From Candidatus Aenigmatarchaeota archaeon (GTDB lineage Archaea > Aenigmatarchaeota > Aenigmatarchaeia > QMZP01 > QMZT01): a stretch of DNA of 64,000 nucleotides. The position numbers and the translations under genes are program-made. Positions 1 to 64,000 of this stretch are shown here, piece by piece; within the stretch, counting starts at the first letter, position 1; the number at the start of each line of letters is the position of its first letter. A model generated the notes under the pieces. That model saw nothing but the letters and a program-made list of their open reading frames with translations, was not told where the DNA came from and ran no database searches. The stretch covers positions 36,167-100,166 of the forward strand of contig JAFGCI010000006.1 in the NCBI GenBank assembly GCA_016932735.1, read 5' to 3'.

Positions 1-1612
1 TTGTTTTGCCCGTCCCGGGAGGGCCGTATAGGAGGATGCCTTTTGGGGGCTTTATTCCGATATTCTCGAATGATTTGGGATATTTCAGGGGCCATTCTAC
101 CATTTCCTTTAATCTTGACTTTACTTCCTCAAGGCCGCCGACATCTTTCCATGTGACCTTCGGAATCTCTATCATGACTTCCCTCATTGCGGACGGCTCG
201 ACCATCCTTCTCGCATTTATGAAGTCTTCCTCCGTGATGACAATCTTGTCTATGATGTCCTTTGAGAGCGTGTGCTCCTTCTTCCATGATATCTGCGGAA
301 GATGACGCCTGAGAGCCGACATTGCCGCCTCCTTGCAGAGCGCTGCAAGGTCTGCACCAATGAAGCCGTATGTGACTGATGAGAGCTTCTTGAGGTTGAC
401 CGACTTATCCATCGGCATGTTCCTTGTATGTATCTCAAGGATTTCCCTTCTTCCCTTCTGGTCAGGAACGCCTATCTCTATCTCGCGGTCAAACCTTCCC
501 GGCCTTCTGAGTGCGGGGTCAAGCGCATTCGGGCGGTTCGTTGCCGCTATAACGATGACCTTTCCCCTTGCGTTAAGGCCGTCCATAAGGGTAAGAATCT
601 GCGATACAACGCGTCTTTCGACCTCGCCTGAGACCTCTTCTCTCTTTGGAGCGATTGAGTCTATTTCATCAATGAATATTATCGAGGGAGCGTTCTTCTC
701 GGCCTCCTCGAACTTGCTTCTCAAATTGGCTTCTGATTGACCGTAGAACTTGTCCATTATCTCAGGGCCGTTGATTGATGTGAAGTTGGCTCCGGATTCG
801 TTCGCGACAGCCTTTGCGAGAAGCGTCTTTCCTGTTCCGGGTGGTCCATATAAAAGGACTCCTTTAGGCGGTTCTATCCCGACCTTCTCGAACAATTCAG
901 GATGTCTTAACGGAAGTTCTACCATTTCCCTTATTTTCTCTATGGCGTCCTCAAGGCCGCCTATATCCTCATAAGTTATCGCTGTAGGTCCTATGACTAC
1001 CGGCTCCTCTCGGAGCTCGATTTTTGTATTTTCTGAAATCCTTACAATGCCTTCAGGAGATGTTGAGAGAATCATGAGCCTTGCCTCGCTTCCGACAGGC
1101 ATAAATGAGTATTCGCTCATTCCCTCGACGCGGATACCGAAGTTCCTCATTATATCCTCAAAGAAAGGGTCTGTATCCCTTTTTCTTGCTATGGGAAACG
1201 GCATAAGGACATCGCCTTTGTTCACGGGACGCATGAAAAGGTTCCTTTGAAGTATAGTCGGATCTGACTGGCTGAAGCCCTGTATGGGCCCGTCAGCAGG
1301 AGCAATGACTATCTTTGTTGCATCCTTTACATCAGCTTTCGAGACCTTTACAGATTCGCCTACGCCGATTCCGGCATTCTTTCTCGTGATGCCGTCTATC
1401 CTTATGACATTAAGCCCGACATCTGCGGGGTAGGCTCCGACTGCTATTGCTGCTGTCTTTTTTGAGCCTTCAATCTCAACAATATCACCTTCGCGGATTC
1501 CGAGGGACGACATATTCCTTGAGTCAATCCTCGCTATCCCTCTTCCTGACTCAGAACGGTTGGTCAGTTCGCCAACCCTCAAAGTTATTCCGTTTGCAGT
1601 TTTTCCGACCAT
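1..1612 (-). CDS. CDC48/VCP-like AAA+ ATPase (two AAA domains), partial; C-terminus lies beyond the window start
   Basis: Minus-strand translation starting at ATG (complement of 1610-1612) reads [20 protein letters not shown]... The + strand ORFs 6..305 and 750..974 are antisense shadows of two 'GPPGTGKT' Walker A motifs. The plus-strand ORFs tiled across 6-1250 are all antisense. Confidence 0.85.
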
Positions 1613-1656
1613 AAATACCACCTTCCTTAACCATCAAATCTGCAATATTCTACTTA

Positions 1657-1866
1657 TTATTTTTCAACCCTTAATATCACTGACCTCGTCGTCTTGATTA
1701 TCTCTACGCGGTCTCCCTGGACCCTTTCTATTATCTCCACATAGCGCTTCACAGTCACGTTATGAAGGCCCGTCTCCCGGGCTATTGCATTGACGCTCAT
1801 CGCGCAGCGCGACCTCTCAAGTATTCCCAGTATTTCTTCCATTATAACCAGAGGGTCTTTCCGCAT
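1657..1866 (-). CDS. small winged-helix/HTH DNA-binding protein (69 aa)
   Basis: ORF with HTH-like segment 'SVNAIARETGLHNVTVKRYVEII'. Assignment by motif resemblance only. Confidence 0.4.
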   Translation of the reverse strand: MRKDPLVIMEEILGILERSRCAMSVNAIARETGLHNVTVKRYVEIIERVQGDRVEIIKTTRSVILRVEK

Positions 1867-1943
1867 ATTGACACCTTTCTATATTTCAGATATAAGAGTT
1901 TTATATTGTAGTGTATAACATCTGACATTTAAATACTTTTGCA

Positions 1944-2987
1944 TCAGAGCAAAAGATACCCCATGAAAGCGGCGAAAAGCGCGATGAATAGAATTCCTTC
2001 ATTCCTCGTTATCCTGCTCCCCGTCTTCATGAAAACTATGAGCAGCAGTGAGACAAATATCATGAATGGTATCTCAATGAAGACTGTTCTTGATGCTATA
2101 TCGGATATGGGTCTTACCAGAGCAGCGGCGCCTCCGACTAAAAGGATGTTGAAAATATTGCTTCCTATGACGTTTCCTATTGTTATATCGTGCTTCTTTT
2201 TCATTGCCGAAATGACGCTTGCGGCAAGCTCCGGAAGAGACGTTCCGAAGGCCATGAGCGTCAGCCCTATTATGAGCTCCGGTATCCCGAAAGCGTACGC
2301 AAGAGACCTTCCGTTATCAACGAGCATCTGGCCTCCGAGTCCTATCCCCGCAATACCTATTATAACCATCAGGATGCTTACAGGCATCCTCTTGTTGGGC
2401 GGCCTTTTCTTCCTTTCTTCAGAGTGCGCTTCCTTTTGTTTCTTTGCATCCCCGAGGGTTTTCCATAGATAGAATGCGAAGCAGGCAAGAAGTATGATTC
2501 CGTCGATTGCTCCGATTATGTAAATATCCATCGCCGTTTCGAAGAGTCCGAAAGAGAGGATAAACAGAAGCGTTGCTGCAAGCATCATGAACTTTGAATC
2601 AAAACCGGTTGCTTCCTTTACAAGAAGCGGTGATATTATCGCAGGAAGACCGAGGACTATCAGTATGTTGAAGATATTGCTTCCGACGATGTTCCCGACA
2701 GATATTCCGCCTGAGCCTATGAAGCTTGCATAGACGCTGACCATGAACTCGGGCATTGAAGTCCCGAAAGCGACAATTGTCAGCCCTATAATCATGTGCG
2801 ATATTCCGTAATGCTCCGCAATCTCAGAACCTCCATCAACGAGAAAATCGGCGCCCTTGATAAGGATTGCAAGACCCGCGACAAGAAGAGATGTGGACAG
2901 GGAAACGCCGGAACCTGAAATCAGCGCCGCTATCAGCGATAGGGCGATTATCAGTATGAATATCCTGTCCGTCCGGGATATTTTCAT
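1944..2987 (-). CDS. Ca2+/cation antiporter (CaCA family, Na+/Ca2+ exchanger-like)
   Basis: 347 aa polytopic membrane protein with two alpha-repeat signatures 'GTSMPE' and 'GTSLPE' plus 'GSNIFNIL' motifs typical of CaCA exchangers. Confidence 0.8.
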   Translation of the reverse strand: MKISRTDRIFILIIALSLIAALISGSGVSLSTSLLVAGLAILIKGADFLVDGGSEIAEHYGISHMIIGLTIVAFGTSMPEFMVSVYASFIGSGGISVGNIVGSNIFNILIVLGLPAIISPLLVKEATGFDSKFMMLAATLLFILSFGLFETAMDIYIIGAIDGIILLACFAFYLWKTLGDAKKQKEAHSEERKKRPPNKRMPVSILMVIIGIAGIGLGGQMLVDNGRSLAYAFGIPELIIGLTLMAFGTSLPELAASVISAMKKKHDITIGNVIGSNIFNILLVGGAAALVRPISDIASRTVFIEIPFMIFVSLLLIVFMKTGSRITRNEGILFIALFAAFMGYLLL

Positions 2988-3050
2988 AAGAAATAATTAC
3001 ATGCGCTTTTTTATATTACTCAATATTTGCATATTTCTTAAGAAGTGAAA

Positions 3051-3133
3051 CGCTGGAACTGGGATTTGAACCCAGGAACCCCGAAGGGAACAGGGTTAGC
3101 AACCCTGCGCCTTAACCGCTCGGCCATCCCAGC
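3051..3133 (-). tRNA. tRNA-Ser (anticodon GCT), long variable arm, no intron
   Basis: Reverse complement is GCTGGGATGGCCGAGCGGTTAAGGCGCAGGGTTGCTAACCCTGTTCCCTTCGGGGTTCCTGGGTTCAAATCCCAGTTCCAGCG. It forms a 7-bp acceptor stem (one GU), an anticodon loop TTGCTAA (GCT), a long variable arm, a T-arm CTGGG/TTCAAAT/CCCAG and discriminator G. Confidence 0.8.
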
Positions 3134-3184
3134 ATTGGTATATCTTAAATGAAAACAATTAAATAAAAAGAAATGTGTTTGTTT

Positions 3185-3802
3185 TTACTGTTTTTTCTTG
3201 GTTGGTTTTCCCACGTCTTCTTTTGATGACGGTTTGACTTTGAGCCCGATTTCTTCAAGTTTTATCTTGAATTTGTCAAGCGCCTTGTATATGTCATCAA
3301 TCTTGTGGGCGCCTGTGCAGATTATCTTTCCCGAGCTGAACAGAAGGAATGCAACTCTCGGTTCCTGAATCCTGTAGACAAGTCCCGGGAACTGCTCCGG
3401 CTCGTATTCTGCATCCTCAAGAGCGAATGCGATATCATCAAGGCTTAATTTAGCATCGATTTTCGATGATGCTACTATATTCTCAATGTTCACCGGATAT
3501 TTCTTTGGCATCTTTATTCCTATTTCCTCAAGCTTGTCTGTTACCTTTTTCATTGCCGTGTGCGCAAGCTCGATGCTCTTCGTTCCGGTACAGACAATCT
3601 TACCTGATGAAAAGATAAGTGCCGCTGCCCTCGGGTCCTGCGTCCTGTAGACAAGTCCTGGGAACTGCTCCGGCTCGTATTCAGCGCTCTTAATAGAAGA
3701 GACAACATGATTCAAAGATATATCGACCCCCAGAACAGAAAAAGCTACAACGTTCTCAATCTTTATAGAGAACTTGCTCTTAGTCTCAGTTGGTTTTGGC
3801 AT
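3185..3802 (-). CDS. tbp: TATA-box binding protein (TBP)
   Basis: Two direct TBP repeats, each with 'EYEPEQFPGLVYR', 'FSSGKIVCTG' and 'KLEEIG'. The C-terminal tail is basic (KPSSKEDVGKPTKKKQ) rather than the usual acidic archaeal tail. Confidence 0.9.
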   Translation of the reverse strand: MPKPTETKSKFSIKIENVVAFSVLGVDISLNHVVSSIKSAEYEPEQFPGLVYRTQDPRAAALIFSSGKIVCTGTKSIELAHTAMKKVTDKLEEIGIKMPKKYPVNIENIVASSKIDAKLSLDDIAFALEDAEYEPEQFPGLVYRIQEPRVAFLLFSSGKIICTGAHKIDDIYKALDKFKIKLEEIGLKVKPSSKEDVGKPTKKKQ

Positions 3803-3836
3803 AAAAAATCCCCCTTTTCGAAAAATCTATAGGCCC

Positions 3837-3867
3837 TTTATAAAGGGTTTATAAAGTATTTATAAAG
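3837..3867. promoter_or_regulatory. three tandem palindromic TATA-like elements (tttataaag at 3837, 3848 and 3859; 11-bp period) upstream of tbp
   Basis: Sequence cctttataaagggtttataaagtatttataaagagg lies 35-65 bp upstream of the tbp start codon, which is on the minus strand. Each unit contains the palindrome TTTATAAA. Confidence 0.4.
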
Positions 3868-4015
3868 AGGTATTTAAAGCTATCGGTCCAATCCAGCAGA
3901 TACCGGGATATACCTAAACCTTGTATTCATAAAATTATTGTATGTCAGAAACTTTTATATCGACATCAGAATAGTCCATAAAGAGCTATGAGCTATGGTT
4001 AGTTATAATTAAAAA

Positions 4016-4591
4016 TCAATATCTCACAATATTCACTTCTTTTCCTGAAAGATCAAAAACTCTCGACGGGAGGCCGTCAATCTCGCCGGCATCTATTGCT
4101 ATATCTGTCAGAGCCTTTATATCTTCCGGAAGCTCGCTTATCTTCTTTATCGGCTCTTCGCCGGAAAGGTTCGCGGAAGTGGTTACAAATGGTATTCCGG
4201 TTGTCCGGACAAGGTCTGTGAATTTGTTCAGCGGTATCCGGATTCCTATGGTTTTCTGTAATGAGACGAGTTCTTTCGGGGCTGAAGGCGTTGCCTTAAG
4301 TATCACTGTATAAGGTCCCGGAAGGAGTGATTTTACGAAAGCGAGATTCTCTTTCGTTCCCGTCGCGTTTTCCTCAATCCAGTCAAATGATGGAGCTATG
4401 ACTGACATCGGCTTTCCGGGGTCTCTCCCCTTTGCGTTCTTGATTCTCGAAACAGAGCCGGAATTGTTAGCATCGCATCCTATTCCGTAAACCGTGTCCG
4501 TCGGATAGACGAAAACCTTTCCGGCTTTTACCGACTCTATGATGTAATCCTTTTTAGAACCAAGGGCGTCACTGAGCCTTATTATTTCCAT
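4016..4591 (-). CDS. L-threonylcarbamoyladenylate synthase (TsaC/Sua5/YrdC family)
   Basis: The 'VFVYPTDTVYGIGCDA' motif and overall YrdC-domain pattern; 191 aa. Confidence 0.8.
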   Translation of the reverse strand: MEIIRLSDALGSKKDYIIESVKAGKVFVYPTDTVYGIGCDANNSGSVSRIKNAKGRDPGKPMSVIAPSFDWIEENATGTKENLAFVKSLLPGPYTVILKATPSAPKELVSLQKTIGIRIPLNKFTDLVRTTGIPFVTTSANLSGEEPIKKISELPEDIKALTDIAIDAGEIDGLPSRVFDLSGKEVNIVRY

Positions 4592-4641
4592 AATGTTATA
4601 TTGTCGATTCAGTATTTATTTATCAAATCGAATCTGATATT

Positions 4642-5673
4642 ATGTTTAATTTTATGCAGAGGCAGAAACGCCTAAAGGAAAGCATGAAGGAAGCCGGACT
4701 AGATTGTCTTATAGTTTCTGACAGAAAGGACATTTATTACCAGACAGGCTTCCTTCCGCTTGACGGCGATTTCGCTTTTCTTATATTCACCACAGAAAAA
4801 AGGCCGGAACTCTTCGTAAATCCGGTTTCCAACAGGGCGGAGAGCCTGAAAACAGCCGATACATGTTTCGTAAAGGATGTAAAAGAGATGGTCGGTAATG
4901 CAGGCTTATCGGGAACAATAGGATTCGATGAGAAGAGTTTGTCTGTCTCATCTTTTATGGATATATCAAAGCACCTGAGAAAGCATCGCCTGAAAAAGCC
5001 GTGCTCAGATTTAATCAGGTCGCAGAGAGCGGTAAAAGATGAAAGCGAAATATCGGAAATGGGAAATGCCGTGGCAGTTACTGAAAAGATTCTTTCCGAT
5101 GCCAGAGGCTATATGGAAGGAAAAAGAGAATTCAATATCGCGAAAAAAATCGAGAAGTCCATGCTCGAAAAACTCATGGAGAGATCCTTTGAGACCATCG
5201 TCGCTTCAGGAAAGAACTCATCTCTCATACATTACATTCCGGGCAAAGGTCTTATCGGGCAGAAGAGTCTTGTTGTCATTGACATGGGGATTATTTCCAA
5301 TAACTATTGCTCTGACATGACGAGAACATTTTGTCTGAAGCCCGGCCCGAAGGAGCAGAAGCTCCATGATAATATTCTTGAGGTTCAGGAAACTCTTATT
5401 GACAGAATCCATGAAGGCGTCCGCGTAGAGGAAATCAATAGAATCTATCAGGAAGAAATGGCAAAAAAAGGATATGCTGTCAATCATGGCTGGGGACATT
5501 CCATCGGACTGGACGTCCATGACCCCGGCTTTAAGGAATTCAGGAAGGGGATGGTCATAACAGTCGAGCCGGGCGCATACATCAAAGGGTTCGGAGGCTG
5601 TCGCATCGAGGATATGATTCTTGTTGGGAAGGCTAAAAGTAAGAAAATGACGAAAATGAAGAGTTCGCTTTAG
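4642..5673 (+). CDS. M24 family metallopeptidase (Xaa-Pro dipeptidase/aminopeptidase-like)
   Basis: Pita-bread fold signatures 'HGWGHSIGLDVHDPG', 'GMVITVEPGAYI' and 'GGCRIEDMILV'. Confidence 0.8.
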   Translation: MFNFMQRQKRLKESMKEAGLDCLIVSDRKDIYYQTGFLPLDGDFAFLIFTTEKRPELFVNPVSNRAESLKTADTCFVKDVKEMVGNAGLSGTIGFDEKSLSVSSFMDISKHLRKHRLKKPCSDLIRSQRAVKDESEISEMGNAVAVTEKILSDARGYMEGKREFNIAKKIEKSMLEKLMERSFETIVASGKNSSLIHYIPGKGLIGQKSLVVIDMGIISNNYCSDMTRTFCLKPGPKEQKLHDNILEVQETLIDRIHEGVRVEEINRIYQEEMAKKGYAVNHGWGHSIGLDVHDPGFKEFRKGMVITVEPGAYIKGFGGCRIEDMILVGKAKSKKMTKMKSSL

Positions 5674-5677
5674 AGTG

Positions 5678-6499
5678 TCAGAATCTCTGAAAGTATTTTA
5701 CAAGCTCATTTGCGAATTCCCTTTTTTTATCCGGAAAGGCATGAGTCCCATCAAATTCAATCGTTTTGACATTTGCCCCGAATTCTTCTAGTCTTCTGGA
5801 AAGCAGCCTTGAGTTGTGTATAGTCATTATTTCATCGCCTTTCGCCGAGATTGTAAGAACATTAAGTCCTGTCAAATCTGGCTCCATATCACTAAAGGGC
5901 GTCTGCATCGACATAAGATTAATTAGGCTGCTTGCAATCTGGTAATATCCTTCTCCTCTAAGGTCGTTATACCCGAAAACTGGCTTCAGTACGTTGCCAT
6001 CGAGAAAAAACCCTTTGCCGTTTTTGCTGTTATGAAGTTCCGGATGCTTGAAAGGTCTCTGAAACATGTTCAGAAGCCCCTTACGGATATCGGTTCCTCC
6101 GCATCCTATAGCCATGCAGGATATATAGTCCTTTATTTGTTCTGCAACTCTTGCCATTGGATAACTGCTCAGGCTGATTGCAGCAAACATTCTCTTTTTT
6201 CTTTCGGGGTTTCTTCTTGCATATCCAATCAGCTGTTCTTCATGGACTATGTGATCATATCTCCTGATGGGGTGGCGGCCATGCCCCGGCAGGAATATAT
6301 AAGTCACTCCTATTCCTTCTCTGTTTGCTGTTTCATGTAAATACTGAAAAGTTTCTTTTTGTGGGTTTTCCAGATCGTTTCCCACGCCTGCAGAAAAGAC
6401 TATCTCTGAATCATTATTTCCGTATCTTATGAAAGGGACTTCGTATCTTCTGGATTTTCTTCCGACTGAATATGTCCCTTCGGCTGCCTGTAAACTCAT
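5678..6499 (-). CDS. hypothetical protein (273 aa)
   Basis: Long ORF with coding-like composition. No family recognised from the sequence. Confidence 0.5.
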   Translation of the reverse strand: MSLQAAEGTYSVGRKSRRYEVPFIRYGNNDSEIVFSAGVGNDLENPQKETFQYLHETANREGIGVTYIFLPGHGRHPIRRYDHIVHEEQLIGYARRNPERKKRMFAAISLSSYPMARVAEQIKDYISCMAIGCGGTDIRKGLLNMFQRPFKHPELHNSKNGKGFFLDGNVLKPVFGYNDLRGEGYYQIASSLINLMSMQTPFSDMEPDLTGLNVLTISAKGDEIMTIHNSRLLSRRLEEFGANVKTIEFDGTHAFPDKKREFANELVKYFQRF

Positions 6500-6523
6500 A
6501 AGATTCTAATGAAAGAAAATTAT

Positions 6524-7351
6524 TTATTCAAGTATTACACGGTCAATCTTTGCGACTTGTGACTTGGTTTTTCCTAAACCTGAGAATTTGACTGATGAAG
6601 AACCTATCCCAACTATGCTTCCTTCGATTGCGAAGAAAACATTATCTCCCTTCTTTATTCCTGAATCGAAATCGCTGACATAATCCCCGATTATCGGTTT
6701 CCCGTTTCTTACGTCCTGCCCGTTTTCTTTTTTTATCGAAATCCTTTTTACCCCGACCTTCAGGAGGACATCCTCTATCTCAAGAAGATGAGCTTCAGGC
6801 TCCTTCTCCAGCCTTTCAAGCGTGACGGCCTCATCGACGCTGAATGGTCCTACTCCCGTCCTCCTGAGCCATGACATCTGCGCTCCGCTTCCGGCCTTTT
6901 CGCCCATGTCGTGGCAGATTTTTCTGATGTATGTTCCGGCCTCGCAGAGAATCCGGAAGGAAACCAATCTTCCGTTAGTTTCAAGGATTTCAAAGGAACG
7001 GACGATCCTTTCCCTTTCCTTTCTTGCGACTGCCGATTTCACAGGCGGAATCTGCTTTATTTTTCCGGTGAACTGTTTTGCAAGTTCTTTTACAGAATCT
7101 TCTGAAATATCTTCATGAAAAAGCATCTCGCCTTCATACTCCTTGTCCATTCCATTAAGGAGGGGCATACACTTCCTCGCTTCACCAAGAGCTATAAGAA
7201 GGAGTCCTGTGACGTTTGGGTCAAGCGTTCCTGCATGACCTGCCTTTTCTATTCCCAGAATTCTCGTGACTGATTCGACTACATCGAATGATGTCGGGCC
7301 TGCTGGTTTGTCTATTAGGACGACGGACTTTTGTAAATTCGCCATAACCAT
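6524..7351 (-). CDS. cbf5: tRNA/rRNA pseudouridine synthase Cbf5 (TruB family, with PUA domain)
   Basis: The 'GHAGTLDPNVTGLL' catalytic motif, N-terminal 'IDKPAGPTSFDVV' and a C-terminal PUA-like region. Confidence 0.85.
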   Translation of the reverse strand: MVMANLQKSVVLIDKPAGPTSFDVVESVTRILGIEKAGHAGTLDPNVTGLLLIALGEARKCMPLLNGMDKEYEGEMLFHEDISEDSVKELAKQFTGKIKQIPPVKSAVARKERERIVRSFEILETNGRLVSFRILCEAGTYIRKICHDMGEKAGSGAQMSWLRRTGVGPFSVDEAVTLERLEKEPEAHLLEIEDVLLKVGVKRISIKKENGQDVRNGKPIIGDYVSDFDSGIKKGDNVFFAIEGSIVGIGSSSVKFSGLGKTKSQVAKIDRVILE

Positions 7352-7383
7352 GAATTGTTTTATATCTTATTTAATTCCTTCAT

Positions 7384-8004
7384 CTAGAATACTTTCCTTT
7401 CAAAGAATGTTTCCACAGTATCCAATATTCGTTTTGATTCTCTCCGGAAATCGTCCCTCCTTTGAACGGTTTCGAATCTTTTCCCTTTTCTGCGGAGAAT
7501 CAGACTCCCGTATGCTTCTCTGGAGTATAATTCAATGCCTGAATATCTGGAAAGGAGAAGATAACCATCATCTGAAACCAGCCTTGAAACCTGCCCCAGT
7601 CTTTCTTCTGTCATCTCAGGTGTCATTATATGCATTGCTTGGAGAATGCCGTTCAGGAAGAAAACCGCCTTGAATCGTTTATCGGGGAAACTGTTTCTAT
7701 ACCCGTCCTGAACAGAATAAATTCCCTTCTTCCTGTTCCTTCTTGCAATCCATATGTTGCCGGGCATTATATCGATTCCCTCTGCATCATTGCCACAAGC
7801 ATATGATATCTCTTCGGTCGTCCTGCCCCCCGAGCATCCTATATCAAGAAGTCGTCTTCCTTCCACTCTTCTCGGATATATGTTACCTCCAAAAACCAGA
7901 CCGACTCTACCGTAAAAACTGAAATTACTGAGATGATATCCCGAACTTCTGTCATAATTTTCTCCGGATGTCTTTTTTGAAAACATGTTCAGTAGCATGT
8001 GCAT
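7384..8004 (-). CDS. class I SAM-dependent methyltransferase
   Basis: Motif I 'LLDIGCSGG' and overall Rossmann MTase pattern. Confidence 0.6.
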   Translation of the reverse strand: MHMLLNMFSKKTSGENYDRSSGYHLSNFSFYGRVGLVFGGNIYPRRVEGRRLLDIGCSGGRTTEEISYACGNDAEGIDIMPGNIWIARRNRKKGIYSVQDGYRNSFPDKRFKAVFFLNGILQAMHIMTPEMTEERLGQVSRLVSDDGYLLLSRYSGIELYSREAYGSLILRRKGKRFETVQRRDDFRRESKRILDTVETFFERKVF

Positions 8005-8058
8005 AAACCCTAAGTCCGGTATAATAAGAAAAGAAGCGGAAAAAATAAAAACAGACCC

Positions 8059-8328
8059 TTATCCAATCTTCCTCAGAGTTATCGTAAAGAACAAATCCTT
8101 TCCAGCCAGCGGATGGCCACCCGGCTTCTCCCCATATGCATCTTTAGCTTTGATTTCGACCTGCTTCGTCTGGCCGGTTTCCATTCCCATGACAGCGTCA
8201 TCAAAACCCCTGATGACCTTTCCTGCCCCGAGGACGAAATCGAACTCGCCTTCGTCGAAGACCGAGCCGTTCTTCAGCTTTCCCTTGTACTTTACTGTTA
8301 CTTTATTCCCTTTCATAGCTTTCGTCAT
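8059..8328 (-). CDS. FKBP-type peptidyl-prolyl cis-trans isomerase (short form)
   Basis: 'VKYKGKLKNGSVFD...FVLGAGKVIRGFDDAVMGMETGQ' is an FKBP-domain signature. Confidence 0.8.
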   Translation of the reverse strand: MTKAMKGNKVTVKYKGKLKNGSVFDEGEFDFVLGAGKVIRGFDDAVMGMETGQTKQVEIKAKDAYGEKPGGHPLAGKDLFFTITLRKIG

Positions 8329-8384
8329 AAAATCTCCTCTAATTCTATGAATTATATATTTTCTTTTTAAATCAAAGCAAAAAC

Positions 8385-8816
8385 TTGAATATTAGAGACG
8401 ACTTTATGGATTCAGTAACATTGACCATAGGAGACCTTAAAAGCGGTGATAATAAAACATGGAACTATCCAAGGTTTCAGCTCAACCTTACAAATGAAGA
8501 CGCGGAAACCCTCAGTCAGCCGCTTCATGAGAACTTCAGAATACATCTCAAATTTCCGCATGGAAAGATAACCGATGAAAAGGGCAACGAATACGAAGAT
8601 GGTTTCTTTACTACAAGACTTGTAAAAGATCATCCCGGAAGATTCGGCAGAAATATTGTTTATGCCATATGCGCTGTCTGGGAATCAAGAAAGAGCAGGG
8701 ACGGACTTCTCACCGGCTGGCTCAAAAGCCATAAACTTAAAGCAGGAGATAAAGTAAAAATCAGCCTTGAGGGCAACAACTATTATTTGGAACCAAGCTC
8801 TATTTGCAATTATTGA
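8385..8816 (+). CDS. hypothetical protein (143 aa)
   Basis: ORF only. Confidence 0.45.
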   Translation: MNIRDDFMDSVTLTIGDLKSGDNKTWNYPRFQLNLTNEDAETLSQPLHENFRIHLKFPHGKITDEKGNEYEDGFFTTRLVKDHPGRFGRNIVYAICAVWESRKSRDGLLTGWLKSHKLKAGDKVKISLEGNNYYLEPSSICNY

Positions 8817-9483
8817 TATTGGCTTTCATAACATTAAATGTGATTGTTGCCATATCCTGTAAAGATATTGATCTTGGAGATGATAAACCACCTATTTTTG
8901 TCTGTATTCTTATATCAAATCTCAAGAATTTACCTTGGTGTGCAAATGGACATCTTGATTCATCATAAACATGTCCAATAGCCTTTCTAAACTCAGTCAA
9001 ATATTCATTGATATCATTATATCCTTCTGTTCTGTATGTAGTCTTTTCTACTCCGTTTTTAACTACTGTTTTGAACTTCATGAATCCGGGAATAATATTT
9101 AGCGTCTTATAGGTATCAACAATTATATTAATGAAATTCTTTCGGGGACCATAAGTTTCTCTGTATATTATATGCCACTTTTCTATTATTTTTCTTGGTT
9201 CATCGGTTTCCTTAATTTCTTTTATGAAATTATCAAAATCTCCCATATTAGAAACCCAATAATCAAATGTCTTGTATTCTTCATAGTTCCTTTTTGCAGC
9301 AATTGATTCTATTACAGTACAGAGAAGTAGCATTCCGATTTCTAAATGTTCATTTTTAATGTTGTCAAGAGCTTGTTCAAACAAATAGCACATCCTCTTC
9401 CCGAAATTATCAGTTTCGTCTATAGTTTCTATAAATTCAGAGAATTCTGAAACCACCTGTTTAAATTTATCAGATTCAATCAT
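8800..9483 (-). CDS. hypothetical protein (227 aa), AT-rich
   Basis: ORF convergent with the 8385..8816 ORF, with a 17-nt overlap. It is markedly more AT-rich than its neighbours. Confidence 0.45.
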   Translation of the reverse strand: MIESDKFKQVVSEFSEFIETIDETDNFGKRMCYLFEQALDNIKNEHLEIGMLLLCTVIESIAAKRNYEEYKTFDYWVSNMGDFDNFIKEIKETDEPRKIIEKWHIIYRETYGPRKNFINIIVDTYKTLNIIPGFMKFKTVVKNGVEKTTYRTEGYNDINEYLTEFRKAIGHVYDESRCPFAHQGKFLRFDIRIQTKIGGLSSPRSISLQDMATITFNVMKANINNCK

Positions 9484-9525
9484 TTCTTCAACTCCTTTTA
9501 TCTAAAACGTCCTTCTTAGCTCCTG

Positions 9526-10164
9526 TCATAAAATCTCCTCTAATTCTGTTAAAGAATGAATTATATCTTCTCCTTTTCTTTTGCCTTTCCTGTCAATAAG
9601 AATGCATCTTATTCCAAGGGTTGATGGTATACTGACATCGGTTATCGGATTGTCTCCGATATGGACGATTTCAGAAGGTTTTACGCCTTCTTCTTCTATT
9701 ATATAAAGGAAGAGGTTTTCATCCATCTTGGATACGCTTTTTCCGCCGGTGATATCATCGCAATACGTCTTATCAAAATATTTCGAAAGGCCGGACGCCT
9801 TCATCTTTATCTCCAGCGTCTCTTTGCTGTTCAGCGTGGACAATATTAACCTGTGTTTCTTTTTCAGGCTCGAAAGAGCTGTATTTGCATCATCGTATAC
9901 TTTGATGAATTTCTCTATCTCCGATGTATTGATTTTCTCCCGGATTCCAAGACGCTTAAGCCAGTATGTTATATCTGCCCATTCATGTATTTTCTCCTGG
10001 TGCTCGGCCTTGTAGTATTCGGAAAACACAAACATCTTCGCTTCATCCAAAGAGACGTCCTTCTCTTTAGCGTAAAGGGAAGGTATTGCATCATCCCACA
10101 AAATCCTGTCGAAAGTCCCGTCAATAAGAGTGCTGTCAAGGTCAAAGGATATTACTTTAATCAT
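9526..10164 (-). CDS. HAD-superfamily hydrolase
   Basis: Motif I 'VISFDLDSTL' and motif IV 'HIGDNPITD'. Confidence 0.7.
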   Translation of the reverse strand: MIKVISFDLDSTLIDGTFDRILWDDAIPSLYAKEKDVSLDEAKMFVFSEYYKAEHQEKIHEWADITYWLKRLGIREKINTSEIEKFIKVYDDANTALSSLKKKHRLILSTLNSKETLEIKMKASGLSKYFDKTYCDDITGGKSVSKMDENLFLYIIEEEGVKPSEIVHIGDNPITDVSIPSTLGIRCILIDRKGKRKGEDIIHSLTELEEIL

Positions 10165-10324
10165 GTAAATTAATCCCCGTGCAGAACTATTAAAGATTGC
10201 ATTCCGAAAAGAGTTTCACTTTTCACAAATCTTGCCCTTTAAACATTATTTTATAAATACCATTGCAAAAAAAAATACAAAAGAACTGAAAAGAGGTAAA
10301 TAGTATAAAATTTGGAGGGATTTA

Positions 10325-11272
10325 ATGAACAAAAAAGGAAGTTTAGCCTTAGCAGGAATCATTGCGGTGGTATTGATTCTTGCTGTAGGTTTGTTCGCAC
10401 TTGCACCGGCAACCAATGCGGCAAAACCGGAATGCTCAGATAAAATCGATAATGACGGCGACGGAAACGTGGACTATCCGGCAGACGCGGGTTGCACAAG
10501 CAAACAGGATAACGATGAATCCAACTGCGGAGACGGCGTCTGCGAAGGTGGGGAAACATGCGCTACATGTGTAGCAGACTGCGGACCATGCGATTCCTGC
10601 TCTGATACGGACGGAGGTATTACAATCACAACATTCGGGACAACATCAGGATACTACGGAGGCAGTTCTTACAGCAACGACGACTACTGCGTCGATTCAG
10701 GCAATGTAATGGAATACTATTGCAGCGGAGATTATGAGCAAAGTTCACAGCAGAGCTGCGGTACAGACGGCTATGGAGGACTTTACTGCGCTGCAGGCGA
10801 CGAAGTGTATAAGGATTACACAGACTACTTCTGCGCTTCAGGAAAATGCGACAGTGACGTAACTCCTGTATTCCAGGAAGACTGCGACGACAATGACGCA
10901 TATGGAGCCAATTACTGTCTGAACAATACAGTATTCAGGGATTACAGCAACTATTACTGCAGCAATGGTGCATGCGACTTCACAACAACTCCGGAATTCG
11001 TTGAAGCATGCGAGGAGCCATATGTATGCATGTACGGACAGTGCATGATGCCGAATTCATGCTCTGACACTGACGGAGGATTCGTACCACCCACTACAGG
11101 AACAGTAAGCGGATACTATATGGGAAGCCCTTACAGCAATACAGATTATTGCGCTGACAGCACGACACTGGTAGAATACTGGTGCGGAGGAATCTATGCA
11201 GGCAATAGTCAGGTATCTTGCTATGATCCCGGAAACTCCACAACGATGTGTTTAAATGGCGCATGTGTTTAA
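10325..11272 (+). CDS. secreted/membrane-anchored cysteine-rich protein with internal duplication
   Basis: N-terminal hydrophobic signal/anchor (LALAGIIAVVLILAVGLFALA). A 'DNDGDGNVDYPADAGC' stretch resembles a Ca-binding motif. More than 30 Cys. The module 'CSDTDGG...T(T/V)SGYY(G/M)GS.YSN.DYC.DS....EY(Y/W)C.G' occurs twice. Confidence 0.7.
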   Translation: MNKKGSLALAGIIAVVLILAVGLFALAPATNAAKPECSDKIDNDGDGNVDYPADAGCTSKQDNDESNCGDGVCEGGETCATCVADCGPCDSCSDTDGGITITTFGTTSGYYGGSSYSNDDYCVDSGNVMEYYCSGDYEQSSQQSCGTDGYGGLYCAAGDEVYKDYTDYFCASGKCDSDVTPVFQEDCDDNDAYGANYCLNNTVFRDYSNYYCSNGACDFTTTPEFVEACEEPYVCMYGQCMMPNSCSDTDGGFVPPTTGTVSGYYMGSPYSNTDYCADSTTLVEYWCGGIYAGNSQVSCYDPGNSTTMCLNGACV

Positions 11273-11365
11273 AATAAAACCATTTTTTCTTTTTTCTTTT
11301 AATGTTATCAAAATTTATTTCTGATTATCTTATCTTATTATCTGAAATGGCCGAAATGACCTTTT

Positions 11366-11956
11366 ATGATAAAGCAATATCAGGAATATCAGAACTTCGG
11401 AGAGCAGTATACTACGGCTTTGTCTCTGCTTGAGTCAAATCCTCGGAGCGGTGCAATCCTGTTTCTCAGGAACAGTCCTCTAGCAAATTTTTTCATGATT
11501 AGGAAAGGTCTTAAGGATGGGTATGATATTTCGCCGATAGCCGCCACGCATCCAATAACATATTACGAGTCGCAGATAATCGGAATGGATCCTGTTGATA
11601 TATTCCTGAGATATTTAAGAGGGGGCTTTACTGCTGAAGGAAATTCAGAAAACGCTGTTTTCGGCGACCGTGGTTTTGAGTGTCCAATAACGTGTTGCCG
11701 TTCCAAGAAAAGGGGATTCGAGGGGGACAAATTATACCTTAAAATAAGAAGAGGATTCACTCCGGAAAGAGGTCCTAAACTTCTTGGAGAAAAAAATAAA
11801 ATCTTCATAGAAAGCGCGACTCCTGAAGATGTCGAAGGCATTCTGGAGCTGGGGTGGACAAGAGTAGAGGACAATCATGCAGAAAGACAAACAAGGATGA
11901 TGTATCTTGAAAAGTATTTTCCGATCGCCAGAGAAAAGATAAAAATCTTCAGATGA
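11366..11956 (+). CDS. hypothetical protein (196 aa)
   Basis: ORF only. Confidence 0.5.
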   Translation: MIKQYQEYQNFGEQYTTALSLLESNPRSGAILFLRNSPLANFFMIRKGLKDGYDISPIAATHPITYYESQIIGMDPVDIFLRYLRGGFTAEGNSENAVFGDRGFECPITCCRSKKRGFEGDKLYLKIRRGFTPERGPKLLGEKNKIFIESATPEDVEGILELGWTRVEDNHAERQTRMMYLEKYFPIAREKIKIFR

Positions 11957-11958
11957 TG

Positions 11959-12411
11959 TCAGTCTCCGTGCAGGACTATCAGTGACTGTGTATTATCTAT
12001 CCCTTCTATCAGCTGAATCCTCTCCAGAAGTATCCTGTCATATTCCTCGACGTCCTTCGCCCTGACGAAAGCAATTATATCGGTTCCTCCCGAGACTATG
12101 TGAACCTTTTCGACATTTGGGATTCTGTTCAGCTCTTTCACCACATCATACTGGCTCATGTGTTTTTCTTTCAGGACCCGAAGGTTTGCCGAGATCAGAA
12201 TGTAAGCTGAGAATCCCCTGCCGGTTTTTTTGCTGTCAATATCAATCGTATATTTCCTTATCACACCCTCCTTTCTCAGAGACTTTATCCTGTTATGGAT
12301 TGTAGTCGGCGGAAGAAGGGTCTTCTTCGAAATCTGCCTTGTCGTGAATTCGCCATGCTCCTTTAAGACTTCAAGAATCTTCCTGTCCTTTTCATCTATT
12401 CTATATTCCAT
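11959..12411 (-). CDS. Lrp/AsnC family transcriptional regulator
   Basis: N-terminal HTH 'IDEKDRKILEVLKEHGEFTTRQISKKTLLPPTTIHNRIKSLRKEGVI' and a C-terminal RAM domain. Start set at the internal Met (MEYRIDEKD). Confidence 0.8.
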   Translation of the reverse strand: MEYRIDEKDRKILEVLKEHGEFTTRQISKKTLLPPTTIHNRIKSLRKEGVIRKYTIDIDSKKTGRGFSAYILISANLRVLKEKHMSQYDVVKELNRIPNVEKVHIVSGGTDIIAFVRAKDVEEYDRILLERIQLIEGIDNTQSLIVLHGD

Positions 12412-12516
12412 AATGGAATATATGTTCCATAATTTATTTAAATCTAACACGAAATGGAACTATTGTCCATATTTTATGGAATATGTTTATCTAATATACC
12501 GGATAATAACCTTCTC

Positions 12517-13047
12517 ATGTTCAGACTGCACCCGGAACAGGGTTATGTTCATGAGATTGCGGGCACGTATGAAATCAAGACTGATATGAGGTATCATACA
12601 GTTCCGACCAAAACATGCGACGAGAAGGCAGCCTTGCTGGGCTGGCCTTCCAGCCGTGTCGTTAAAGCACTTTATCTTTGTGATGGGAATGGTTATATTG
12701 GTTTAGTGACGCCTGAAACAGGACAGCCTATAGACTTCAGGGCTGTTCTCGCTGAAGGCCTCGGGATCACAAAGAACAAGGCAGGCAGATACAGGTTCAA
12801 CGGAACCCCGGCGGGAATGACATACGGGACCTGCACCCCTTTCATACTTGAATCAAGCGCGGGAAAACAGGTTTCTAAAATAATCATTGCCGACCCGTTC
12901 AGCCTGAAAGATACTGTTGTTGACATATCCGTCGGCGGGGAAACCGATGATGCATTCCTGACATCCATGCACATTCCATACGATGCCATACATGAGATAC
13001 TTTACAGGAAGTTCGGAGAGGGTTTTGTGAAAAAACAAGAGCAGTAA
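12517..13047 (+). CDS. YbaK/ProX-like aminoacyl-tRNA deacylase domain protein (tentative)
   Basis: Pattern resembles YbaK ('GTPAGMTYGTCTPF', 'IIIADPFS', 'DISVGGETD'). Start uncertain; the ORF track begins at 12454. Confidence 0.45.
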   Translation: MFRLHPEQGYVHEIAGTYEIKTDMRYHTVPTKTCDEKAALLGWPSSRVVKALYLCDGNGYIGLVTPETGQPIDFRAVLAEGLGITKNKAGRYRFNGTPAGMTYGTCTPFILESSAGKQVSKIIIADPFSLKDTVVDISVGGETDDAFLTSMHIPYDAIHEILYRKFGEGFVKKQEQ

Positions 13048-13116
13048 AACTTACTCTTTCTTACCTATTTCTCTAATTATATTTTCAAAAATCCAAATGT
13101 TTATAAAGGTGCTAGA

Positions 13117-13164
13117 ACAACAATATATTGTTAAATTCTGGGGGGAAGACACAACATATTGTGT
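13117..13164. promoter_or_regulatory. two tandem NrdR-box-like palindromes upstream of nrdR-nrdD
   Basis: The first box is acaacaatatattgtt at 13117-13132; it contains the perfect 14-bp palindrome aacaatatattgtt. The second is acacaacatattgtgt at 13149-13164. The second matches 15/16 of the consensus acaCwAtATaTwGtgt as I remember it. The box centres are 32 bp apart. An archaeal TATA-like tttataaa sits at 13100-13108. Confidence 0.6.
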
Positions 13165-13207
13165 TTTTTCATTCCTAAGTAACACAAATCATTTTTCTGG
13201 TGTTAGC

Positions 13208-13672
13208 ATGAAGTGTCCATATTGTTCCAGTCAGGAATCGAAGGTCGTTGACAAGAGAACTTCCGAGACTTCTGATGCTATCAGAAGACGAAGAGAATGC
13301 CTGAAATGCGAGAATCGGTTCACTACTTTTGAGCGCGTTGAAAGGGGAGACCTCCGCGTCGTCAAAAAGGACGGAAGAAGGGAGCAGTTCGACCGCCAGA
13401 AACTCCTTGCAGGAATTAACAAGGCATGCGAAAAACGACCGGTGACGGCGGAGCAGATTGATGATATTGTTGATAAGATTGAAGCCGACCTCAGGAAGAA
13501 GGGGGAACAGGAAATACCAACCACAACAATCGGCAACACTATAATGAAGCATCTCAAGAAGCTGGATAAGGTCGCATACATCAGGTTCGCTTCTGTCTAC
13601 AAGGACTTCGCGGACCTTGAGGACTTCGGCCGCGAAGTCGATAAATTGATAAAAAGGCCTGCATCGCAGTAG
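13208..13672 (+). CDS. nrdR: transcriptional repressor NrdR (zinc ribbon + ATP-cone)
   Basis: 'MKCPYCSSQESKVVDKR...CLKCENRFTTFERVE' zinc ribbon followed by an ATP-cone ('VVKKDGRREQFDRQKLLAGINKAC'). Start taken at the internal ATG at 13208 (MKCPYC). Confidence 0.85.
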   Translation: MKCPYCSSQESKVVDKRTSETSDAIRRRRECLKCENRFTTFERVERGDLRVVKKDGRREQFDRQKLLAGINKACEKRPVTAEQIDDIVDKIEADLRKKGEQEIPTTTIGNTIMKHLKKLDKVAYIRFASVYKDFADLEDFGREVDKLIKRPASQ

Positions 13673-13682
13673 CGATCGGGGA

Positions 13683-15791
13683 TTGGAATTGAGATTAAAT
13701 AAGAGAAAATACATTGAGAGGGAGAGGAAAATGGGACTTGAAAAAATCAAGAAAAGGGACGACAGGATTGTTAAATTCGATAATGATAAAATAAAGAACG
13801 CGATAATGAAGGCTGTCAAGGCGGTCGGCGGCAAGGACGAGAAATCCGCCGAACAGCTTGCAACCCAGGTCATAACGCTTCTTAAGAGAAAATTCAGGGA
13901 CCAGATTCCTTCTGTTGAAGATGTCCAGGACATGGTCGAGAAGGTCCTGATAGAGAACGGCCATGCAAAAACGGCGAAGGCTTTCATACTATACAGGGAG
14001 CAGAGAGCCGCTGTCAGGGATGTCAAGAAGCTTTTATCGGACACTGAGATTGTTGATGATTACCTCAAGGAAACGGACTGGCAGGTCAGGGAGAACTCTA
14101 ACATGAGCTACTCTCTTCAGGGATTGAACTCCCATCTGTCATCCCAGATAATATCAAATTACTGGATGAGCAAGTTATATCCGAGGGAAATTCAGGAAGC
14201 CCACAGGACAGGGGATTTCCACATTCATGACCTCGGCGTCCTCGGCGCATACTGCGTCGGGTGGGACCTCCGCGACCTTCTCATTTCAGGATTCAAGGGA
14301 GTCCGCGGAAAGATTGAGTGCAGGCCGCCCAAACATTTCCGCGTGGCGCTTGGGCAGATTGTGAATTTCTTTTATACACTGCAGGGAGAAGCCGCGGGAG
14401 CGCAGGCTTTCTCGAACTTCGATACATATCTTTCGCCTTTCATCAGGGCGGACAACCTTGATTTTAAGCAGGTCAAACAGACACTCCAGGAATTTATCTT
14501 CAACATAAACGTCCCTACCAGAGTTGGATTCCAGACACCTTTCACCAACATAACGCTTGATCTGATCGTCCCCGCTAACATAAAAGATGATGCAGTGATA
14601 ATCGGCGGGAAGATGACCGAGACGACCTATGGGGACTATCAGAAAGAGATGGACGTCTTCAATGAGGCCTTTGCCGAGGTCATGATGGAAGGAGACGCCT
14701 CCGGAAGGGTCTTCACATTTCCCATACCGACTTACAACATCACAAAGGACTTCGACTGGGACAGCCCCAAGTACAAGGGCATTTGGGAAATGACTGCAAA
14801 ATACGGAATACCGTATTTCTCGAACTTCATAAATTCCGACATGAAGCCGGAGGATGCAAGGTCTATGTGCTGCCGCCTCAGGCTTGACAACAGGGAACTG
14901 CGAAAAAGGGGCGGAGGCTTATTCGGAGCCAACCCATTAACAGGCTCAATCGGCGTCGTGACAATAAACATGCCGAGGCTCGGTTTCCTTTCAAGGAACG
15001 AGAAAGAATTCTTCGCAAGGCTCGACAGCCTCATGGACCTTGCAAAGGAGAGCCTTGAGATAAAGAGGAAAATAATAGAGAGCTTCACTGACAAGGGCCT
15101 TTATCCATACTCAAAATTCTACCTGAGGGCGACAAAGGATGCGACCGGGTCCTACTGGACTAACCATTTCTCGACAATCGGTCTGGTCGGCCTGAACGAG
15201 GCCGTCATGAATTTCATGGATGCTAACATCGCAGATGAGAATGCAAGGAAATTCGCCATCAAAGTGCTTGAGTACATGAGAGAAAGAATATCGGGTTATC
15301 AGGAGGCGACAGGCCATATATACAATCTGGAGGCTACGCCGGGAGAAGGAACTTCCCACAGGCTTGCAAGGCTCGATAAGAAGCTCCATCCTGAAATTGT
15401 CGTTGCCAATGAATACAATGTAAGGAAGTTTGGAGCTGCTCCTTACTATACGAACTCAAGCCAGCTTCCTGTCAATTACACGGATGACATTTTCACAGCG
15501 CTTGACCTGCAGGAAGAGCTTCAGACAAAATACACAGGAGGGACGGTCCTCCACGGTTTTGTCGGGGAGAGAATGCCGTCGCCTGAGGCAACGAAGATGC
15601 TCGTGAAAAAGATTGCGGAGAACTACAAGATACCGTACTTTACGATAACGCCGACATTCTCGATATGTCCGAAGCACGGATATCTTGCAGGCGAGCACAA
15701 GTTTTGTCCGAAGTGCGACGAAGAGATTGGATATGTGAAAAAACCGGTTGCTGCCAGCGAGCCCGTCAGGGCAGTGGCAGAAGTCAAATAA
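13683..15791 (+). CDS. nrdD: anaerobic ribonucleoside-triphosphate reductase (class III, NrdD) large part, lacking the glycyl-radical motif
   Basis: N-terminal ATP-cone (KRDDRIVKFDNDKIKNAIMKAV), a central class III core (CCRLRLD) and C-terminal Zn site 'CPKHGYLAGEHKFCPKC'. There is no RVxGY glycyl radical motif before the TAA at 15789-15791. Confidence 0.9.
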   Translation: MELRLNKRKYIERERKMGLEKIKKRDDRIVKFDNDKIKNAIMKAVKAVGGKDEKSAEQLATQVITLLKRKFRDQIPSVEDVQDMVEKVLIENGHAKTAKAFILYREQRAAVRDVKKLLSDTEIVDDYLKETDWQVRENSNMSYSLQGLNSHLSSQIISNYWMSKLYPREIQEAHRTGDFHIHDLGVLGAYCVGWDLRDLLISGFKGVRGKIECRPPKHFRVALGQIVNFFYTLQGEAAGAQAFSNFDTYLSPFIRADNLDFKQVKQTLQEFIFNINVPTRVGFQTPFTNITLDLIVPANIKDDAVIIGGKMTETTYGDYQKEMDVFNEAFAEVMMEGDASGRVFTFPIPTYNITKDFDWDSPKYKGIWEMTAKYGIPYFSNFINSDMKPEDARSMCCRLRLDNRELRKRGGGLFGANPLTGSIGVVTINMPRLGFLSRNEKEFFARLDSLMDLAKESLEIKRKIIESFTDKGLYPYSKFYLRATKDATGSYWTNHFSTIGLVGLNEAVMNFMDANIADENARKFAIKVLEYMRERISGYQEATGHIYNLEATPGEGTSHRLARLDKKLHPEIVVANEYNVRKFGAAPYYTNSSQLPVNYTDDIFTALDLQEELQTKYTGGTVLHGFVGERMPSPEATKMLVKKIAENYKIPYFTITPTFSICPKHGYLAGEHKFCPKCDEEIGYVKKPVAASEPVRAVAEVK

Positions 15792-15805
15792 GGCAAGGTG
15801 ATAAT

Positions 15806-15955
15806 ATGGAAAAAGAAATAACTGAAGAAATGAGAACTAAATGCGAGGTCTTCTCGCGTGTTGTCGGTTACTTAAGGCCGGTCGACCAGTGGCACGACGG
15901 CAAGCAGGCAGAGTTCAGTGACAGAGTGACCTTTGATAAGCAGATAGAGAAGTGA
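15806..15955 (+). CDS. stand-alone NrdD C-terminal glycyl-radical domain (49 aa)
   Basis: MEKEITEEMRTKCEVFSRVVGYLRPVDQWHDGKQAEFSDRVTF contains the glycyl radical motif RVVGY and the NrdD C-terminal pattern N/D-x-G-K-x-x-E-x-x-D-R-V. It has its own SD (aaggtga) and ATG 14 nt after the nrdD stop, in a different frame. Confidence 0.6.
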   Translation: MEKEITEEMRTKCEVFSRVVGYLRPVDQWHDGKQAEFSDRVTFDKQIEK

Positions 15956-15960
15956 CTCTA

Positions 15961-16647
15961 ATGAATATCGGGGGGTTTGTCAAGAACACGCTAATAGACT
16001 ATCCGGGAAAGATGTCGTGCATCATATTCACACAGGGATGTTCTTTCCGCTGTCCCTTCTGCCAGAACAAAGAGCTGGTTGACGTCCCCGATGATGCAGA
16101 ATCCATAAAGGAGTCATACATCTTTTCATTTCTCAAAAAAAGAAAAGGCTTGCTTGATGCGGTTGTAATAACCGGAGGAGAGCCGACACTTCAAAAAGAC
16201 CTTCCCGATTTCATAAGGAAAGTCAGGGAGCTTGGATTTCTCATCAAGCTCGATACCAACGGATGGGCTCCTGAAATTCTTGAAAGGTTGTTAAAAGAGA
16301 ACCTAATCGATTTTGTTGCAATGGACATCAAGGCTTCAAAGGATAATTATGAGAAGGCGGCAGGCGTCAAAGTAAATATATATAATATAGAGAAGTCAAT
16401 CCGCCTTATACGTTCATCAGGACTCCCATACGAATTCAGGACGACTGTCGTCCCCGGAATCCACGATAAAGACGACATCAGGAAAATGGCTCAGTGGATT
16501 GAAGGCTCAAACCTCTTCCTGCAGAAGTTCGTCCCTCAGAACACGCTTGACCCCGAATACGAAAAGAAGAATCCATTCACTAACAAGGAAATGGAAGAGA
16601 TGAAAAAGATTGCGGGGCAGTTTGTGAATTGTGGGCTGAGAGCTTAA
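15961..16647 (+). CDS. nrdG: anaerobic RNR activating enzyme NrdG (radical SAM)
   Basis: The 'GCSFRCPFCQN' CxxxCxxC cluster and 'VVITGGEPTLQ'. An alternative GTG start at 15952 overlaps the stop of the preceding small ORF. Confidence 0.8.
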   Translation: MNIGGFVKNTLIDYPGKMSCIIFTQGCSFRCPFCQNKELVDVPDDAESIKESYIFSFLKKRKGLLDAVVITGGEPTLQKDLPDFIRKVRELGFLIKLDTNGWAPEILERLLKENLIDFVAMDIKASKDNYEKAAGVKVNIYNIEKSIRLIRSSGLPYEFRTTVVPGIHDKDDIRKMAQWIEGSNLFLQKFVPQNTLDPEYEKKNPFTNKEMEEMKKIAGQFVNCGLRA

Positions 16648-16751
16648 TGTTCGCTTTCTGCCCGAATAGGGCGCAAATAACGAATAAAATTCGTTAAATA
16701 GTTGTTTTTCTCAATAGATTTTTCACTACTGGCTCTTGCTTCAATTGGTTA

Positions 16752-16765
16752 GGAAAACGGGGGGG
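16752..16765. repeat. left inverted repeat aaaacGGGGGGGGG (G9 homopolymer) of cassette 1
   Basis: Perfect reverse complement of 19299-19312. A second shared 12-mer (tagatttttcac, about 16716-16727) lies about 30 nt outside. Confidence 0.7.
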
Positions 16766-16810
16766 GGAGCTATAATACTATTTTATAAATAATGTTTTCA
16801 ATTTTGGAAT

Positions 16811-17683
16811 ATGCCGAAAAGAAATATGTTGTGGATTTCATTTGCTGTCATTTTTTTGATTTCATTTAGTGGGTGTATCCAACAAAACACGAAAGAAAAT
16901 GCAGAATCAATCGCACAGGAATTTGCTATAAATTTACAAAAATCAGACTATGAAAGCTTATATGATTTATTCATACCTGATCTCAAAAGCATGAGAAAAA
17001 AATCAGATTTCGTTAAATATGTGAATATAAAAGGATCGCCACTTGATAACAATTATATAATTTTTGACAAAGTCGTAATGCAGGGAGATAATGAAGCTTA
17101 TGCATATTATACGTTATCAAGTGGCATATTTGAGGCTAAAGTTCCTCCTATGCATTTGATTTTTACGTCGGAAGGTTGGCGTGTTGACGCATTTTCAGAT
17201 TACTTTTCTGCTGGATGCATCATAGATGATGACTGTTCAGCAGATTATCCTCGGTGTAGCAAAAATTTAGAATGTGTAAAATGTGTAAGTGATGCAGATT
17301 GCTCCGATTCGGGAAAGAAGCATTGTGATAGTGTTCTTAATATCTGTCATGAATGTATAGAAGATTACCATTGTCCCAAAGATAAACCAATATGCTATGG
17401 GTTTAGTTGTATTGAATGTAGGAAAAATTCAGATTGCCCAACAGAAACTCCATATTGTAATTATGTGTTAGGCAGTGGTTATGTTTGCAATAATAATCCT
17501 ACCGGGATAGAATGTATAGAGGATGTAGATTGTATCGTACTTTATGGAACAAAAAAGATGTATTGTAATGCGAATGGAAAGTATATTAGATTTACTCACG
17601 AGGATGAATGCATTTATTGCAGAGACGAATCAGACTGTCCTAGAGGAAAAGATTATTGCATTTCAGGTGAATTCTGTGTCTAA
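16811..17683 (+). CDS. putative lipoprotein with C-terminal cysteine-rich repeats
   Basis: Signal and lipobox-like 'FLISFSGC'. The C-terminal half has four 'C-x2-C-x3-5-DC-x5-8-C' repeats (e.g. CVKCVSDADCSDSGKKHC, CIECRKNSDCPTETPYC). Confidence 0.6.
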   Translation: MPKRNMLWISFAVIFLISFSGCIQQNTKENAESIAQEFAINLQKSDYESLYDLFIPDLKSMRKKSDFVKYVNIKGSPLDNNYIIFDKVVMQGDNEAYAYYTLSSGIFEAKVPPMHLIFTSEGWRVDAFSDYFSAGCIIDDDCSADYPRCSKNLECVKCVSDADCSDSGKKHCDSVLNICHECIEDYHCPKDKPICYGFSCIECRKNSDCPTETPYCNYVLGSGYVCNNNPTGIECIEDVDCIVLYGTKKMYCNANGKYIRFTHEDECIYCRDESDCPRGKDYCISGEFCV

Positions 17684-18104
17684 ACTTGGATATAGTGAAG
17701 ATGATAAAAGAAAACACCTTGAGTTTATTCAGTTGGCTATAAACAGAATGGCGGCTAATTCATTTATCCTAAAAGGTTGGAATATTACACTTGTTGTAGG
17801 TCTATTTGCTGTTTCAATAACAAAAAACCAAAATCTTTTTTTAATACTTGCTTTATTACCGGCCATTGCTTTCTGGGGTTTGGATTCATATTATCTGAGA
17901 AAAGAAAAACTGTTTCGTGAACTGTATAACTTTGTAAGGATGAGAGATAAGAGTCTAATAGATCCTTATTCATTGGAGACAAAGGAATTTGAGAAAAATA
18001 TCAAAAGTTGGTTTCATATACTATTTTCACGAACCGTGATAGTATTACATGGCCCCATAATTATATTTATTTTATGTTTTTCTATGATTCTATGGGGTGG
18101 TTAA
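17676..18104 (+). CDS. small 2-3 TM membrane protein (SLATT-like candidate effector), partner of the TIR-like protein
   Basis: It has an N-terminal amphipathic helix (DDKRKHLEFIQLAINRMAANSF). Three hydrophobic segments follow: 'WNITLVVGLFAVSI', 'LFLILALLPAIAFWGL' and C-terminal 'VIVLHGPIIIFILCFSMILWGG'. The stop TAA at 18102-18104 lies 2 nt before the TIR start. Start uncertain (GTG 17676 or ATG 17748). Confidence 0.5.
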   Translation: MSKLGYSEDDKRKHLEFIQLAINRMAANSFILKGWNITLVVGLFAVSITKNQNLFLILALLPAIAFWGLDSYYLRKEKLFRELYNFVRMRDKSLIDPYSLETKEFEKNIKSWFHILFSRTVIVLHGPIIIFILCFSMILWGG

Positions 18105-18106
18105 AT

Positions 18107-18598
18107 ATGGCAAGAAAAGTATTTTTCAGTTTTCATTATGAAAAGGATGCATGGAGAGCTGGACAGGTTAGAAATAGTAATGTCGTGCGTTCAGAAGATA
18201 CTACTGGATTCATAGATGCATCTGAATGGGAGAAAGTTAAAGAGAGAGGACAAGATGCAATTAAGAACTGGATTAATGAACAATTAAAAGGTACTTCGAT
18301 CACAGTAGTTCTAATTGGAAGTGAAACATCTGAAAGGGATTGGGTTAAATACGAACTTCAGAGAAGTTATGAAAAAGGAAATGCCTTTTTGGGGATATTC
18401 ATACATAATCTTGAAGATCAAGAAAAAAGAACAACGTCAAAGGGGGATACCCGATTTGGTGAATTAGGAAAAGATTCTGAAGGTAAATCTGTCTATTTAT
18501 TCCAACTCGCTAAGTTTTACGATTGGAAAAATGATGATGGTTACAACAATTTTACAAAATGGATTGAAGAAGCTATCTCAAACCAAAATGGAAACTAA
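18107..18598 (+). CDS. TIR-like domain protein (DUF1863 / ThsB-like)
   Basis: 'MARKVFFSFHYEKDAWRAGQVRN...ITVVLIGSETSERDWVKYELQRSYEKGNAFLGIFIH' carries the FFSFHY-x-D signature and the 'VLIGSET..R.WV.YE' pattern of Thoeris ThsB-type TIR domains. 163 aa from ATG 18107. Confidence 0.75.
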   Translation: MARKVFFSFHYEKDAWRAGQVRNSNVVRSEDTTGFIDASEWEKVKERGQDAIKNWINEQLKGTSITVVLIGSETSERDWVKYELQRSYEKGNAFLGIFIHNLEDQEKRTTSKGDTRFGELGKDSEGKSVYLFQLAKFYDWKNDDGYNNFTKWIEEAISNQNGN

Positions 18599-18975
18599 CT
18601 CTTCTTATACCCAAACTTCTTCTCATAATCCCTGTGGTTCATGATATCTAATATCAAAGAAATAATCTCGACTTCGTTGCCTCTTATAGTATATATCATT
18701 CTCCATGCTCCCGAAAGGTTGATTTTCCACAGGTTGTTTACATCATAATTTTTGATATATTCTTTTGGTGTTCTGTCTTTCGGGATATGAATTCCATATT
18801 GCGGGTTATCTCTTAACAACTCGATTTTCTGTTTAATAGAGTTAAGAAGCGTTTGGTGGTCACTGTTAGTAATACCCTTGGAAATCTCTTCGCCTACGAG
18901 TTTGTTCAAATCATCAAACTCTTCTTTAGCTTCTCCGGTAATAATGACTTTGGTGATCTTTCCTTTGAACATCAC
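18595..18975 (-). CDS. RelE/ParE-family type II toxin
   Basis: C-terminal 'NLWKINLSGAWRMIYTIRGNEVEIISLILDIMNHRDY' matches the RelE/YoeB-fold pattern. A 4-nt ATGA overlap links it to the upstream ORF. Confidence 0.7.
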   Translation of the reverse strand: MMFKGKITKVIITGEAKEEFDDLNKLVGEEISKGITNSDHQTLLNSIKQKIELLRDNPQYGIHIPKDRTPKEYIKNYDVNNLWKINLSGAWRMIYTIRGNEVEIISLILDIMNHRDYEKKFGYKKS

Positions 18976-19244
18976 AACTCAACTCCCTCTTTTATCGCCT
19001 TGTCAAGTTTCGGGCTGGGATTGTATATCCATAAAATTCCTTTCCTGCCGTCAATTATTTTACCGCTGTTCTCTAAATAGCTTAATATGACATTCAGCGT
19101 TTGGTGCATTATTTTTACAGGCAGTTTTTTCTTTATATCTTCCCGTGTCATTAATTCATTTGATTCCTTTAGAACTTCTTCTACCATTAACACAGTCTTC
19201 AGATTCGGGTAATGAATGACCTCGGCTTTTTGCATACAAAACAC
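18972..19244 (-). CDS. putative cognate antitoxin (90 aa)
   Basis: Upstream of the RelE-like gene on the minus strand and overlapping it by 4 nt. No antitoxin family recognised. Confidence 0.45.
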   Translation of the reverse strand: MFCMQKAEVIHYPNLKTVLMVEEVLKESNELMTREDIKKKLPVKIMHQTLNVILSYLENSGKIIDGRKGILWIYNPSPKLDKAIKEGVEL

Positions 19245-19298
19245 CTTGTATAAACTTATATAATATTATATATAGAAATATATAAACTTTTGCTTTCG

Positions 19299-19312
19299 CC
19301 CCCCCCCGTTTT
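19299..19312. repeat. right inverted repeat CCCCCCCCCgtttt (C9) of cassette 1
   Basis: Perfect reverse complement of 16752-16765. The 12-mer gtgaaaaatcta at 19343-19354 is the reverse complement of tagatttttcac at about 16716-16727. Confidence 0.7.
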
Positions 19313-19634
19313 CAATAACTTTGCGAGTTGGTTAGCTGTGAAGTGAAAAATCTACTCTCGCCTTCGGCTCGGTTTCCCTGCGGTCAACGAGAAAAACAGG
19401 AAATATGCGGGAAAACTATACAAAGTTGTTGAATTTTCCCCAAATTTCAGCTTCGCTGAAACTATCGCATATTTCCATCGGTTATGCTCAATTGCGAATC
19501 CGCCTCTGGCGAGGTTACCATAGAAAATTCTCTTGTTGTTGCCTTCGTTAAAATTCACAAAACGAAAAAATAACGAAATTGCTTTGCAAATCGTCTAACA
19601 AAATTTTAACGAAATTTTTTCTTATCTTTAACAA

Positions 19635-19645
19635 GGGTTGCCGCC
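19635..19645. repeat. inverted repeat gggttgccgcc (preceded by ttttttctt) bounding cassette 2
   Basis: Reverse complement of ggcggcaaccc at 20990-21000, which is followed by aaaagaaaaaa. Confidence 0.6.
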
Positions 19646-19646
19646 T

Positions 19647-20468
19647 TTACTTATCTTTCTCAATCAATACAAATAACATTAGAAGAAGCATAGTAGACCT
19701 TTGTTCATTATCATAGTTAATCTCTCTTCCATGTAAAATTGGGTGTCTGAAATCCTTTGAATAAACATTACTTTTAGTATGCTCGCCGAATTTTGAAGAA
19801 TTATTAAAAATTTTTATAATTAGTTCTCCCAGCGAACATTCTATTGGTTTTCCATTTTTCCCTAAAATTAAATTCCCTTTAACATCTATCAGATTTTTGC
19901 TATTAAATTTATTCTCGATTAATCCTTGATTAATTCCAATATCCCAAAGTATACCTTCAATTTGCGATAACAAAAGAGGAATAGAGCTTATATAATCCTT
20001 ATTTTTATGATGCTGAATAGCCTTTTCTAAAATCTTTTCTCTTGCTTTAATAATCTTATCCGTTCTTACCTTTGAAATCAATTCATTCAATAACTTGTCA
20101 TCTTCAAAATCAGATATTAGTTGTTTCCATACTTCTTCTTTTCCGCTCGCTTTAAGCTTATCCTTGAGTTCAGAAGCGTAAGACATTGATATTGCTTCAA
20201 TCCACCCAAATTCTTTAAGAAATTCTTCCCAGCCTTTGAAATCAAAATTTTTTGCTATCTCAGTAAGAGGTTTTAATGATTGTGCAATTGATTGAGATAG
20301 TAATTGCATTCTTTTAAATGGTTCAGTAAGTGCTTCCATTTGTGCCTGAAATTGCAGATTGAATAATTGAATTGGTGCCAGAGAAATAGAAATTTTATCA
20401 TGAAGTTCTTTCATTATTTTGTTTATTTGATCCAGATTATTCATTTGTATCATCTTCAAGTTCTTCAT
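19647..20468 (-). CDS. hypothetical protein with C-terminal HEPN-like Rx4H motif (candidate Abi-like nuclease)
   Basis: 273 aa, AT-rich. 'SKDFRHPILHGREI' fits R-x4-H. Lies 18 nt downstream of the SHOCT gene on the same strand. Confidence 0.45.
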   Translation of the reverse strand: MKNLKMIQMNNLDQINKIMKELHDKISISLAPIQLFNLQFQAQMEALTEPFKRMQLLSQSIAQSLKPLTEIAKNFDFKGWEEFLKEFGWIEAISMSYASELKDKLKASGKEEVWKQLISDFEDDKLLNELISKVRTDKIIKAREKILEKAIQHHKNKDYISSIPLLLSQIEGILWDIGINQGLIENKFNSKNLIDVKGNLILGKNGKPIECSLGELIIKIFNNSSKFGEHTKSNVYSKDFRHPILHGREINYDNEQRSTMLLLMLFVLIEKDK

Positions 20469-20486
20469 TGTCCATTTAAGACAGAA

Positions 20487-20942
20487 TTATAATCCAAGCA
20501 ATTTTTTCTTTTTTTGCTCAAATTCTTTTTGAGTTATAACTCCTTTCTTCATTAAACTATATAATTTCTCTATCTCATCTGCATCGCTAGAAGTAGATTT
20601 TTCTGAAGAACTATTTGCTTTCTCAATGTGTTCTTTTATTTCAAGAGCCTTTTCGTAATTATCTTTACCATTGAACGAAACCGTATTTTCATCACTTACT
20701 GCATTAAAAACGCCACCTCTAGCCTCAATACCTCCTGGCAAGGAAAATTGAATATATCCTGCGGTAAACCCTGGTTTTTTAATCTGAATTGAGGTTATAT
20801 TTTTGAAGTAAATATCTTTCTTTCCTTTTAACCCATGAATCATGAAACCCATTGCTGTTCCTCTATCTAGCCTAACAAATTTTTCATAAAGTTCTATTCT
20901 TCCATTTGTTCCTTTGAATTCAATTATTGGTTTTTGTTCCAT
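20487..20942 (-). CDS. SHOCT-domain protein with N-terminal bPH/DUF4429-like domain
   Basis: C-terminal 'EIEKLYSLMKKGVITQKEFEQKKKKLLGL' is a typical SHOCT motif. Start set at the internal MEQKPIIEF. Confidence 0.6.
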   Translation of the reverse strand: MEQKPIIEFKGTNGRIELYEKFVRLDRGTAMGFMIHGLKGKKDIYFKNITSIQIKKPGFTAGYIQFSLPGGIEARGGVFNAVSDENTVSFNGKDNYEKALEIKEHIEKANSSSEKSTSSDADEIEKLYSLMKKGVITQKEFEQKKKKLLGL

Positions 20943-20989
20943 GATAACACTATTATATCTAAGGAATTTATAAATTCTTCTAATTGAAC

Positions 20990-21000
20990 GGCGGCAACCC
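20990..21000. repeat. inverted repeat ggcggcaaccc (partner of 19635-19645)
   Basis: See the partner repeat. Confidence 0.6.
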
Positions 21001-21251
21001 CCAAAAGAAAAAACTACGGCAACAACGAATTTTCGGCGGACTCGCAACTCGAAATTTTTGCCTTCGGCATTGTTGCACTAAAATTTCGTCCTAACGGAGA
21101 GCATAACAGGGCTTAACCGACTACGAAACCTTGCAGGTTTCTCCGACCCAAATTTTTTCTTCAGCTCTGTTCCGCTTCGCTCCACGAGGAAGAAAAAACT
21201 TCCCTTAAGCCCGATGTTATACGCAGTTTCTATAACTAAAAAACAAGTCTC

Positions 21252-21371
21252 TACATCAAATCAACAAAGCTCGACCTTCCTTCGCCTGCAATCTTCTTCT
21301 CCTTCTTCTTCGGCTTTTTCAGGTAAGACATTCTTGTCTTGACCTTCTTGGTGGAAGTTGGCGCTTTCATA
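21252..21371 (-). CDS. small basic ORF (39 aa, MKAPTSTKKVKTRMSYLKKPKKKEKKIAGEGRSSFVDLM)
   Basis: Hand translation of the minus strand. Lys-rich; could be a small ribosomal or nucleic-acid-binding protein, or spurious. Confidence 0.2.
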
Positions 21372-21463
21372 TCCAATAATTAGCATTAAGATTAAAAACA
21401 GTTTTGCATGAAAACAACGCCCAAATTTAAATATTCTTCCTGACAATAGGTATTGATATAAAT

Positions 21464-21673
21464 GGGCTCGTAGCTCAGCCTGGTGAGGCTTTAAGCCTTT
21501 AGGCAATTAGAGCACCAGACTCTTAAACCCAGGATATGCCGAATTTCCTTCTGGAAATGATGACTTGGAGATATCTGGGGGTCGCGGGTTCGAAACGGTA
21601 TTTGCAAAGTAATTTGTAAATGTGTTTCATGATGCACCATGCATCAGTTGCCGGTGAAATCCCGTCGAGCCCA
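21464..21673 (+). tRNA. tRNA-Lys (anticodon CTT) with three putative introns
   Basis: Exon 1 is GGGCTCGTAGCTCAGCCTGGT (21464-21484). Exon 2 is AGAGCACCAGACTCTTAA (21509-21526). Exon 3 is TCTGGGGGTCGCGGGTTCGAA (21574-21594). Exon 4 is TCCCGTCGAGCCCA (21660-21673). Spliced, they give a 74-nt cloverleaf with a 7-bp acceptor stem, D-stem GCTC/GAGC, anticodon stem CCAGA/TCTGG, loop CTCTTAA and T-arm GCGGG/TTCGAAT/CCCGT. The introns are about 24 nt (D-loop 20/21), about 47 nt (37/38) and about 65 nt (T-loop 59/60). Confidence 0.55.
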
Positions 21674-21676
21674 TTT

Positions 21677-22315
21677 TTATTTATCAGGAAGCCTGTTTCT
21701 TGTATTCCTTTCTACCTGCTTCTTGTAGCCGTAATCGACTTTCTTTGCTGTTGCGAAAAGGGCCGCCGGTATAGCGAATATTCCGATTGCGCTTTTCCAC
21801 GCGGCTTCCTGAACGGTTTTGGGCGGTTCTTTTAAGAAATAATTGGCCGTTGCCCCGACTGCGGCAGCTTCTGCAATCATGCCGGCTGGGTGCAAAATCC
21901 TTCTGGATGTGGTTTTGAACTTCCTCCTCACATGCTGTCCAAATCTTCTGAAATGGCTGTCATAATTGAAATTGCTCCTTCCTGTAATCCTCTTCCTGCT
22001 CTCGCTGTAATTGAAATACACGCGTCCCGTCTTGCCTGAGTCGTTGTTTGTGACGTAAGCAACACCATCATAAGAATCCGTTTTGTTGGTTCTTGCCCTG
22101 AATTTTTTATCTCCTGTAGCTATTTCTATAGTGCCAATACTGTAATCAACGCCAATCTTTCGTCTTGGGACAAGGCTGTTCCTTAGTTTGGTATAAATTG
22201 CAGAATGCTGATATCCTTTTAACCTGCTGGTTTGCTTCTTCGGGTCAAGATATACACTCTTCATTATTTCACCAATTACGAGTATTTTGTCACCAAATCT
22301 TATAAAACTAACCAC
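21677..22315 (-). CDS. hypothetical protein (212 aa)
   Basis: The ORF ends 4 nt downstream of the tRNA-Lys 3' end. Confidence 0.45.
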   Translation of the reverse strand: MVSFIRFGDKILVIGEIMKSVYLDPKKQTSRLKGYQHSAIYTKLRNSLVPRRKIGVDYSIGTIEIATGDKKFRARTNKTDSYDGVAYVTNNDSGKTGRVYFNYSESRKRITGRSNFNYDSHFRRFGQHVRRKFKTTSRRILHPAGMIAEAAAVGATANYFLKEPPKTVQEAAWKSAIGIFAIPAALFATAKKVDYGYKKQVERNTRNRLPDK

Positions 22316-22341
22316 TATAGAATGATAATTGGTGTGGTTTT

Positions 22342-22737
22342 ATGGCAGAGCTGTATTTGCATAAGATTCCTGCAGGAACAAGCAAAAGGATAGGCGGTGT
22401 AGTTTATTCTTTTAAAAAAGATTTTGTGATTCAAAGCACTTCAAGGAACATTGCTCAATCCCCGGGAAGCCCCCATTACGCGCGCTTCACCTTGGAGTCG
22501 GGAACCGTCATAGATGCGACAGGAAGAATCCCTGAAGATTGCCATGTTTATGTTACAGGGAAGGTGTTTGAAACATATAGAAGGCTTAGCAAAAAGAAGA
22601 AGAGGGCCGGAGAGAGTCCGTTTAAGATGGGTAATGAAGAAAGGATGGACTTAATGGAACTCTCTGAAATCGTCAACGAGGAGAAAGTCCGTAAAAAACC
22701 CGGAATCTGGAGATTGTTTCCGGTTATCGATTTCTGA
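22342..22737 (+). CDS. hypothetical protein (131 aa)
   Basis: ORF only. Confidence 0.4.
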   Translation: MAELYLHKIPAGTSKRIGGVVYSFKKDFVIQSTSRNIAQSPGSPHYARFTLESGTVIDATGRIPEDCHVYVTGKVFETYRRLSKKKKRAGESPFKMGNEERMDLMELSEIVNEEKVRKKPGIWRLFPVIDF

Positions 22738-22846
22738 AAACCAAATAAAGTATTTAAAGATTCCCATCCATATAAGATGACAGCTAACTCCACACATCTA
22801 TAAATAGATACGTCTATATAATGAAATTGTCTTTAGCGGTGGTTCC

Positions 22847-23188
22847 ATAACATTTGATATACTTGCGCATGAGCTCGTTCCTGATTTTAAGATTCTAAAG
22901 AAAGAAGAAAAAGCCAAAGTCCTGGAGAAATACGGCGTTGATGAGTCCAAAATGCCCAGGATACCTGATTCAGACCCTGTTGTACAGGTGATAGGTGCAA
23001 AGGTTGGCGATCTTCTTGAGATAACAAGGGCTTCAAAAACCGCGGGAACGTCTCTTTATTACAGGATCGTAACAGGCAAGAAGGTCGTTGTAGAGGAGCC
23101 TGCCGAAGTGGAAGAAGCCGTCGATGAGGAGCTGGAAGACGATTCTGATGATGAAGATTCCGACTCCGAAGGCGGCGATGAGGACTAA
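22847..23188 (+). CDS. rpoH: DNA-directed RNA polymerase subunit H (Rpo5/RpoH) with acidic C-terminal tail; start codon uncertain
   Basis: 'HELVPDFKILKKEEKAKVLEKYGVDESKMPRIPDSDPVVQVIGAKVGDLLEITRASKTAGTSLYYRIV' is the RpoH signature. The reading frame is open from 22808 but has no ATG/GTG/TTG before the conserved HELVP, so a non-canonical start such as ATA at 22847 may be used. A 33-aa D/E-rich tail follows. Confidence 0.75.
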   Translation: MTFDILAHELVPDFKILKKEEKAKVLEKYGVDESKMPRIPDSDPVVQVIGAKVGDLLEITRASKTAGTSLYYRIVTGKKVVVEEPAEVEEAVDEELEDDSDDEDSDSEGGDED

Positions 23189-23219
23189 AGTCCTCGTATA
23201 ATGATTATTAGAGGGGAGC

Positions 23220-24701
23220 GTGTACGGGATGCCATATATCGATATAATTGACTCTTTCTACAAGGAGAGGGGATGGGTAAAATTCCAGATTGAATCTTTT
23301 AATAATTTCATTGATTTCGGGCTTCAGAAAATCATCAATGAGGTCGGAACGATAAACATAGGACAGGAAGGTCTTGAAGACTTCAAGATAAGGTTCGGGA
23401 AAGTCACTGTCGGGAAGCCGGCGATAAAGGAAGCGGACGGTTCCGTAAGGATGATATACCCTAACGAGGTCAGGACAAGAAGCCTGACATACATAGCTCC
23501 GGTCCATGTCGAGATTATCCCTATTTTCAACGGCGTCCAGGAGAGGAGCGAGACTGTCCATATAGGCGATCTTCCAATCATGATAAAGTCGAAGCTCTGC
23601 AACATCACGAACCTCACTGAGAATGAGCTTGTCAAATACGGCGAGGATCCTTCCGACCCGGGCGGGTATTTCATTATAAACGGCACGGAAAGAGTCCTTA
23701 TTCTGATTGAGGAGATTGCATCGAACAAGCCCATATTCGAAAAGACCGAAGACGACGGGGCCATTAAGGTCAGAGTCAATTCGCAAAGAAGCGGATTCAA
23801 GCAGAGGCATCTGGTCGAGATGACGAATTACGGCGAGATAACGATTTCCTTTGCCAATATACACAAGCTTCCCATTGTTGTTCTGTTAAAATCGCTCGGT
23901 GTTGAAACCGATAAAGACATTTGTTCTATGATTTCTTCCGATGAAAAGATGCTGAATGCATTTTATGTGAATCTATATGAAACCAATGTCATAAGCATGG
24001 CCGAAGCCGTGGATTTCATAGGAAGGAAGCTGAAGATATCCGAGGATTACAGGGTTGAGAGGGTCAGCCAGATTCTCGACCGTTACCTGCTTCCGCATCT
24101 GGGACAGGATCCTGCGGATAGGTTAAGGAAGGCCAAATACCTTTCAAGAATAATTAAGAGGACTATCAAGGTCCAGATGGGCGATGCTCCGAGGGATGAC
24201 ATAGACCATTATTCCAACAAGAGGCTGCTAATGTCCGGAAATCTTCTGGAAAACCTTTTCCGTTCCATCCTTTTAGGAAGGTGGGGCCTGATAGCAAAGA
24301 TGACTTACAACTATCAGAAGCTTATCAAAAGAGGGAAAATCCCGTCTCTGCAGTCTATAATTGAAGCTAATACGGTAACGAAGCAGATACTTTCATCGCT
24401 AGCGACGGGAAACTGGATAGGAGGCCTTACAGGCGTTTCACAAAGGCTTGACAGAGGCTCCCACAGGAAGACCGTCTCCCATCTGAGGTCGGTGGTATCG
24501 CCGCTGACAACAACCCAGGAGCATTTCAGGGCGCGTCAGATTCATCCGACAGAGTGGGGACGACTTTGCCCGGCCGAGACGCCGGAAGGTTCTTCAATCG
24601 GACTGAGAAAGCATCTTGCTTTATTGAGCGAGATAACCCCCGGTTTATCGATTGAAGAGGAAAGGGGCATAATGAAGCTTGTCGAGGGCAAGTGCAGTTA
24701 A
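23220..24701 (+). CDS. rpoB2: RNA polymerase subunit B'' (N-terminal part of split RpoB)
   Basis: Shows the conserved N-terminal RpoB/Rpb2 regions. It sits immediately upstream of B'. Confidence 0.9.
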   Translation: MYGMPYIDIIDSFYKERGWVKFQIESFNNFIDFGLQKIINEVGTINIGQEGLEDFKIRFGKVTVGKPAIKEADGSVRMIYPNEVRTRSLTYIAPVHVEIIPIFNGVQERSETVHIGDLPIMIKSKLCNITNLTENELVKYGEDPSDPGGYFIINGTERVLILIEEIASNKPIFEKTEDDGAIKVRVNSQRSGFKQRHLVEMTNYGEITISFANIHKLPIVVLLKSLGVETDKDICSMISSDEKMLNAFYVNLYETNVISMAEAVDFIGRKLKISEDYRVERVSQILDRYLLPHLGQDPADRLRKAKYLSRIIKRTIKVQMGDAPRDDIDHYSNKRLLMSGNLLENLFRSILLGRWGLIAKMTYNYQKLIKRGKIPSLQSIIEANTVTKQILSSLATGNWIGGLTGVSQRLDRGSHRKTVSHLRSVVSPLTTTQEHFRARQIHPTEWGRLCPAETPEGSSIGLRKHLALLSEITPGLSIEEERGIMKLVEGKCS

Positions 24702-24707
24702 GGTGTT

Positions 24708-26522
24708 ATGATGACAGCAAAGAAAGAGCAGGAAAGAGCTGACGTTTATACCAACGGAATCTTCATAGGGGAAACAATAAAGCCTCTTGAGCTTGTGGAA
24801 GAGATAAGGAAAAAGAGAAGATTCAACATCATATCCTCCCAGATTAATGTGGCTTACTTCCCTGAAACAGAAGAGATAAGAATAAATACCGATTCGGGCA
24901 GGGCCAGAAGGCCTGTTGTTATTGTTGAAAATAAAAAACCGAAGCTTACCGACGAGCATATCAAGAAACTGCAGTCTGGTGAGATTGGGTGGTCATACCT
25001 GATTGAACATGGCATAGTTGAATATCTCGATGCTGAAGAGGAAGAAAATTCCTGCATTGCGATGAACCCTGATGGGGTAGAAAAGAACCACACACATGTT
25101 GAAATCCACCCTTCCATAATGCTCGGAACATCCGCCAATCTCATACCCTTCGCGGAATTCAACCGTGGCGACCGTGTAAACTACGGAGCCAAGATGGTGG
25201 GGCAGTCCATCGGAATGTTTACCAACAACTTCCTTGTAAGGACCGATACAAAATTCAACATACTCACATATCCGCAGGGGCCTCTGGTGACGACAAAAAT
25301 AGACAACATAATGGAAGAACATCCATACGGACAGAATATTGTCATTGCTGTAATGTCATGGGACGGTTACAACCTTAACGATGCTGTTGTGCTGAACAAG
25401 TCTTCAATTGACAGGGGCATGTTCAGGTCATTCTATTTCAGAACATATGAAACCCTCAAGAAAAAATACTGGGGAGGCCAGGAGGATACCATTGGAATCC
25501 CCGAGCCAGGAATAAGAGGTCATAGAGGCGATTCGGCTTATACAGAGCTGGATGTGGATGGTCTCATAAACCCGGAGACTGTGGTAAGTTCAGATGATGT
25601 GCTTATAGGAAAGACATCACCCCTGAGATTCCTTTCCAGCGAGGACATGATGAGCGACATCGAGAACAAGAGGGAATCGTCGCTGACCGTCAGGTATGGC
25701 GAGAAAGGCATTGTCGATGGCGTCTTCATGAGCGAAACAGTTGATGGTAACCAGATGTTCAAGATAAAGATAAGGGATGAAAGGATACCGGAACTGGGCG
25801 ACAAGTTCGCCACAAGGCACGGCCAGAAGGGTGTTGTTTCCCTCGTTGTTCCGGGAGAAGATATGCCTTATACCAGAGATGGCGTTGTTCCTGATTTAAT
25901 ATTCAATCCGCACGGCATTCCTTCAAGAATGACCGTCGGGCAGCTGCTCGAAATAATAGGCGGCAAGGCCGCGGCCCTTCAGGGCGAGAAGGTTGAAGCA
26001 TCAATCTTCAATGCAACGAAAGAGGAAGACATAAGAAAAGCGCTTGAGAAATTCGGTTTCAGGAATGACGGCAAGGAAATACTTTATGATGGAAGGACCG
26101 GAAGGAAGTACGAGGTCATGATATATACCGGTATGGCATTCTATATGAAACTTGACCATATGGTCGCCAACAAGATACAGACAAGGGGACGCGGCCCGGT
26201 TGCTCTTCTCACGAAACAGCCAACAGAAGGCCGTTCGAAGAAGGGCGGTTTGAGATTAGGAGAGATGGAGCAGCAGTGTCTGATGGCGCATGGCGCATCA
26301 CTCACTTTGAATGAAAGATTCAACTCCGATATGGTCTCCCTGCCGATATGCGCTAAATGTGGATTGCTGGCAATACACGACGAGATAAAGAACAAGAGCC
26401 ATTGTCCGGTGTGCAAGGAAGCCGACATCATATGGGTCAACACATCATTTGCATTCAAGCTTATGCTTGAAGAGATGAAATCCATGATGATATACCCGAG
26501 ACTCGGGGTTGAGGAGATTTGA
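24708..26522 (+). CDS. rpoB1: RNA polymerase subunit B' (C-terminal part of split RpoB)
   Basis: Contains 'GDKFATRHGQKGVVS' and 'NPHGIPSRMTVGQLLE' plus a C-terminal Zn-binding CPVC. Confidence 0.9.
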   Translation: MMTAKKEQERADVYTNGIFIGETIKPLELVEEIRKKRRFNIISSQINVAYFPETEEIRINTDSGRARRPVVIVENKKPKLTDEHIKKLQSGEIGWSYLIEHGIVEYLDAEEEENSCIAMNPDGVEKNHTHVEIHPSIMLGTSANLIPFAEFNRGDRVNYGAKMVGQSIGMFTNNFLVRTDTKFNILTYPQGPLVTTKIDNIMEEHPYGQNIVIAVMSWDGYNLNDAVVLNKSSIDRGMFRSFYFRTYETLKKKYWGGQEDTIGIPEPGIRGHRGDSAYTELDVDGLINPETVVSSDDVLIGKTSPLRFLSSEDMMSDIENKRESSLTVRYGEKGIVDGVFMSETVDGNQMFKIKIRDERIPELGDKFATRHGQKGVVSLVVPGEDMPYTRDGVVPDLIFNPHGIPSRMTVGQLLEIIGGKAAALQGEKVEASIFNATKEEDIRKALEKFGFRNDGKEILYDGRTGRKYEVMIYTGMAFYMKLDHMVANKIQTRGRGPVALLTKQPTEGRSKKGGLRLGEMEQQCLMAHGASLTLNERFNSDMVSLPICAKCGLLAIHDEIKNKSHCPVCKEADIIWVNTSFAFKLMLEEMKSMMIYPRLGVEEI

Positions 26523-26578
26523 AGTTCGGAAAGCCAAGACGTGCTTGGCAGGAATTCGCATGATATGGGTGGAGATAA

Positions 26579-29074
26579 ATGACAAGTAATATTAATTCAC
26601 TGGAATTCGGAATACTAAACCCCGAAATGGTCAGGCAGATGGCAACGATACGCATAGTTACATCTGATCTTTACGATGCTGACGGCTACCCGGTTGATGG
26701 CGGTGTAATGGATTCAAGGATGGGTGTCATTGACCCCGGAATGAGATGCAGGACATGCGGCGGCAACATTGACCAGTGCAAAGGTCATTTCGGCTATCTG
26801 GAGCTTGCAAAGCCTGTTGTTCATGTTTTATTTATCAAGGTCGTTTACAGCCTGATAAAGTGCACCTGCCAGAAATGCGGCAGAATCCTTACGAAATCAG
26901 AGAAGATCGGCCTTGAGAAGCTTGCAAAGAACATCCCTGCAAAATGCCCTTACTGCGATGCGCAGCAGAAAAAGGTTGTTTTTATCAAGCCGTACACGTT
27001 CAATCTGGGAAAAGATGAATTCGATTCAGAGAAAGTCAGGGAGATGTTTGAGAAAATACCGGACGAGGATCTGAAAAAAATCAAGTTCAGAGGCGGAAGG
27101 CCTGAATGGCTAGTGCTCACTCTTCTGCCGGTTTCGCCTGTCAATACAAGACCGTCAATTACGCTGGAAACGGGTGAAAGGTCCGAAGACGATCTTACAC
27201 ACAAGCTTGTCGACATTGTCAGGATAAACCAGTCACTCAGGGAGAACATAGACATAGGCGCTCCCGAATTCATTATCAACGATTTATGGGAACTTGTGCA
27301 GTATCATGTTTCAACCCTTTTTGATAACGAGCTTACGGGAATACCACAGGCACGGCATAGGTCGGGAAGGCCTTTGAGAGGGATGATACAGCGTCTGAAA
27401 GGCAAGGAAGGAAGAATAAGGGGAAATCTTCTCGGTAAGAGAGTCAACTTCTCAGCAAGGACTGTCATTTCACCTGATCCCATGCTTTCGGTAAATGAGG
27501 TAGGGGTTCCCGAAGAAGTTGCCAGCGAACTGACTATACCTGAGCATGTCACACCACTGAATATTGAGGTGGTAAAGAATATGATACTCACCGGCAAGGT
27601 TAATTACGTCCTGAGGCCGGATGGAAGAAAGATTAAAGTCACTGACGATAACAGGAATGACCTGATAAGGCTCATTGACAAAGGATGGATTATCGAGAGG
27701 AAGTTAAAAGATGGCGATGTGGTTCTTTTCAACAGACAGCCTTCGCTTCACAAGGTTTCAATAATGGCTCATTATGCTGTAGTCATGCCTTACAAGACTT
27801 TCAGGATGAATCCCTCGGTCTGCCCGCCATACAATGCAGATTTCGATGGGGACGAAATGAACCTCCATGCCCTGCAGACGCAGGAAGCAAGGACTGAAGC
27901 CTCCCTGCTGATGGATGTCAAGCATAACATAATATCACCGAAATTCGGAGGATCCCTTGTCGGCTTGGATCTGGACCAAGTTACAGGAATTTATATGCTT
28001 ACGAAAAACGGCGTGGAGTTTACACCTGAAGAGGCTGCAGACATGCTGGCAAGCGCCGGCATCGACGCCGAGCTTCCCAATAAAAAGAAAATAACAGGGA
28101 AGGATCTTGCAAGCATTCCCATCCCGAAAGAAATAAATATGAAATTTAAGGCCAATATATGCAGGCAGTGCGCAAAATGCGTCGGAGAGGATTGCAAGAA
28201 TGAGGGAATGGTTGTTATAAAGAAAGGCCAGCTGATATCAGGTGTCCTTGACAAGACGGCTATCGGCGCTTTTAAGGGAAAGATAATCAACAAGATAAAC
28301 ACGCTTGGTGACGACGAGCAGCTCAAGAATTTCATTGACGTTATGGGAAGGCTCGGGACTGCATATCTCATGAAGAGAGGCCTCACCATTGGTATTTCTG
28401 ATATAGATCTTTCGAAAAGCGTTATGAACGATATCCAGAAAGATATACAGGACGCTGTCAGTAAAGCCAACAAGCTCATTTCCAAGTATAATGAAGGGAG
28501 CATAAGGGCACTTCCGGGAATGACTGCCAAAGAGTCTCTCGAGGCACAGATGCTCAACACTCTTGCAGGTGGTCTGAACGAAGTCAGCAAGATAGTCGTG
28601 AAGAACATCTCATACAGTGATATTATCGCGATGACAGAATCCGGGGCAAAGGGGTCCAATATCAACACGACCCAGATGGCGGCATGCGTAGGTTCGGAGA
28701 CCATCCTCGGTGAAAGGATACAGAGAGGGTACATGGGCAGGACTCTTCCCCATTTCGAAGTGGGCGATTTGTCTGCCGCATCGCATGGTTTTGTAGCCCG
28801 CGGTTTTAAGGAAGGTCTTCTTCCGTATGAGTTCTTCTGGAACCTCATGAACGGAAGGGAAGGACTTATGGATAAGTCACTGAGGACAAGGAAATCCGGT
28901 TACATGCAAAGACGTCTTATAAACTCTCTTCAGGATCTCAAGGTCTTTGATGACATGACTGTAAGGGGTTCCAACGGGGAGATTATCCAGTTCTTTGCAG
29001 GCGAAGACGGAATAGACCCGTCCAAGTCGGACTGGGGCAAGCTGGAGTGGCAGAATTATATTACGGTTGGATGA
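26579..29074 (+). CDS. rpoA1: RNA polymerase subunit A' (RpoA1)
   Basis: N-terminal Zn motifs and the catalytic '[13 protein letters not shown]' motif. Confidence 0.9.
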
Positions 29075-30503
29075 TGTTATGATGAAGTTACCGGAAAAGA
29101 TTGAACAGCAGGTTGAGGAATTCGCCAAAGAGAAGAAAATGACTCCTGATAAGAAGAAGAAGCTTCATGAAGAGGTCATGACGGCGTACAAAATGATGCT
29201 CTATTCACCTGAAGAGGCTATAGGCATCATAGCGGCCCAGTCTTTATCTGAGCCTGCCACGCAGATGACAATGCGAACATACCACTTTGCAGGTACTGCA
29301 GGTATACAGGTCACGCTCGGTCTGCCGAGGATTCTTGAGATATTCGATGCCAAAAAGGAACCAGAAACCCCCGCAATGACTATTTATATTGACAAGAAAC
29401 ACCAAACAGAACCCAAAGTTACCCATATAGCGGAGATGATTAAGGAAGTCAAGCTGAAGGATGTCGTCACAACAAGCATCATGGATGTCATAAACATGGT
29501 AGTAAAGTTCAGGCTGAACGATGAGAAAATCAAGAGGCTCGAAATAGATATCAAGAAGGTGTCATCCAAGATAAAAATCAAGAACATTGAAATAGGAGTT
29601 CAGGGAAAGGACCTCGTTGTGACTTCAAAGAAGGAAAATATAAACATCCACAAGCTCAGGTACAAGATACTTGAGAGCCATGTAAGCGGCATCAAAAACA
29701 TATCACAGGTCATAATTCAGAAAGATGAATTCGACGAATGGGTCATACATACCTTAGGTTCGAACCTGAAGAAGGTATGCGAGATAGAAGGCGTAGATGG
29801 AACAAGAACTACGACGAACAATATATTCGAAATCAAGGAAGTATTCGGTATAGAAGCCGCAAGGAACGCCATAATAAAGGAGGCAATGCACACCATAGAA
29901 GAGCAGGGCCTTGGTGTTGATATAAGGTATGTCATGCTTCTTGCGGACATAATGACATTCAATGAAAAGATAATGGGCATCGGCAGGTATGGCATTGCCG
30001 GGCACAAGCATTCAATAATCGCTAGGGCTTCCTTCGAGGAAACAAAGAAACATCTTATTGATGCGGCTGTCAAGGGTCTGAAAGACGACCTTTCCGGCTC
30101 AGTCGAGAATATAATAATGAACAAAGTCGCTCCCATGGGAACAGGAAGCTTCACGCTCATAGGCAGTCTTCCAAAGGTCCCTTCCGAAATCAAAAAGGAG
30201 TACGAGAAGATTGAAAAGGAAATGACAAAAAGAAGGGAAGAGGTTGAGGCTGAAAGGCTGAAGGTTCTGGAAGAACAGAAGCAGGCCGAAAAGGTTGCTG
30301 AAGAACCAAAAGCTGAACTCCTCACAGAAGAACCGAAGACAGAAAAACAGAAAGAGGAGAAGGCAGCCAAAAAGACTGAAAAGAAGGCAAAGGTTGGGGA
30401 GAAGACCAAGAAGGAGCCAAAGACAAGAATTGCTAAGAAAAAACCGGCTACAGAAAAAGCCAAGAAGTCTGCTTCTTCTGAAACGAAAAAGAAAAAGAAA
30501 TAA
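29067..30503 (+). CDS. rpoA2: RNA polymerase subunit A'' (RpoA2) with about 110-aa K/E-rich C-terminal extension
   Basis: A''/Rpb1 C-terminal homology ('[24 protein letters not shown]', '[18 protein letters not shown]'). The tail after about residue 370 is lysine/glutamate-rich low complexity ending in KKKKK. Confidence 0.85.
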
Positions 30504-30603
30504 ATACTTAACTTTTTATCTATTAGTACACCTATACATACAACATATAAAGAACGGCTGCTAATAGATTCTGAATAAAGCGGGCCATTAAAAGGCGGAT
30601 ATT

Positions 30604-31140
30604 ATGCTCAAAACAGGATATGAATTCCCCGAAGGCGTTACGGCAACGCTGGAAGACACGGAGATTGTCGTAAAAGGTCCCAGAGGGGAGCTTAAAGAGA
30701 AGATGTCGCACCCTAAAATAGACCTGAAGGTGGACAAGAACGTAATGATTGTAACTTCTGAAGACGAAAACAAAAGGACAAAGGCTGTCATGTGGACATG
30801 GAAAGCCCTCGCAAAAAGCATGACAATCGGCGTCACTGAGGGATGGCAATGTGATCTCAAGCTTGTATACTCGCATTTCCCTGTAAAGCTTAAGCAGGAA
30901 GGCAGCAAGCTCATCATAGAGAATTTCCTTGGCGAAAGGGAAAAGAAGGAAGTTACTATTCCAAGCGAGGTTAAGCTCGAAATTAATGGCAATGACCTGA
31001 AAGTTACAGGCAATGACAAGGAAAAGGTCGGGCAGGCAGCGGCTCTGATAGAGCAGAGGGTCACTGTCAAGAAATTCGACAGAAGGGTATTTCAGGACGG
31101 TATTTACAAGATAGGAAAAACCCATACACTTGAAACTTAA
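30604..31140 (+). CDS. rpl6: ribosomal protein uL6
   Basis: Two-domain L6 pattern: 'EFPEGVTATLEDTEIVVKGPRGEL' and 'IPSEVKLEINGNDLKVTGNDKEKVGQ'. Confidence 0.8.
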   Translation: MLKTGYEFPEGVTATLEDTEIVVKGPRGELKEKMSHPKIDLKVDKNVMIVTSEDENKRTKAVMWTWKALAKSMTIGVTEGWQCDLKLVYSHFPVKLKQEGSKLIIENFLGEREKKEVTIPSEVKLEINGNDLKVTGNDKEKVGQAAALIEQRVTVKKFDRRVFQDGIYKIGKTHTLET

Positions 31141-31142
31141 TA

Positions 31143-31535
31143 TTGATGATGATTATGGTCGATTCAAAGAAACTTGAACTAAAGAAAAAAATTAAGAAGA
31201 AGAAACCCTCATTCAAGAGGCAGGAAGAGTACAGGCATGTCAGGCTCAAGGATACCTGGAGGAAGCCCAGGGGAAAACAAAGCAAACAGAGGATGCATGA
31301 AAAGGGCAGAGGCGCACAGCCGAATCCCGGGTATGGGACTCCTGCAGAGCTGAGAGGCTTTAACAGGGACGGATTTGAGGAAATCCTTGTAAATAACATC
31401 AGCGATATTTCATCAATTGACCCAAAGACACAGGTAGCTGTAATAGCTTCCGGCGTAGGCGCGAAGAAAAAGGAAACAATTATGGCGAAAGCCATTGAAT
31501 TAAAGATAAAAATAACCAACGCCAAATCATTGTAG
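31143..31535 (+). CDS. rpl32e: ribosomal protein eL32
   Basis: 'FKRQEEYRHVRLKDTWRKPRGKQSKQRMHEKGRGAQPNPGYG' and 'VAVIASGVGAKKK' are L32e signatures. Confidence 0.8.
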   Translation: MMMIMVDSKKLELKKKIKKKKPSFKRQEEYRHVRLKDTWRKPRGKQSKQRMHEKGRGAQPNPGYGTPAELRGFNRDGFEEILVNNISDISSIDPKTQVAVIASGVGAKKKETIMAKAIELKIKITNAKSL

Positions 31536-31547
31536 AGGCGTTTGAGA

Positions 31548-31718
31548 ATGAACACAGTTCTGATATCTTTCCATAACCGTTGTCCCATTTGTGGGACCAA
31601 CGGAAGCATCTGGAACAAAAAGCCAGAGATATTTATGTGCCCTCACTGCTCAAGCGTATATTCTGAATTCGGGCTCGTTCTGACACCGCAGGAAGATCAG
31701 GAAGAGCTTTGGTCTTAG
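31548..31718 (+). CDS. small zinc-ribbon protein (56 aa; CPICG...CPHC)
   Basis: Hand-translated ORF MNTVLISFHNRCPICGTNGSIWNKKPEIFMCPHCSSVYSEFGLVLTPQEDQEELWS. It sits directly after rpl32e and falls below the ORF-track cutoff. Confidence 0.35.
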   Translation: MNTVLISFHNRCPICGTNGSIWNKKPEIFMCPHCSSVYSEFGLVLTPQEDQEELWS

Positions 31719-32011
31719 AATTTACAACCAAATTTTTCCAAATCTATTTTATTGTTCTTAATCTCAATACCTTCTTTTCTTAGAAGTTCTATCTTCTTTT
31801 TCGTTCCTTTTGCGAATCCTCCCGCCTTCCCATCGGAACGAACAACCCTATGGCAGGGAACGATTATAGGAGTCGGATTCTTATTAAGTGCATTGCCGAC
31901 AGCTCTTGAAGCATCCGGATTTCCTATTATTTCTGCTATCTCAGAATATGTTGAAACACTACCTTTTGGAATGCGCTTTACGGCTTTAAAGACTTTCTCT
32001 GAGAAATTCAT
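31715..32011 (-). CDS. ogt: methylated-DNA-protein-cysteine methyltransferase (Ogt/MGMT), short single-domain form
   Basis: Active-site 'PCHRVV' and the HTH 'YSEIAEIIGNPDASRAVGNALNKNP'. Confidence 0.75.
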   Translation of the reverse strand: MNFSEKVFKAVKRIPKGSVSTYSEIAEIIGNPDASRAVGNALNKNPTPIIVPCHRVVRSDGKAGGFAKGTKKKIELLRKEGIEIKNNKIDLEKFGCKF

Positions 32012-32015
32012 AAAA

Positions 32016-32399
32016 TCATGCTGATTTTTTGACTGGCCTGCCTCTCTGCTTTATTATATAAGTGGTTCCAAGCCATTTCTTATCAAGGAACTGTTCCGCT
32101 CCGGTTCCTGCGACAAGCTGTGCATTCGTGACTTCGGTGGCACCGCTTCTTATCGCATTGCGGTAATTGTTAAGCATGAGCTCTGCGGCATTTCTCAGAA
32201 GCGAATGCGTGTGTGCCTGCCTGTAGGAAGTTATATCCCTGATCCATGGCTTTCTGATAGTGCATCCGGAGACGCCAAGTGCACCGGCTAAATACGTGAC
32301 GATATTAACTCCATCAGGAACCCCGTCGATTCTTTTGCCATCATACTCGTCTGCCACCTTCCGGTACATATCCATTAGTCTGTTCATATCTCCTCTCAT
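32016..32399 (-). CDS. hypothetical protein (127 aa)
   Basis: ORF with a 4-nt gap to ogt. Confidence 0.45.
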   Translation of the reverse strand: MRGDMNRLMDMYRKVADEYDGKRIDGVPDGVNIVTYLAGALGVSGCTIRKPWIRDITSYRQAHTHSLLRNAAELMLNNYRNAIRSGATEVTNAQLVAGTGAEQFLDKKWLGTTYIIKQRGRPVKKSA

Positions 32400-32798
32400 A
32401 AAACCGCCTTAAAGATGATTGGATAAAGAAAATAAAAGGTTGATATGTTCAGAAAAATCAGTCTCATTCTCCGGATGCTGCATATTGTTCAGAAGAATCG
32501 ACCCCAAGAACTCTGCCGTAAGCAATGCTACTAATTTTACTATAAGAACTACTTTTTGATATCGGGTCATCAATGCTATAACTTCATGAGTATGGTTTAA
32601 ACCTCTTCTCAATTTGAATGATATTTGCTTAATTAAACTAATGTTTCTATTAGTCAAATTCATATTTACCAAAACTACAATAATCAAGACTTCAATGATT
32701 TTATTATTGAAGAATCTTGGCTCGAAACGCTTTCTAAACTCATCTTCCTTATATATTTATAAAATTTAATTATTATATAGTAACAATAGGTAATATCG

Positions 32799-33407
32799 AT
32801 GACAGATTTCATAAGCTTTGTAGCTTTCTATCATTTAATGGGTGATAATAACAACGATTCATATGATTTCAATAAAATATACTCTGATTATACCAGACAG
32901 AACGGAGTAATGAGTGATGAGTTTGCAGATATTGCGTTTGGTCCTCTAATTCGAACCGTGGAAACTCTACTGCCAGAAAAATCTAGAATAGGTGAAATGG
33001 GATGCAGCTACGGGGATTTTCTTTTGTCCCTCAGACGGAGAGGTTATAACAACACTGTAGGTTTTGAAAGTCAGAAAGGCCCTCTTGAAACCGCAAGAAG
33101 ACGTGGGCTTGATGTGCAGCAGATAAATAATTATACAGGCTCACATGAGCTTAAAAGAAAGGGACCATTTGACGGAATTATAGCCAATCGGGTATTTGAG
33201 TACCCTGTCATGAATAGAGTTGATTCAGAGTTCTTATCAAAGCAAATCGTGAGGTCTCTGAAGAGTGGCGGTTACCTTGTATTGGGCTCAACAGAAAAGG
33301 AAAGAATATATCTTTACGAGTTTGACAGAATCCTGAAAAGGGTTTTCTGCAAAAATATGCCCGATGAAAGTTATGTGAGAGCTTTAGTAACATACAGAAA
33401 ACAGTAG
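32799..33407 (+). CDS. class I SAM-dependent methyltransferase (tentative)
   Basis: Motif I-like 'IGEMGCSYGDF' and 'GGYLVLGS'. Confidence 0.5.
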   Translation: MTDFISFVAFYHLMGDNNNDSYDFNKIYSDYTRQNGVMSDEFADIAFGPLIRTVETLLPEKSRIGEMGCSYGDFLLSLRRRGYNNTVGFESQKGPLETARRRGLDVQQINNYTGSHELKRKGPFDGIIANRVFEYPVMNRVDSEFLSKQIVRSLKSGGYLVLGSTEKERIYLYEFDRILKRVFCKNMPDESYVRALVTYRKQ

Positions 33408-33447
33408 TTATGTGATTATTTAATAAGCAAAAAAACAAGAAATAGAT

Positions 33448-33843
33448 ATGACTGACACCAAGGAACATAAAAAGATAGCAAAGGATGATGTAATCCGCTT
33501 CGTCCTGAAAGAAGTGATGAAGGAGAAGAAAAGGGTCGAGAGCCAGCAGGAGCTAACCGAACTGGTTAAGAAAAGGCTCTCTAAAACAGAAGGAGCGACA
33601 GTCTCCGCCCAGAGATTAAGGCTCCTTGCGACAGAAACTCCGGGAATAAGCATACTGGCCGAGACAAGGGAAGGCGACGTCCCCGAGAAATGCCCTGTCT
33701 GCTATCGCTCCCTGAAGAAAAGAAAAATGAAGAACCTTAAAGGGAAAAACATCGTATTCGGATACACTTGTCCGAAGTGCGGCTTTGAATCGGACAGCAC
33801 GAAGATTGCCCCCAGAAAATATGTCTTCGTTTATGATGGATAA
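33448..33843 (+). CDS. hypothetical zinc-ribbon protein (CPVC...CPKC)
   Basis: ORF with a C-terminal CxxC-x18-CxxC. Confidence 0.45.
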   Translation: MTDTKEHKKIAKDDVIRFVLKEVMKEKKRVESQQELTELVKKRLSKTEGATVSAQRLRLLATETPGISILAETREGDVPEKCPVCYRSLKKRKMKNLKGKNIVFGYTCPKCGFESDSTKIAPRKYVFVYDG

Positions 33844-33879
33844 GCACTTGTTTTTAAAATTTGCCATGATTTCTATTTC

Positions 33880-34443
33880 ATGAATTATAGGCATATTAGC
33901 AAGGTTCCGGGATGGAGAGGTCTTTACGCTCCCGATAGAAGCGCAGCTTTAGACGGAACCAGTAATTTGCTAATAGGGGTCCATTCTTATTTCAATGGAA
34001 TTGGCGGCTATTATGATACAGTATTGCCAAAGCAAGATGAAGAAATCCAAAAACGCCTGATTTCTAAAATGAGATTTAACGGTAGGTACAGGAATAATGT
34101 CGACCAGGCAATTGTAAATTGGAACGGTACAGTGCTTTTAATGGAGGAAAGAGATAGGATAAGCCTCAATTCAGCTCATGTTGTCGGTAATCTGGGAAGA
34201 CGTAATAACATTTATTTTCTTAGAACGGGTATTGCAGATACTGAATTTGAGGATATGGGATGGGAAGAATTTACTGAATTCGCAGGAAATTTCCCGCGTC
34301 CTGTCTTTCTTATGGGAGGGAGATTAAGGAAATTCTCGAATGATATTAACGAAGATATGGGTTGTCTTGGATATCATGCATATGAGATGGAAGAAAGCGG
34401 CATTCCTGTCAGGTTCTTAAGGGGGGTAACGTTCTTTGGATAG
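33880..34443 (+). CDS. hypothetical protein (187 aa)
   Basis: ORF only. Confidence 0.4.
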   Translation: MNYRHISKVPGWRGLYAPDRSAALDGTSNLLIGVHSYFNGIGGYYDTVLPKQDEEIQKRLISKMRFNGRYRNNVDQAIVNWNGTVLLMEERDRISLNSAHVVGNLGRRNNIYFLRTGIADTEFEDMGWEEFTEFAGNFPRPVFLMGGRLRKFSNDINEDMGCLGYHAYEMEESGIPVRFLRGVTFFG

Positions 34444-34449
34444 AAATAT

Positions 34450-35475
34450 TTATATATATTTCAGAACCGCGTTCCTTCTCAGTTCTTCTAAATTCGATGC
34501 GTTCACTAAGAACATCGCTGTCCTGAGTTCTTTTGCAATCCTTTCAAAATAAGCGACAACCTCCTCAAAACCTTCCGTTGCGGGCTTGAGGACAGGCAGC
34601 GCGAATCCGACAAGGTTCGCCCCCATGACCAATGCCTTTGCGGCATCAATCCCGCTCCTGATTCCACCTGAAGCGATTAACGGGAGCTTGACTTCCTGCC
34701 TGACTTCCGTAAGGGCCTGAGCTGTGGGTATTCCCCATTCATTGAAAGTGTCAGAGCTGTTGTTCCTGTATTGCTCGACCTTGGTCCATGATGTTCCGCC
34801 TGCTCCTGCTATGTCTATGGCAGAAACCTTGCACTCTTTCAGCTCTTTTGCAACCCTTCCGGATATGCCGTTTCCGACTTCCTTCACTATAACCGGAAAT
34901 TTAACGGAGGATGCGACTTCCTTGATTTTATGGAAGACTCCCTGCCAGTTGGTGTCGCCTTCTTTCTGGACAGCCTCCTGAGCCGCATTAAGATGGATGC
35001 ACAGCGCATCAAGCCTGAGGTCTGAAACGAGCGAATCTATCTGCTCTATGTTGTATTCAGGCAACTGAACAGCGCCTATGTTGCCCGCGATGAACGCGGA
35101 AGGCGCGACATCCCTTACTTCATAGCTCTTTTTCTTTGAGGGGTCTTTCAGCATGGCTCTCTGGCTTCCGAGGCCGAAGCCTATGCCAAGGCTCTCGGCG
35201 GCCTTTGCAAGCGTCTTGTTTATTTTTTCCGCCTCATTGGTCCCGCCCGTTATCGCGCAGATGAAAAAAGGATAATTGAACGGCTTCCCAAGGAATCCTG
35301 TCGAAAGGTCGATATCGCCGATATTCACATCCGGAAGGGCGCAGTGTTCGAGTTCATACCGCTCAAATCCCGTCTTCTTACTGAAAGAAACATCCTCATC
35401 AAGGCAGATTCTTATGTGGTCTGCCTTCCTGTTCTCAATTGTCTTGTCTTCTGCCATAAAATACCTAATTATCAT
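34450..35475 (-). CDS. fni: isopentenyl-diphosphate delta-isomerase type 2 (FMN-dependent, Fni/IDI-2)
   Basis: 'RKADHIRI' N-terminus, 'CAITGGT', a 'GAGGTSW' FMN/TIM-barrel motif, 341 aa. Confidence 0.85.
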   Translation of the reverse strand: MIIRYFMAEDKTIENRKADHIRICLDEDVSFSKKTGFERYELEHCALPDVNIGDIDLSTGFLGKPFNYPFFICAITGGTNEAEKINKTLAKAAESLGIGFGLGSQRAMLKDPSKKKSYEVRDVAPSAFIAGNIGAVQLPEYNIEQIDSLVSDLRLDALCIHLNAAQEAVQKEGDTNWQGVFHKIKEVASSVKFPVIVKEVGNGISGRVAKELKECKVSAIDIAGAGGTSWTKVEQYRNNSSDTFNEWGIPTAQALTEVRQEVKLPLIASGGIRSGIDAAKALVMGANLVGFALPVLKPATEGFEEVVAYFERIAKELRTAMFLVNASNLEELRRNAVLKYI

Positions 35476-35618
35476 TTATGATAACTTTCTTAAATATGAT
35501 TCAATAAAGCATCTAACTGCATAATTTGAACAATCATTTAATTGTTTACCGGTATAAAGGCCTTATATATCCGGATTGAATCTGTGAGATATATAAGACA
35601 AGGTACCAATAGCTTTGT

Positions 35619-36195
35619 TATGAAAGATAAAGACCTTGTCAACCTGATTTTCGAATGGGGCCACCTCAGGAAGATAAAGCATGAAGGCTTCCGCTATCTC
35701 GGTGTATCGGACCCGGAGAGCGTCGCCGAGCATAACCTGCACGCAGCACAGATAGCTTATGTTATTGCCAAGATGGAAAAATACAAAAATCCTCTTGAAG
35801 TCGTCGCCATATCAGTATTCCATGAAATAGGAGAATCGAGAATAGGCGATGTTCACAGGATAGGAGACCGATACATAACAAAGGATGAGGAGAGAGCCGT
35901 AAGAGACCAGCTTGAGAAGTTCGATTTCAAAAATGAAATCCTGAAACTTTGGGAGCAGTCTGAGAATCGTTCAACGAAGGCCGGTAACATCGCGAAGGAT
36001 GCAGACCTTCTCCAGACATGCTTTGTCATCAGGGAGCTTCAGGAGCACGGCCATAATACAGGAGACTGGATTGAGAACACAAGGAAATACCTGAAGACAG
36101 AATCAGCAAAGAGTCTTCTTGATGCGCTTGAAAAGACCAGTCCATTGGATTGGATGAAAGACCTAAAGACTTTCAGAAACCTCGAGAAAAAATAG
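35619..36195 (+). CDS. HD-domain phosphohydrolase (YfbR-like 5'-deoxynucleotidase)
   Basis: 'HNLHAAQIAYVIA...VFHEIGESRIGDVHR' H...HD...D motif set. Start uncertain (the ORF is open from 35542). Confidence 0.65.
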
Positions 36196-36840
36196 CTCGA
36201 TAACATCTTTATGGACTGTAAAAACGATGTATATAGAAAAAGAATTAACCCTGGAACTTTCTGGAGTCATCCATGTGTATTTGTTCTTCAGGGAATGTCT
36301 CATGTCCCTTCTCGAATCCTTGTAAGTCTTTACATAAGTGTCGAAGGCGTCTTCGTTAGTGCCCTTTATGTTTATTGCGATTATTCTTCCATAGTCGCTG
36401 TTTATCCTGTATCCCTTTATGGCCAAGTCATTTCCTATGGTTTTTGCGAATTTGTATATTTCGTTCTCGCCTTTCAGTTTAGACGGGTCAAGCCTCTTCA
36501 GAATCTCATCTATCTTGTCTTCGGTCCTCCTGTCGTTTTCTATCTGCTTCTTTCCGGACAGGAATTTGAATATTCCTTTCACTATCCCTGTCTTGTCTAT
36601 CTCGGCTATCGCGGACAGCTTGTTAAGCGTCTTCTCGTCTGAGAGCTTCGACTTCAGGTAGGCATATTTCAGCGAGATATCCCTTCCGACTTCGTCTAAT
36701 CCGTAGGTCTCTGCAATCAGCCTGAAATCGAACGGTTTTTTGCCCTGATAGTCATCTATCTGTGGAGTCGTAAGGTATCGGATTGCATCTTTGTATGCCC
36801 CGTATTCTCTTGCAATCGAGCGAGAAATTTTCTTTATCAT
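36163..36840 (-). CDS. hypothetical protein (225 aa)
   Basis: ORF only. Confidence 0.4.
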   Translation of the reverse strand: MIKKISRSIAREYGAYKDAIRYLTTPQIDDYQGKKPFDFRLIAETYGLDEVGRDISLKYAYLKSKLSDEKTLNKLSAIAEIDKTGIVKGIFKFLSGKKQIENDRRTEDKIDEILKRLDPSKLKGENEIYKFAKTIGNDLAIKGYRINSDYGRIIAINIKGTNEDAFDTYVKTYKDSRRDMRHSLKNKYTWMTPESSRVNSFSIYIVFTVHKDVIELFFLEVSESL

Positions 36841-36927
36841 ACTACCCGACCAATTAAGAATTGGACATAAGAAATAAAAGTTTTACTATCGATAAGTTGC
36901 TACTATATTAATTAATAAATTAATCAA

Positions 36928-38010
36928 CTATATCTCGAAAAGATCGCTTACGGATTCTCCGGTTTGATTCCTGTATATTGCCTGGGCGAAAAGCTCTGCT
37001 GTGGATAATTCTCCCTTAAGCCATCCTTTATTCCTTTCAAAGAACTGAGGAGGTACATATCTTGCATCGGTTATCCACATTGATGTGTCATTCGTCCTTT
37101 GCATCTTCTGCTCAGCGCTCTCGTTTTTCTTTTTGTCATGGCTGAAGAGGCCGACGGTTTCAAATCCGTAGACATGCTTTGCTCCGCCCCTTTCTATGTA
37201 AGTCTGGCTGGCGTTCGCGAACGTGCCGCATGTATCAGCCACGTCTTCAATAACGACAACGTCTTTTCCTGATACGTCTCCAGTGATTCCCTTTATGACA
37301 GAAACGCCTGGCTGCGGACGGCCCTTGTCAATGTAGGCTCTGGGTATCGCTGTATTGAATCTTCTCTCGAGAAATCTGTGCATCCTGTCAGACCTTTTAT
37401 CTCCGCCGGAATCACACGTTCCGATTACTATGTTTCCTCCGATTTTATCGTATATGTAATCCCCGAAAAGCCCTGTGGTCTGAAGAGCATCTATCGGACA
37501 ATCATAGAATCCTGATATCTGGTCGGCATGCAGGTCGATTCTTATCATTCTTGTCATTCCGGCAGTCTCAAGAAGCTTAGGCCACAATCTTGCAGGAATG
37601 GATTTTCTGGATGACGGCTTCCAGTCACCCCTCTCGTACGGCATGAAGGGAGCCACGACAGTAATCGAACTTGCGGATCCCCTCTTAAGTGCATCAATTG
37701 TGAGAAGAAGTGCTGCCATCCCCCCGTCAGGGTTTTCGTGAAAATCGTGCAGAAGATATACATCGCCTTTTCTTATACTGGGCGATATTTTGATATCGGT
37801 CTCAGGATAATTGAACTTCGTGATTGTGGCTTCTGCCCGGTCAGGCTCGTGGCCTATAATCCGTGTAAGGCTCTGATACGTCTTGTCCCCGAGCGGATAT
37901 TGATTCAGAGGCTCAGAGTCAAGACTCTCTCTGTAAACACTTTTCACGATAACTGCGTCCCCGATGTTCCCCTTGTGACGGGTCTCGCTGTCTCTCCAAT
38001 TTATAATCAT
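36928..38010 (-). CDS. ribose-phosphate pyrophosphokinase (PRPP synthetase) family protein, divergent
   Basis: 'ITVVAPFMPYERGDWK' matches the (V)IPYF-Y-RQD(K/R) motif. 'VVVIEDVADTCGT' matches the PRPP-binding loop. Confidence 0.55.
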   Translation of the reverse strand: MIINWRDSETRHKGNIGDAVIVKSVYRESLDSEPLNQYPLGDKTYQSLTRIIGHEPDRAEATITKFNYPETDIKISPSIRKGDVYLLHDFHENPDGGMAALLLTIDALKRGSASSITVVAPFMPYERGDWKPSSRKSIPARLWPKLLETAGMTRMIRIDLHADQISGFYDCPIDALQTTGLFGDYIYDKIGGNIVIGTCDSGGDKRSDRMHRFLERRFNTAIPRAYIDKGRPQPGVSVIKGITGDVSGKDVVVIEDVADTCGTFANASQTYIERGGAKHVYGFETVGLFSHDKKKNESAEQKMQRTNDTSMWITDARYVPPQFFERNKGWLKGELSTAELFAQAIYRNQTGESVSDLFEI

Positions 38011-38091
38011 TTAAAGTCTTGTTTTCGAAAAGATTAAAAATGGAGGCATTTCATCTTTTATTTCTGCAATCCAAAAATTAATTTAAAAAAA

Positions 38092-38424
38092 TCATTTTGA
38101 AACTCTTCTGAAATTTATCTTATTTGAACCGTCATACCGGGTTCCGTATAAGTCGTTATCAACTATTCCCCAGCAGGCCTTTTCGTTTAATCTAATAAAA
38201 AATCCATAATCCTTTCTCTGAACCTCAATGCCGTCGCCCAGATGTTCAAATTGCTGTCTCTGGATAACGGCTTTCATCTTAGTTCCGTCTTGGGTTTTCA
38301 AAGGAATTTCCACTGGTTTATACTGAATTTTTCTGTTTTTGATTTCCAGCATATCGACAGTACATGCTTCTTGCTGGGTGAAATATATATCAATATCATC
38401 TCCGATGAAAGTTCCTCTGGACAT
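38092..38424 (-). CDS. hypothetical protein (110 aa)
   Basis: ORF only. Confidence 0.4.
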   Translation of the reverse strand: MSRGTFIGDDIDIYFTQQEACTVDMLEIKNRKIQYKPVEIPLKTQDGTKMKAVIQRQQFEHLGDGIEVQRKDYGFFIRLNEKACWGIVDNDLYGTRYDGSNKINFRRVSK

Positions 38425-38459
38425 AAGGGAATGTTATATTAAAGAAATTAAAATAAAAG

Positions 38460-38738
38460 TCCCGGGAAGGAGAATTTCAGCCTTATTTTCCCAAATTTCC
38501 TTTGAACTTGAGTTTCATCTCTGCGCCAGCAGAGTGGTTCCGACTTTTGAACTCCTAACCTATCGGTCTCAAAACCGAGCGATTGCGTCCAACAAACACA
38601 CTCCACAGACCGTGGCTTCGTCATCGTGCGCCCGTCTACAGCCGATCGCTCTAATACCCGAAAACTCCGTCGTTGAATTTCTTTGCCGACACATGAAATG
38701 TGTCTTTCCAGAGTTCCACCAGGTTGAGCTACCCCGGG
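38460..38738 (-). tRNA. tRNA-Tyr (anticodon GTA) with three putative introns (same positions as tRNA-Lys)
   Basis: GC-rich ORF-free 279-nt segment flanked by cccggg on both sides. On the minus strand, exon 1 is CCCGGGGTAGCTCAACCTGGT (38738-38718). Exon 2 is AGAGCGATCGGCTGTAGA (38652-38635). Exon 3 is CCGATAGGTTAGGAGTTCAAA (38566-38546). Exon 4 is TCTCCTTCCCGGGA (38473-38460). Spliced, they give a 74-nt cloverleaf with acceptor CCCGGGG/TCCCGGG, anticodon stem ATCGG/CCGAT, loop CTGTAGA and T-arm AGGAG/TTCAAAT/CTCCT. The introns are about 65, 68 and 72 nt. Confidence 0.55.
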
Positions 38739-38786
38739 ATTATAACATATTATGATTAAAAAGTATAAAAGTATTATTGCAGGGTA

Positions 38787-39140
38787 TTATTCAAGATAGG
38801 AGCTGAATTTGCCTTCAAGAGCCGTTTTCGGCAGGGCTCCTATGATCGTATCTATGTGCTCACCGTTTTTGAATACGAGCAGCGCCGGTATCGACATGAC
38901 GCCGAATTTCTGCGCTATGGCCATGTTCTTGTCAATCTCGGCCTTTCCGAAAACAATCTTTCCCTCAAAGCTTTTTGCGAGTTCGTCTATGACCGGGGAA
39001 ATCATCTTACATGGCATGCACCACTCAGCCCAGCAATCTACAATTGTCAGGGGGTATTTCTTTATGAATTCATCGAAATCGGAATCATTCACTTCCTGCG
39101 GTTCATTAGGGAATTTAGCCATAAAATCACTCCTTATCAT
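38787..39140 (-). CDS. trx: thioredoxin
   Basis: The 'WAEWCMPCKMISPVIDELA' active-site CxxC motif (Cys-Met-Pro-Cys). Confidence 0.85.
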   Translation of the reverse strand: MIRSDFMAKFPNEPQEVNDSDFDEFIKKYPLTIVDCWAEWCMPCKMISPVIDELAKSFEGKIVFGKAEIDKNMAIAQKFGVMSIPALLVFKNGEHIDTIIGALPKTALEGKFSSYLE

Positions 39141-39495
39141 CCTTTATGGATTCGTTAATGCCTTCTTCATCCGTGAGAAGGTTGCTTTCAAAGAATATCT
39201 TCTCCATCACCTGCGATATGAAAAGCTGTTTTTCAGCAAGCAATGGGTCATTATGCGAATTGATGCTGCACCATATCTGCAATCTCAGAAGGGCGTCCCT
39301 TAGCTGTTCCCTCGATTTCTCTTTCATATTATCTGCCACTTTCTCCATCAGGCTGAGATTGAAAATGAATTCCATTGGCTCCTTAATTGATTTAAGAAGC
39401 ATCTGGGCGAATTTAAGGTCTATGCTGTATTTTTTCGTCCAGACCGGAAGAGACATCTGCCTGTCCCCTGTAATCACGTTTTCAAGTTTTACCAT
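39127..39495 (-). CDS. hypothetical protein (122 aa) between trxB and trx
   Basis: ORF only. Confidence 0.4.
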   Translation of the reverse strand: MVKLENVITGDRQMSLPVWTKKYSIDLKFAQMLLKSIKEPMEFIFNLSLMEKVADNMKEKSREQLRDALLRLQIWCSINSHNDPLLAEKQLFISQVMEKIFFESNLLTDEEGINESIKDDKE

Positions 39496-39532
39496 AATAT
39501 ATACACCAATTACGCTTTTTTGTAACCAATAC

Positions 39533-40462
39533 TTATAAACTCGTTTTCCCGGAAAGATATCTGTAAGCTGATTCAGCCGCTATCGCGCCTTCGGCAACTG
39601 CTGTGACCAGCTGCCTGAACATATTGGAGCCCGTCGTAACGTCGCCTGCTGCGAAAACACCCGGGATACTGGTGCTCATATCCTGGCCGACTTTTATATA
39701 ACCATTAACGTCCTTTTCGAGCTTCAGCATCGCTGTCAGTGTGTCCTCAGGGGTTGAGCCGATTTCAATGAATATCCCGTCGAGAGGTATTTTCCTCTCC
39801 TTACCGTTTTGCTTGATGACCACAGACTTAACGACTTTTACACCTTGTATACGCAGGGGAACTGCATTATAAACATATTCAATATTGCCTTTCGAATCTA
39901 TTCTGTCGGCAAGTACGGGCTCCGCCCTTATCTTATCCTTCCGATAGATTATATAGACCTTCTTTGCAATGTCAGCCAATACGAGAGCTGCCTTTGCCGC
40001 TGAATCGTTTCCGCCTATTATAGCGACTGTCCTGTCTTTAAAGAAGGCGGCGTCACATGTCGCACAGTAGGAAACTCCTCTCCCCGCGAATTCCTTTTCA
40101 CCGGGGATTTCAAGCTTTCGTCTCTTTGAACCCAGAGCCACTATCAGCGCTTTCCCAGAAAACTCCTTTCCATCCTCAAGCCTGGCTATGAATTTGTTTC
40201 CATGCTTCTTTACAGAGACTATATCAGAATATATGAACACTTTCGAACCAAGCGACTGGACATGGCCCCTGAACTTCTCCATCAGCTCAAGACCTGTTAT
40301 CTTCTTGAAACCCGGATAGTTCTCGACTTCCGATGCTTCTGATGCGACTCCGCCAGGCTCCTTACCTATGACCGCTGCTGACATGTTATACCTTGATGCA
40401 TATATTGCAGCTGAGTATCCTCCGGCACCAGAGCCGAGTATCAGAACATCATAATCTTCCAT
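39533..40462 (-). CDS. trxB: thioredoxin-disulfide reductase (TrxB)
   Basis: 'YDVLILGSGAGGYSAAIY' FAD motif and 'SYCATCDAAFF' redox CxxC. Confidence 0.85.
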   Translation of the reverse strand: MEDYDVLILGSGAGGYSAAIYASRYNMSAAVIGKEPGGVASEASEVENYPGFKKITGLELMEKFRGHVQSLGSKVFIYSDIVSVKKHGNKFIARLEDGKEFSGKALIVALGSKRRKLEIPGEKEFAGRGVSYCATCDAAFFKDRTVAIIGGNDSAAKAALVLADIAKKVYIIYRKDKIRAEPVLADRIDSKGNIEYVYNAVPLRIQGVKVVKSVVIKQNGKERKIPLDGIFIEIGSTPEDTLTAMLKLEKDVNGYIKVGQDMSTSIPGVFAAGDVTTGSNMFRQLVTAVAEGAIAAESAYRYLSGKTSL

Positions 40463-40471
40463 TTAAATCCC

Positions 40472-40762
40472 TCAAAAAAATTCCTTAAAAGTCTTCTTAA
40501 TACATGCCCTTTCATCAACGCATGCTTTCTTTCCTCTTTCTGTGAGCGAATAGACCTTGCGTTCCCTCTCCCCGGTGCTTTCCGATTTGACCTTCAGGAA
40601 GCCCTTCTTTTGCATTTCGTTCAGGACAGGATAAATGTATCCCGGTCCGGCTTTCTTTCCTGTTCTCGCTTCCAACTCTTTCATCATGTCATAGCCGTGC
40701 ATCGGCTTAGTGGAGAGCATGCACAGAAGGCAAATCTTTTTCATATCGAGGGTTTTTTCCAT
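40472..40762 (-). CDS. PadR-family transcriptional regulator
   Basis: 'MHGYDMMKELEARTGKKAGPGYIYPVLNEMQKKGFL' is a PadR wHTH signature. Confidence 0.7.
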   Translation of the reverse strand: MEKTLDMKKICLLCMLSTKPMHGYDMMKELEARTGKKAGPGYIYPVLNEMQKKGFLKVKSESTGERERKVYSLTERGKKACVDERACIKKTFKEFF

Positions 40763-40915
40763 GTTATATTATGGATATATCTATTTATAAATATATCTCT
40801 TTTATGATATAAACTAACCGGACAGAAATCAGCCAAAGAACCATTATGACCCCCTCAGTTCCTTCCTTTGGCAGAATTAATAGTTAAAGTATAATGTTTT
40901 GATTTATAAACTTTA

Positions 40916-41380
40916 TCACTGTTTTACGATTTTCAAAACTTCTATCACAGTCTCATCAACGTTTCCTGAACTGTTAATTTCATAAAATTTCTTCCCGGAT
41001 TCGATAGCTTCGCTTTTAATGACTTCCATGATTTCCGAATCCATATTTTCCTCTATCTTCTTTCCATCCCAGCCTCTTTTCTCCATCCGTTTTTTCAGTT
41101 CCTTTAATCCGCATGTGAGTATGATAAGAATATCAGAATAAACATCATGCGCATAATGGGATTCTATGAAAATATTTTCTTTCTTTCTCTTTTCTATCTC
41201 ATTTGAGATAGCTTCTGTATCGACTATTTTACACTCCCTATCTTCATCATAACCGACGTAAAGGTCTTTCTCTTCAGCTAAATGATTGAGAGAAATATAC
41301 ATAAATCCTAGTTTATTTGCTGCCTTTTTGGCCACTTCAGTCTTTCCTGTTCCGGGGGTTCCTGATATTGCTATTATCAT
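40916..41380 (-). CDS. P-loop nucleoside/adenylate kinase (AK6/Fap7-like, archaeal type)
   Basis: 'MIIAISGTPGTGKTEVAKKAA' Walker A at the N-terminus; small (154 aa). Confidence 0.6.
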   Translation of the reverse strand: MIIAISGTPGTGKTEVAKKAANKLGFMYISLNHLAEEKDLYVGYDEDRECKIVDTEAISNEIEKRKKENIFIESHYAHDVYSDILIILTCGLKELKKRMEKRGWDGKKIEENMDSEIMEVIKSEAIESGKKFYEINSSGNVDETVIEVLKIVKQ

Positions 41381-41410
41381 AAGTAAAATGGAGAAAGAAT
41401 CAATAAAAAC

Positions 41411-41761
41411 CTAATAAGACTGGATGAAGTTGCAGTTCTCGTCAAGTTCTATGAAATGGTGCGCTTCCTGTTTGAGGAAGGATTGACACTGGTTTTCTGC
41501 AACATTATCAACATTCTGCCTCGGATTATGCGCTATGTCACATACCCAGTCCCTGACAACCTGATTGGAAAGGCAGGGGCCATCCGACAAGTCAAGACCG
41601 GCCGCCTTAGAATTTTTGCAGAGCTCCTGGCAGGCTGCCAGCGCTTCATCTCTGGAATATGCTTTATTGCCTGCAGATTCGGATTCCACGCATCCTGCTA
41701 CGAATACAAGAGCAATCATAACGACTCCTAACAGAATAAAAACTATCCTATTCATCCCCAT
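41411..41761 (-). CDS. putative small lipoprotein/secreted Cys-containing protein
   Basis: Signal peptide and lipobox-like 'ALVFVAGC'. Start set at the internal Met. Confidence 0.4.
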   Translation of the reverse strand: MGMNRIVFILLGVVMIALVFVAGCVESESAGNKAYSRDEALAACQELCKNSKAAGLDLSDGPCLSNQVVRDWVCDIAHNPRQNVDNVAENQCQSFLKQEAHHFIELDENCNFIQSY

Positions 41762-41882
41762 CCCTTGAACTATAGTGGAAGCTTCGTCTTTCACTATATT
41801 TTCATGGCATCTCCCATTTAATGCCATGAAACATAAGTAAAATATTATTTGCTATCAATTAGTATATAAATCAGATGAGTTG

Positions 41883-42332
41883 TCAGTTGCTCTTTGGCAC
41901 TTTTATGTGATCTTTCTCGGTTATCTTCCCGGCGGACGCCTCATTTACCTTAGTGGCTATCTCATTCATCTTTTCAACTATTTGCTTCATGTCTGTCTCC
42001 ACCTTCGCCGCGGCAAGCATTATCTCCCTTTTCCTTTCCTCGACGAACCTGCTCGCATCATCCGGCTTCTTGTTAATCAGAACATTCGCGCCGACATTCA
42101 CCAGGACCCTGTCAGAATGAGCTATCTTTCCATGGCCGTAGACACCGGCTCCTATCGGAAGCAATATTTCCTTTTCTTTCTCGACACCTTCTATCTCGAG
42201 GATAGCCATCTTGGTGGCTTCAAGCTCGACAAGCTTCTTCTGGACTGCCATCATCTGCTTTTCGAGCTGCTCGAACGTCGCCTGCAGAAGCTGGTAAAAA
42301 ACAAGATGTTCCTGCATTTCTTTCTCGTCCAT
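41883..42332 (-). CDS. pfdA: prefoldin alpha subunit
   Basis: Coiled coil - beta hairpins ('ILLPIGAGVYGHGKI...VLVNVGANVLI') - coiled coil architecture. Start at MDEKEMQ. Confidence 0.75.
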   Translation of the reverse strand: MDEKEMQEHLVFYQLLQATFEQLEKQMMAVQKKLVELEATKMAILEIEGVEKEKEILLPIGAGVYGHGKIAHSDRVLVNVGANVLINKKPDDASRFVEERKREIMLAAAKVETDMKQIVEKMNEIATKVNEASAGKITEKDHIKVPKSN

Positions 42333-42472
42333 GATATTCACTATAGTATAGTGGAGGACATAAATTTCAGAACTATGTCGTTCACTATATTTCAACGGCA
42401 TCTTCTAGTTTGTTGTGCCGGTGATTATAATTATGTCGTATGTATTTATACCATTGACTCATAAATCAACTC

Positions 42473-43474
42473 ATGAAAACCTGCTCAACATGCGGAAAGC
42501 CCGCTGTCATTAACAGGAAGCACGAAGGACGCCATCTTTGTGAGACCCATTTCTTTCGAAGCTTTGAGAAGAAAGCAAAGGCAACTATGAGCAAGTTCGA
42601 AATGGTCGGAAAGGATGACATCATATGCGTAGCACTTTCCGGCGGAAAGGATTCATGCGCGACACTCTACTTTCTGCACAAGGTTTTTGCAAAAAGGCCG
42701 GACATCAGAATATTCGCCCTGACGATTGATGAAGGCATCAAAGGCTACCGCGATGAGAGCATAGAAATGGCTTCAAGACTATGCAAAAAGCTAGGCATCG
42801 AGCATCATGTTGTCTCTTTCAAAGACGAATTCGGGAAGAGTCTGGATGATAAAATAAAGAATAACCAAAAAAATGTAAATTCGTGCATGCCTGCTAAAAC
42901 CGATATAAAAAAGCAGGATCCGTTACAGGATACAGGGCGAAGTTTTTGGGAGGGAGGCCCCTGCACATACTGCGGTGTTGCGAGAAGGTTCATGATGAAT
43001 AAATACTCCCGAAAATTCGGGGCGACGAAGCTTGCTACGGGGCATAATCTTGATGATGAAGTCCAGTCGATTCTTATGGATTATATAAACGGGAACCTAA
43101 GCAGGGCTTCGCGCATGGGAAAGACCCCGGTTACAACTCACAAACTATTTATCCCCAGAATAAAGCCTTTTCGGGAAATCCCTGAAAAGGAAGTCGCTTT
43201 GTATGCTGAACTAAAGGATATGGGGGCCCAGTTCGCTGAATGTCCTTATGTTACCGGAATCCGCTTCATAACAAGAGATTTCATAAACGACCTTGAAGCC
43301 AATTCAAGCGGAACGAAATTCACGATTCTCGAAACGTTCCAGAAGATTCTTCCCCACATAAAGAAAGTCGTCGAAAAAGAGCTCGAAGAAGGCAAAGGAA
43401 AGCTCATAAAATGCGAAAAGTGCGGGGAGCCGAGCTCAATGAAATTATGCAAAACTTGTGAGTTGTGGAGATAA
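42473..43474 (+). CDS. PP-loop tRNA thiolation enzyme (NcsA/Ctu1/TtuA family) with N- and C-terminal zinc fingers
   Basis: N-terminal CSTCG...C, PP-loop 'CVALSGGKDS', C-terminal 'CEKCGEPSS...CKTC'. Confidence 0.75.
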   Translation: MKTCSTCGKPAVINRKHEGRHLCETHFFRSFEKKAKATMSKFEMVGKDDIICVALSGGKDSCATLYFLHKVFAKRPDIRIFALTIDEGIKGYRDESIEMASRLCKKLGIEHHVVSFKDEFGKSLDDKIKNNQKNVNSCMPAKTDIKKQDPLQDTGRSFWEGGPCTYCGVARRFMMNKYSRKFGATKLATGHNLDDEVQSILMDYINGNLSRASRMGKTPVTTHKLFIPRIKPFREIPEKEVALYAELKDMGAQFAECPYVTGIRFITRDFINDLEANSSGTKFTILETFQKILPHIKKVVEKELEEGKGKLIKCEKCGEPSSMKLCKTCELWR

Positions 43475-43476
43475 AA

Positions 43477-44046
43477 TCAATTCTTCTGATGCTTTTCGGG
43501 GTCCTCTCTTCCCCACGGTTCTTTTGATCCATTATCTCCTGTTCTTATGATCCTAACATGAACATATATTGCATCTAAATCGGCTGGCGTTTCGTTACCT
43601 TTGAGCTTCCGTGTATACATTCTTCCCTCTTCAATCCTGCCTCCCCTGACTGTTATTTCATATCCATGCTTCAAAGGGTATGTCGCTCTATCGAAAAGTT
43701 TTCTACCTAACATCATTGTCGTTATTCTCTTTGGATCTATTATATCTCCTTCCCTGCATACATATCCTACCGAATCGTCAATTTCGCAGGAAACTGATGA
43801 AGTTGAGCCTTGATGCATGAATCTTTTTGATGATTCGGTATCAATTCCATTATAATCAAGAATTGATATTACCGGTATTGTTACTTCTCTTTTTTCACCT
43901 TCACTAAAAAATCCTGCCTGATATGTCTTTTTTCTTCTGGGAGAATTAGGATCCACAGAAAGGTTTGTATATAAAGAAGGAAAACTCAAGACTCCCTGAC
44001 CTATTATTGAAAAACCTGAATCTTCTTTTGTGTAATCATCAATCAT
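43477..44046 (-). CDS. hypothetical protein (189 aa)
   Basis: ORF only. Confidence 0.4.
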   Translation of the reverse strand: MIDDYTKEDSGFSIIGQGVLSFPSLYTNLSVDPNSPRRKKTYQAGFFSEGEKREVTIPVISILDYNGIDTESSKRFMHQGSTSSVSCEIDDSVGYVCREGDIIDPKRITTMMLGRKLFDRATYPLKHGYEITVRGGRIEEGRMYTRKLKGNETPADLDAIYVHVRIIRTGDNGSKEPWGREDPEKHQKN

Positions 44047-44149
44047 GGAAAAATATTGAGATTTATCTTTAAATAATTATCACTTTAAAATAACAACATA
44101 TATTGTAAATTTATTCTCAAAGATAAAAACCTCCCTTACCATCTTTCAA

Positions 44150-45694
44150 ATGATTGGTATGAAGAAAGTAATGCTCATTATACGGGATGGATGGGGTCAC
44201 GGTGAACATGATGCAGGAAACGCGATATTCAAGGCAAACACCCCCAGTCATGATTTCTACAAGAAGAATTATCCGACAACAGTCCTGCAGTGCACGGGTA
44301 ACGCCGTCGGGAACCCGGAAGGCGTTCAGGGAGGCTCGGAAGTCGGGCACCTGACAATCGGCGCCGGACGTATTGTATGGCAGCCTTACGAACTGATAAA
44401 CCAGGAAATAAAGAACGGCAACTTCTTCAAAAACAACATTCTTATTGATGCGATAGAACACGCAAAAAGTAATGGAACGGATTTGCATATTGCAGGTTTG
44501 TTTTCAGACCAGGGCGTCCATGCCGACTACAGGCACATGTCAGCATTTCTCGAGCTATGCAAACAACAGTCATTCGACAATGTCTTCATACATCTGATTC
44601 TTGACGGGAGAGACGTTCCCGAAAAATCGGCGATGAAATTCCTGACAGCTTTCGAGGAAGACATTGAGAGGATAGGGATAGGAAAGATTGCGACGGTTGT
44701 CGGCAGGTACTATTCAATGGACAGGGACAAGAACTGGGACAGGACTCTGAAAGGATATAATCTTATGGTAAATGGCGATGGTTTCGCTGCGGAATCCGCA
44801 AAAGAGGCTATAGAAAAAGCTTATGAGCGCGGTGATAAGACAGACTACTACGTCCAGCCGACCGTAATTGTAGACCAGTCCGGAAACCACGTTGGTCTCA
44901 TCAAAGAAAACGACTCATTCATATTCTACAACTTCAGAAGCGACAGAGCAAGGCAGATTACTGCTATGATGACAGGCCTCGATTATTGCCCGCAGAAACC
45001 GGAACATTTTGTAAATGTTTATTATACATGCTTCTGCAGATATGAGCCTTCGTGGACACTTCCCGTAGCGTTTCCGCAGCACAAAGTGCTAAACAATCTC
45101 GGGCAGATAATAAGCGGGAACAAGCTCCGCCAGTTAAGGATTGCGGAAACGGAAAAGTATGCCCATGTCACATTCTTCTTCAACAGCCAGGACGAAGAGC
45201 CGTATGAGAATGAGGACAGGATAATGGTCCCTTCTCCGAAAGTTTCAAGCTACGACCAGAAGCCGGAAATGTCTGCTTACGAAGTGACTGAAAAGCTTCT
45301 GGAAAAAATTGGCGAATATGATTTCATTGCAGTCAATTACGCGAATCCGGACCTTGTCGGCCATTCCGGTGTCTTTTCAGCGGTCGTAAAAGCCTGCGAA
45401 GTCGTTGACGAATGCGTCGGAAATGTTGTTAAGAAAGCGTTAGAAAATGATTATACAATCCTTCTCATGGCAGACCATGGCAATGCAGACCACATGCTTC
45501 ATGAAGACGGCTCAAAAGACCCGTCACATGGTCTTAACCCGGTTCTTATGACGCTCATCTCAAATGATAAAAAACTGAAGACTGTGAAGCTGAAAGAAGG
45601 CAGAGGTCTTCAGGATATAGCTCCCACAATTCTCGGTATAATTGGAATAGAGAAGCCAAAAGAGATGACGGGGGAGAGTTTGATTATTAAATAA
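44150..45694 (+). CDS. gpmI: 2,3-bisphosphoglycerate-independent phosphoglycerate mutase, bacterial GpmI type
   Basis: 514 aa with 'RDGWGHG', 'SEVGHLTIGAGR', 'ANPDLVGHSG' and 'ADHGNAD' motifs of the alkaline-phosphatase-fold iPGM. Confidence 0.9.
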   Translation: MIGMKKVMLIIRDGWGHGEHDAGNAIFKANTPSHDFYKKNYPTTVLQCTGNAVGNPEGVQGGSEVGHLTIGAGRIVWQPYELINQEIKNGNFFKNNILIDAIEHAKSNGTDLHIAGLFSDQGVHADYRHMSAFLELCKQQSFDNVFIHLILDGRDVPEKSAMKFLTAFEEDIERIGIGKIATVVGRYYSMDRDKNWDRTLKGYNLMVNGDGFAAESAKEAIEKAYERGDKTDYYVQPTVIVDQSGNHVGLIKENDSFIFYNFRSDRARQITAMMTGLDYCPQKPEHFVNVYYTCFCRYEPSWTLPVAFPQHKVLNNLGQIISGNKLRQLRIAETEKYAHVTFFFNSQDEEPYENEDRIMVPSPKVSSYDQKPEMSAYEVTEKLLEKIGEYDFIAVNYANPDLVGHSGVFSAVVKACEVVDECVGNVVKKALENDYTILLMADHGNADHMLHEDGSKDPSHGLNPVLMTLISNDKKLKTVKLKEGRGLQDIAPTILGIIGIEKPKEMTGESLIIK

Positions 45695-45744
45695 TTTTAC
45701 TATTTATTGGTAACATATTTAAATACAAAAAACATATAGATAAT

Positions 45745-46119
45745 ATGGTAATATTGGAAAGACCTATTTCCTATAATCTTACAAAAACGCAGTATATGGA
45801 TGCACTCTTAATTTCAGGATATAGACATAATCTACCACAAGATGAGGTTGACTTGCTTCTAGAAACTTTATTAGGAGATAAAAATGTTCAGGGCTTCATA
45901 ACAAGAACAGATGATTTATGGAATTTCAGATATGTCAGGACTCATAGAACTGAACCAAAGAATGCTGTAAATAATGATAAAGTTTGTGGAAATGCCGTAG
46001 CTTCAATAACAGAAAAATATATAGCGAAAAAGGGATTAAAAAAAGAGCTTTCAGCCACATACAAGACAGCGAAAGACAGGGATTTTCCCGCGTCTTTACC
46101 GATAAGAAGGAGAAGATGA
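45745..46119 (+). CDS. hypothetical protein (124 aa)
   Basis: ORF only. Confidence 0.35.
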   Translation: MVILERPISYNLTKTQYMDALLISGYRHNLPQDEVDLLLETLLGDKNVQGFITRTDDLWNFRYVRTHRTEPKNAVNNDKVCGNAVASITEKYIAKKGLKKELSATYKTAKDRDFPASLPIRRRR

Positions 46120-46120
46120 T

Positions 46121-47197
46121 TTATTCTTCCCATTCTTCCAGCAATTCCTTCTGCTTCTTAGATAATTTATCAGGGACTTTAACTATAACCCTTACCAGCT
46201 GGTCGCCCCGTTTCCATGAATTGACGCCTTTGATACCCTTTCCTTTGAGCTTGAAGAGCGTGTGGCTCTGGGTTCCGGCCGGGACTTTTATCTCCGCTTC
46301 GCCTTCAAGTGTCGGAACGGTGATTTTTGTTCCTAATGCCGCCTCAGGGAAGCTTATCTCTTTTTCAATATAAATTATGTCACCCTCTCTTCTGAAGATA
46401 TCATCTTCTTCGACATAGACGCTCACATACAGGTCTCCTGCATCTCCGTTCGGAATCCTGTTTCCCTCTCCGCGAAGCCTCAGGGTGAATCCGTCGTCAA
46501 CACCTTCGGGAATCTTAATCTTGATTTTTTTCTTAGTTCTCAGCCTTCCCTGTCCTCTGCATTCTTTACAGGGATAGGTTACTATATGACCTTCGCCCCT
46601 GCATTTCGGGCAAGTGGAAACAGTCGTGAAAGCGCCGAAAGGCGTCCGCTGGACAATTTTCATCTGCCCTGTCCCGTTGCACTGAGGGCATTTCTCCGGC
46701 TCATGACCTTTCTCTGACCGGCTTCCTTTGCATTTCGGACATGTATCAAAGATGTGAGCTTCTATCTCTTTCTCCGTTCCAAAGGCCGCTTCTTTCAGGG
46801 TTATATGCATATTATATTCAAGGTCTTCGCCCTTCGGTCTCTGCGGGCTTCCTCCGAATCCGTGGCCGAAGAATGAGCTGAATATGTCTTCAAAGCCTCC
46901 GCCGAAGCCGAAATTCTTGAAAATGTCCTCAAAATTCGCTCCGCGGAATATGTCCTCCTCGGTGTACTGGCTGTCTATCCCTGCATGTCCGTACTGGTCA
47001 TACTGGGCTTTCTTTTTCTCGTCTGAAAGAACTGCGTATGCCTCTGAAATCTCCTTGAATTTCTCTTCAGCATTCGGGTCTTTGGAGACGTCCGGATGAT
47101 TCTGCATGGCCAGCTTTCGGTAGGCCTTCTTTATCTCTTCCTTTGAAGCTTCCTTTGAAACTCCTAGAATCTCGTAATAATCACGTTTCACTGTCAT
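46121..47197 (-). CDS. dnaJ: chaperone DnaJ (Hsp40)
   Basis: J-domain '[31 protein letters not shown]', G/F region and four CxxCxGxG zinc repeats. Confidence 0.9.
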
Positions 47198-47263
47198 TAA
47201 TAACCGCCATGAGTATTGGTAATAGCCAATCTGTATATATGTACTGGGAATTTTTAAAAGAAA

Positions 47264-47542
47264 CTAACGCCGTCTTGTCCATCCATTTCCGGTTGTCAGT
47301 ATATATGGTACTACACTTCCCATATTTGCATTTTCTTTTTGTTTCATTATTGCAGAAAATGCGCGATATGCTTCCGTTTCTTTTGCTTTCGGAGCGCATC
47401 CGGAACATGCAACATATTCTCTTGATTTATTGTCCCTATATGATACTGCAGGTATCTGGTTCTCAAAATGATTGCCACAGAAATCGCAGGTATAATTTCT
47501 CATGTCGCTGTTCCCGCTTATAGGCTTCTTGTCTCTTGGCAT
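47264..47542 (-). CDS. hypothetical zinc-ribbon protein (92 aa)
   Basis: CDFCG...CSGC. Confidence 0.35.
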   Translation of the reverse strand: MPRDKKPISGNSDMRNYTCDFCGNHFENQIPAVSYRDNKSREYVACSGCAPKAKETEAYRAFSAIMKQKENANMGSVVPYILTTGNGWTRRR

Positions 47543-47601
47543 AAGTTAGATTAATAGAAGGTTAAGAATTAAAATCAATCGTTTTCTCATAAACATTCTG
47601 T

Positions 47602-47817
47602 TCAATCATCAAGAGTATTAAAATCCAGATCCATTTCAAACTTTGCGTGTTTTCTTATCATATTATACAACTCAAGCTCGCCTCCGCTAAAATTATCAAC
47701 GCATTTTTTACAGTATTCTTGAGAGCCGTTTCTGAATTCCGGCGGTCTCTGATAAAATTTTCCGCACTTGAAACATATATATTGTCCCTTTCCTGGTTTT
47801 CTTTCCTCATTTCCCAT
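47602..47817 (-). CDS. hypothetical zinc-ribbon protein (71 aa)
   Basis: CFKCG...CKKC. Confidence 0.35.
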   Translation of the reverse strand: MGNEERKPGKGQYICFKCGKFYQRPPEFRNGSQEYCKKCVDNFSGGELELYNMIRKHAKFEMDLDFNTLDD

Positions 47818-47909
47818 AAAAGCACTTGAATAAAAATGAGCACAATCTATATATTTTCTGTCTGTTCCATGAAATCCTATTTAAGAGTTTTCAGGAAATA
47901 ATTAATTGA

Positions 47910-48410
47910 ATGAGCAAGAGAGGCGAAAGACAGCTACTTATTGCCGGCATCGATGTCGGGTTGCATACAGGCGTTGCGCTGCTCGACTTGGACGGAGAGA
48001 TAATATTTCTTGAGAGCGTTTATTCTCCAACGATGTCCTACATCACAAACACCATTTCAAAGCACGGCAACGTAATCTCGATTTCGACTGACAGGGAGAA
48101 GACTCCCGCAAAGGCCAGGAAAATAGCATCCGCGCTCGGAACGAGCATCCTCGCTCCTATGAAAAATATGACCAACAAGAAGAAGAGGATTCTCATAGAA
48201 AGCTTCACCAGACAGGAAAAGCTCAAGCTTGATTCGCACCAGAAGGCGGCGCTTGCGTCAGCGATATTCGCATACAGGAACTATACTCCGCGCCTGAAGA
48301 AACTCAGGGAAAGACTTGAGAAAGAGAGATTGCCTGAACGCTACGAGGAAATCAGGGAAGATTTCCTGCTCGGGAGATACAGGCTTTCCGAAGAGCTGAA
48401 GAACATTTAG
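47910..48410 (+). CDS. RNase H-like fold protein (YqgF/RuvC-like, archaeal DUF460-type)
   Basis: N-terminal 'LLIAGIDVGLHTGVALLDLDGEII' resembles the first acidic motif of RuvC/YqgF-like nucleases. Confidence 0.45.
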   Translation: MSKRGERQLLIAGIDVGLHTGVALLDLDGEIIFLESVYSPTMSYITNTISKHGNVISISTDREKTPAKARKIASALGTSILAPMKNMTNKKKRILIESFTRQEKLKLDSHQKAALASAIFAYRNYTPRLKKLRERLEKERLPERYEEIREDFLLGRYRLSEELKNI

Positions 48411-48415
48411 AAAGT

Positions 48416-50179
48416 TCACATCTTTGATATAGCATCAAACAGCTCTTTTGCAGAGGCCTGCGGCCCGTCCGTTTCAAAACCAGGAATACCAAGTCTTGTT
48501 CTAAGATGACCTATGAAGGTTCCTGACTCGAAAACGGTCTTAAAATATTTCTGTGCAAGAGGCCCGCATATTTTTTTGTACTGTAGAGGACCGAACGGAT
48601 TTGCATAATAAGAATCCGTTATTCCCTTTTCTCCTGTCGTTCCTTTGGCCATTCTTGCGCTTGTCCTGAAAATGTCAATTATCTTTTCAAACGATTCGAA
48701 CCTCTCAAGAATCGGATGGTCGTCGTCTATGTTTTCATAGTTGTTTGCATAAAGAAGGAAGTCTATTGTATGTCCTCTTGAGACTTCTTCCTGAGTCGTA
48801 ATCGGAATGACCGCCCTTGCATTTATCTTCTGAGGGCTGTGTATAATAGCCCTGTCCATGTTACCGAAAGCGAATCCGGGTTGCAGGTCGTCGAGACGGA
48901 CAAATGCTCCCGTCTCCGTTCCGTAGGCTCTCACCTTTCCATCCTTTCCTATATCAAGCGAGCCCATATCATCAAAAACAACTGTCATGTCTCTTATGTA
49001 TTTGTCTCCAAGAACCCTGAATGCTTCCAGCGTCTCGGATTTTCCTGTGCCTGTGTCACCCCAGATAAGAATGTTTGCAGATTTCCCGTTTTTCAGGGAG
49101 ATTCTGGTCATCGCCCCGTGAACCGGGAGTCTTCCTCTTTTTATGGAAACAGAGTTATGGAGTGTCAGCATCATCTTCTTCAGATAGCCGAAATAACCGA
49201 ACCTGTCGCCTATTGGAACAGCTCCGACCAATACTCCTGTCTCCTTGTCATCATAAAAAACAGTTGGCGGGTCGCCGTATTTTTCCAGTTTTTTCAATGG
49301 GACGCCGTAAGCATAGATTGCATCCGGCTTTTTCTTAAGGTCGTTCTCGTCTGCAAGGTCGAAAAGGTTCGCAAGCGAACCGCCAAGTCCTATGAACTCT
49401 ATGTTAAAGAAAACATAAACGACTGTATCAAATATCTTTGCAGGATAACATAACCATTCCCCATTATTGAAATCGACTCCTTCTATAGGGTTCGTGTCGA
49501 CTTTCTGTATGAATCCTATCCTTTTGTTCATCGGAGGGTCAAGGATAAGAGGAGGCGACATGTACATCTGCCTTACAACAGGTATATTTTTTACTGCATT
49601 GTATTTTTCAGGGCACGGCCAGTTCTTCTCCACCGCGATAAATCCCATCGGGCATCCTGCAGCGACCTGTCTGTATATCCTTGGATGGTCGCCTGTAATA
49701 TTTTCCCTTATGTCCCTGTAGACCTTCCTGACCAGATGATCGAGCCATTCGACAGTGTCGTTGAAAATTCTGAAAGGCTTTTCATCGATTGGCTGCATCT
49801 CTCCATTCTTTGTAAACTGGACAAAGAACCTTTCATGTCCTCTCCAGAAGTTATATAGATGTTCCACGAACTGGTCGATTAGGTAAGTGTCCTTGAAAAA
49901 ATGAGCGCTTTCAGGCCATTTTTCCATTACTTTATCGCTCTTCTCTTCCGAGAGCATCTGCAGAAGCTTCAGAATCATTTCATACTTTTTGGCGTCTGTT
50001 TTGCCTTCTGGGAAGACTTCAAGAAAAACAGAATTGGTGTCTTTCAGGTGCTCCAGATATCTTCTAAGACCCTCCCTGAAAAGGGATGAGCTAAGAAGCC
50101 CCGAGGCTGTTCTTGGAACCTCGCCTTCATTGAAAATGATGGCCTGCTTTCCGTGGAAAGCGAATTTTTTCATTTCCAT
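48416..50179 (-). CDS. PEPCK/HprK-fold P-loop protein (ATP-PEPCK-like), function unknown
   Basis: Segment 'FGYLKKMMLTLHNSVSIKRGRLPVHGAMTRISLKNGKSANILIWGDTGTGKSETL...VVFDDMG' parallels the ATP-PEPCK kinase-1a region '[52 protein letters not shown]...IGDDEHGW', recalled from memory. 587 aa. Confidence 0.5.
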   Translation of the reverse strand: MEMKKFAFHGKQAIIFNEGEVPRTASGLLSSSLFREGLRRYLEHLKDTNSVFLEVFPEGKTDAKKYEMILKLLQMLSEEKSDKVMEKWPESAHFFKDTYLIDQFVEHLYNFWRGHERFFVQFTKNGEMQPIDEKPFRIFNDTVEWLDHLVRKVYRDIRENITGDHPRIYRQVAAGCPMGFIAVEKNWPCPEKYNAVKNIPVVRQMYMSPPLILDPPMNKRIGFIQKVDTNPIEGVDFNNGEWLCYPAKIFDTVVYVFFNIEFIGLGGSLANLFDLADENDLKKKPDAIYAYGVPLKKLEKYGDPPTVFYDDKETGVLVGAVPIGDRFGYFGYLKKMMLTLHNSVSIKRGRLPVHGAMTRISLKNGKSANILIWGDTGTGKSETLEAFRVLGDKYIRDMTVVFDDMGSLDIGKDGKVRAYGTETGAFVRLDDLQPGFAFGNMDRAIIHSPQKINARAVIPITTQEEVSRGHTIDFLLYANNYENIDDDHPILERFESFEKIIDIFRTSARMAKGTTGEKGITDSYYANPFGPLQYKKICGPLAQKYFKTVFESGTFIGHLRTRLGIPGFETDGPQASAKELFDAISKM

Positions 50180-50281
50180 AAGTGGTAATATTTGAGATTA
50201 AAGACTATAAACGTTTGTATAGAACCTACATAAATGCTTAAAAAAGTTATTTTCAATATCACTGAACAATGATGTGATTTT

Positions 50282-50551
50282 ATGTTTTCGATGGACCCGC
50301 TTTTCACGGCTGCTCAATATTTTCAACTGAGGAAAAGATACAGAAACAACCCCGACTACGTATCTGAACAGGCAGCAAGATATCTGGAAATACTGAAACA
50401 GAAAAAAGAATTGCCAAATCTTCATGACAGAAATGTTATGCGGTTCATGGGAAGAAGAGATGAAAATTTCATGCATGTTTATATAGACAAGCTTCTCGGT
50501 ATGAATGGTAACAGAGAAGCTACAAAAGAAATAAGGAGATTGCTCCGTTGA
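50282..50551 (+). CDS. hypothetical small protein (89 aa)
   Basis: ORF only. Confidence 0.3.
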   Translation: MFSMDPLFTAAQYFQLRKRYRNNPDYVSEQAARYLEILKQKKELPNLHDRNVMRFMGRRDENFMHVYIDKLLGMNGNREATKEIRRLLR

Positions 50552-50573
50552 TTTTAAAGAAAAAAAGAAAGGA

Positions 50574-52448
50574 TTATTTTTTATCCTTCTTATCATCCTT
50601 GACTTCTTCATAATCGGCGTCTACGACTTTTTCGTCTTTTTTCTTGTCCTTTTTATCTTCTCCGCCGGGAGCACTTCCTGCAGCCTGCTGGGCAGCTGCC
50701 GCTTCCTGATAAATCTGGGCACCGATTTCCTGAAGCTTCTTTGAAAACTCCTCAGTTTTTTTCTTTATTTCTTCAACGTTCTTTTTCTCCATTACATCCT
50801 TAAGCTCTTTTGTCATGTCCTGGATTGTCTTCTTCTTGTCCTCGGAAAGCTTTTCACCCATCTCTGAAATAAGTTTCTCTCCGGCATAGACAGTTGATTC
50901 AGCAGTGTTCATTATTTCAATCTCTTCTTTTTTCTTCTCGTCTTCTGCCTTGTGCTTTTCAGCGTCCTTTACCATCCTGTCAATCTCTTCGTCGGATAAT
51001 TTTGTCGAGGCGCTTATCGTAATCTTTTGCTCCTTGTTGGTTGCCTTGTCTTTTGCGGTGACGTTTATGATTCCGTTTGAATCTATGTCAAATGTTACTT
51101 CAATCTGCGGTATACCTCTCGGAGCAGGCGGAATTCCCGTCAGGTTGAACATTCCGAGGCTCGTGTTATCGGCCGCCATCGGCCTTTCTCCCTGCATTGC
51201 ATGAATTGTCACTGCAGTCTGATTGTCTGCCGCAGTCGAGAATATCTTGCTTTTCTTTGTCGGAATCGTTGTGTTCCTTGGAATCAGCTCAGTGAATACT
51301 CCCCCAAGGGTCTCGATTCCGAGCGTCAGCGGCGTGACATCAAGAAGGACAACGTCCTTTATGTCTCCGGCAAGTATTGCTCCCTGGACGGCGGCGCCTG
51401 TGGAAACGCATTCCATGGGGTCAACGCCTCTTTCGAGAGGTTTTCTGATGTAATTTTCAACATATTTCTGAACAGCGGGCATTCTCGTGGGACCGCCAAC
51501 CATTATGACCTTTCCGACATCTGTTTTGCTCATCTTTGCATCCTTTAATGCCTGATCTATTGATTTTCCGCATTTCTCTATAAGCGGGCTTACAAGCTCT
51601 TCGAGCTTTGCTCTTGTAAGCTTCCTGTTCATATGTTTAGGCCCAGAAGCATCCGCTGTTATGTAAGGAAGGTTGATTTCTGTCTCCATGACTGTCGATA
51701 ATTCTATTTTTGCCTTCTCAGCGGCTTCCCGAAACCTCTGCATCGCCATAGTGTCCTTGGAGATATCGGCGCCAGATTCCTTTTTGAAATCTTCGATGAG
51801 GAAATCCACGAGTACCTTGTCCATGTCTGTTCCGCCGAGCTGCGTATCCCCTGAAGTCGATTTCACCTCGAAGACTCCGTCTCCGAACTCAAGTATTGTT
51901 ACATCAAGGGTTCCCCCGCCGAAGTCGAAGACAAGAATCTTATGCTCCCCCTCCTTGTCAAGCCCGAACGCTAAGGAAGCTGCTGTCGGCTCGTTTATAA
52001 TTCTGACAACATCAAGCCCTGCTATCTTTCCTGCATCTTTAGTTGCCTGGCGCTGATTGTCATTGAAATATGCAGGGACGGTTATTACAGCTTTCTTTAC
52101 TTCCTCGCCTATGAAAGCCTCTGCATCCTTCTTTATCTTCTGGAGGATGTAAGCTGAAATCTGCTGGGGTGTGTATTCCTTTCCATAAATCTTGAACTTA
52201 TGGTCGGTTCCCATCTTCCTCTTGGCCGCCATCACGGTTCCTTCAGAGTTGGTGACGGCCTGCCTTCTTGCAGGCTCCCCGACGAGAAGCTGCCCGTCTT
52301 TTGTGAAGGCGACAACCGACGGGAATGCCTTCCCGTACATCGTGTTTCCTTCAGCGCTCGGAATGATGGTCGGCTTTCCGCCCATCATAACAGATGCTGC
52401 CGAATTCGAAGTTCCTAAATCAATTCCAATAATTTTTTCTTTTCCCAT
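50574..52448 (-). CDS. dnaK: chaperone DnaK (Hsp70)
   Basis: '[15 protein letters not shown]', 'DLGGGTFDV'-type motifs and a C-terminal EEVD-like acidic tail. Confidence 0.95.
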
Positions 52449-52557
52449 AAAACCACCTCTTGAAAGATATGTCTAATCGTAAAATTTGCTTTAATTAATT
52501 ATAGAAGATATTTATAAGTTTTATTAAACTGAGTTCTCTGAAATTAGAAAGAATATA

Positions 52558-53604
52558 TCAATTTTGACCCCATTCAAACAATCTCATTATGAACTCATCT
52601 GGTTTCTTTTCCCTTTGGTACGCAGTTTCGGCAAAACGCAGAAAGTTTTCAACCTGTTCGACTGGTCTTTCCATTATCTGATGCGTCCTATTAGAGATGT
52701 TAGTGACGAGGAAAGGCAAACTTGGAATTCCATACTTCCTTATAGATTTCTCTATCAATTGTCTTAAAATAGAATCATAATAACCTCTTTCGTGACCGTT
52801 TTCAAGGCTGTGAAGACCTCCTAAAACACTCTGTGTTACTTGGACTGTTCTGAACGGGCATTCAGATCGGGATATCTCTATGATTGAATCAAAATTAAGA
52901 TCTTCTGGCCTTACAAGTTGCTTTTTTCTGGAAATCCTTTTCTCTTGTCTGCTCTTATAAAGCAGCTTTTCTACCAGTTCCGGTCTTACACAAAACAATT
53001 CTCTGCTTTTGAAAGGCAATTTCTTATAATCGACGCCCTCTATTATTTCTCCTTTATCTCTCATATCTTTAAATCTTGTCGAAACTGTGTATGAGGATAT
53101 TCCTTTATCATCAAACGCCGGATCATGTAAATAAAGAGTCGCTACTGGATAGAAACCGTCAATTTCTTTCGGAGTTTTTAATTCATTCAGATTTTTCTTT
53201 ACAAGTTTGACTGTTTCTGGTGTATCTTTAACATAATCATATCTTCCTTCAGCATCAGTATACAGCTTCAAAAGGCCTTTCTGATAGAGAAGCCTTATCT
53301 TGGTCCTCGCCTGTGTTCTGGACATACCGGTTTTTTTTCCAAGCTCTCTACAGGACAGGAAACCATTTTCATGTGGAGCAGGTCTTGTTGATCTTGTTAC
53401 TGGGTAAGAAATAGAGTCAATATCATCAACGTTAATATACAACGACACTCCTCCATTTGGCCCCTTTCGGGGTATATTTATCCTATCAACGTGCAATTTT
53501 CTTTTGGCTATTCTCGAGACAAATACATCGTACGGTATGAATTTTTCTTCTGCTAATTGCCTAGCATTTACATATTTTTTGCCATCTATGAGTAGATATT
53601 CCAT
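52558..53604 (-). CDS. hypothetical protein (348 aa)
   Basis: ORF between dnaK and the DRG GTPase gene. Confidence 0.45.
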   Translation of the reverse strand: MEYLLIDGKKYVNARQLAEEKFIPYDVFVSRIAKRKLHVDRINIPRKGPNGGVSLYINVDDIDSISYPVTRSTRPAPHENGFLSCRELGKKTGMSRTQARTKIRLLYQKGLLKLYTDAEGRYDYVKDTPETVKLVKKNLNELKTPKEIDGFYPVATLYLHDPAFDDKGISSYTVSTRFKDMRDKGEIIEGVDYKKLPFKSRELFCVRPELVEKLLYKSRQEKRISRKKQLVRPEDLNFDSIIEISRSECPFRTVQVTQSVLGGLHSLENGHERGYYDSILRQLIEKSIRKYGIPSLPFLVTNISNRTHQIMERPVEQVENFLRFAETAYQREKKPDEFIMRLFEWGQN

Positions 53605-53661
53605 AAATAAAAATGATAGTAAGAATTAAAAAAATATCTTTTATGTGGGTTTTCAGGCGAC

Positions 53662-54792
53662 TCATCTCTCCATATGGAACTCGACGACGTCCTCATCCTG
53701 AAGGATTTGCTCGAAGCCGACTTCCTGCCCCGGGAACCTCGCAGACTTCCCCCAAATCTTTGCGAACTTAAACTTGTTCGCCCATTCCTTATGAATCTTT
53801 TCGCAGACGTCCTTTACAGTGACGCCTTCTTTCATTATGAGCGGCTCCTTCTTATCTGCTTCCTTTCCCAGTCTTTTCATATAAACGCGGACAAAGCCAA
53901 GAGCCCTCCAGACGCCTTCCCTGATGGCGTCAATGTTCTCCTTCTCGGTTGCAGATACAAACAGAGCGCCTTTGAACCTGCTGCTGAGGCTTCTCATTTC
54001 CGCCTGTGACAGGAGGTCAACCTTGTTCACGACGGGAAGCGCCCTTACATATATCCTATTGCCCTGAACGGCGTCTATGAGCCTGTCTATGTTTATATCC
54101 TCCCTGATGACGATTTCCGCATTTAAGAGCTTCATTTCCATAAGGATCTCCTTTATCATGTCCTTAGGGAGGCTGTCCTTTCCGCGGGCGACTGTCTGTA
54201 TATGGAGACCGCCGTCTATCTTCTTATGTATGAAGACTTCCGGAGGCTTCTCGTTCAGCCTGAAACCTGCATCATGAAGCTCTTTGCTGAGGATTTCGTA
54301 CTGCGCTTCCGCCTTTTTGGAATCAAGAACCATTATCACCAGGTCGGCGTTCCTGACGACTGCCAGGATCTCCTTTCCGCGGCCTTTGCCGGAAGCGACG
54401 CCTTCAATGATGCCAGGAACGTCCAGAATCTGGATTTTTGCTCCCCTGTACTCAAGCACGCCGGGAATCACGTCAATGGTGGTAAAATCATAGGCTCCGA
54501 CCTTGGAATCGGCATTAGTGATGACATTAAGAAGGCTCGACTTTCCGACTGACGGGAATCCTACGAGAAGTACTGTAGCATCGCCGGATTTCCGGAGCCC
54601 GTACCCGTATCCTCTGGCACCGCCAGATTTCGCTTTTTTGTCCTTCTCCTTGAGCATGGCGAGCTTTGCCTTGAGCTTGCCTATGTGGAACTGGGTATGC
54701 TTGTTGTATTTTGTATTTTTGAGTTCCTCCTCAATCTGCTCGATTTCTGACTTTGGCTCCTCTTCCTTGGGCATATTAGTAAGAATACGCAA
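53662..54792 (-). CDS. DRG/Obg-family GTPase with C-terminal TGS domain
   Basis: G1 'GFPSVGKSSLLN', G3 'DVPGIIEG', G4 'NKVD' and a C-terminal TGS-like region. Confidence 0.8.
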   Translation of the reverse strand: MRILTNMPKEEEPKSEIEQIEEELKNTKYNKHTQFHIGKLKAKLAMLKEKDKKAKSGGARGYGYGLRKSGDATVLLVGFPSVGKSSLLNVITNADSKVGAYDFTTIDVIPGVLEYRGAKIQILDVPGIIEGVASGKGRGKEILAVVRNADLVIMVLDSKKAEAQYEILSKELHDAGFRLNEKPPEVFIHKKIDGGLHIQTVARGKDSLPKDMIKEILMEMKLLNAEIVIREDINIDRLIDAVQGNRIYVRALPVVNKVDLLSQAEMRSLSSRFKGALFVSATEKENIDAIREGVWRALGFVRVYMKRLGKEADKKEPLIMKEGVTVKDVCEKIHKEWANKFKFAKIWGKSARFPGQEVGFEQILQDEDVVEFHMER

Positions 54793-54821
54793 GTTTAAAT
54801 TTAAAGAAGTGTAGTTTTGAA

Positions 54822-56141
54822 ATGTTTTTAAATCTAATACTACATAATAGTAGTATATTTATGAAGAGAGTATTCAGATATCTGAGAAATGGTATATTAG
54901 CCCTGACTTTGACAGCTGCAGCTGTAAAAAGTTACCACCTATCTGAATATGGGTCTTTCAGGAACCCAAAATACAGTATAATCCGGACAGATAATCAGAG
55001 CAAACCCTTTACATATTCTCAGATACTTTCTGATTATGAACAGTGTTTGGATAAAAGATTACTTGACTATGGTAACGGTAAAGAAATCTTCCTAAATAGA
55101 TGTAGACGCATAGAAGATACGAACAAGACCGTTAGAGATTCAATAAATTTCTCTTCAATAAATAACAGATTCTCATCTTTGTTAGGTTATCTAAAAAATT
55201 TTCCTAAGGATTCACTTGATATAATTTCCATTTCTAAATCACAGAAAAGGATGGAAGAATTCATAGACTCAATAAGTGCATTAGAATCTATAGAATACGA
55301 TCTCAAAGATCGCGCATCTATTGATAATTGGTTTAAAACAACCGCATCATGTCTTGATTCAGAGAAAGTGTGTGACTCAACGGTCCCTAATTCCGAGCTT
55401 ATAAAAGGAAATGCAAATCTTATTCAGAAAATGACAGGAAAGAATAAGCCAAGAAGTCTGTGCCAGATAATATCGGATAATAAAATACTTCTTAAGGGTG
55501 CATCAGGACGTTTTTATCCATTTCTTATTATATCAGGTACTTATAATGGTGAGAATGCTCATAAAGAAGAATATATAAGCGGAGCACTGGCACATGAAAC
55601 AGGTCACGCCTTGGCAAACCATCACGAGGGCAGAATATTAGATTTCATATTTAATGCAAAGAAAGTAAATGCAATGGAAGAGGCATGTGCATTTCTTTTT
55701 GAGAAATCTTCTTATGATTTTTTGGATGACGAATCAATTAAACCGTCTATTAAAAGGAACATCGTTAAAAAAACATTTCGACATTGTGATAATTTCTATC
55801 GCGATGATTCAAGACAACACCATGACTGGGGAATGGCTGTCGCAGACGCAACAGCAGAATATTTTGGAAGTTATCAAAAAGCATTCAATTACCTTCAGGA
55901 AACAAAAATGAGTGAGCTTGAACCGGGCATAATAGATATAATAGAGAGAAACAGGAGCAGATACAAAAGAATTCAGGAGAAGACGAGAAAGGATCCTTTC
56001 TTGGAACTGTTTGAATCGAGAAATGGGGAGATTCAGGAAATAAGACAGGATTTAGAAGAAATAAAACAAAAGTATTATGATTCTATCAAAAGATTTGGTT
56101 CACAAAGATTGGATAAAGAAAATGAGGAAAAGGATAATTAA
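54822..56141 (+). CDS. putative zinc metallopeptidase-like protein (HExxH) with N-terminal hydrophobic anchor
   Basis: 'GALAHETGHALANHHEG' contains HExxH. The N-terminus has 'GILALTLTAAAV'. Confidence 0.45.
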   Translation: MFLNLILHNSSIFMKRVFRYLRNGILALTLTAAAVKSYHLSEYGSFRNPKYSIIRTDNQSKPFTYSQILSDYEQCLDKRLLDYGNGKEIFLNRCRRIEDTNKTVRDSINFSSINNRFSSLLGYLKNFPKDSLDIISISKSQKRMEEFIDSISALESIEYDLKDRASIDNWFKTTASCLDSEKVCDSTVPNSELIKGNANLIQKMTGKNKPRSLCQIISDNKILLKGASGRFYPFLIISGTYNGENAHKEEYISGALAHETGHALANHHEGRILDFIFNAKKVNAMEEACAFLFEKSSYDFLDDESIKPSIKRNIVKKTFRHCDNFYRDDSRQHHDWGMAVADATAEYFGSYQKAFNYLQETKMSELEPGIIDIIERNRSRYKRIQEKTRKDPFLELFESRNGEIQEIRQDLEEIKQKYYDSIKRFGSQRLDKENEEKDN

Positions 56142-56395
56142 TTCTGGATATGGGTATTTACTATTCAAATAAAATAAAAAACAAAAATAGCTTTAACAAA
56201 GAATTAAAAGCTGTTATCAATCTTCAGTTTCTTCTTTTGGTTTTGCAGATTTCTTCTTCTTTCCGAATAATTTTCCTAAGAATCCCATTCTCATCACTTT
56301 ATGAATATATGTGGACGCCAGTTTAAATCTGTGTTATAAAAGGAAATATACTTATTTTTACATAATATACCTATAAGATTCATTCGGGTGTTTTA

Positions 56396-56860
56396 ATGTC
56401 TGCCAAGAAATCTGAGCACAAACCAAAGAGCGATACAAAGGATTTTGAGAAGCTTCTCGAAGAGAAGGAAGAGCTAATAAAGCGCGTTCAGGCGGATTTC
56501 GACAACTACAGGAAGTTTGTCGATCGCGAGAAGAATAATATAGCTATTTCTGCGAGCTCGGAGATTATAAGAGACCTTCTTCCTGTCCTCGACGATATGG
56601 AAGCTGCGGTCAAAAATGAGAAAGACGAGACAATCCGGAAAGGCATTGAAGGCATACTCAGGAATATGTCCGATACGCTCAGGAAGCACGGCCTCCAGCA
56701 GATTGACTCCGTAGAACACAAATTCGACCCCCACCTGCACGAAGCCCTCATGAAGGAGAAGTCGGACAAGGAGGACGGAACCGTTCTTGAGGAGTTCCAG
56801 AAGGGATATATGCTTAATCACAGAGTCCTAAGGCATTCCAAGGTCAAGATTGCAGGATAA
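56396..56860 (+). CDS. grpE: nucleotide exchange factor GrpE
   Basis: 'RVQADFDNYRKFVDREK' and the C-terminal 'GYMLNHRVLRHSKVKIA' GrpE pattern. Confidence 0.85.
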   Translation: MSAKKSEHKPKSDTKDFEKLLEEKEELIKRVQADFDNYRKFVDREKNNIAISASSEIIRDLLPVLDDMEAAVKNEKDETIRKGIEGILRNMSDTLRKHGLQQIDSVEHKFDPHLHEALMKEKSDKEDGTVLEEFQKGYMLNHRVLRHSKVKIAG

Positions 56861-57021
56861 AAGGCTTATTTTATTGCTATTTTTAAATCTTTCTATTATT
56901 TCTAATTATATGTCACTCTAGAGTCAGAACAACCGAAAGGTTTATAAAGTTGGAGTCTAAATAATTGTCATAATTTACTATGAAATGGTAAAAAGAGATG
57001 AATAATTGGGGGTAAGAGACC

Positions 57022-58965
57022 ATGAAAAATATTATATGTTCATTGGCCGTTATGGCTGTATTGTTCGTTCTTATAATATCACCGGTACAGGCTTTCGAGC
57101 GTCCAACAGCAGTGCTTTCTGCAAGTCCGACAACTGTCTGCAAGGGCGAATCCGTCAGATTCTTCGGCGGAAGCTCATATGACCCGGACGGCTACGTCAG
57201 GCAGTACAGATACGAATACGGCGACGGAGAGACATCCGACTGGATATACGGTCTCGACTATTCAAGCCATACATTTGACAGCACAGGCACTTTTTATGTA
57301 AAATTAAGGGTAATGGACAACGAAGGCTATATGTCTGATTACAGCAATACAGTGACAGTCAGGGTTAATGACTGCGGCTCCACGGGCAACGGCCCTGAGA
57401 TAACTTCTTTATACATAACACCGAGCAATCCCGGAACATTTGAGGATATCAGCTGTGTGGCTGAATTCAGGGACACCAACTATTACGACCTCAGCCACAT
57501 CAACTTCAGATGGTACAGGAACGGTGTGATTATGTGGACACACACATATACTGCTTCCGGGAAAAACGGAGCAGAGGATTCAATTCCATCGCATCTGACA
57601 ACTTCAGGCGACACTCTTCGCTGCGAGGCAATTGTTTATGATTATCAGGGAAACTGGGACACTGAAACAAGAAGCGTCACTATCGGTTCCGGAGGAACAA
57701 GCGACAGCCCGTACGCAGACCTCAGGGCAGACCAGACTAACATCTGCGTAGGTGAATACGTCAAATTCGATGGCTCCCACTCTTATGATAACTCTGGATA
57801 CGTAAGGCAGTATTATTTCGACTTCGGAGACAATCTGAATTCGGCATGGCTTACCGACACTTCATTCACATACCATAAATACGACAGAGTCGGAACGTTC
57901 AATGCAAGACTTAAAGTCAAGGATAACAATTATCAGGAATCTGACTGGAGTAGCACATTGAGAATAAATGTAATGGATTGCAATGGTCAGAATACATGTA
58001 CGGGAAGCTGCTGCGGATGCGGTTATCAATGCGATTCATGCAGTACCTGCAATACATGTAATCAACCCACTCAGCCGACAACGTCCTGCGGAGTCCAGAT
58101 AACAGACTTCGACTTCCTCGCATCGGGAATGACAGGTAACCAGGTCTGGGCAAAGGCAACGGTCAAGAACACCGGCGAACAGACAGAATCGGTGACCCTT
58201 TATCTTTATGTAGATGACGTCCTTGAAGACCAGCAGTCTATGTCTTTGAACAAGGATAATTCCCAGACAAAGAAATTCTACTTTTATGTAGATGAGGCGG
58301 GAAGCAAGAATATCCGCATATCCGCATATGCGGCATGCGGCTCTTCAGACGAATCCGAAGGAACAATGACAATCAGGGAAGGGTTCATCCCGACGCCTGC
58401 ACCTGAACCGGATCCTCTAAGAGTAAATATATACCCGAAAAGAGTTGACATGAGCGCATGTGAGGGCGGTTCTGTTATTCTGGAGCTGAATTCCCCGGAT
58501 AAGAGGGAGTTCTATCTTGAAGTAACAGGAATCCGTGACGAGTGGATAGAATACCCGGAGAGCGTCATAGTCGACGGAAGCAAGAAGGCTTATGTATTCC
58601 TCAACCCGATGGAAGCAGGAACATATGAAGTCACAATAACTGCAAGCACCGGCGACAAGGAATTCTCGCAGATGATATACGTTTATGTCTCCCCGGAAGC
58701 AGGAGATTCCGGAAGCAAGGGGGACATCCTCTCGGGAATGTTCTCTGCCGGAGCCGGAAACTGGCTTTGGGGGTTGCTTATATTCATATTAATTGTTATA
58801 GTCATCGTGCTCTTCGTCTCAAACAGAAGGGTTGAAGAGCAGAGAGAAACAACTTACATAGGAGGCGATTATAACCAGCCATACTATGGCCAGAACGGCT
58901 ACCGTTACGACCAGTATGGAAACCCGTATCCTGAGTGGTATAATCAGCAAAGAAGCAGATATTAA
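57022..58965 (+). CDS. cell-surface protein with two PKD domains, Cys-rich linker and C-terminal TM anchor + Q/N/Y-rich tail
   Basis: Signal peptide. The PKD consensus occurs twice ('FFGGSSYDPDGYVRQYRYEYGDGETS...HTFDSTGTFYVKLRVMDNEG' and 'FDGSHSYDNSGYVRQYYFDFGDNLNS...HKYDRVGTFNARLKVKDN'). A 'CTGSCCGCGYQCDSCSTCNTCNQ' cluster follows. C-terminal TM 'WLWGLLIFILIVIVIVLFV' and tail 'YNQPYYGQNGYRYDQYGNPYPEWYNQQ'. Confidence 0.75.
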   Translation: MKNIICSLAVMAVLFVLIISPVQAFERPTAVLSASPTTVCKGESVRFFGGSSYDPDGYVRQYRYEYGDGETSDWIYGLDYSSHTFDSTGTFYVKLRVMDNEGYMSDYSNTVTVRVNDCGSTGNGPEITSLYITPSNPGTFEDISCVAEFRDTNYYDLSHINFRWYRNGVIMWTHTYTASGKNGAEDSIPSHLTTSGDTLRCEAIVYDYQGNWDTETRSVTIGSGGTSDSPYADLRADQTNICVGEYVKFDGSHSYDNSGYVRQYYFDFGDNLNSAWLTDTSFTYHKYDRVGTFNARLKVKDNNYQESDWSSTLRINVMDCNGQNTCTGSCCGCGYQCDSCSTCNTCNQPTQPTTSCGVQITDFDFLASGMTGNQVWAKATVKNTGEQTESVTLYLYVDDVLEDQQSMSLNKDNSQTKKFYFYVDEAGSKNIRISAYAACGSSDESEGTMTIREGFIPTPAPEPDPLRVNIYPKRVDMSACEGGSVILELNSPDKREFYLEVTGIRDEWIEYPESVIVDGSKKAYVFLNPMEAGTYEVTITASTGDKEFSQMIYVYVSPEAGDSGSKGDILSGMFSAGAGNWLWGLLIFILIVIVIVLFVSNRRVEEQRETTYIGGDYNQPYYGQNGYRYDQYGNPYPEWYNQQRSRY

Positions 58966-59096
58966 TAATCACCACTGGATAAAGAAAAGTTTAAATATCT
59001 AATCATTAAGAAAAGATATATTCACCAGTTGATGGGAAAAATTAGTGTAAAATAAAGGAGAGCGTGAAAAACGTAAGAGATTCGGAGGTAAAGATT

Positions 59097-61307
59097 ATGA
59101 AAGGAAAATACCTTTTTATTGGGATATTAATGGCGGTGCTTTTGGCAGCTAACATGTCAGCAGCATCTGCTGCAAGCATGGATATGGATGTTTATCCTTT
59201 ATCGACATCAGCATGTCCTTGCACGACCATTAGTGAAGTAAGAGTTTTCGTCACTAACCTTGGATCGGTTTCTGATACATATGACTTGTCATTGGTCCTT
59301 CCGGCAGGATGGGGAAAGGGCTTCATAGGAACTTACCAGGGCGGTCACATGCTGACGCTTGGCCCTCAGGAGACCAGCAAGGAAGGCGACATAACTGTAT
59401 ATATAACGCCTTCATGCACGGCAGAGGCCGGAATGAATGAGGCTAAGATCGTTGCAAAAAACGAGAGGACAGGCGAAGTCATTGAAAAGACTTTCATGAT
59501 CGAAATACTGACGTGCAGGGGAATCGGAATAACCGCTCCCAGCATGGACATGTGCGAAGGCGTTGCTGATTCATATACTTTCAGCGTCGGAAACGTGGGA
59601 AAAGTGGCTGAATCATTTGATGTCGCTGTCTCTGCACCATGGGGCGAACTGACAAGACAGTCAGTGACACTCGGCCCGAATGAGGCTCAGGATATCACAT
59701 TATTGCTTGACATTCCTGAAGAATATAAGGATGTCCAGAAACTTGACATAGAAGTGAAATCGCAGTCATCGTATGCAGAGGCAAAGAAAACGGTCGAGCT
59801 GAACGTCAGGGACTGCTACAAATTCACCGTTTACCCGGCAGACGCTGTCAAGAGCGTATGCATCGGCGACGAGGCAAGATTCGTCTTTGTTATTGAAAAT
59901 AATGGCCTTAAGGCAGACACCTACACAATCGCCACAAACGACAACGTAGAGGTCGACAAGGCCGTGGTTACAGTTGCTCCTCAGGGTCAGGAGAGCGTTA
60001 AAGTCACTGCTAAATCATTTGAGGCAGGGACAACCAGCTTCCAGATTGAGGTAGCCTCCGAAGAGAAGCCTGAACAGAAGCAGACTGTAAGAGGAAAGCT
60101 TAATGCAAAAGAGTGCAAGAGCGTGGCTGTAGTGCCTTCAGAAGGTGCTGAATCCGCACAGGCAGTCTGCTATGGAAAGCCTGCTCAGTTCCAGTTCAAA
60201 GTTCAGAACACAGGAACAATCTTTGCGGTATATGAGCTTTCATCAGACTTTGGAACTCTCAGCGAGACATCGGTCTCATTGGAGTCCGGAGAGAGCAAAA
60301 CAGTAACACTCACTGTTAATACAGCATCCGAAATGGAAATCGGCGATACAGCATACATAACAGTCAAAGCTGTTTCAGACACAGTCGAAAGCGAGCACAA
60401 CCTTGAGCTTACGGCAACAAACTGCTACGGCGCTTCGCTTGAAATAACTTCGGATGATGATGGCAGGCAGATATGTGTATGCGACAACGTTGATTATGTT
60501 GTCATAGTAAAGAACTCGGGCCAGCTTAAGGATGAATTTGAGCTCGAATTCCTTGGTGAAACAAAAACGTTCAGCCTTGAGCAGGGAGAACAGAAAGAGT
60601 TCTCATATGTATATGGAACTCTTGGAAAGGAGCCCGGAATGAAGGAATTCACAGCTGTACTGACATCCAAATACGTCACACTTCAGAAGACTGTAAACCT
60701 TAACGTTGAAGAGCTTGAAGCATGCTTTGATGTAGACATAAGCGTCAATGGCGTAGACCAGAAAAACATACAGAGCCAGACAATCCAGAACACAAAGAAG
60801 GTTGAAGTGTGTGACGGCATTTCCTTCTCGCTTTCAGTCAAGAATGTCGGAAGCAAGGCAGATTCATACATGGTGACCGCTGAAGGTCCTGAATGGGTCT
60901 TCCTCAGCGCGAACAATATAATCCTTGACGTAGGCGAGGAAAGGGAGATATACGTTTATGCAGCACCTGAATACGGAGCAGATCTTGGGGTTTACACTCT
61001 GAACGTAAAGGTCGAATCTCCAAAAGACGCAAAAGATGAGGTAGGTCTTGTAGTCAATGTCGTTGAAAGGGGTACAATAACCGAGATTCCGTCCGGGGCA
61101 GAGCCGCTGACAAACCAGACAGGCAATGTCACGAATGAGATAATCGGCGACATAACCACAGACAATGCGACATCGAACATAACAGTCAACATGACAATAC
61201 CTACAGGAGCATTCACCATAACAGAGGTAAGCGGAAGGGCTGCGATAATCGGGCTTATCGCCCTTGCAATCATTGCAATCCTAGTCATAAGATTCTTTGT
61301 CAAGTAG
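59097..61307 (+). CDS. large repeat-containing cell-surface (S-layer-like) protein with C-terminal TM anchor
   Basis: Signal peptide 'LFIGILMAVLLAANMSAASAAS'. At least 5 homologous modules of about 90 aa with recurring 'C.G(D/E)....(F/V).(V/I).N.G...D.Y.L' CARDB-like patterns. N-glycosylation-type N-x-T/S cluster near the C-terminus. TM 'AAIIGLIALAIIAILVI'. Start taken at the internal Met at 59097 (the ORF is open from 59064). Confidence 0.65.
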   Translation: MKGKYLFIGILMAVLLAANMSAASAASMDMDVYPLSTSACPCTTISEVRVFVTNLGSVSDTYDLSLVLPAGWGKGFIGTYQGGHMLTLGPQETSKEGDITVYITPSCTAEAGMNEAKIVAKNERTGEVIEKTFMIEILTCRGIGITAPSMDMCEGVADSYTFSVGNVGKVAESFDVAVSAPWGELTRQSVTLGPNEAQDITLLLDIPEEYKDVQKLDIEVKSQSSYAEAKKTVELNVRDCYKFTVYPADAVKSVCIGDEARFVFVIENNGLKADTYTIATNDNVEVDKAVVTVAPQGQESVKVTAKSFEAGTTSFQIEVASEEKPEQKQTVRGKLNAKECKSVAVVPSEGAESAQAVCYGKPAQFQFKVQNTGTIFAVYELSSDFGTLSETSVSLESGESKTVTLTVNTASEMEIGDTAYITVKAVSDTVESEHNLELTATNCYGASLEITSDDDGRQICVCDNVDYVVIVKNSGQLKDEFELEFLGETKTFSLEQGEQKEFSYVYGTLGKEPGMKEFTAVLTSKYVTLQKTVNLNVEELEACFDVDISVNGVDQKNIQSQTIQNTKKVEVCDGISFSLSVKNVGSKADSYMVTAEGPEWVFLSANNIILDVGEEREIYVYAAPEYGADLGVYTLNVKVESPKDAKDEVGLVVNVVERGTITEIPSGAEPLTNQTGNVTNEIIGDITTDNATSNITVNMTIPTGAFTITEVSGRAAIIGLIALAIIAILVIRFFVK

Positions 61308-61368
61308 GGTCACGCTCTAGATTTTCGAGCCACCAAAACCTTACTCATCTCATTCACCTTCCCGAAAG

Positions 61369-61857
61369 ATGAAGAATTATGACAGAAGAAGGGCGCTGAG
61401 TTTTTCTAAACTCCCCCCAACCCCGCCCTTCTTCATTTTCTTTATTTATTTGATATGGTTATCTGTGAGTTTAATGAAAAGAGAGAAAAAACAATCATAC
61501 ACGAGAGAAGGTTATTGTTTTCAGTTGATAGCAGACACGACAGGAGTAACGCACCTCAGAGTTTATGATGACGGGGAATACAAAGGCCCCATGAAAAGAG
61601 ACAGACCCGAAACGGAAGAATTCTTTTATCTGACACCAAAAAAAGCGGATTCCCAGCAGATAACAGGATTACCAGACTTATTAGAGGCACTGGTTGATAA
61701 ATTCAGCGAGCTGGATAATAGAATCTCAGAAGCGGGCGTTAAATTTCCTGTTGATTACACGGTAAATGCCATCCGAGGAAAGCGGATTTATTTCTCAAGT
61801 TCAGATGCCGGTTACATAGGAGCACTTTTCCGGTCGGCCAGAAAGGCGTTCCAGTAG
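61369..61857 (+). CDS. hypothetical protein (possible N-terminal TM helix)
   Basis: ORF; start uncertain (alternative Met at 61474). Confidence 0.35.
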   Translation: MKNYDRRRALSFSKLPPTPPFFIFFIYLIWLSVSLMKREKKQSYTREGYCFQLIADTTGVTHLRVYDDGEYKGPMKRDRPETEEFFYLTPKKADSQQITGLPDLLEALVDKFSELDNRISEAGVKFPVDYTVNAIRGKRIYFSSSDAGYIGALFRSARKAFQ

Positions 61858-61911
61858 GACAAAGCTATCCAATACCATCTTATTTAAGTTTAGGTTTCCA
61901 AACATTTCTTA

Positions 61912-64000
61912 ATGTCTGAGAAGATTCTTATCACGGCGGCTCTGCCTTATGCGAACGGGCCTATCCACTTAGGGCATCTTGTGGAGTACGTCCAGGCGGA
62001 TATTTTCAGCCGTTTTCTGAAGCTTAAAGGATATGACGCAATCTACTGCTGCGCCGACGACCAGCACGGAACTCCTATTGAAGTAAACGCTATGAAGCAG
62101 AAGATTACTCCTGAAGAGTTCATAAAGAGATGGCTAGAGCAGCACAAGACAGATTTTTCCGCATTTCACATCGATTTTGATAGTTATTATGAAACGAATA
62201 GCCCGGAGAACAAAAAGCATGCGGATTTCTTCTTTACGACACTCAAGGATAAGGGATTCATTCATACGAAAGAAGTAGACCAGCTCTACTGCGAGAACGA
62301 CAAGCGGTTCCTCCCGGACAGGTTCGTTAAGGGTGTCTGCCCCAAATGCGGAGCGGAAGACCAGTATGGCGACGTCTGCGAAGTGTGTGGAGCAAGCTAC
62401 AATGCGACCGAAATATCCCAGCCAAAATGCGTTATCTGCGGAAATTCTCCCGTGGTCAGGAAATCATCCCATTATTTTTTCAGGCTCGGGTCATTCTCTG
62501 AAAAGCTCAGGAAATGGCTTACTGAAAATCAGGAGATGCAGTCCGACATCAGGAACTATGTCTTAAGCTGGATAGACAAGGGTCTTGAGGACTGGTGCGT
62601 CTCAAGGGACGCTCCATATTTTGGCTTCAAAATACCGGGCGAAGCCGACAAATATTATTATGTGTGGCTTGATGCGCCTATCGGCTATATCTCAAGCACA
62701 GAGAATTACTGCAAAAAAAGAGGGATACAGCTTGATGATTACTGGAGAAAGAAGGATTCCAAGATATATCATTTCATAGGGAAGGACATCGCTTACTTCC
62801 ATTTTTTGTTCTGGCCTGCGATGCTCATGGGAACAGGCTTCAACCTTCCGCATAATATCATAGTCCATGGCTTCCTTACAGTCAACAAGGAGAAAATGTC
62901 CAAGTCAAGAGGAACTTTCATCAAGGCATCAGAATACATTGAAAGCGGACTTGACCCGGAGTTCCTTCGCTATCATTACGCTTCATCGCTCACGAAGAGC
63001 ACGGTCGACATCGACCTCAGCTTTGAGGATTTCCAGAGTCGTGTAAATACCGAGCTTGTCGGAAATATCGCAAACCTTGCTTACAGATGCCTTTCTTTCA
63101 CTTCCAAGAACTTTAACGGGAAACTCGGGAAAACACCTGCCGGCCCCGGCGAGAACGTCATAATAGAGCAGGTCAGAGACCTCAAGAGAAAGATTGACTC
63201 CGACTACATGAGCTGTGATTATCGTTCTGTTGTAAAGAGCATTCTTGAGGTCGGCGATATCGGGAACAAGTATTTCCAGGAGAACGCCCCATGGGAGCTA
63301 ATAAAAACCGATAAAACGCGATGCAGGGAAGTCCTTGCATTCACTGCAAACATTGTAAAGAACCTCGCAATCATGCTTCAGCCAATACTTCCGGACTTCT
63401 CGGACAGTCTGAGGAAACAGCTCGGAATACAGGGCTTCTTCGGATGGGAAGACATTAATTTCGACCTTGAAGAGCATCAGATAGGCGAGCCTGAAATCGT
63501 CTTGAGAAAGATTGAAGAGATTAATATTGGGCCTCCGAAAGAGGAGCCAGAGAAAGACGCTGACCCTTTCTCCAGACTGGACCTTCGCGTCGCTAAAATC
63601 GAGAAGGTGGAACAGCATCCGGATGCAGAGAAACTCTACATTGAGCAAATTGATGTCGGCGGAAAGAAGAGGCAGATTGTCTCCGGCCTGAAAGGCCACT
63701 ACAAGCCAAAGGAGCTTGAAGGGAAAAGGATTATTCTTGTCGCAAACCTCAAGCCTGCCAAATTAAGGGGCGTCGAAAGCGATGGAATGCTTCTTGCAGT
63801 TGAGTCCAAGGATAAGAAAGTCGGTCTCCTGACGTCGAAAGACGAGCCCGGCGAGCATGTCTTCATTGAAGGAATGAAGCAGAAGCCTGCGAAGGAAATT
63901 GACATAAAGGAATTCGCAGAGATGAAGATGCTTGTCAGCGAAGGAAAAGTACTTTACAAAGGAAAGATAATGAAGACGAAGAACGGCGAACTGACCGTCG
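61912..64000 (+). CDS. metG: methionyl-tRNA synthetase with C-terminal EMAP/Trbp111-like tRNA-binding domain, partial (continues past the window end)
   Basis: 'PYANGPIHLGHL' HIGH motif, 'KMSKS' ('EKMSKSRG'), Zn knuckle CPKCG/CEVCG, and a C-terminal 'LDLRVAKIEKVEQHPDAEKLYIEQIDVG' OB-fold domain. Confidence 0.9.
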   Translation, partial: MSEKILITAALPYANGPIHLGHLVEYVQADIFSRFLKLKGYDAIYCCADDQHGTPIEVNAMKQKITPEEFIKRWLEQHKTDFSAFHIDFDSYYETNSPENKKHADFFFTTLKDKGFIHTKEVDQLYCENDKRFLPDRFVKGVCPKCGAEDQYGDVCEVCGASYNATEISQPKCVICGNSPVVRKSSHYFFRLGSFSEKLRKWLTENQEMQSDIRNYVLSWIDKGLEDWCVSRDAPYFGFKIPGEADKYYYVWLDAPIGYISSTENYCKKRGIQLDDYWRKKDSKIYHFIGKDIAYFHFLFWPAMLMGTGFNLPHNIIVHGFLTVNKEKMSKSRGTFIKASEYIESGLDPEFLRYHYASSLTKSTVDIDLSFEDFQSRVNTELVGNIANLAYRCLSFTSKNFNGKLGKTPAGPGENVIIEQVRDLKRKIDSDYMSCDYRSVVKSILEVGDIGNKYFQENAPWELIKTDKTRCREVLAFTANIVKNLAIMLQPILPDFSDSLRKQLGIQGFFGWEDINFDLEEHQIGEPEIVLRKIEEINIGPPKEEPEKDADPFSRLDLRVAKIEKVEQHPDAEKLYIEQIDVGGKKRQIVSGLKGHYKPKELEGKRIILVANLKPAKLRGVESDGMLLAVESKDKKVGLLTSKDEPGEHVFIEGMKQKPAKEIDIKEFAEMKMLVSEGKVLYKGKIMKTKNGELTV

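Follow-up and report, generated by a model that had tools for sequence, protein, structure and literature searches.

Two convergent operons in a MAG of Candidatus Aenigmarchaeota, a DPANN archaeon, are enclosed as a 2.6-kb block by exact inverted sequence blocks. Our tentative preference, at a probability of roughly 40%, is that these arms bracket a non-autonomous insertion cassette that is anchored by a toxin-antitoxin (TA) pair and putatively mobile. Because one of the inverted sequences belongs to a widely shared TA module and not to a classic transposon, the segment is probably an insertion cassette that lacks a transposase. The arms would then be the boundary repeats of such a cassette, built around a horizontally mobile RelE/ParE-type TA of DPANN archaea. 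Within the window (the whole stretch of DNA analyzed, 64 kb long), the cassette occupies a variable stretch of low GC content, with nrdG on one side and a three-intron tRNA-Lys on the other. GC content in this island is 31 to 35% versus about 44% elsewhere, and the orthologous nrdG-tRNA interval of the nearest relative (L001) does not contain the island.

Inverted blocks and direct spacers

An earlier note on this DNA had described a perfect 14-nt inverted pair containing G9/C9, and the pair is exact: AAAACGGGGGGGGG lies at 16754 to 16767 (+) and 19299 to 19312 (-), the left copy being 2 nt to the right of where it was first placed. This inner pair grows to an exact 15-mer, GAAAACGGGGGGGGG, referred to here as block B (Table 1). 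The second exact pair reported outside it, the 12-mer TAGATTTTTCAC (16715 to 16726 and 19343 to 19354), was also found and extends to an exact inverted 13-mer, block A. A third collinear exact inverted block, the 10-nt TGTTTTTCTC, lies farther out and, being T-rich, is possibly due to chance. Since its left copy is T-rich and overlaps an 11-mer common to the nrdG flank of L001, that copy may belong to the native flank or match by chance.

The layout of the arms is A-S-B on the left and B'-S-A' on the right, where the spacer S is similar between arms in direct orientation only; in inverted orientation the sequences between the blocks are unrelated, and direct alignment is far better. The 8-mer TTGGTTAG occurs in both spacers in direct rather than inverted orientation, as had been noted, and the spacers also share CT.TTGC beside it. 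This 8-bp direct repeat abuts the inner repeat on the left and lies 14 nt away from it on the right. An att core, or a duplicated target adjoining the inner repeat, would have this appearance.

Runs of nine G or C residues were described as occurring exactly twice in the window, and this was borne out, with both at the arms and the longest run elsewhere being 6. The arms are also the sole locus in the window where two collinear inverted exact blocks, each at least 12 nt, occur within 5 kb, and such a two-block composite appeared by chance once in 200 replicates when the window was dinucleotide-shuffled and once in 500 when the island was shuffled. Gapped alignment of one arm to the other scored 35, compared to a maximum of 27 in 1,000 shuffles. 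An exact 8-mer was shared between shuffled spacers with P values of 0.008 (direct) and 0.012 (either orientation), for a match that was noticed post hoc. The same sequence was recovered in an independent Logan assembly (L175, run SRR13394437), with 100% identity over 16677 to 19249, left-arm G9 included; both assemblies of the source sample have G9, with L175 covering the left arm.

Table 1. Features of the bracketed segment and its arms (window coordinates)
Feature	Position	Strand	Remarks
Left outer block TGTTTTTCTC (T5 tract)	16703..16712	+	Exact inverted match to 19389-19398
Left arm block A TAGATTTTTCACT	16715..16727	+	Exact inverted match to 19342-19354
TTGGTTAG in left spacer (16728-16752)	16745..16752	+	Direct copy at 19328-19335
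Left arm block B, GAAAAC + G9	16753..16767	+	Exact inverted match to 19299-19313
ORF1, Cys-rich predicted lipoprotein, 290 aa	16811..17683	+	No Pfam family
PDC-M50A-like small membrane protein, 145 aa, GTG start	17667..18104	+	PADLOC PDC-M50A, E=7e-44
ThsB-type TIR protein (PDC-M50B/ThsB), 163 aa	18107..18598	+	Pfam ThsB_TIR, E=2e-25
RelE/ParE-like toxin, 126 aa	18595..18975	-	Pfam ParE_toxin, E=3e-4; NCBIfam RelE_StbE, E=1e-5
Antitoxin-like protein, 87 aa	18972..19235	-	Paired with toxin
TA promoter edge, CGAAAGCAAAAG (BRE-like) + TTTATATA	19279..19298	-	Read from sequence
Right arm block B, GAAAAC + G9 (C9GTTTTC on + strand)	19299..19313	-	Exact inverted match to left block B
TTGGTTAG in right spacer (19314-19341)	19328..19335	+	Direct copy of 16745-16752
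Right arm block A TAGATTTTTCACT	19342..19354	-	Exact inverted match to left block A
Outer TA leader including TGTTTTTCTC block (19389-19398)	19355..19447	-	About 87% identity to L178

An invertible, phase-variable segment, also raised in the earlier note, would require a site-specific recombinase to flip the 2.5-kb interior. The inverted repeats are exact and both arms are identical in this genome, as this explanation would have it; however, no recombinase was found nearby among the scanned genes of the window, the direct orientation of the spacers is not what inversion would leave (it would preserve inverted spacers), and the left junction has the same orientation in two assemblies. Flipping would also switch nothing obvious, as each operon has an inward-facing promoter of its own, and we consider inversion very improbable.

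The toxin-antitoxin module and its leader

The right arm corresponds to the TA module's own 5' leader and moves between genomes together with it. Like type II TA systems of the RelBE/ParDE superfamily, which are horizontally mobile two-gene cassettes, this putative module has overlapping genes and its own palindromic AT-rich promoter, and it is highly conserved across many different neighborhoods, sometimes beside IS200/IS605-type, IS630-type, or Xer-type genes. It differs from those systems in that the toxin scores just under family cutoffs (ParE_toxin, 21.7 bits versus 23; RelE_StbE, 25.8 versus 27.9), the antitoxin-like protein had no match in family and solved-structure searches, and the module of this lineage carries a leader of about 250 nt bearing a poly-G tract. 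Relatives of the toxin form more than 100 clusters at 79 to 90% identity, the named ones being from DPANN archaea, and the antitoxin-toxin gene pair is kept in 85 of 95 loci.

Leader and TA together (18591 to 19447) have 88.7 to 89.5% nucleotide identity with loci L178 and L095, where the neighbors differ on both sides. The unit common to these loci consists of leader plus TA only, ending at the toxin stop codon and at 19447, so that homology continues 93 nt past the outer 13-mer and takes in a hairpin, GGGGAAAA-N17-TTTTCCC, that has a compensatory change in L178. At about 60 further loci, TA homology spans the toxin stop codon to approximately 19282 to 19298, just short of the G run. The arms within the window agree exactly (G9, TTGGTTAG, and the 13-mer), whereas the orthologous leaders differ. 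In both L095 and L178, right block B reads GAAAAC-T-G11, making the G tract T plus G11 in these relatives and G9 here, and the position of TTGGTTAG in the right spacer reads TTGGCTAG; the 13-mer of right block A is unchanged in L178 and differs at one position in L095.

The left arm repeats leader blocks A (13 nt) and B (15 nt) exactly, inverted, beyond the second convergent operon. This could represent a shared cis-regulatory leader, in which paralogous copies of a terminator, upstream element, and promoter head the TA operon and the lipoprotein/PDC-M50/ThsB operon, and convergence of the operons alone would account for the inverted arrangement of the arms. One DNA-binding protein, either the antitoxin or some host factor, would bind at A and B to coregulate both operons, and the T5 tracts would terminate the upstream codirectional genes. 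We hold this explanation, coregulation and termination included, to be rather unlikely. The orientation, order, and (nearly equal) spacing of both arms relative to the operons that they precede are as it would predict: A, 25 to 28 nt, B, 12 to 14 nt, and a TATA box, with 14 nt between the end of left block B and the TATA-like TTTATAAA (16782 to 16789) and 12 nt between right block B and the TATA box of the TA. Exact blocks separated by unrelated spacers resemble conserved binding sites, the arms have no significant folding as single strands (z of about 0), and AAAAC beside the BRE is a family-wide feature (32 of 58 TA-family promoters versus a 12% background) that appears again at another promoter of locus L085. 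This explanation accounts neither for the direct-orientation similarity of the spacers nor for the inverted leader copies at L085, where the second arm has no downstream gene and a purely promoter-regulatory reading therefore fails. In addition, such a leader is missing from ORF1 homologs elsewhere, the left promoter is not significantly similar to TA promoters once G9 is set aside, and no candidate regulator was found.

The gene preceding each arm is codirectional with it, nrdG on the left and a 273-aa gene on the right, an arrangement that a regulatory leader would also fit. Left block A holds a T5 tract downstream of nrdG. If the arms were merely a duplicated leader, the locus would be an ordinary small defense/TA islet at a variable site beside a tRNA gene. 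The earlier note also raised slipped-strand phase variation at the homopolymers, and the length variation seen is between lineages (G9 versus T plus G11). The G9 tracts lie 12 to 14 nt upstream of both inward TATA boxes and their length varies between relatives, so they may tune promoter output; under either reading, poly-G tracts at two promoters are candidates for homopolymer-length control of transcription in an archaeon.

Putative mobility and related loci

Under the cassette reading, the A-S-B/B'-S-A' geometry would be an insertion footprint, and two routes could generate it. In the first, a quasi-palindromic attB (A-S-A') would recombine with an attP (B'-S-B) around a core at TTGGTTAG. 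In the second, an element with B-type terminal repeats would transpose into the 8-bp target TTGGTTAG and duplicate it. For either route, we infer that the enzyme would act in trans; TTTTC(A) is all that the A and B half-sites have in common, and action of one recombinase on both is therefore an assumption. Once inserted, the cassette would be stabilized by the TA pair, and exchangeable cargo would occupy the position behind the toxin stop codon, namely a defense operon here and other genes in L178 and L095.

An att-type common core, direct at both junctions, is present (TTGGTTAG plus CT.TTGC; P of about 0.01). No transposase, integrase, or recombinase was detected in the cassette or among the scanned window open reading frames (ORFs), nor did the window contain homologs of the Xer, Y1, or DDE genes found beside other TA loci. 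A target-site duplication at the outer boundaries, suggested in the earlier note as something to look for, was absent at 16715 and 19354, and none was found at 16714|19355, 16702|19399, or 16752|19314. Further copies of the two-block motif were likewise sought; none was present in the window, among 1.7 Mb of related loci, in IMG/VR, or, using one exact composite pattern, in JGI metagenome contigs. The arm-to-arm unit had no second instance in the loci searched. Neither IMG/VR nor the fetched loci contained an empty (attB-like) or a free (attP-like) form, and L001, which does not have the island, also does not have an A-S-A' site. The original proposal of a non-autonomous mobile cassette thus stands in part, with nonrandom repeats, a horizontally acquired low-GC block, and TA/defense cargo on its side. 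Against it, no transposase was found among the scanned ORFs, and the unit shared elsewhere is the TA plus leader (18591 to 19447), a segment not bounded by the 13- and 15-mer inverted repeats.

These results also bear on the possibility that the left arm is a nonfunctional relic, a patchwork copy of the TA leader made by a template switch, a gene-conversion patch, or illegitimate recombination where the operons were joined tail to tail, and now without any role in mobility or regulation. The single occurrence of the motif, the lack of a detected enzyme, target duplication, or other copy, and the restriction of homology to three short exact blocks with rearranged spacers are all consistent with such an origin, as is the closer match of the arms to each other than of the right arm to its orthologs, which fits recent local copying. 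Random decay, however, would not preserve perfect 13- and 15-nt blocks next to spacers that cannot be aligned, G9 tracts of equal length in a hypermutable sequence argue for very recent copying or constraint, and bracketing by inverted repeats recurs in independent TA lineages with unrelated arms. On balance, we judge a relic to be unlikely.

That recurrence is seen in a minority of lineages of related DPANN TA modules (L085, L101, and L098), where the repeats are flush with the promoter and the stop codon. Repeat sizes range from a 16-nt perfect core within an imperfect repeat of about 85 nt (L085) to 26 nt (L101) and about 30 nt (L098). The bracketed lineages are independent and have unrelated arm sequences; the inner 20 nt or so of the repeat is common to L085, L101, and L167, in different neighborhoods. 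Inverted flanks at P values of 0.01 or less were found at 7 of 50 loci, compared to 0.5 expected. Such flanks in other lineages favor the cassette reading; that they are a minority feature of the TA family counts against it. The Y1 gene adjacent to the TA in L085 has its own 20-nt palindromes, unrelated to the TA repeats. A broader proposal would place the window in a DPANN family of tiny transposase-less cassettes, each with a conserved RelE/ParE-type TA anchor, lineage-specific inverted repeats, quasi-palindromic integration via a recombinase acting in trans, and a slot behind the toxin through which cargo would pass from genome to genome, the copy here having hybrid attL/attR sites and a TIR defense pair of bacterial type as its cargo; we regard this generalization as doubtful.

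Known archaeal site types offer another account of the arms, either as a pair of origin recognition boxes (ORBs) with G strings or as integron attC sites bounding the cassette. ORBs end in a G string and occur as inverted pairs (PMC1868953, PMC4010727), and archaeal integron cassettes are rich in TA and defense genes (PMC9668308). Using the ORB/mini-ORB consensus GTTCCAGTGGAAAC-AAA----GGGGG (PMC1868953), 15 hits with up to 3 mismatches were obtained in the window versus 19.9 expected; none was in the arms, which have no match to the mini-ORB core TTCCAGTGGAAAC at this threshold. The sequence between the arms is 2.5 kb of coding DNA instead of an AT-rich unwinding element, and no orc1/cdc6-like ORF was recognized in the window. 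A hairpin of the attC form (RYYYAAC...GTTRRRY, 55 to 145 nt) was at no cassette boundary, the sole candidate lying inside ORF1. The operons are opposed, with their own TATA boxes and promoters, and the arms are unfolded; neither an integron integrase nor a tyrosine recombinase was found among the scanned ORFs of the window. We give these site types almost no credence. Hairpin ends of the IS200/IS605 or REP/RAYT kind were rejected on the same unfolded arms and on the lack of a Y1 homolog in the window.

Known mobile elements and the cargo operon

Mobile insertion cassettes (MICs) carry passenger genes between inverted repeats without a transposase, the enzyme being supplied in trans (PMC6542083). 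The segment here resembles MIC231 of Bacillus cereus and cargo-carrying MITE-like elements in that exact inverted blocks flank two operons, neither with a transposase, and the region was acquired horizontally. The ends of MICs are contiguous terminal repeats of a known IS family with flanking target duplications, and MICs are usually found as several copies together with the cognate IS. In contrast, each repeat here is broken up into blocks whose spacers are unrelated, neither a cognate transposase nor an outer duplication nor a second copy was detected, and the host is a DPANN archaeon. The arms also resemble attL and attR sites of the large serine integrase type, as their outer halves are mutually inverted, their inner halves are too, the center is direct, and each site is 53 to 56 bp. 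They differ in that the cassette and its surroundings have no integrase gene, neither an attB nor an attP form was observed, and the outer "chromosomal" half accompanies the TA in L178 and L095, an association not predicted by a simple attB interpretation.

The genomes of DPANN archaea are very small, and few mobile elements or defense systems have been recognized in them. If the cassette reading is correct and such cassettes move genes among these archaea, they would offer ThsB-TIR/PDC-M50 candidates a simple means of spreading patchily across domains, and would explain how one TA pair is found at 79 to 90% identity across many DPANN lineages.

The left operon resembles Thoeris and PDC-M50 systems in its strong profile matches to PDC-M50A and ThsB/PDC-M50B, in adjacent genes on one strand. 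In PADLOC, the ThsB-type TIR protein matched ThsB (E=5e-65) and PDC-M50B (E=7e-59). Unlike Thoeris, the cassette lacks a ThsA effector of the SIR2 or Macro type. Systems of the PDC class are candidates still to be validated (PMC12988326). The pair here also differs from other PDC-M50 systems in being archaeal while its nearest relatives look bacterial; for the ThsB-type protein, the closest nonself relatives have about 62% identity, and those with a named source are bacterial. ORF1 had only a weak match, to a Cys-rich region of TraA. Its homologs, upstream of which the arm is absent elsewhere, have 40 to 50% identity over most of the length of ORF1, or up to 69% over the N-terminal domain only.

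Inverted blocks at the two ends of the cassette

Pairwise comparison of the two ends of the cassette, the segment at about 16715-19354 that holds two convergent operons, revealed three collinear exact blocks in inverted orientation: a 13-mer, TAGATTTTTCACT (block A), a 15-mer, GAAAACG9 (block B), and a further block, TGTTTTTCTC (see the table). An earlier note, made from the sequence alone, had described an inverted 14-mer, AAAACGGGGGGGGG, and an inverted 12-mer, TAGATTTTTCAC. Both are real, at 16754-16767 (+) and 19299-19312 (-) for the 14-mer and 16715-16726 and 19343-19354 for the 12-mer, with the left copy of the 14-mer lying 2 nt further right than given there. The observation that runs of nine G or C occur only at these arms also held across the window, where the next longest G or C run was 6.

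The two-block composite is not a chance occurrence. Two collinear inverted exact blocks, each of at least 12 nt, were found within 5 kb at no other place in the window. Dinucleotide shuffling of the whole window reproduced such a composite once in 200 trials, and shuffling of the island, the low-GC variable region holding the cassette, once in 500. Gapped alignment of arm to arm scored 35, compared to a null maximum of 27. An independent Logan assembly (L175, run SRR13394437) was 100% identical across 16677-19249 and contained the left arm with its G9, which excludes an artefact of a single assembler as the source of the left-arm structure.

The exact blocks are the sole part common to both arms, and the spacers between the 13-mer and 15-mer do not align, left to right, when inverted. 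Compared directly, the spacers match well, with CT.TTGC followed by an exact TTGGTTAG; as the earlier note had it, this 8-mer recurs in direct orientation in both (P = 0.008 for the exact direct 8-mer). With S as the spacer, the left arm is A-S-B and the right arm B'-S-A', so that inverted flanks enclose a direct core. Inverted arms had also raised the possibility of an invertible segment, but inversion between inverted sites would not yield direct spacers, and this explanation is very improbable. Recombination of two quasi-palindromic sites, attB (A-S-A') and attP (B'-S-B), would yield the observed geometry. Duplication of an 8-bp target by an element whose terminal repeats are of the B type could also account for it. 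The geometry may be the trace of an integration or transposition event, the enzyme having been supplied in trans.

Features of the cassette, its inverted arms, and the neighboring tRNA gene (window coordinates)
Feature	Position	Strand or orientation	Basis
Block A, exact 13-mer	16715-16727 / 19342-19354	inverted	pairwise comparison
Block B, exact 15-mer	16753-16767 / 19299-19313	inverted	pairwise comparison
Third collinear exact block	16703-16712 / 19389-19398	inverted	pairwise comparison
Cys-rich predicted lipoprotein (ORF1)	16811-17683	+	
PDC-M50A-like membrane protein	17667-18104	+	
ThsB-type TIR protein	18107-18598	+	
RelE/ParE-like toxin	18975-18595	-, convergent	
87-aa antitoxin-like gene	19235-18972	-, convergent	
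tRNA-Lys(CUU)-like exons	21464-21484, 21508-21526, 21573-21594, 21659-21673	+	

Right arm and the toxin-antitoxin module

Comparison with related loci shows the right arm to be the putative toxin-antitoxin (TA) module's own leader. The toxin has relatives in more than 100 database clusters at 79 to 90% protein identity, the named ones from Woesearchaeota and Nanoarchaeota, and the TA pair is found in many differing neighborhoods. When the island was compared to all fetched loci, TA homology in about 60 of them began at the toxin stop codon (18591-18606) and reached approximately 19282-19298, with the upstream limit just before the C9 run at 19299. Such sharp cuts in DNA homology, at the toxin stop codon and just upstream of the BRE/TATA, suggest that the two genes have been transferred together recently and unusually often (window 18591-19298 and loci L081 to L183, in DPANN archaea).

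Two closer relatives, both from other samples, contain the entire right arm. One (L095, the same locus as L179) shares 18591-19397 with the window at 89.5% identity, up to the end of its contig, and the other (L178, MAG GCA_964521635.1) shares 18591-19447 at 88.7% identity. L178 has the block A 13-mer unchanged, and in L095 a single position of it differs. The G tract in both is GAAAAC-T-G11, compared to G9 in the window. Neighbors of both loci are unlike those of the window on both sides, with MazG and NAD kinase upstream in L178 and a 47-aa gene and a Cys-rich gene, unrelated to the window's, downstream. This convergent Cys-rich gene was considered as an ORF1 homologue and rejected. The unit seen to move is therefore the TA pair together with its leader (about 857 bp) rather than the arm-to-arm cassette, and a point of cargo exchange lies directly after the toxin stop codon.

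Two further features lie in or near the outer leader. A hairpin, GGGGAAAA-N17-TTTTCCC (19410-19440), recurs in L178 at about 1368-1400 with a compensatory G>A / C>T change (GGAGAAAA...TTTTCTC). A noncoding element of about 190 nt (19441-19623), which lacks both an Rfam match and a conserved ORF, is 79% identical to positions 1136-1319 of an unrelated TA locus (L120).

Bracketing of TA modules by inverted repeats is a recurrent minority feature, with arm sequences that are unrelated across lineages. For example, in L085 to L087 the module lies between perfect 16-nt repeats (TAAGCCCCAGAAAACC / GGTTTTCTGGGGCTTA), which abut the promoter at one end and the stop codon at the other and lie within an imperfect inverted repeat of about 85 nt. 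Bracketing repeats are 26 nt in L101 and about 30 nt in L098. The inner 20 nt or so are common to L085, L101, and L167 although their neighborhoods differ, and L116 has the L085 leader but no downstream copy. The idea that inverted flanks are shared by the TA family at large was rejected, since exact inverted matches of at least 10 nt occurred in 11% of loci versus 3% of mismatched-flank controls, and a gapped test (P ≤ 0.01) detected inverted flanks in 7 of 50 loci and direct flanks in 10 of 50. AAAAC stands beside the BRE in 32 of 58 TA loci versus a 12% background, and its presence at another L085 promoter indicates that it is probably a generic promoter edge. GTTTTC immediately 3' of the stop codon was found in 7 of 58 loci, versus a background of 0.7%.

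Mobile-element genes, for Xer-type recombinase (2 lineages), Y1 transposase (3 lineages), and IS630-type transposase (1 lineage), occur only sporadically beside the TA module, and none of these neighbors has a homologue within the window. In one lineage (L088 to L094 and L114), the module is followed directly by a truncated gene for a Xer-type tyrosine recombinase, of which just the C-terminal 104 residues are left (about 4363-4680 in L088), and a full-length Xer-type homologue lies directly 5' of the TA pair in L120 (2308-3102). The IS200/IS605-type Y1 transposase gene of L085 (4504-5154), between two identical 20-nt palindromes (CCCAGCACTAAAGTGCTGGG), adjoins the inverted-repeat-bracketed TA module, and the ends of the two are unrelated.

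Left arm, known site types, and search for signs of mobility

In sequence, the left arm is shown to be an inverted copy of the TA leader; we infer that it also originated from it. The window arms are identical in G9, TTGGTTAG, and the 13-mer, the very points at which the orthologous leader of L178 and L095 deviates, suggesting recent copying, concerted evolution, or selection for matching ends. Both arms sit immediately 5' of inward-facing promoters, with 14 nt from the end of the left G9 to TTTATAAA (16782) and 12 nt from the end of the right G9 to TTTATATA (19286-19279). A regulatory leader shared by the two operons is a rather unlikely explanation of this arrangement. A left arm that is a remnant of the whole TA promoter was rejected, as similarity past the G9 is nonsignificant and was equaled by 33% of shuffled queries. 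Inheritance of the left arm together with ORF1 was also rejected: ORF1 relatives (40 to 50% identity over most of ORF1, or at most 69% when only the N-terminal domain is matched) have nothing resembling the left arm upstream, as in L176, L184, and L185. In L176 (4669-8838), the ORF1 homologue and two unknown genes lie between two NTP_transf_2 (Polbeta) genes, and this group interrupts a V-type ATPase operon, with the genes for subunits A and B on either side of it.

Known site types were considered for the arms. The ORB consensus is GTTCCAGTGGAAAC-AAA----GGGGG (PMC1868953; general ORB features, PMC4010727), yet no arm contains a mini-ORB match within 3 mismatches, the window count is below chance, no initiator gene was recognized, and the arms enclose genes, not an unwinding element. 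Archaeal integrons are organized like those of bacteria, as tandem cassettes in the same orientation with folding attC sites between them (PMC9668308); the cassette boundaries lack attC geometry, and single-strand z-scores of the arms are near 0. Either identity, ORB or attC, is scarcely credible. A hairpin-ended (IS200/REP) element was rejected, the arms being unstructured and the L085 Y1 gene carrying its own unrelated palindromes. Insertion into the center of preexisting palindromes was rejected as well, since 1.7 Mb of sequence showed no enrichment of closely spaced GAAAAC...GTTTTC pairs (counts of 10 and 21 versus about 14 expected), and none of the pairs is of the CCCAGAAAAC.GTTTTCTGGG type.

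The earlier note had likened the cassette to a nonautonomous mobile unit, an interpretation that is partly supported: the repeats are nonrandom, and the unit seen to move is leader plus TA. No target-site duplication was present at any outer boundary, and no transposase or recombinase was found among scanned window ORFs. Further motif copies were absent from the window, from related loci totaling 1.7 Mb, from IMG/VR, and, for the exact composite pattern, from JGI metagenome contigs, and no compact attB-like or attP-like form was found in IMG/VR or fetched loci. The TA module is absent from IMG/VR (viral) contigs, and plasmid and phage records contained nothing comparable to the cassette, the sole match being a 65-nt ThsB coding stretch in Phocaeicola plasmids. 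A nonfunctional relic of rearrangement would fit such absences but is quite unlikely. The favored reading, a nonautonomous insertion cassette with a mobile TA module as its anchor, is tentative, with a probability of roughly 0.4. Among described concepts, the mobile insertion cassette or cargo-carrying MITE (PMC6542083) comes nearest, and the locus at most works like one. Outer target duplications are lacking, further copies and a transposase did not turn up in the sequence scanned, and the segment shared with other genomes is not bounded by the exact inverted blocks; the locus is not assignable as a member of that class.

Genomic slot and cargo

The window is archaeal, with split rpoB genes, rpoH, and rpoA', and with nrdD and nrdG upstream. 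Its ThsB and toxin proteins match entries of a Candidatus Aenigmarchaeota MAG that has a 217-kb contig, at 100% identity. The cassette region has a GC content of 31 to 35%, versus about 44% elsewhere, and is flanked by a tRNA gene and by nrdG, which ends at 16647. In L001, the closest relative available (NrdG 83% identical), the nrdG-tRNA interval contains a single 80-aa ORF. Homology between the window and L001 ends at the nrdG stop codon and restarts at 21423, inside the tRNA promoter, which defines 16648-21422 as a variable slot. At 7225-7556 of L001, a short GC-rich inverted repeat, ACGATGGCGC ... GCGCCATCAT, surrounds the 80-aa ORF.

The closest non-self relatives of ThsB are about 62% identical, and those with a named source come from bacteria (Bacteroidota, Omnitrophica, Acidobacteria), pointing to cross-domain transfer of the PDC-M50A and ThsB pair. 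PDC systems are defense candidates, as yet unvalidated (PMC12988326). Rfam searches at permissive thresholds gave no credible match in noncoding stretches of the island.

A second operon on the minus strand (19636-20995) encodes a 273-aa protein (19647-20468) and a DUF4429/SHOCT protein (20487-20942). Its ends carry an exact 11-nt inverted repeat, GGGTTGCCGCC / GGCGGCAACCC (19636-19646 / 20985-20995), which by itself is a weak signal, 11-mer inverted pairs within 3 kb being expected many times by chance. The operon also lies between inverted GGCAACAAC...GGCGGAYTCGCAA pieces.

The tRNA-Lys(CUU)-like gene (21464-21673, +) has three introns and was missed by ARAGORN and Rfam on genomic DNA. Once the introns are removed in silico the gene is recognized and forms a cloverleaf; the anticodon-loop intron boundary assigned here is one base off. 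Its L001 orthologue (about 7705-7945) has different intron sequences. Directly 5' of nrdD/nrdG is a gene for an NrdR-like regulator (13097-13672), with a zinc ribbon and ATP-cone predicted from its translation, and relatives of the window archaeon's NrdG are mainly from CPR bacteria and DPANN archaea.

Follow-up and report, generated by a model that had tools for sequence, protein, structure and literature searches.

Type V Thoeris consists of ThsB and ThsF, the latter a three-TM effector labelled "DUF2270" (Yirmiya et al. 2025, bioRxiv 10.64898/2025.12.03.692087). Two Bacillus systems of this type, from B. thuringiensis DAR 81934 and Bacillus sp. 1NLA3E, protect B. subtilis; their ThsF proteins are IMG 2624526260 and IMG 2506742001. 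On infection the type V ThsB makes 3'cADPR, for which ThsB alone sufficed, and the sponge Tad1, which sequesters 3'cADPR, lowers type V defence. Exogenous 3'cADPR is toxic only to cells with the B. thuringiensis system and is non-toxic with the system of Bacillus sp. 1NLA3E, so that the signal may differ between type V variants. In an AlphaFold3 model seven ThsF protomers form a channel-like ring, and basic pockets lie between them. The same paper sets SLATT effectors apart as type VII Thoeris, and its Table S1 takes effector labels from cluster representatives, which its authors describe as noisy. ThsB-type TIR proteins with the motif FFSFHY occur in none of the type V systems tested (bioRxiv 10.64898/2025.12.03.692087).

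PDC-M50, an untested multi-gene "phage defence candidate", was picked out by "guilt by embedding" among genes that lie within loci for BREX, DISARM and type I RM systems (Payne et al. 2024, bioRxiv 10.1101/2024.01.29.577857). A literature search of main texts gave no mention of "PDC-M50"; a supplementary table is the one place where the name stands (Payne et al., bioRxiv 10.1101/2024.01.29.577857).

The gene pair and its genomic island

The window analysed here, by which we mean the whole stretch of 64,000 nucleotides, belongs to a Candidatus Aenigmarchaeota contig, and the archaeal context assumed in the original prediction is thus correct. That prediction had placed at 17676-18598 two genes separated by 2 nt. 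Both ORFs were recovered, and the start of the first is the one used by NCBI. We refer to the genes as A and B, and the features on which the analysis relies are as follows.

16650 to 21100, no strand assigned: low-GC accessory island carrying the pair, 33.3% GC against 43.5% in the rest of the window
17665 to 17670, plus strand: AGGTGA, Shine-Dalgarno-like, 5 nt 5' of the GTG of gene A, read from the sequence
17676 to 18104, plus strand: gene A, thsF-like effector gene, ORF of 142 aa with a GTG start and a TAA stop at 18102-18104
18094 to 18100, plus strand: GGGGTGG, Shine-Dalgarno-like, 6 nt 5' of the ATG of gene B, read from the sequence
18107 to 18598, plus strand: gene B, thsB gene, ORF of 163 aa with an ATG at 18107 and a stop at 18596-18598

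The gap between genes A and B is exactly 2 nt, which is consistent with their translational coupling. Both Shine-Dalgarno-like motifs presumably serve in ribosome binding; that of gene A lies within the 3' end of the upstream gene, and that of gene B within the final codons of gene A. The start of gene A overlaps by 8 nt the end of the upstream gene, which encodes a Cys-rich putative lipoprotein. Protein A is identical to NCBI protein JW716_03885 (100% identity and coverage, same start), and the adjacent gene B is annotated by NCBI as a "TIR domain-containing protein". Homologues were found at E-values down to 1e-52 for protein A and 1e-61 for protein B, and by this evidence neither is a chance ORF call. 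The concern that the upstream gene might be mis-called and without conservation, raised along with the original prediction, was therefore not borne out.

The island spans about 4.5 kb and is flanked by nrdD/nrdG and by the rpoH-rpoB-rpoA operon; downstream of it the RpoH gene (Rpb5 C-terminal domain) is followed by a run of large ORFs, presumed to encode RNA-polymerase subunits, a gene content in keeping with archaeal origin. The island is probably foreign in origin. Besides the pair and the Cys-rich putative lipoprotein it encodes a DUF4429-SHOCT protein, a 273-aa protein with no assigned function, and a ParE-like toxin whose gene is preceded by a small ORF. None of these island genes recurs beside the pair in 80 related loci, and none of the neighbour genes has a PADLOC match. 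On both grounds the upstream lipoprotein, the ParE-like pair and the other island genes were rejected as additional components. In a weaker variant of the speculative reading given below, in which the pair uses another signal or acts against archaeal viruses, the lipoprotein whose gene overlaps gene A may be a lineage-specific third component.

A PADLOC scan of 46 ORFs of the window gave no protein of the ThsA type (SIR2, SLOG or Macro), in agreement with the prediction, and the genes neighbouring the pair gave no SIR2, SLOG or ThsA match. PADLOC recognised no further defence system in the immediate surroundings of the pair. This isolation, together with the low GC content and probably foreign origin of the island, would suit a decayed or non-functional passenger, or a locus with some role other than defence. 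Such a reading is barely credible, however, since both ORFs are intact, are full length in comparison with their own families and keep every invariant residue, and since archaeal relatives 59-65% identical retain the same pair in different genomic contexts. One close archaeal relative (P0060), for example, has a ThsB_TIR gene 1 nt away and lies on another contig, surrounded by genes for ribosomal proteins and translation.

The ThsB-type TIR protein

Protein B begins with the sequence MARKVFFSFHYEKDAWRAG. It matches the Pfam family ThsB_TIR (PF08937) at 1.9e-25 and the PADLOC ThsB model at 5.1e-65, so that its description as a ThsB-like TIR protein was well founded; an assignment outside the TIR families, one of the outcomes that would have spoken against the prediction, did not occur. 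Its relatives in the PDB include 9b7d (ThsB1) and 6lhy (B. cereus ThsB), both at about 1e-31, and the TIR domain of the type I ThsB from B. cereus MSX-D12 is 46% identical to it.

We aligned protein B with 39 B-type proteins adjoining A homologues and with B. cereus ThsB. All 41 sequences have the Glu that is E83 in protein B; in B. cereus ThsB the corresponding position is E85, the catalytic residue as reported by Ofir et al. 2021. The alignment thus indicates that protein B has retained the catalytic Glu as E83, and its invariance argues for enzymatic activity of the TIR domain. Protein B is predicted to generate a nucleotide signal, and it likely belongs to the same class of signal producers (3'cADPR) as the type I ThsB proteins.

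The membrane protein and its family

Protein A has no Pfam or NCBIfam family assignment. Hydropathy analysis gave three hydrophobic segments, at about 35-50, 54-72 and 119-141. A confident AlphaFold2 monomer (pLDDT 94), computed from a 19-sequence alignment, has long helices at 8-50, 54-89 and 119-141 together with two short helices. In the modelled layout the chain begins with a cytosolic helix, crosses the membrane twice as a TM1-TM2 hairpin, continues as a basic segment in the cytosol (73-118) and ends with TM3. Lys and Arg residues number six in 1-34 and ten in 73-118, with none in the 51-53 loop; this distribution predicts an N-in topology that would put the conserved polar residues on the cytosolic face. 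The conserved polar or basic positions with that predicted location are Q19, R24, K33, D70, E77, R81 and Y84. Their fit to the basic inter-protomer pockets of a ThsF-like oligomer is suggestive only.

The original prediction had described the upstream protein as having 2-3 TM helices and an amphipathic N-terminal helix. Three TM helices are indeed present, but the N-terminal helix, which runs on into TM1, is not strongly amphipathic (hydrophobic moment 0.39 on the KD scale). The further likening of protein A to SLATT or 2TM proteins had to be abandoned: there was no SLATT Pfam match at E <= 1, and the protein has three TM helices. No Macro domain was matched by Pfam within its 142 aa.

The label "DUF2270" deserves separate treatment. 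Searched directly with PF10028 (DUF2270), protein A gave no match at E <= 1. Among 30 scanned family members, protein A included, four matched PF10028, all below threshold; the best score, 19.5 bits, falls short of the cut-off of 25, and the match covers profile positions 23-92 of 184, which is the region of the TM hairpin. With sub-threshold matches in so few homologues, direct Pfam assignment of protein A to DUF2270 was rejected. Since the threshold is missed, the label denotes a loose or remote relationship for this family. The A family is effectively without Pfam coverage, and standard annotation by PGAP consequently names its members "hypothetical". Membership of protein A in the ThsF cluster of Yirmiya et al. 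is a separate matter, which the PF10028 result leaves unaffected.

Clustering shows how large the family is: at 90% identity it comprises more than 7,000 clusters, and at 50% identity 5,606 representatives (E <= 1e-3). It is present in at least 545 species genomes, and haloarchaeal plasmids carry it too. We assessed conservation of the pair on the best 80 genomic loci of A homologues, seven of them archaeal. A close B homologue lies directly downstream of the A homologue in 45 of these 80 loci, and in 40 of the 45 pairs the predicted gap is between -26 and +21 nt, with a median of about 5. At most of the other loci the A homologue adjoins a TIR-like gene of another kind. When a panel of TIR queries was used, a same-strand TIR-like gene was found within 400 bp of the A homologue, on either side, at 62 of the 80 best loci, much as would be anticipated from the claim that the pair is conserved as a unit. 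At most loci with no TIR neighbour either the contig breaks off or the partner gene is interrupted or decayed. Close relatives of the pair occur in Pacearchaeota, Nanoarchaeota and Altiarchaeales. These neighbourhoods show the pair to be conserved as a unit in bacteria and archaea, and the analysis also showed it to be horizontally mobile.

The TIR genes that adjoin A homologues are of several kinds: ThsB_TIR, TIR_2, CAP12-PCTIR_TIR and TIRs with long N-terminal extensions. They occur in either gene order relative to the A homologue, and at several loci on both of its flanks. One family member (P0298) is a fusion of a SLOG domain (LD_cluster2, 1.7e-15) to an A domain, as would be expected if protein A is a nucleotide-activated effector module. 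The association of one membrane-protein family with several unrelated TIR subfamilies, together with the SLOG fusion, fits an effector module that receives a signal.

The same observations bear on a model with no diffusible signal, in which the TIR protein binds the membrane protein and releases or gates it upon infection, in the style of a toxin-antitoxin or abortive-infection system. Tight coupling of the two genes, here and in the homologues, would favour stoichiometric co-production, and a ParE-like toxin-antitoxin pair is located in the same island. A specific protein-protein interface is hard to square, however, with unrelated TIR partners in either gene order; every aligned TIR keeps the catalytic Glu, and 3'cADPR sponge proteins lowered type V defence. 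We regard direct binding as highly improbable.

The connection of protein A to ThsF was made through Table S1 of Yirmiya et al. The Table S1 TIRs closest to protein B carry the label "DUF2270 - Type V"; among them is IMG 2700872892, to which protein B is 59% identical over 153 aa. Another entry with this label, IMG 2517817383, has the same sequence as the Phocaeicola barnesiae DSM 18169 TIR at one of our loci (L077), and its only operon partner there is an A homologue (47% identical, 2e-37). The Thalassobacillus devorans locus (L003) has an A homologue, with 50% identity to protein A, directly next to a TIR that shares 71% identity with the validated 1NLA3E ThsB, and on plasmids of Terribacillus and Priestia A homologues stand beside 47-49% homologues of the validated B. 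thuringiensis ThsB. The B. cereus plasmid with the closest ThsB homologue had no A homologue alongside. More generally, the TIR subfamilies that adjoin A homologues are the TIR clusters labelled type V in Table S1. By this route, through the partners of Table S1 TIRs and of close relatives of validated ThsB proteins, protein A is placed in the authors' ThsF family.

Proposed mechanism and comparison with known systems

We consider it likely that the pair, on an island that a DPANN archaeon acquired horizontally, is an antiviral system of type V Thoeris. In such a system ThsB would detect viral infection, and its TIR site (E83) would make a cyclic ADP-ribose isomer from NAD+, with 3'cADPR as the most probable product. 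The signal would be bound by basic pockets on the cytosolic face of ThsF, in the region of the N-terminal helix and the helix after TM2. ThsF would form a homo-oligomer of three-TM subunits, and with the signal bound the membrane would be opened or disrupted. Growth arrest or death of the infected cell would follow before the viral cycle was done.

The defence phenotype, the production and toxicity of 3'cADPR and the heptamer are drawn by analogy from published work on related systems; for this locus we infer which molecule is the signal, where the pockets lie and that the system is active on an archaeal membrane. The case for 3'cADPR is that protein B resembles the 3'cADPR-producing type I ThsB and that one ThsF responds to 3'cADPR. 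Because the validated systems have other TIR kinds, and because of the 3'cADPR result with the 1NLA3E system, the signal attributed to the FFSFHY variant is a presumed one. It is conceivable, if on the unlikely side, that a ThsF paired with an FFSFHY ThsB answers a signal other than 3'cADPR, and that in DPANN and other archaea it acts against archaeal viruses in ether-lipid membranes. If either the different signal or the archaeal antiviral action is real, TIR second-messenger immunity would be extended experimentally to archaea.

The roles of the two proteins might also be reversed, with the TIR protein a toxic, NAD+-depleting NADase and the membrane protein a sensor, anchor or regulator that would switch the TIR on when the envelope is perturbed or a virus enters. 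The authors of the type V study allow the TIR as effector in unverified configurations (bioRxiv 10.64898/2025.12.03.692087), and at one locus (L064) the gene after the A homologue encodes an effector TIR of the CAP12/Pycsar type (PF10137, 2.1e-22). The closest characterised relatives of protein B, however, are signal-producing ThsB proteins; in validated type V Thoeris exogenous 3'cADPR was toxic only when the system was present, and ThsB alone made the signal on infection; and members of the A family have partners from several unrelated TIR subfamilies, with one member fused to a SLOG nucleotide sensor. We consider the reversed arrangement improbable. The assignment of protein B as signal generator and protein A as membrane effector, the Thoeris-like functional reading offered in the original prediction, is supported by these comparisons of sequence and gene neighbourhood, with the membrane protein most likely the effector.

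The locus shares with type I Thoeris of B. cereus MSX-D12 a related TIR domain, at the 46% identity given above, with the same catalytic Glu. It differs in its effector: type I has a SIR2-SLOG ThsA NADase, whereas here a small membrane effector is found, no ThsA is present in the window and no SIR2 plus SLOG ThsA stands next to ThsB. With type II (TM plus Macro) and type VII (SLATT) the likeness is in the coupling of a TIR signal generator to a membrane-disrupting effector. Type II requires TM and Macro together, and the effector here is without a Macro domain; the SLATT effector of type VII and CBASS is likewise not matched, as protein A has no SLATT family match. Protein A also differs from the effectors of types II and VII in its three TM helices and in the lack of a separate globular domain for sensing.

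PDC-M50 corresponds closely to the locus. In the PADLOC check that had been suggested, protein A matched all four PADLOC-DB v2 PDC-M50A models (best 4.9e-44) and protein B matched PDC-M50B at 6.5e-59, so that adjacent genes account for both PDC-M50A and PDC-M50B. The source loci of PDC-M50 are embedded in BREX, DISARM or type I RM loci, whereas the pair described here is not so embedded.

The locus also agrees with type V Thoeris. As in that type, a TIR ThsB gene and an effector gene are immediate neighbours with a common orientation and form a two-gene operon; the effector, of about 135-140 aa, has three membrane-spanning helices by both AlphaFold2 and hydropathy and belongs to the same effector family; and the repertoire of TIR partner subfamilies is the same. 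The effector does not reach the curated threshold of PF10028 (DUF2270). The locus differs from the two validated systems in its host, a DPANN archaeon as against Bacillus, in its gene order, which is effector first, and in its TIR, a canonical PF08937 protein of the FFSFHY kind where the validated systems have other TIR kinds or clusters. On the evidence of sequence we conclude that genes A and B are an archaeal thsF-thsB locus of type V Thoeris, which is also PDC-M50, and not a new type of system. The suggestion that this combination had not been described is superseded by the 2024 and 2025 descriptions.

Since the architecture entered the catalogue as PDC-M50 in 2024 and gained its validation as type V Thoeris in 2025, the discovery value of the locus is small. 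We know of no Thoeris system from these DPANN groups that has been tested. The comparison documents type V Thoeris in DPANN archaea, here in Aenigmarchaeota with relatives in the three other groups named above, and it reveals the size of the ThsF family (5,606 clusters at 50% identity), effectively without Pfam coverage. The commonest partner of ThsF in our sample, found at 45 of the 80 best loci, is a TIR subtype that lies outside the systems examined experimentally.

Low-GC island around the Thoeris pair

The thsF-like effector gene and the thsB TIR gene that make up the type V Thoeris pair lie within an island (16650-21100) with a GC content of 33.3%, versus 43.5% elsewhere in the window. 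The island is an insertion flanked by nrdD/nrdG on one side and the rpoH-rpoB-rpoA operon on the other. Besides the Thoeris pair it carries the following ORFs:

16811-17683: 290-aa protein whose N-terminus is signal or lipoprotein-like and in which Cys motifs (C..D.DC) recur many times
18595-18975: ParE-like toxin (PF05016 at 3e-4, below threshold)
18972-19244: 90-aa ORF, upstream of the ParE-like toxin gene and overlapping it
19647-20468: 273-aa protein
20487-21047: DUF4429-SHOCT protein

The gene for the 290-aa protein ends 8 nt inside thsF, so that its stop and the GTG start of thsF overlap. This Cys-rich protein had no match in Pfam or PADLOC searches, and it was found in none of the 80 related loci.

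The window was also scanned with PADLOC, taking in ORFs of at least 180 aa. Outside the Thoeris pair, the scan returned weak to moderate matches to mad2 (2 ORFs, best 1.8e-8), pVip (6.9e-11), and LeoA and LeoBC (about 1e-6 to 1e-7). Radical-SAM and GTPase housekeeping proteins probably account for these matches as cross-hits.

Extent and domain fusions of the ThsF-like family

Relatives of the three-TM membrane protein encoded by the first gene of the pair form a large family of 5,606 clusters at 50% identity, whose members are labeled "hypothetical protein" in RefSeq. Matches to PF10028 (DUF2270) and PF11683 (DUF3278) recur in this family, always below threshold, and Pfam models effectively leave it uncovered. 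Some members are fusions. P0298 (378 aa) carries a SLOG domain on the N-terminal side of the ThsF-like domain (LD_cluster2, 1.7e-15; its similarity to STALD is weak), and P0385 (351 aa) has an 8xMP "octameric membrane protein" domain (1.6e-27) in the same position. The ThsF-like proteins P0297 and P0416 are likewise extended at the N-terminus.

TIR partners of ThsF homologues

In many loci (L008, L016, L036, L041, L047, L054, L063 and L071) the ThsF homologue has TIR genes of different subfamilies on both flanks, for example a TIR of the 1NLA3E or B. thuringiensis type upstream and one of the canonical ThsB type downstream. This arrangement suggests that several TIR sensors are served by one ThsF effector.

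In Candidatus Poriferisodalis sp. (L045, 6001-7502), the next gene after the ThsF homologue overlaps it by 4 nt and encodes no TIR but a 367-aa protein with a match to the 5-hmdU DNA kinase helical domain (PF18723, 5e-107), an unusual effector partner; 1.25 kb beyond this gene there is a weak TIR-like ORF. For the ThsF homologues at L005, L006, L022, L037 and L049, no TIR gene was detectable within 2 kb. At L005 (6470-7366), a 298-aa protein without a Pfam match is encoded downstream of the homologue. These ThsF homologues could be orphan effectors, or their partners could have gone unrecognised.

A TIR-rich island on plasmid p.1 of B. cereus CTMA_1571 (L081, 1285-5726) lacks a ThsF homologue and comprises three TIR-type genes and a SIR2 family gene. 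One of the three TIR-type genes, which is followed by a 780-bp stretch devoid of any ORF of at least 60 aa, encodes a product 53% identical to the ThsB of the validated type V system of B. thuringiensis.

Follow-up and report, generated by a model that had tools for sequence, protein, structure and literature searches.

A pair of genes in a Candidatus Aenigmarchaeota genome is enclosed by an 11-base inverted repeat with flanking T/A tracts, which raises the question of what such a repeat marks. The first-pass annotation took it for the boundary of a modular, repeat-delimited cassette. The 11-mer and its T/A tracts do exist and lie far outside chance expectation, yet they are only the inner part of a larger structure. 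Within the window (the whole 64-kb stretch of DNA analysed here), positions 16704-21236, between nrdG and a tRNA-Lys gene, probably hold a two-cassette, integron-like gene-cassette array whose units are separated by branched hairpin modules with integron-type R boxes. In our reading, this array represents a new variant, distinct in several respects from previously described integrons.

The repeat lies exactly where it had been placed. On the plus strand, to which all coordinates of the arms refer, its left half (19615-19645) consists of TTTTTTCTT at 19615-19623, an 11-nt internal loop and GGGTTGCCGCC at 19635-19645; its right half (20990-21013) comprises GGCGGCAACCC at 20990-21000, a 2-nt loop and AAAAGAAAAAA at 21003-21013. 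The 11-mers form helix P5 and the T/A tracts a further helix, P4; these are the innermost two in a collinear set of five, P1-P5, through which 165 nt to the left of the genes pair with 118 nt to their right. Further outwards, P3 joins GAAAATTC-tct-TGTTGTTGCC (19523-19543) to GGCAACAACGAATTTTC (21018-21034), P2 joins TTGCGAATCCGCC (19492-19504) to GGCGGACTCGCAA (21035-21047), and P1 joins the left R box GTTATGCTC (19481-19489) to the right R box GAGCATAAC (21099-21107). Local branch hairpins interrupt both arms (TTCGTTAAAATT...AATTTTAACGAA at 19544-19614 on the left; 21048-21098 on the right). The true boundaries of this unit, cassette 2, are thus not the 11-mers but the R boxes, at 19481 and 21107, respectively 154 and 107 nt outside the repeat. 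Pairing of the two arms (118 nt against 165 nt) has a ddG of -57.8 kcal/mol, compared with -6.7 +/- 3.5 for dinucleotide shuffles (z -14.5). If the ends are joined as they would be in an excised circle, they form a single 391-nt hairpin with a module at its tip (z about -13.5). The DNA-parameter MFE of this hairpin is -95.3; shuffles reach -38.6 +/- 4.2, and a non-cognate control reaches -47.3.

The cargo of cassette 2 is of the defence type, and consists of a HEPN-fold protein and a DUF4429-SHOCT protein, both encoded on the minus strand. Counted from the second Met, the HEPN gene (19647-20444) encodes 265 aa; the full ORF reaches 20468 (273 aa), and its stop codon (19647-19649) does abut the left repeat, at a distance of one base. 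The protein has a predicted four-helix HEPN fold with the Rx4-6H motif (here Rx4H) and an extra N-terminal region of about 65 residues that is poorly modelled; searches of Pfam and PADLOC gave no match. Distant homologues are located between hsdR and hsdS/hsdM. The fold with Rx4H and the homologues in hsd loci recall HEPN-MNT and other HEPN toxins, and the PrrC/RloC-type nucleases of type I restriction-modification loci; however, no MNT partner lies beside this protein, and its additional region of about 65 residues sets it apart. The second protein (20487-20945, 152 aa) carries DUF4429 (PF14472, 4.3e-07, 30.9 bits, cut-off 25) and a C-terminal SHOCT domain (PF09851, 2.2e-08, 34.0 bits, cut-off 27). 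In an exact look-up, the full-length ORFs of both proteins were not on record, since the annotated HEPN gene starts at the second Met. A TATA-like box on the minus strand (TTTATAAA, 20966-20973), read from the sequence between P5 and the ATG, may be the cassette's own promoter; analogous A/T boxes occupy the same position between innermost helix and ATG in cassettes of two metagenome contigs, L081 and L083.

The neighbouring cassette 1 (16704-19397, minus strand) shows an equivalent construction, in line with the first-pass annotation. Its R boxes are GTTTTTCTC at 16704-16712 and GAGAAAAAC at 19389-19397, and its long-range helices pair TAGATTTTTCACT (16715-16727) with AGTGAAAAATCTA (19342-19354) and GAAAACG9 (16753-16767) with C9GTTTTC (19299-19313). 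The arm pairing has z values of -6.4 and -8.2, and the circular-junction composite of 246 nt one of about -8. The cargo comprises, on the plus strand, a Cys-rich secreted protein (16811-17683), a membrane protein of the PDC-M50A type (within 17544-18104) and a ThsB-type TIR protein (about 18107-18598), and, on the minus strand, a ParE-like toxin (18595-18975) and a small partner ORF (18972-19244) that has no family hit and that, from its position alone, we take to be the antitoxin. A reading of GAAAACG9 as an archaeal replication-origin ORB/G-string element was set aside: no orc1/cdc6 gene is nearby, and the element fits the cassette-arm pattern.

The idea of modular units holds, but the common delimiter is something that the first-pass annotation did not contain, namely a separate, conserved hairpin module. 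Beyond each end of cassette 2 lies a branched AAC...GTT hairpin with integron-type R boxes. Module W2 (19393-19485, minus strand; ATAAC-CGATG-GAAATATGCG...CGCATATTTC-CT-GTTTT) is a three-way-junction hairpin that scores 80.2 bits with a covariance model, R1. Module W1 (21103-21220, minus strand), which was outside the training set, scores 33.8 bits (E 4.4e-05) and lies at the apex of the 391-nt composite hairpin; given an integron-like orientation of the array, W1 is the module belonging to cassette 2. The model finds co-oriented intergenic copies in L081 (seven) and in L083, and yields 107 hits, spread over 66 of the 120 metagenome loci; there were no hits in 11 viral loci that match the search pattern by chance, none of which contains a real module.

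Collecting the high-scoring copies from the window and other contigs yields 67 distinct modules of 80-133 nt (median 87), with the general form xxxTAAC-ATATG-stem...stem-CT-GTTAxxx. All 67 start with (A/C/T)TAAC and 66 end with GTT(A/G/C/T)n; GCATAAC, GCCTAAC and GTTAGGC are examples of the R boxes. RNAalifold predicts 24 pairs, 15 of which show compensatory changes, with AAC/GTT invariant and paired. Stem A is 10-11 bp long and has compensatory changes at 8 of 10 positions; it is a perfect duplex in W2, L083a, L083c, L083d and L081b and has a single bulge only in L083b, and no obvious extrahelical bases are seen among the inspected stems. The strand corresponding to the window's minus strand folds better in 65 of the 67 modules, and CGAAG loops are concentrated on this better-folding strand (61 against 8 in four arrays; 5 against 0 in the window's array). 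The recurrent GCGAAGC/CGAAG loops correspond to a classic stable DNA mini-hairpin, d(GCGAAGC). Taking CTTCG motifs as plus-strand cUUCGg RNA tetraloops was dropped, as the strand statistics favour minus-strand CGAAG loops. If the recombinase end is taken as the array start, the better-folding strand is the bottom strand, and is predicted to be the recombinogenic one.

A simple rule governs the cassette ends. A GTTxxxxxx sequence opens each cassette, and its complement, xxxxxxAAC, closes it; between these 9-nt ends, all nine positions match in 22 of 38 cassettes, and no fewer than eight in 29. By set, full matches occur in 10 of 12 cassettes and, in an independent set, in 12 of 26, with 8/9 in 7 more. 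Pairing continues past the R box for another 50-130 nt at each end, via cassette-specific helices (P2-P5) broken by local branch hairpins. Even with the R box excluded, cognate ends reach -22.4 kcal/mol against -8.8 +/- 4.3 for non-cognate ends (Mann-Whitney p = 4e-13), and among 49 pairings the cognate one comes out on top in 15 of 25 cassettes; in the other 10 it does not, and the extended pairing is weak in some cassettes. Cognate and non-cognate ends were separated by chained exact helices and co-folding; simple local alignment failed to do so. The geometry of P2 is fixed, 2 nt inside R'' and 44-76 nt inside R', and so is the orientation of the arms relative to the modules, with CCYGA after GTTAnnnnn and AATT before nnnnnTAAC in 35 of 35 cassettes. 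The cargo follows no such order: cassettes carry 2-5 genes with both strands in use, the longest ORF is divided 13:20 between the strands, and some ORF-less cassettes, 110 and 167 nt long, are made up of arms alone. Arm sequences differ in every cassette, the shared part being only GTTA/TAAC. The 11-mer is accordingly no shared delimiter; inner helices are private to each cassette, and this one recurs only in a homologous cassette.

That homologous cassette is the first of L081, and the repeat, there as 12 bp, bounds it in two independent metagenome contigs, L081 and L082; the orthologous unit elsewhere has thus kept the repeat. Both arms are about 92% identical to those of window cassette 2, the HEPN gene is about 85% identical, and an unrelated 271-aa gene takes the place of the DUF4429-SHOCT gene. 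Homology stops exactly at GTTATGCTC and GAGCATAAC, beyond which the neighbours differ. Occurrence of one cassette in another array points to mobility as a unit. The same shell around different cargo is also found in a second pair, L158 and L167. One observation goes against the main reading: the modules flanking the window and L081 cassettes differ on both sides despite the 92%-identical arms, which a strict one-sided G|TT crossover does not predict.

A recombinase gene at the array end is a further parallel with integrons. In four contexts from six fetched loci (L081/L082, L083-L087, L119 and L184), an Xer-like gene follows the last module in constant relative orientation. Its product aligns end to end with Pyrococcus abyssi XerA (4A8E), has 16 residues where VchIntIA (2A3V) has 62, and scores 196.6 with TIGR02249, below the cut-off of 265 and in two stretches. 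The array enzyme is thus probably a XerA-like tyrosine recombinase without the IntI insertion, although the adjacent protein could be a housekeeping Xer. Between the last cassette and the recombinase gene of L081, L083 and L119 sits a junction, ...AAC-(A/T)ACTAT-T, with a hairpin. An equivalent, semi-conserved terminal junction adjoins nrdG in the window and in a relative, L001 (NrdG 83% identical). In the window it is a small hairpin followed by AAATAGTTG|TT (16678-16706, plus strand; minus strand ...AAC-AACTATT), a candidate attI-like junction with the sequence AAATAGTTGTT; in L001 the hairpin covaries. The content next to the L001 junction is different and smaller, R1 detects no module in it, and the inverted repeat around its small ORF is only marginal (z -2.7). 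This comparison suggests that cassette content turns over at one site between relatives. The distal end of the window's array appears, from its letters, to be a 21-nt empty remnant with complementary ends (GTTATAcgcagtttcTATAAC, 21216-21236, plus strand). No recombinase, tyrosine or other, was found anywhere in the 64-kb window, and the array there is therefore CALIN-like.

Covarying structures, complementary cassette ends, a strand bias, a linked recombinase gene and a homologous cassette in another array are all observed; the model that would connect them is as follows. Recombination at G|TT between folded sites would yield the complementary GTTxxxxxx and xxxxxxAAC ends. In an excised circle, these ends would be contiguous and form, together with the module, one imperfect hairpin of 250-400 nt that carries the module at its tip and has its crossover point midway along the stem; the long stem may serve site folding or extrusion. 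The expected circular junctions would read ...G + TTATGCTC..., for example ...TTAAGCCCGATG|TTATGCTCAATTGCG.... Integration would cut the hairpin in two, leaving its halves to flank the cargo, and in cassette 2 the split helices P5 and P4 would hug a putative promoter, the DUF4429-SHOCT gene and the HEPN gene. Recombination is inferred and not observed, because no circular junction was found, and no precise cassette presence/absence polymorphism was found among 140 loci; instead of the empty sites that the first-pass annotation proposed to look for in relatives, there are only internal deletions that fuse or damage modules. More tentatively, and with rather less confidence than for the array itself, it may be proposed that DPANN archaea (Aenigmarchaeota being the host named here) carry a distinct integron-like lineage, with a XerA-type recombinase and with sites that form the apex of a 250-400 nt cassette-specific hairpin with its crossover mid-stem, so that each cassette is wrapped in the halves of its own site as in a shell. 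Such shells may be a reusable vehicle for new genes, in which case they would bear on the unsolved origin of integron cassettes.

In principle, the same complementarity could act in RNA, either by pairing the 5' and 3' ends of a transcript for stability, processing or circularisation, as in archaeal rRNA processing stems, or because A+B+C constitute one large interrupted non-coding RNA. The many perfect nested hairpins would suit such a role, as would the mismatches in P2 and P5, both of which are G.U on the gene-sense strand, and the strong strand bias of modules folded with RNA parameters. However, TATA-like boxes between the innermost 5' helix and the ATG would place the 5' arm outside its own transcript, and no bulge-helix-bulge (two 3-nt bulges spaced by 4 bp) occurs at the helices. 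Rfam gives nothing above noise over 16500-21400, at the gathering threshold or with E up to 10; arm pairing is strand-symmetric over 25 cassettes (p = 0.7), cargo orientation relative to the arms is mixed, and the recurrent loops are those of a DNA mini-hairpin, all of which makes an RNA function unlikely. One large RNA gene with two insertions was also considered and rejected, as the flanking sequences are part of the cassettes and travel with them. Oligo-T is a termination signal for archaeal RNA polymerase, and T runs that face inwards on both sides of cassettes 1 and 2 might, with a GC helix, insulate self-promoted cassettes from read-through by terminating transcription in both directions. 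This is decidedly improbable: over 33 cassettes, T runs are barely in excess of A runs (35:23 in 5' arms, 36:30 in 3' arms), the inward-facing tracts pointed out earlier thus not being general, and neither the R-box rule nor the presence of GC-rich, cassette-specific helices as far as 130 nt from the genes would be explained. Termination could still be a side role of the tracts next to the principal one.

Long imperfect inverted repeats that bound a discrete unit, recur in another context and enclose no enzyme gene also call to mind a cargo-carrying, non-autonomous (MITE-like) transposon mobilised by a transposase in trans. Neither cassette has a target-site duplication, though, and no transposase lies within or close to the arrays; with only GTTA/TAAC in common, the arms could not be recognised by a sequence-specific transposase, they are asymmetric with branch hairpins of their own, and the units are always separated by a uniform, oriented module in arrays that end at a tyrosine recombinase gene. 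The chances of a transposon are accordingly slight. Slighter still are those of an invertible segment flipped by a site-specific recombinase. Perfect inverted repeats around gene blocks, gene orientations near 50:50 and an associated tyrosine recombinase would all be compatible with an inverton, but flipping would give both arm orientations relative to the modules and only one is seen in the 35 cassettes; the repeats differ between cassettes, and among the fetched loci no cassette occurs in both orientations between the same modules. There remains chance in AT-rich DNA. A search for the bare 11-mer, which the first-pass annotation had proposed to look for together with its T/A tract, finds only these two copies in the window, a weak test by itself (0.34 matches expected; at least two in 7 of 100 shuffles); the z of -14.5 for the arm pairing, conservation of the repeat in the homologous cassette of other contigs and a comparable architecture in dozens of cassettes nevertheless make coincidence scarcely credible.

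The integron-like array, as the preferred reading, can be set against several known systems. CTX phage, a Xer-dependent integrative element (IMEX), integrates as a folded single-stranded hairpin. Shared with it would be the action of a Xer-family recombinase without the IntI insertion on folded single-stranded DNA of about 150 nt or more, and the build-up of units in tandem at a single chromosomal site; a dif-like 11-6-11 site was not identified here, however, and the units are not phages but promoter-plus-gene cassettes, many different ones per array. In the pdif modules of Acinetobacter plasmids, accessory or toxin-antitoxin genes lie between inversely oriented Xer-type sites. The discrete modules with such genes are a common feature, but pdif sites are short, conserved in sequence, double-stranded and common to all, whereas the repeats described here are long, module-specific and conserved in structure.

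Integrons are the textbook gene-capture system, and the likeness to them and to CALINs, which are attC clusters without an integrase, is the most extensive. Tandem cassettes are split by oriented, structure-conserved hairpin sites with xxxTAAC and GTTAxxx R boxes; each cassette begins with bases complementary to its own R''; one strand gives the better fold; ORF-less cassettes occur, content turns over between relatives, and toxin-antitoxin, TIR and other defence genes abound in the cargo. The arrays end at a tyrosine recombinase gene, which is divergent from the array if this is oriented like an integron. The modules have the core boxes of attC sites (R'' RYYYAAC at the 5' end, R' GTTRRRY at the 3' end) and, like these, are imperfect palindromes (about 57-141 nt in attC) that preserve structure over sequence. 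On the other hand, the extrahelical L-stem bases of attC, which determine strand choice and contact the IntI insertion, are not seen in the inspected modules, and the array-linked enzyme lacks the additional domain of IntI. Integron cassettes are mostly single, promoterless, co-oriented ORFs expressed from Pc; those in the present arrays hold several genes in either orientation, apparently with promoters of their own. Pairing extends 50-130 nt past the R box at both ends, so that half the site lies upstream of the cargo, and the modules, with their branched tip, are not co-inherited with the cassette body.

Archaeal integrons were described only in 2022, with bacterial-type attC sites and IntI enzymes (PMC9668308). 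Their published attC consensus is xxxTAAC-AAnTC-...CAGCnGAC...-GTC-GTTAxxx, with a length of 59-97 nt (Ghaly et al. 2022, Data S9; PMC9668308); the nine published archaeal attC sites have only the R boxes in common with the present modules, which have ATATG and CT as spacers and a branch of two hairpins at the tip. Should the model hold, structure-specific cassette capture would be broader and older than the IntI lineage, paired ends around cargo would be a signature for cassettes that standard attC models may miss, and one shell with different cargo would offer a handle on cassette origin. These small-genome archaea would be marked as holders of exchangeable defence genes (HEPN, TIR/PDC-M50, ParE). 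Compared with integrons, the logic would be the same and the parts different: a Xer-like recombinase, sites without the bulged bases read by IntI, and a long, cassette-specific stem that is split by integration.

The inverted repeat around the genes of cassette 2, from which the first-pass annotation drew its picture of repeat-delimited defence cassettes, is present exactly as described when the sequence is re-read. On the left, TTTTTTCTT (19615-19623) is followed after 11 nt by GGGTTGCCGCC (19635-19645); on the right, GGCGGCAACCC (20990-21000) is followed by CC and AAAAGAAAAAA (21003-21013). The stop codon said to abut the left repeat, that of a 273-aa minus-strand ORF (19647-20468), is separated from it by a single base. 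The 11-mer has no further copies in the whole window, but this is weak evidence alone, with 0.34 copies expected and two copies found in 7 of 100 shuffles. The metagenome contigs L081 and L082 encode a homologous protein, 86% identical to the HEPN-like one; there, the same repeat, 12 bp long, bounds a two-gene block with flanks about 92% identical to those of the window on both sides. The neighbouring gene block, cassette 1, is similarly bracketed by GAAAACG9 (16753-16767) and C9GTTTTC (19299-19313), a stronger repeat than that of cassette 2. The notion of modular defence cassettes was sound; the 11-mer itself is neither their boundary nor a delimiter common to them.

Five collinear helices, P1 to P5, pair the flanks (arms) of cassette 2 on the window plus strand, with local branch hairpins intervening. 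P1 pairs GTTATGCTC (19481-19489) with GAGCATAAC (21099-21107), P2 pairs TTGCGAATCCGCC (19492-19504) with GGCGGACTCGCAA (21035-21047), and P3 pairs 19523-19543 with 21018-21034; the T and A tracts form P4, and the two 11-mers form P5. The outer limit of homology between the window and L081 lies exactly at P1 on both sides and the inner limit right after P5, where the DUF4429-SHOCT gene of the window has an unrelated 271-aa gene as its counterpart in L081. Many cassettes have a GC-rich helix next to the cargo (GGGTTGCCGCC, GAAAACG9, AGAGTTGGGGGC, GGAGACCCC, AGGCGCGCGC), and its sequence differs from cassette to cassette. Co-folding of the cassette 2 arms gives a ddG of -57.8 kcal/mol, against -6.7 +/- 3.5 for shuffles (z -14.5); for cassette 1, z is -6 to -8. 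When the ends of cassette 2 are joined as they would be after excision as a circle (20990-21216 followed by 19482-19645), they fold as one 391-nt hairpin running from P5 to P1, with the attC-like module W1 at its tip. With DNA parameters, the MFE of this hairpin is -95.3 on one strand and -89.1 on the other (shuffles -38.6 +/- 4.2; non-cognate control -47.3), and the joined ends of cassette 1 behave alike. The inverted repeat is therefore probably the inner part of a long recombination hairpin, as it appears once integration has split it.

The ends of other cassettes show the same complementarity. Of the 12 cassettes compared first, 10 show perfect complementarity between the initial nine nucleotides (GTTxxxxxx) and the final nine (xxxxxxAAC); among 26 cassettes of an independent set, all nine positions match in 12 and eight in another seven. 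The R boxes (GCATAAC, GCCTAAC, GTTAGGC and others) match the integron consensus. By analogy, such end complementarity is the signature that excision and insertion by recombination between G and TT of folded sites would leave; in integrons, the bases beyond the crossover move with the cassette, so that the R box is paired again once the circle has formed. Pairing extends further inwards: over positions 10-130, leaving out the R box, cognate ends co-fold at a mean of -22.4 kcal/mol and non-cognate ends at -8.8 +/- 4.3, the cognate pair ranking top of 49 in 15 of 25 cassettes (Mann-Whitney p = 4e-13). The position of P2 also recurs: it begins 2 nt inwards of R'' in one arm and, in the opposite arm, 44-76 nt inwards of R', behind a conserved CCYGA...GCGAAG branch.

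Near-invariant unpaired bases adjoin the R boxes, namely AATT 5' of R'' (A, T and T each in 33-35 of 35 cassettes) and CCYGA 3' of R'; the recombinase may contact both. Two cassettes lack ORFs (L159, 2593-2702, 110 nt; L115, 307-473, 167 nt) and consist of R boxes, branch hairpins and a short P2 only.

Outside each P1 lies a branched hairpin module with 5' xTAAC-ATATG and 3' CT-GTTAx. An alignment of six copies has 24 consensus pairs, 15 of them with compensatory changes, while AAC and GTT are paired and invariant. The covariance model built from it, R1, matches exactly two sites in the window, 19393-19485 and 21103-21220, each on the minus strand; in L081 it detects seven co-oriented copies between genes, and in L083 four strong ones. 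A metagenome scan for a 17-base motif, followed by R1 at E < 0.01, yielded 107 matches in 66 of 120 loci, with at least two co-oriented copies in more than 20 loci; the 11 viral contigs matching the motif contained no real modules. Comparison of variants from different samples shows that modules can also suffer deletions. One of 25 nt lies inside a module (L081 near 935, compared with L082 near 140), and one of 47 nt (L086 near 1180, compared with L085 1120-1166) takes out a module's 3' half together with the GTT and the beginning of the cassette that follows, fusing two cassettes. Such events may be the source of half-modules inside some arms.

Several observations bear on whether DNA or mRNA is the folded species. 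The window minus strand is the better-folding one in 65 of 67 modules with RNA parameters and 60 of 67 with DNA parameters. CGAAG loops, which occur throughout the modules and arms of the arrays (for example at 19440-19450 and 21170-21180 of the window, minus strand), number 61 on this strand and 8 on the other in four arrays, and 5 and 0 in the window's array; many stand in a GCGAAGC context, the sequence of a classic, unusually stable DNA mini-hairpin. This hints at single-stranded DNA, not RNA. The long-range arm helices are strand-symmetric. Start codons are preceded by TATA-like boxes on the cargo side of the innermost 5' helix, which would put the arm upstream of what the cassette itself transcribes. 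Taken as a whole, the observations favour structure at the DNA rather than the mRNA level.

The window, which carries a split rpoB and an rpoH gene, is archaeal; its HEPN-like protein is identical to one annotated from a Candidatus Aenigmarchaeota MAG. G+C is 27-39% from about 16.7 to 21.0 kb and roughly 40-58% in the flanks; this low-G+C stretch has nrdD-nrdG on one side and, on the other, a tRNA-Lys(CUU) gene (21464-21673, plus strand), called from its spliced sequence. The exons (21464-21483, 21508-21526, 21574-21594 and 21660-21673) are separated by introns of 24, 47 and 65 nt in the D-loop, after the anticodon loop and in the T-loop, which is why ARAGORN and Rfam missed the gene. The only close relative, L001, also has this tRNA gene, in which the first and second introns are larger; a run of Ns there (7945-8043) covers the 3' part of the tRNA (the third-intron region) and the start of the neighbouring gene, which limits how far the right-hand sides can be compared. 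A very basic 41-aa ORF (MDMKAPTSTKKVKTRMSYLKKPKKKEKK..., 21251-21376, minus strand) follows the array end, ahead of the tRNA promoter, and is absent from the aligned region of L001.

The 64-kb window contains no tyrosine recombinase. Four related contexts (L081/L082, L083-L087, L119 and L184) have a Xer-like gene beyond the last module, and its relative orientation is constant. Read from this end, the arrays resemble integrons: the integrase gene is divergent and the folding strand is the bottom strand. The junction here is semi-conserved (...AAC-(A/T)ACTAT-T plus a simple hairpin) and recurs beside nrdG both in the window (AAATAGTTG then TT, 16696-16706) and in L001, whose content at this site is different and smaller. 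The enzyme is not IntI, scoring well below the integron-integrase cut-off; it scores just below the XerA_Arch cut-off, and its alignment with P. abyssi XerA is continuous over the full length. The stretch of 62 residues in VchIntIA that includes the IntI-specific domain is represented by only 16 residues in this enzyme. The inspected module stems lack extrahelical bases, consistent with a recombinase without that domain.

The modules on either side of the window and L081 cassettes differ despite 92% identical arms. Likewise, cassettes in L158 (4950-5270, 100-400) and L167 (7570-7905, 1-380) have 5' and 3' arms about 90% identical and share the R box GTTAGCCGA, while cargo, 5' branch hairpins and neighbouring modules differ, a case that parallels cassette 2 of the window and cassette 1 of L081. 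Modules, shells (the 5' and 3' arms of a cassette) and cargo therefore reassort. The fetched loci showed no circular junction and no clean presence/absence polymorphism.

As to cargo, one cassette 2 protein carries DUF4429 and SHOCT; the other, the 265-aa HEPN-fold protein, matches no Pfam, NCBIfam or PADLOC family. Its distant homologues (43-52% identity; L088-L091, P0013, P0016, P0022) are embedded in operons of type I restriction-modification systems, with hsdR on one side and hsdS/hsdM on the other, a placement resembling that of PrrC/RloC-type nucleases, which supports the predicted label of HEPN-like defence gene. Cassette 1 encodes a candidate two-gene defence system (17544-18598, plus strand), a PDC-M50A/ThsB-type TIR pair: the membrane protein matches PADLOC PDC-M50A (1.6e-43), and the TIR protein matches ThsB (9.6e-65), PDC-M50B and Pfam PF08937. 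It also holds a ParE-like toxin (PF05016, just below threshold) with a small upstream ORF (18595-19244, minus strand), which we take from its position to be a putative antitoxin, and a 290-aa Cys-rich secreted protein (16811-17683, plus strand) without family match.

P5 and P4 are probably parts of a split, cassette-specific long hairpin in a new variant of integron-like array, with a Xer-type enzyme, bulge-free attC-like modules and a mid-stem crossover. A full-text search of open-access papers found no description of Xer-linked arrays or cassette-end pairing. Integrons and CALINs are reported from Archaea, including Aenigmatarchaeota, with IntI enzymes that have the additional domain (Ghaly et al. 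2022, PMC9668308). The nine archaeal attCs tested, which include one from Aenigmatarchaeota, are canonical sites with a length of 59-97 nt and the form TAAC-AAnTC...GTC-GTTA (PMC9668308); the modules described here have only the R boxes in common with them.

Follow-up and report, generated by a model that had tools for sequence, protein, structure and literature searches.

Does the 210-base stretch at 21464-21673 (+) code for a working tRNA, and what are the three segments that interrupt it? The stretch lies in a window of 64,000 nucleotides (64 kb), which is the whole of the DNA analysed here. It begins with GGGCTCGTAGCTCAGCCTGGT from 21464 and ends with CCCGTCGAGCCCA up to 21673, two gene ends that can be read from the sequence, and it had been taken in a preliminary description for a tRNA-Lys(CTT) gene with three introns. 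Our results agree with that assignment, as the spliced 74-mer is recognized as tRNA-Lys(ctt) by ARAGORN and seven distinct orthologs have the same architecture. We consider it very probable that the stretch encodes a functional tRNA-Lys(CUU) in a DPANN archaeon, its gene being built from four exons and three introns (D-loop, 37/38, and 59/60) that would be spliced by proteins, and we infer the splicing itself from the sequence. The gene and its flanks comprise the following features.

21426..21435, + strand: TATA-box-like element TTTAAATATT, a putative promoter by sequence reading, roughly 34 nt before the mature 5' end
21464..21483, + strand: exon 1, with the acceptor 5' strand, the D-stem 5' strand, and the D-loop through G19 (GGGCTCGTAGCTCAGCCTGG)
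21484..21506, + strand: intron 1, 23 nt, position 19/20, placed by motif scan, constrained folds, and the ortholog L012
21507..21525, + strand: exon 2, with U20(U20a)A21, the D-stem 3' strand, the anticodon stem 5' strand, and the loop CUCUUA (anticodon CUU)
21526..21572, + strand: intron 2, 47 nt, canonical position 37/38, with an hBH-type relaxed motif and no adjacent inner helix
21573..21594, + strand: exon 3, with A38, the anticodon stem 3' strand, the variable loop, the T-stem 5' strand, and UUCGAA (54-59)
21595..21659, + strand: intron 3, 65 nt, position 59/60, with a relaxed motif (designed structure)
21660..21673, + strand: exon 4, with U60, the T-stem 3' strand, the acceptor 3' strand, and discriminator A73; it covaries with exon 1
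21674..21684, + strand: T-rich tract TTTTTATTTAT immediately 3' of the gene, by sequence reading likely an archaeal terminator

When 21485-21508 (24 nt), 21526-21572 (47 nt), and 21595-21659 (65 nt) are taken out, 74 nt remain, and ARAGORN calls the joined sequence tRNA-Lys(ctt). It folds with an acceptor stem of 7 bp, a D-stem of 4 bp, and anticodon and T stems of 5 bp each, and the ARAGORN drawing shows the T-loop UUCGAAU and the discriminator A. A 75-nt spliced version, which corresponds to the 23-nt intron 1 listed above, is accepted as tRNA-Lys(ctt) as well. Joining the exons restores a canonical cloverleaf, which is a property of archaeal tRNA introns of the bulge-helix-bulge (BHB) type. 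CCA is absent from the encoded 3' end. The G+C content is 61% in the exons, 38-44% in the introns, and 43% in the whole window.

The gene escapes the standard tRNA finders, as had been anticipated in the preliminary description. Default ARAGORN over the whole 64 kb reported tRNA-Ser(gct) at 3050-3134 on the minus strand as the sole tRNA, and Rfam cmscan at gathering thresholds returned only the same tRNA-Ser(gct) in the 64-kb window; the unspliced tRNA-Lys was reported by neither. The intron mode of ARAGORN (-i, -i0,200) called no tRNA in 21301-21850, and Rfam at E<=10 over the tRNA-Lys region gave not even a partial tRNA match. Running ARAGORN on the gene itself, a check proposed earlier, left the unspliced form uncalled and identified the spliced form as tRNA-Lys(ctt). 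At a lowered threshold on the raw region, ARAGORN drew a tRNA-Leu(taa) with a 127-nt 'intron', which was rejected as spurious.

Two custom scans of the window, one for T-arm and acceptor-stem complementarity and the other for acceptor and D-arm features, gave Ser, Lys, and Tyr only, with no other hidden tRNA in the window. The tRNA-Tyr(GUA) gene, 279 nt at 38460-38738 (-), also has three introns, of 65 nt following G19, 68 nt at 37/38, and 72 nt at 59/60; without them it becomes a 74-nt tRNA-Tyr(gta) with the archaeal C1:G72. Disrupted tRNA genes that escape prediction have been reported across DPANN, and such missed genes were explicitly flagged as an annotation problem (PMC5829648). Kaneta et al. 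stated that incomplete tRNA sets indicate unidentified disrupted genes needing manual curation. Genomes of the present clade will seem to be without tRNA-Lys(CUU) and tRNA-Tyr, and this will skew completeness and codon-usage inferences for DPANN MAGs.

The host is archaeal. The window carries archaeal genes for a split RpoB (23220-24701 and 24708-26522), A' (26579-29074), A'' (29067-30503), TBP (3185-3802), and Cbf5. RpoA' is 79-84% identical to its counterparts in MAGs labelled 'Candidatus Micrarchaeota archaeon' or 'uncultured archaeon' and 44% identical to that of a Woesearchaeota MAG, and the protein adjoining tRNA-Lys matches, at 100% identity, an NCBI protein that carries the label 'Candidatus Aenigmarchaeota archaeon'. 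The depositors assigned these relatives to conflicting phyla (Micrarchaeota vs Aenigmarchaeota). The matches place the host among the DPANN archaea, as a relative of Micrarchaeota. Lineages of the Thermoproteales type are best known for multi-intron tRNAs. As to the taxonomic information that such a tRNA was earlier said to carry, the matches of RpoA' and of the neighbour protein point to DPANN rather than to lineages of that type. Integration of a mobile element at the 3' end of the tRNA was also considered and rejected, as the window contains no second TCCCGTCGAGCCCA (att-like copy) beyond chance.

Orthologs and selection on the exons

One genome locus (L002) and eight metagenome loci (L005-L012) were compared with the window gene. 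Intron 3 and the 3' exon are masked as N in L002, the unmasked copy of which was obtained from the metagenome scan as L012, and L005 is the same as L008. The seven distinct orthologs are L005/L008, L006, L007, L009, L010, L011, and L012/L002, and they come from related metagenomes. ARAGORN identifies each of their spliced products as tRNA-Lys(ctt). All seven are interrupted at 37/38 and 59/60, while the D-loop intron is missing in L006 and L009, which have an uninterrupted D-loop, and is present in the other orthologs. The lengths of the introns range from 23 to 125 nt.

Pairwise identity is 91-100% in the exons and 31-62% in the introns, the latter being approximately the level of unrelated sequence in a global alignment; the near-identical pair L006/L007 is the exception (95% in intron 2). 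The exons are under purifying selection and the introns are not. Among the five distinct spliced sequences, 21 of the 21 cloverleaf pairs are standard in each, and compensatory changes are found in the acceptor stem at 5:68 (C-G/U-A) and 7:66 (G-C/A-U). In a control with the partners shifted by one column, pairing was about 52%. Since the acceptor pairs lie 190-310 nt apart in the DNA, selection acts on the spliced molecule. The region upstream of the gene is also partly kept, with the AAATTTAAATATTCTTC block present in L005, L011, and L012 and a TTTAAAT box in L006, L007, and L009.

Splicing motifs and intron boundaries

According to PMC4090602, the BHB motif is a 4-bp helix between two 3-nt bulges, and at the canonical site the first two anticodon bases lie inside the helix. 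This geometry fixes the register, so that the cut falls two nt 3' of the central helix on each strand. All three junction pairs of the window tRNA-Lys can form a relaxed BHB and none forms a strict one, and strict versions of the motifs were found at the same sites in L005 and L012. The BHB folding that had been suggested as a check at each junction is therefore possible at all three, in the relaxed form only. The rule-based motif scan was too permissive, with dozens of background hits per precursor, and geometry alone is weak evidence; the scan served only for reading the geometry at junctions already set by the exons. The unconstrained minimum-energy fold of the precursor, which contains a competing intron-exon helix, has -78.6 kcal/mol, vs -73.7 kcal/mol for the cloverleaf-constrained fold. 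The cloverleaf stems can thus be imposed at a cost of 4.9 kcal/mol in the window and at no cost in L005, the unconstrained minimum-energy fold of which already consists of the cloverleaf and strict motifs.

In the motif of intron 1, G15-U17a contributes to the central helix GCCU/AGGC, with the bulges GG↓U and AA↓U (arrow, cut) and the inner hairpin GAGGC/GCCUU. The D-stem forms the outer helix and is offset by A14 in one strand and by UA in the opposite one. In L012, a strict motif of this register is present (GCCU/GGGC, GG↓C, AU↓U, and inner helix GGCAA/UUGCC); since its G19 is followed by C, the 5' exon of L012 has to end at G19. When this register is applied to the window, intron 1 becomes 21484-21506, with a 75-nt product and the D-loop AGCCUGGUUA. 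The D-loop intron of tRNA-Tyr (ACCU/GGGU, GG↓U and AU↓U) is in the same register, and a canonical motif was sought for intron 1 of L010 and not found. On this reading of the sequences, a 23-nt D-loop intron after G19 with a 75-nt product is most likely.

The motif of intron 2 uses the anticodon stem as the outer helix and pairs C32-U35 (CUCU) with GGAG at intron positions -6 to -3, giving the bulges UA↓A and AU↓A of 3 nt each. Its 3' end, GAGAU↓A, is invariant across all orthologs. The canonical motif was sought at the 37/38 intron of tRNA-Tyr and not found.

In intron 3, the T-stem is the outer helix and UUCG (54-57) pairs with UGAA in the central helix, with the 5' bulge AA↓A, the inner helix CGGUA/UGCCG, and a 3' bulge of 2 nt only (A↓U60). 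This designed structure has -24.8 kcal/mol, vs -26.1 kcal/mol for the local minimum, and the two are 1.3 kcal/mol apart. The strict canonical register for this intron, with UUCG/GUGA as the helix, was tried and fails, while UUCG/UGAA with the 2-nt 3' bulge fits. The canonical 3-4-3 geometry at 59/60 (...YGAA-NN↓U) occurs in L005, L006, L007, L009, and L012 and in the tRNA-Tyr of the window, the T-loop intron of which (UUCA/UGAA, AA↓A and AU↓U) has the same register as that of tRNA-Lys.

Of the intron sites given in the preliminary description, 37/38, 59/60, and the D-loop stand, and motif geometry and L012 favour moving the D-loop cut from 20/21 (24 nt) to 19/20 (23 nt). The 24-nt version, 21485-21508, is equivalent in sequence and would leave the D-loop AGCCUGGUA and a product of 74 nt. 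A real tRNA gene with another exon-intron structure, for example one with the D-loop cut at 20/21 (24 nt, 74-nt product) or the T-loop cut at 58/59, is somewhat unlikely. It gains from the T/T and A/A repeats at the junctions, which make several cuts equivalent in sequence, from the offset outer helix of intron 1, which could move the 3' cut one nt later, and from the more typical 9-nt D-loop of the 74-nt product. However, the C after G19 in L012, together with the strict-motif cuts GG↓C and AU↓U, leads to 21484-21506 in the window, the tRNA-Tyr D-loop intron is in the same register, and the orthologs at 59/60 have a canonical UUCG/YGAA helix followed by NN↓U60.

Two further explanations would deny the splicing by an endonuclease altogether. 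If the locus were a decaying pseudogene, it would be a tRNA-Lys broken by three unrelated insertions, such as miniature mobile elements, and no tRNA would be made. The failure of the standard tools to recognize the gene and the relaxed state of all motifs in the window would be consistent with decay, as would the third insert of the near-identical strain L011, which is entirely different. Nevertheless, seven distinct orthologs retain nearly unchanged exons and an intact cloverleaf while the inserts diverge freely, the compensatory changes in the acceptor stem require selection for pairing across the inserts, and the promoter box is conserved. In addition, the inserts are located precisely at places that allow the geometry of the motif, with constraint on the 3' ends of the inserts (GAGAU↓A; YGAA-NN↓U). 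A pseudogene is therefore very improbable. Self-splicing group I or group II introns have a practically negligible probability. Archaeal group I introns have been reported in a paper that also mentions Micrarchaeota (PMC6125680), but lengths of 23, 47, and 65 nt fall far below what the ribozyme core of a group I or II intron needs, no Rfam intron family is found here, and the junctions match the geometry of BHB motifs.

For the preferred reading, a spliced tRNA-Lys(CUU) gene, the following processing route can be proposed. Transcription would probably proceed from the TTTAAATA box upstream and give a precursor of about 210 nt or more, in which each exon-intron junction pair would fold into a relaxed BHB. 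One strand of each motif would be supplied by the D-stem/D-loop, the anticodon stem/loop, or the T-stem/T-loop of the tRNA. A splicing endonuclease of broad specificity might cut two nt 3' of the central 4-bp helix on both strands, and an RNA ligase would join the four exons. With the 5' leader trimmed by RNase P and CCA added, the product would be a 74-75-nt tRNA reading AAG. Since all three window motifs are relaxed, a broad-specificity endonuclease is called for, and the three-intron tRNAs suggest that the organism possesses such an enzyme. Neither a splicing endonuclease (tRNA_int_endo) nor RtcB or other splicing genes were found among the ORFs of the 64-kb window.

The canonical intron of tRNA-Lys(CUU)

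Two elements inside intron 2 lie beside its splicing motif.

21528..21537, + strand: CCCAGGATAT, which can pair with 21571-21579 (AT↓ATCTGGG), as seen in the unconstrained minimum-energy fold
21539..21563, + strand: kink-turn-consensus module (CCGA, hairpin AUUUCC/GGAAAU, 3-nt bulge GAU, GA), present in all seven distinct orthologs

The CCCAGGATAT/ATATCTGGG helix had been described earlier as an extension of the anticodon stem. The helix is real but competes with that stem: it takes up nucleotides 38-44, so it replaces the anticodon stem, buries the 3' splice site, and falls outside the splicing motif, the helix of which is CUCU/GGAG. All orthologs preserve the complementarity of CCCAGGATAT to the exon (94% of cells paired), and covariation is impossible for this helix because the partner strand is an invariant exon.

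In all seven orthologs, the core of intron 2 consists of the segment complementary to AU↓AUCUGG(G), 1 nt, NNGA, the hairpin, the bulge GAU or UGU, GA, 4 nt, and GAGAU↓, and the layout GAUAU-N-NNGA-hairpin-RUGA is invariant. A kink-turn has a 3-nt bulge followed by tandem G-A/A-G pairs beside a Watson-Crick helix (PMC5689011). This arrangement is found at the sequence level in seven of the seven orthologs, and the three-dimensional kink and protein binding are predicted from it. The kink-turn hairpin (C-helix) has compensatory changes at all five of its pairs and 93% of cells paired, and its covariation score was reached by none of 500 shuffles. A covariance model built without L002/L012 recovered them full-length (39.4 bits, E about 1e-6), and no other significant copy of the module was found when the model was run over the window. 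The 3b:3n position is U:U in four of the seven orthologs, as it is in box C/D kink-turns. By our own derivation, taking NNGA for a box D' places U39 opposite the fifth nucleotide upstream of it in all the orthologs. The guide-like duplex with AU↓AUCUGG(G) has 8-9 bp, its partner being the invariant exon, and in the window this duplex contains a bulged G.

These observations suggest, with rather low confidence, that the canonical intron of tRNA-Lys(CUU) in this clade is a conserved functional RNA, in which a kink-turn, probably bound by L7Ae, is joined to a stretch able to pair with the 3' splice junction and the anticodon stem's 3' strand. Such an RNA might be either a cis guide with a single kink-turn for 2'-O-methylation of U39 or a protein-dependent switch that controls the formation of the weak splicing motif and thereby the timing or order of splicing. 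Any such function, be it guiding methylation or switching between closed helix and splicing motif, is a lead and not a result, and the kink-turn makes it a testable lead on intron function.

The guide version in its specific form, in which intron 2 would be a box C'/D' half-guide with the kink-turn and the 9-10 nt upstream of NNGA directing 2'-O-methylation of U39 before splicing, appears doubtful. The invariant layout, the covarying hairpin, the kept complementarity to the exon, the constant position of U39, and the U:U pairs at 3b:3n are in line with it. There is also a precedent in the intron of Haloferax tRNA-Trp, a box C/D RNA that targets C34 and U39 (PMC4090602). On the other hand, intron 2 contains a single kink-turn without terminal C and D boxes, the bulged G interrupts the guide duplex of the window, and the kept complementarity could merely stabilise the hairpin. 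Genes for L7Ae, fibrillarin, and Nop5 were sought in the 64-kb window and none was found. The one Rfam match in this part, SCARNA7 over intron 2 and exon 3, is sub-threshold (E 0.7) and was regarded as noise, with AUGAUGA as its probable cause. The reading of intron 2 as a full box C/D sRNA was rejected, as only one C'/D'-like kink-turn and no terminal C/D pair is present; a RUGAUGA/CUGA pair was not found at the ends of the intron, and no C/D family of Rfam scored above threshold.

The closest comparison is with the archaeal tRNA-Trp(CCA) intron, which nests a box C/D guide RNA for Cm34 and Um39 (Clouet d'Orval 2001, Singh 2004, as cited in PMC4090602). Both are canonical 37/38 introns with a kink-turn of the RUGA...NNGA type, both can pair with the anticodon stem's 3' strand so that U39 occupies the fifth position upstream of the box, and the conformation thus formed is in both cases incompatible with the splicing motif. 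Unlike the tRNA-Trp(CCA) intron, the present one has a single C'/D'-like kink-turn and no terminal C/D pair, belongs to tRNA-Lys, and would direct only a putative methylation.

Comparison with disrupted tRNA genes of other archaea

Heavily disrupted tRNA genes are already documented in Micrarchaeota. In ARMAN-2 (Candidatus Micrarchaeum acidiphilum), 56% of the tRNA genes are disrupted, and two-intron genes and an hBH intron at 59/60 are among the cases (PMC3239211). Examples are pre-tRNA-Cys(GCA), which has its hBH intron at 59/60, and pre-tRNA-Pro(GGG), which has two introns in the T-loop (Fujishima et al. 2011). The epsilon2 endonuclease of ARMAN-2 cuts strict and relaxed motifs in vitro, 59/60 hBH introns among them, and archaeal tRNA genes with as many as three introns had been described before (PMC3239211). 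In view of these reports, the finding described here is correct and useful for annotation, and it is unsurprising to a specialist.

The present locus and ARMAN-2 share the broad lineage (DPANN, Micrarchaeota-related), 59/60 and other non-canonical introns, relaxed motifs, multiple introns per gene, and the need for manual curation. They differ in that three introns, one of them in the D-loop at 19/20, are found here within one gene, and in that the introns are 23-125 nt long here and 13-25 nt in the ARMAN-2 examples tested. The canonical intron here also contains a kink-turn, and none was found described for ARMAN-2 in the passages of PMC3239211 that were searched.

PMC4090602 lists introns at 20/21 and at 59/60, and it attributes three introns, at 25/26, 37/38, and 56/57, to the tRNA-Pro(UGG) of Pyrobaculum islandicum (Sugahara et al. 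2007). Similar to such three-intron tRNAs of Thermoproteales, the genes of this window have one canonical and two non-canonical BHB-type introns each. Unlike them, the host is a DPANN archaeon and not a member of Crenarchaeota, the non-canonical sites are 19/20 and 59/60, and the endonuclease architecture is probably different. Three-intron tRNAs with the recurrent sites 19/20, 37/38, and 59/60 are now found in a lineage outside Thermoproteales.

The intron-transposition model for Thermoproteales involves related introns across tRNA genes (PMC4090602). The same is seen here, as intron 3 of tRNA-Tyr is significantly similar to intron 3 of the L012 tRNA-Lys (z = 7.3). With presence and absence of an intron, wholesale replacement of an intron from one near-identical strain to another, and introns related across tRNA genes, the ortholog set is useful for studying the gain and exchange of introns. 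Further tRNA-like genes with T-loop inserts were observed at a Woesearchaeota locus (L003) and at locus L010.

A second interrupted tRNA gene in the window

A custom scan for T-arm and acceptor-stem complementarity identified a tRNA-Tyr(GUA) gene with a C1:G72 pair at window 38460-38738 (-), which contains three introns:

38718-38654 (-): intron 1, 65 nt, after G19
38635-38568 (-): intron 2, 68 nt, at 37/38
38545-38474 (-): intron 3, 72 nt, at 59/60

The unspliced gene was called by neither ARAGORN nor Rfam, and the 74-nt product obtained after intron removal was called tRNA-Tyr by ARAGORN. A canonical BHB motif was sought at the 37/38 intron and was not found. The same intron contains a possible kink-turn (GCG-CAC-GA-UGACGAA / UUUGUUG-GA-CGC).

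T-loop introns and their possible exchange between genes

The T-loop intron of tRNA-Tyr (38474-38545, -) shows significant similarity to the T-loop intron, intron 3, of the orthologous tRNA-Lys gene of a related genome at L012 (z 7.3 against shuffles), which is the metagenome copy of genome locus L002. At L002 5796-5895 a mask of 100 N spans exactly intron 3 and the 3' exon of tRNA-Lys, and L012 provides this sequence. The two introns share UCGGAACCA, followed by a hairpin and then AUGAAAC ... UGAAAU. This similarity suggests that introns move, or are swapped, from one tRNA gene to the equivalent site in another.

The custom scan also gave candidate tRNA-like genes with T-loop inserts at two other DPANN loci:

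L003 3179-3455 (-): candidate in a Woesearchaeota MAG
L003 3544-3780 (-): candidate in the same MAG
L010 949-1106 (-): candidate adjoining the tRNA-Lys gene of this metagenome locus

Judging from these scan candidates, T-loop introns seem to be widespread among these DPANN genomes.

In addition, a small hairpin element, UGACG...CGUC followed by YAUYGAAA(S), recurs within tRNA-Lys introns 2 and 3 at four metagenome loci (L006, L007, L009, and L010). In the last three it is also present in the 5' leader, downstream of the promoter box and ahead of the 5' end of the tRNA. The element could be a mobile mini-element or a leader processed by endonuclease.

Variable sequence on both sides of tRNA-Lys

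The near-identical strain L011 shares 95% identity with the window upstream of tRNA-Lys, and exons 1-3 and introns 1-2 are identical. Its third intron is 125 nt long and wholly unlike that of the window (L011 694-844 versus window 21595-22733). L011 also lacks 1.06 kb present downstream of tRNA-Lys in the window, and the match resumes at window 22734. The absent segment contains two hypothetical ORFs:

21677-22315 (-): hypothetical ORF, encoding protein P0001
22342-22737 (+): hypothetical ORF

No duplicated tRNA-Lys 3' exon was found in the window. The depositor labels are in conflict, with 'Candidatus Aenigmarchaeota archaeon' for P0001 (21677-22315, -) versus 'Candidatus Micrarchaeota archaeon' for the closest RpoA' relatives.

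Directly upstream of the tRNA-Lys gene lies a 4.8-kb island (window 16640-21423) with a G+C content of 34-37%, which is missing at the syntenic locus L002. It codes for the following proteins:

17544-18104: PDC-M50A-like protein
18008-18598: ThsB/PDC-M50B TIR protein
18595-18975: ParE-like toxin
20487-21047: SHOCT/DUF4429 protein

The island looks like a strain-specific defence islet adjoining a tRNA gene.
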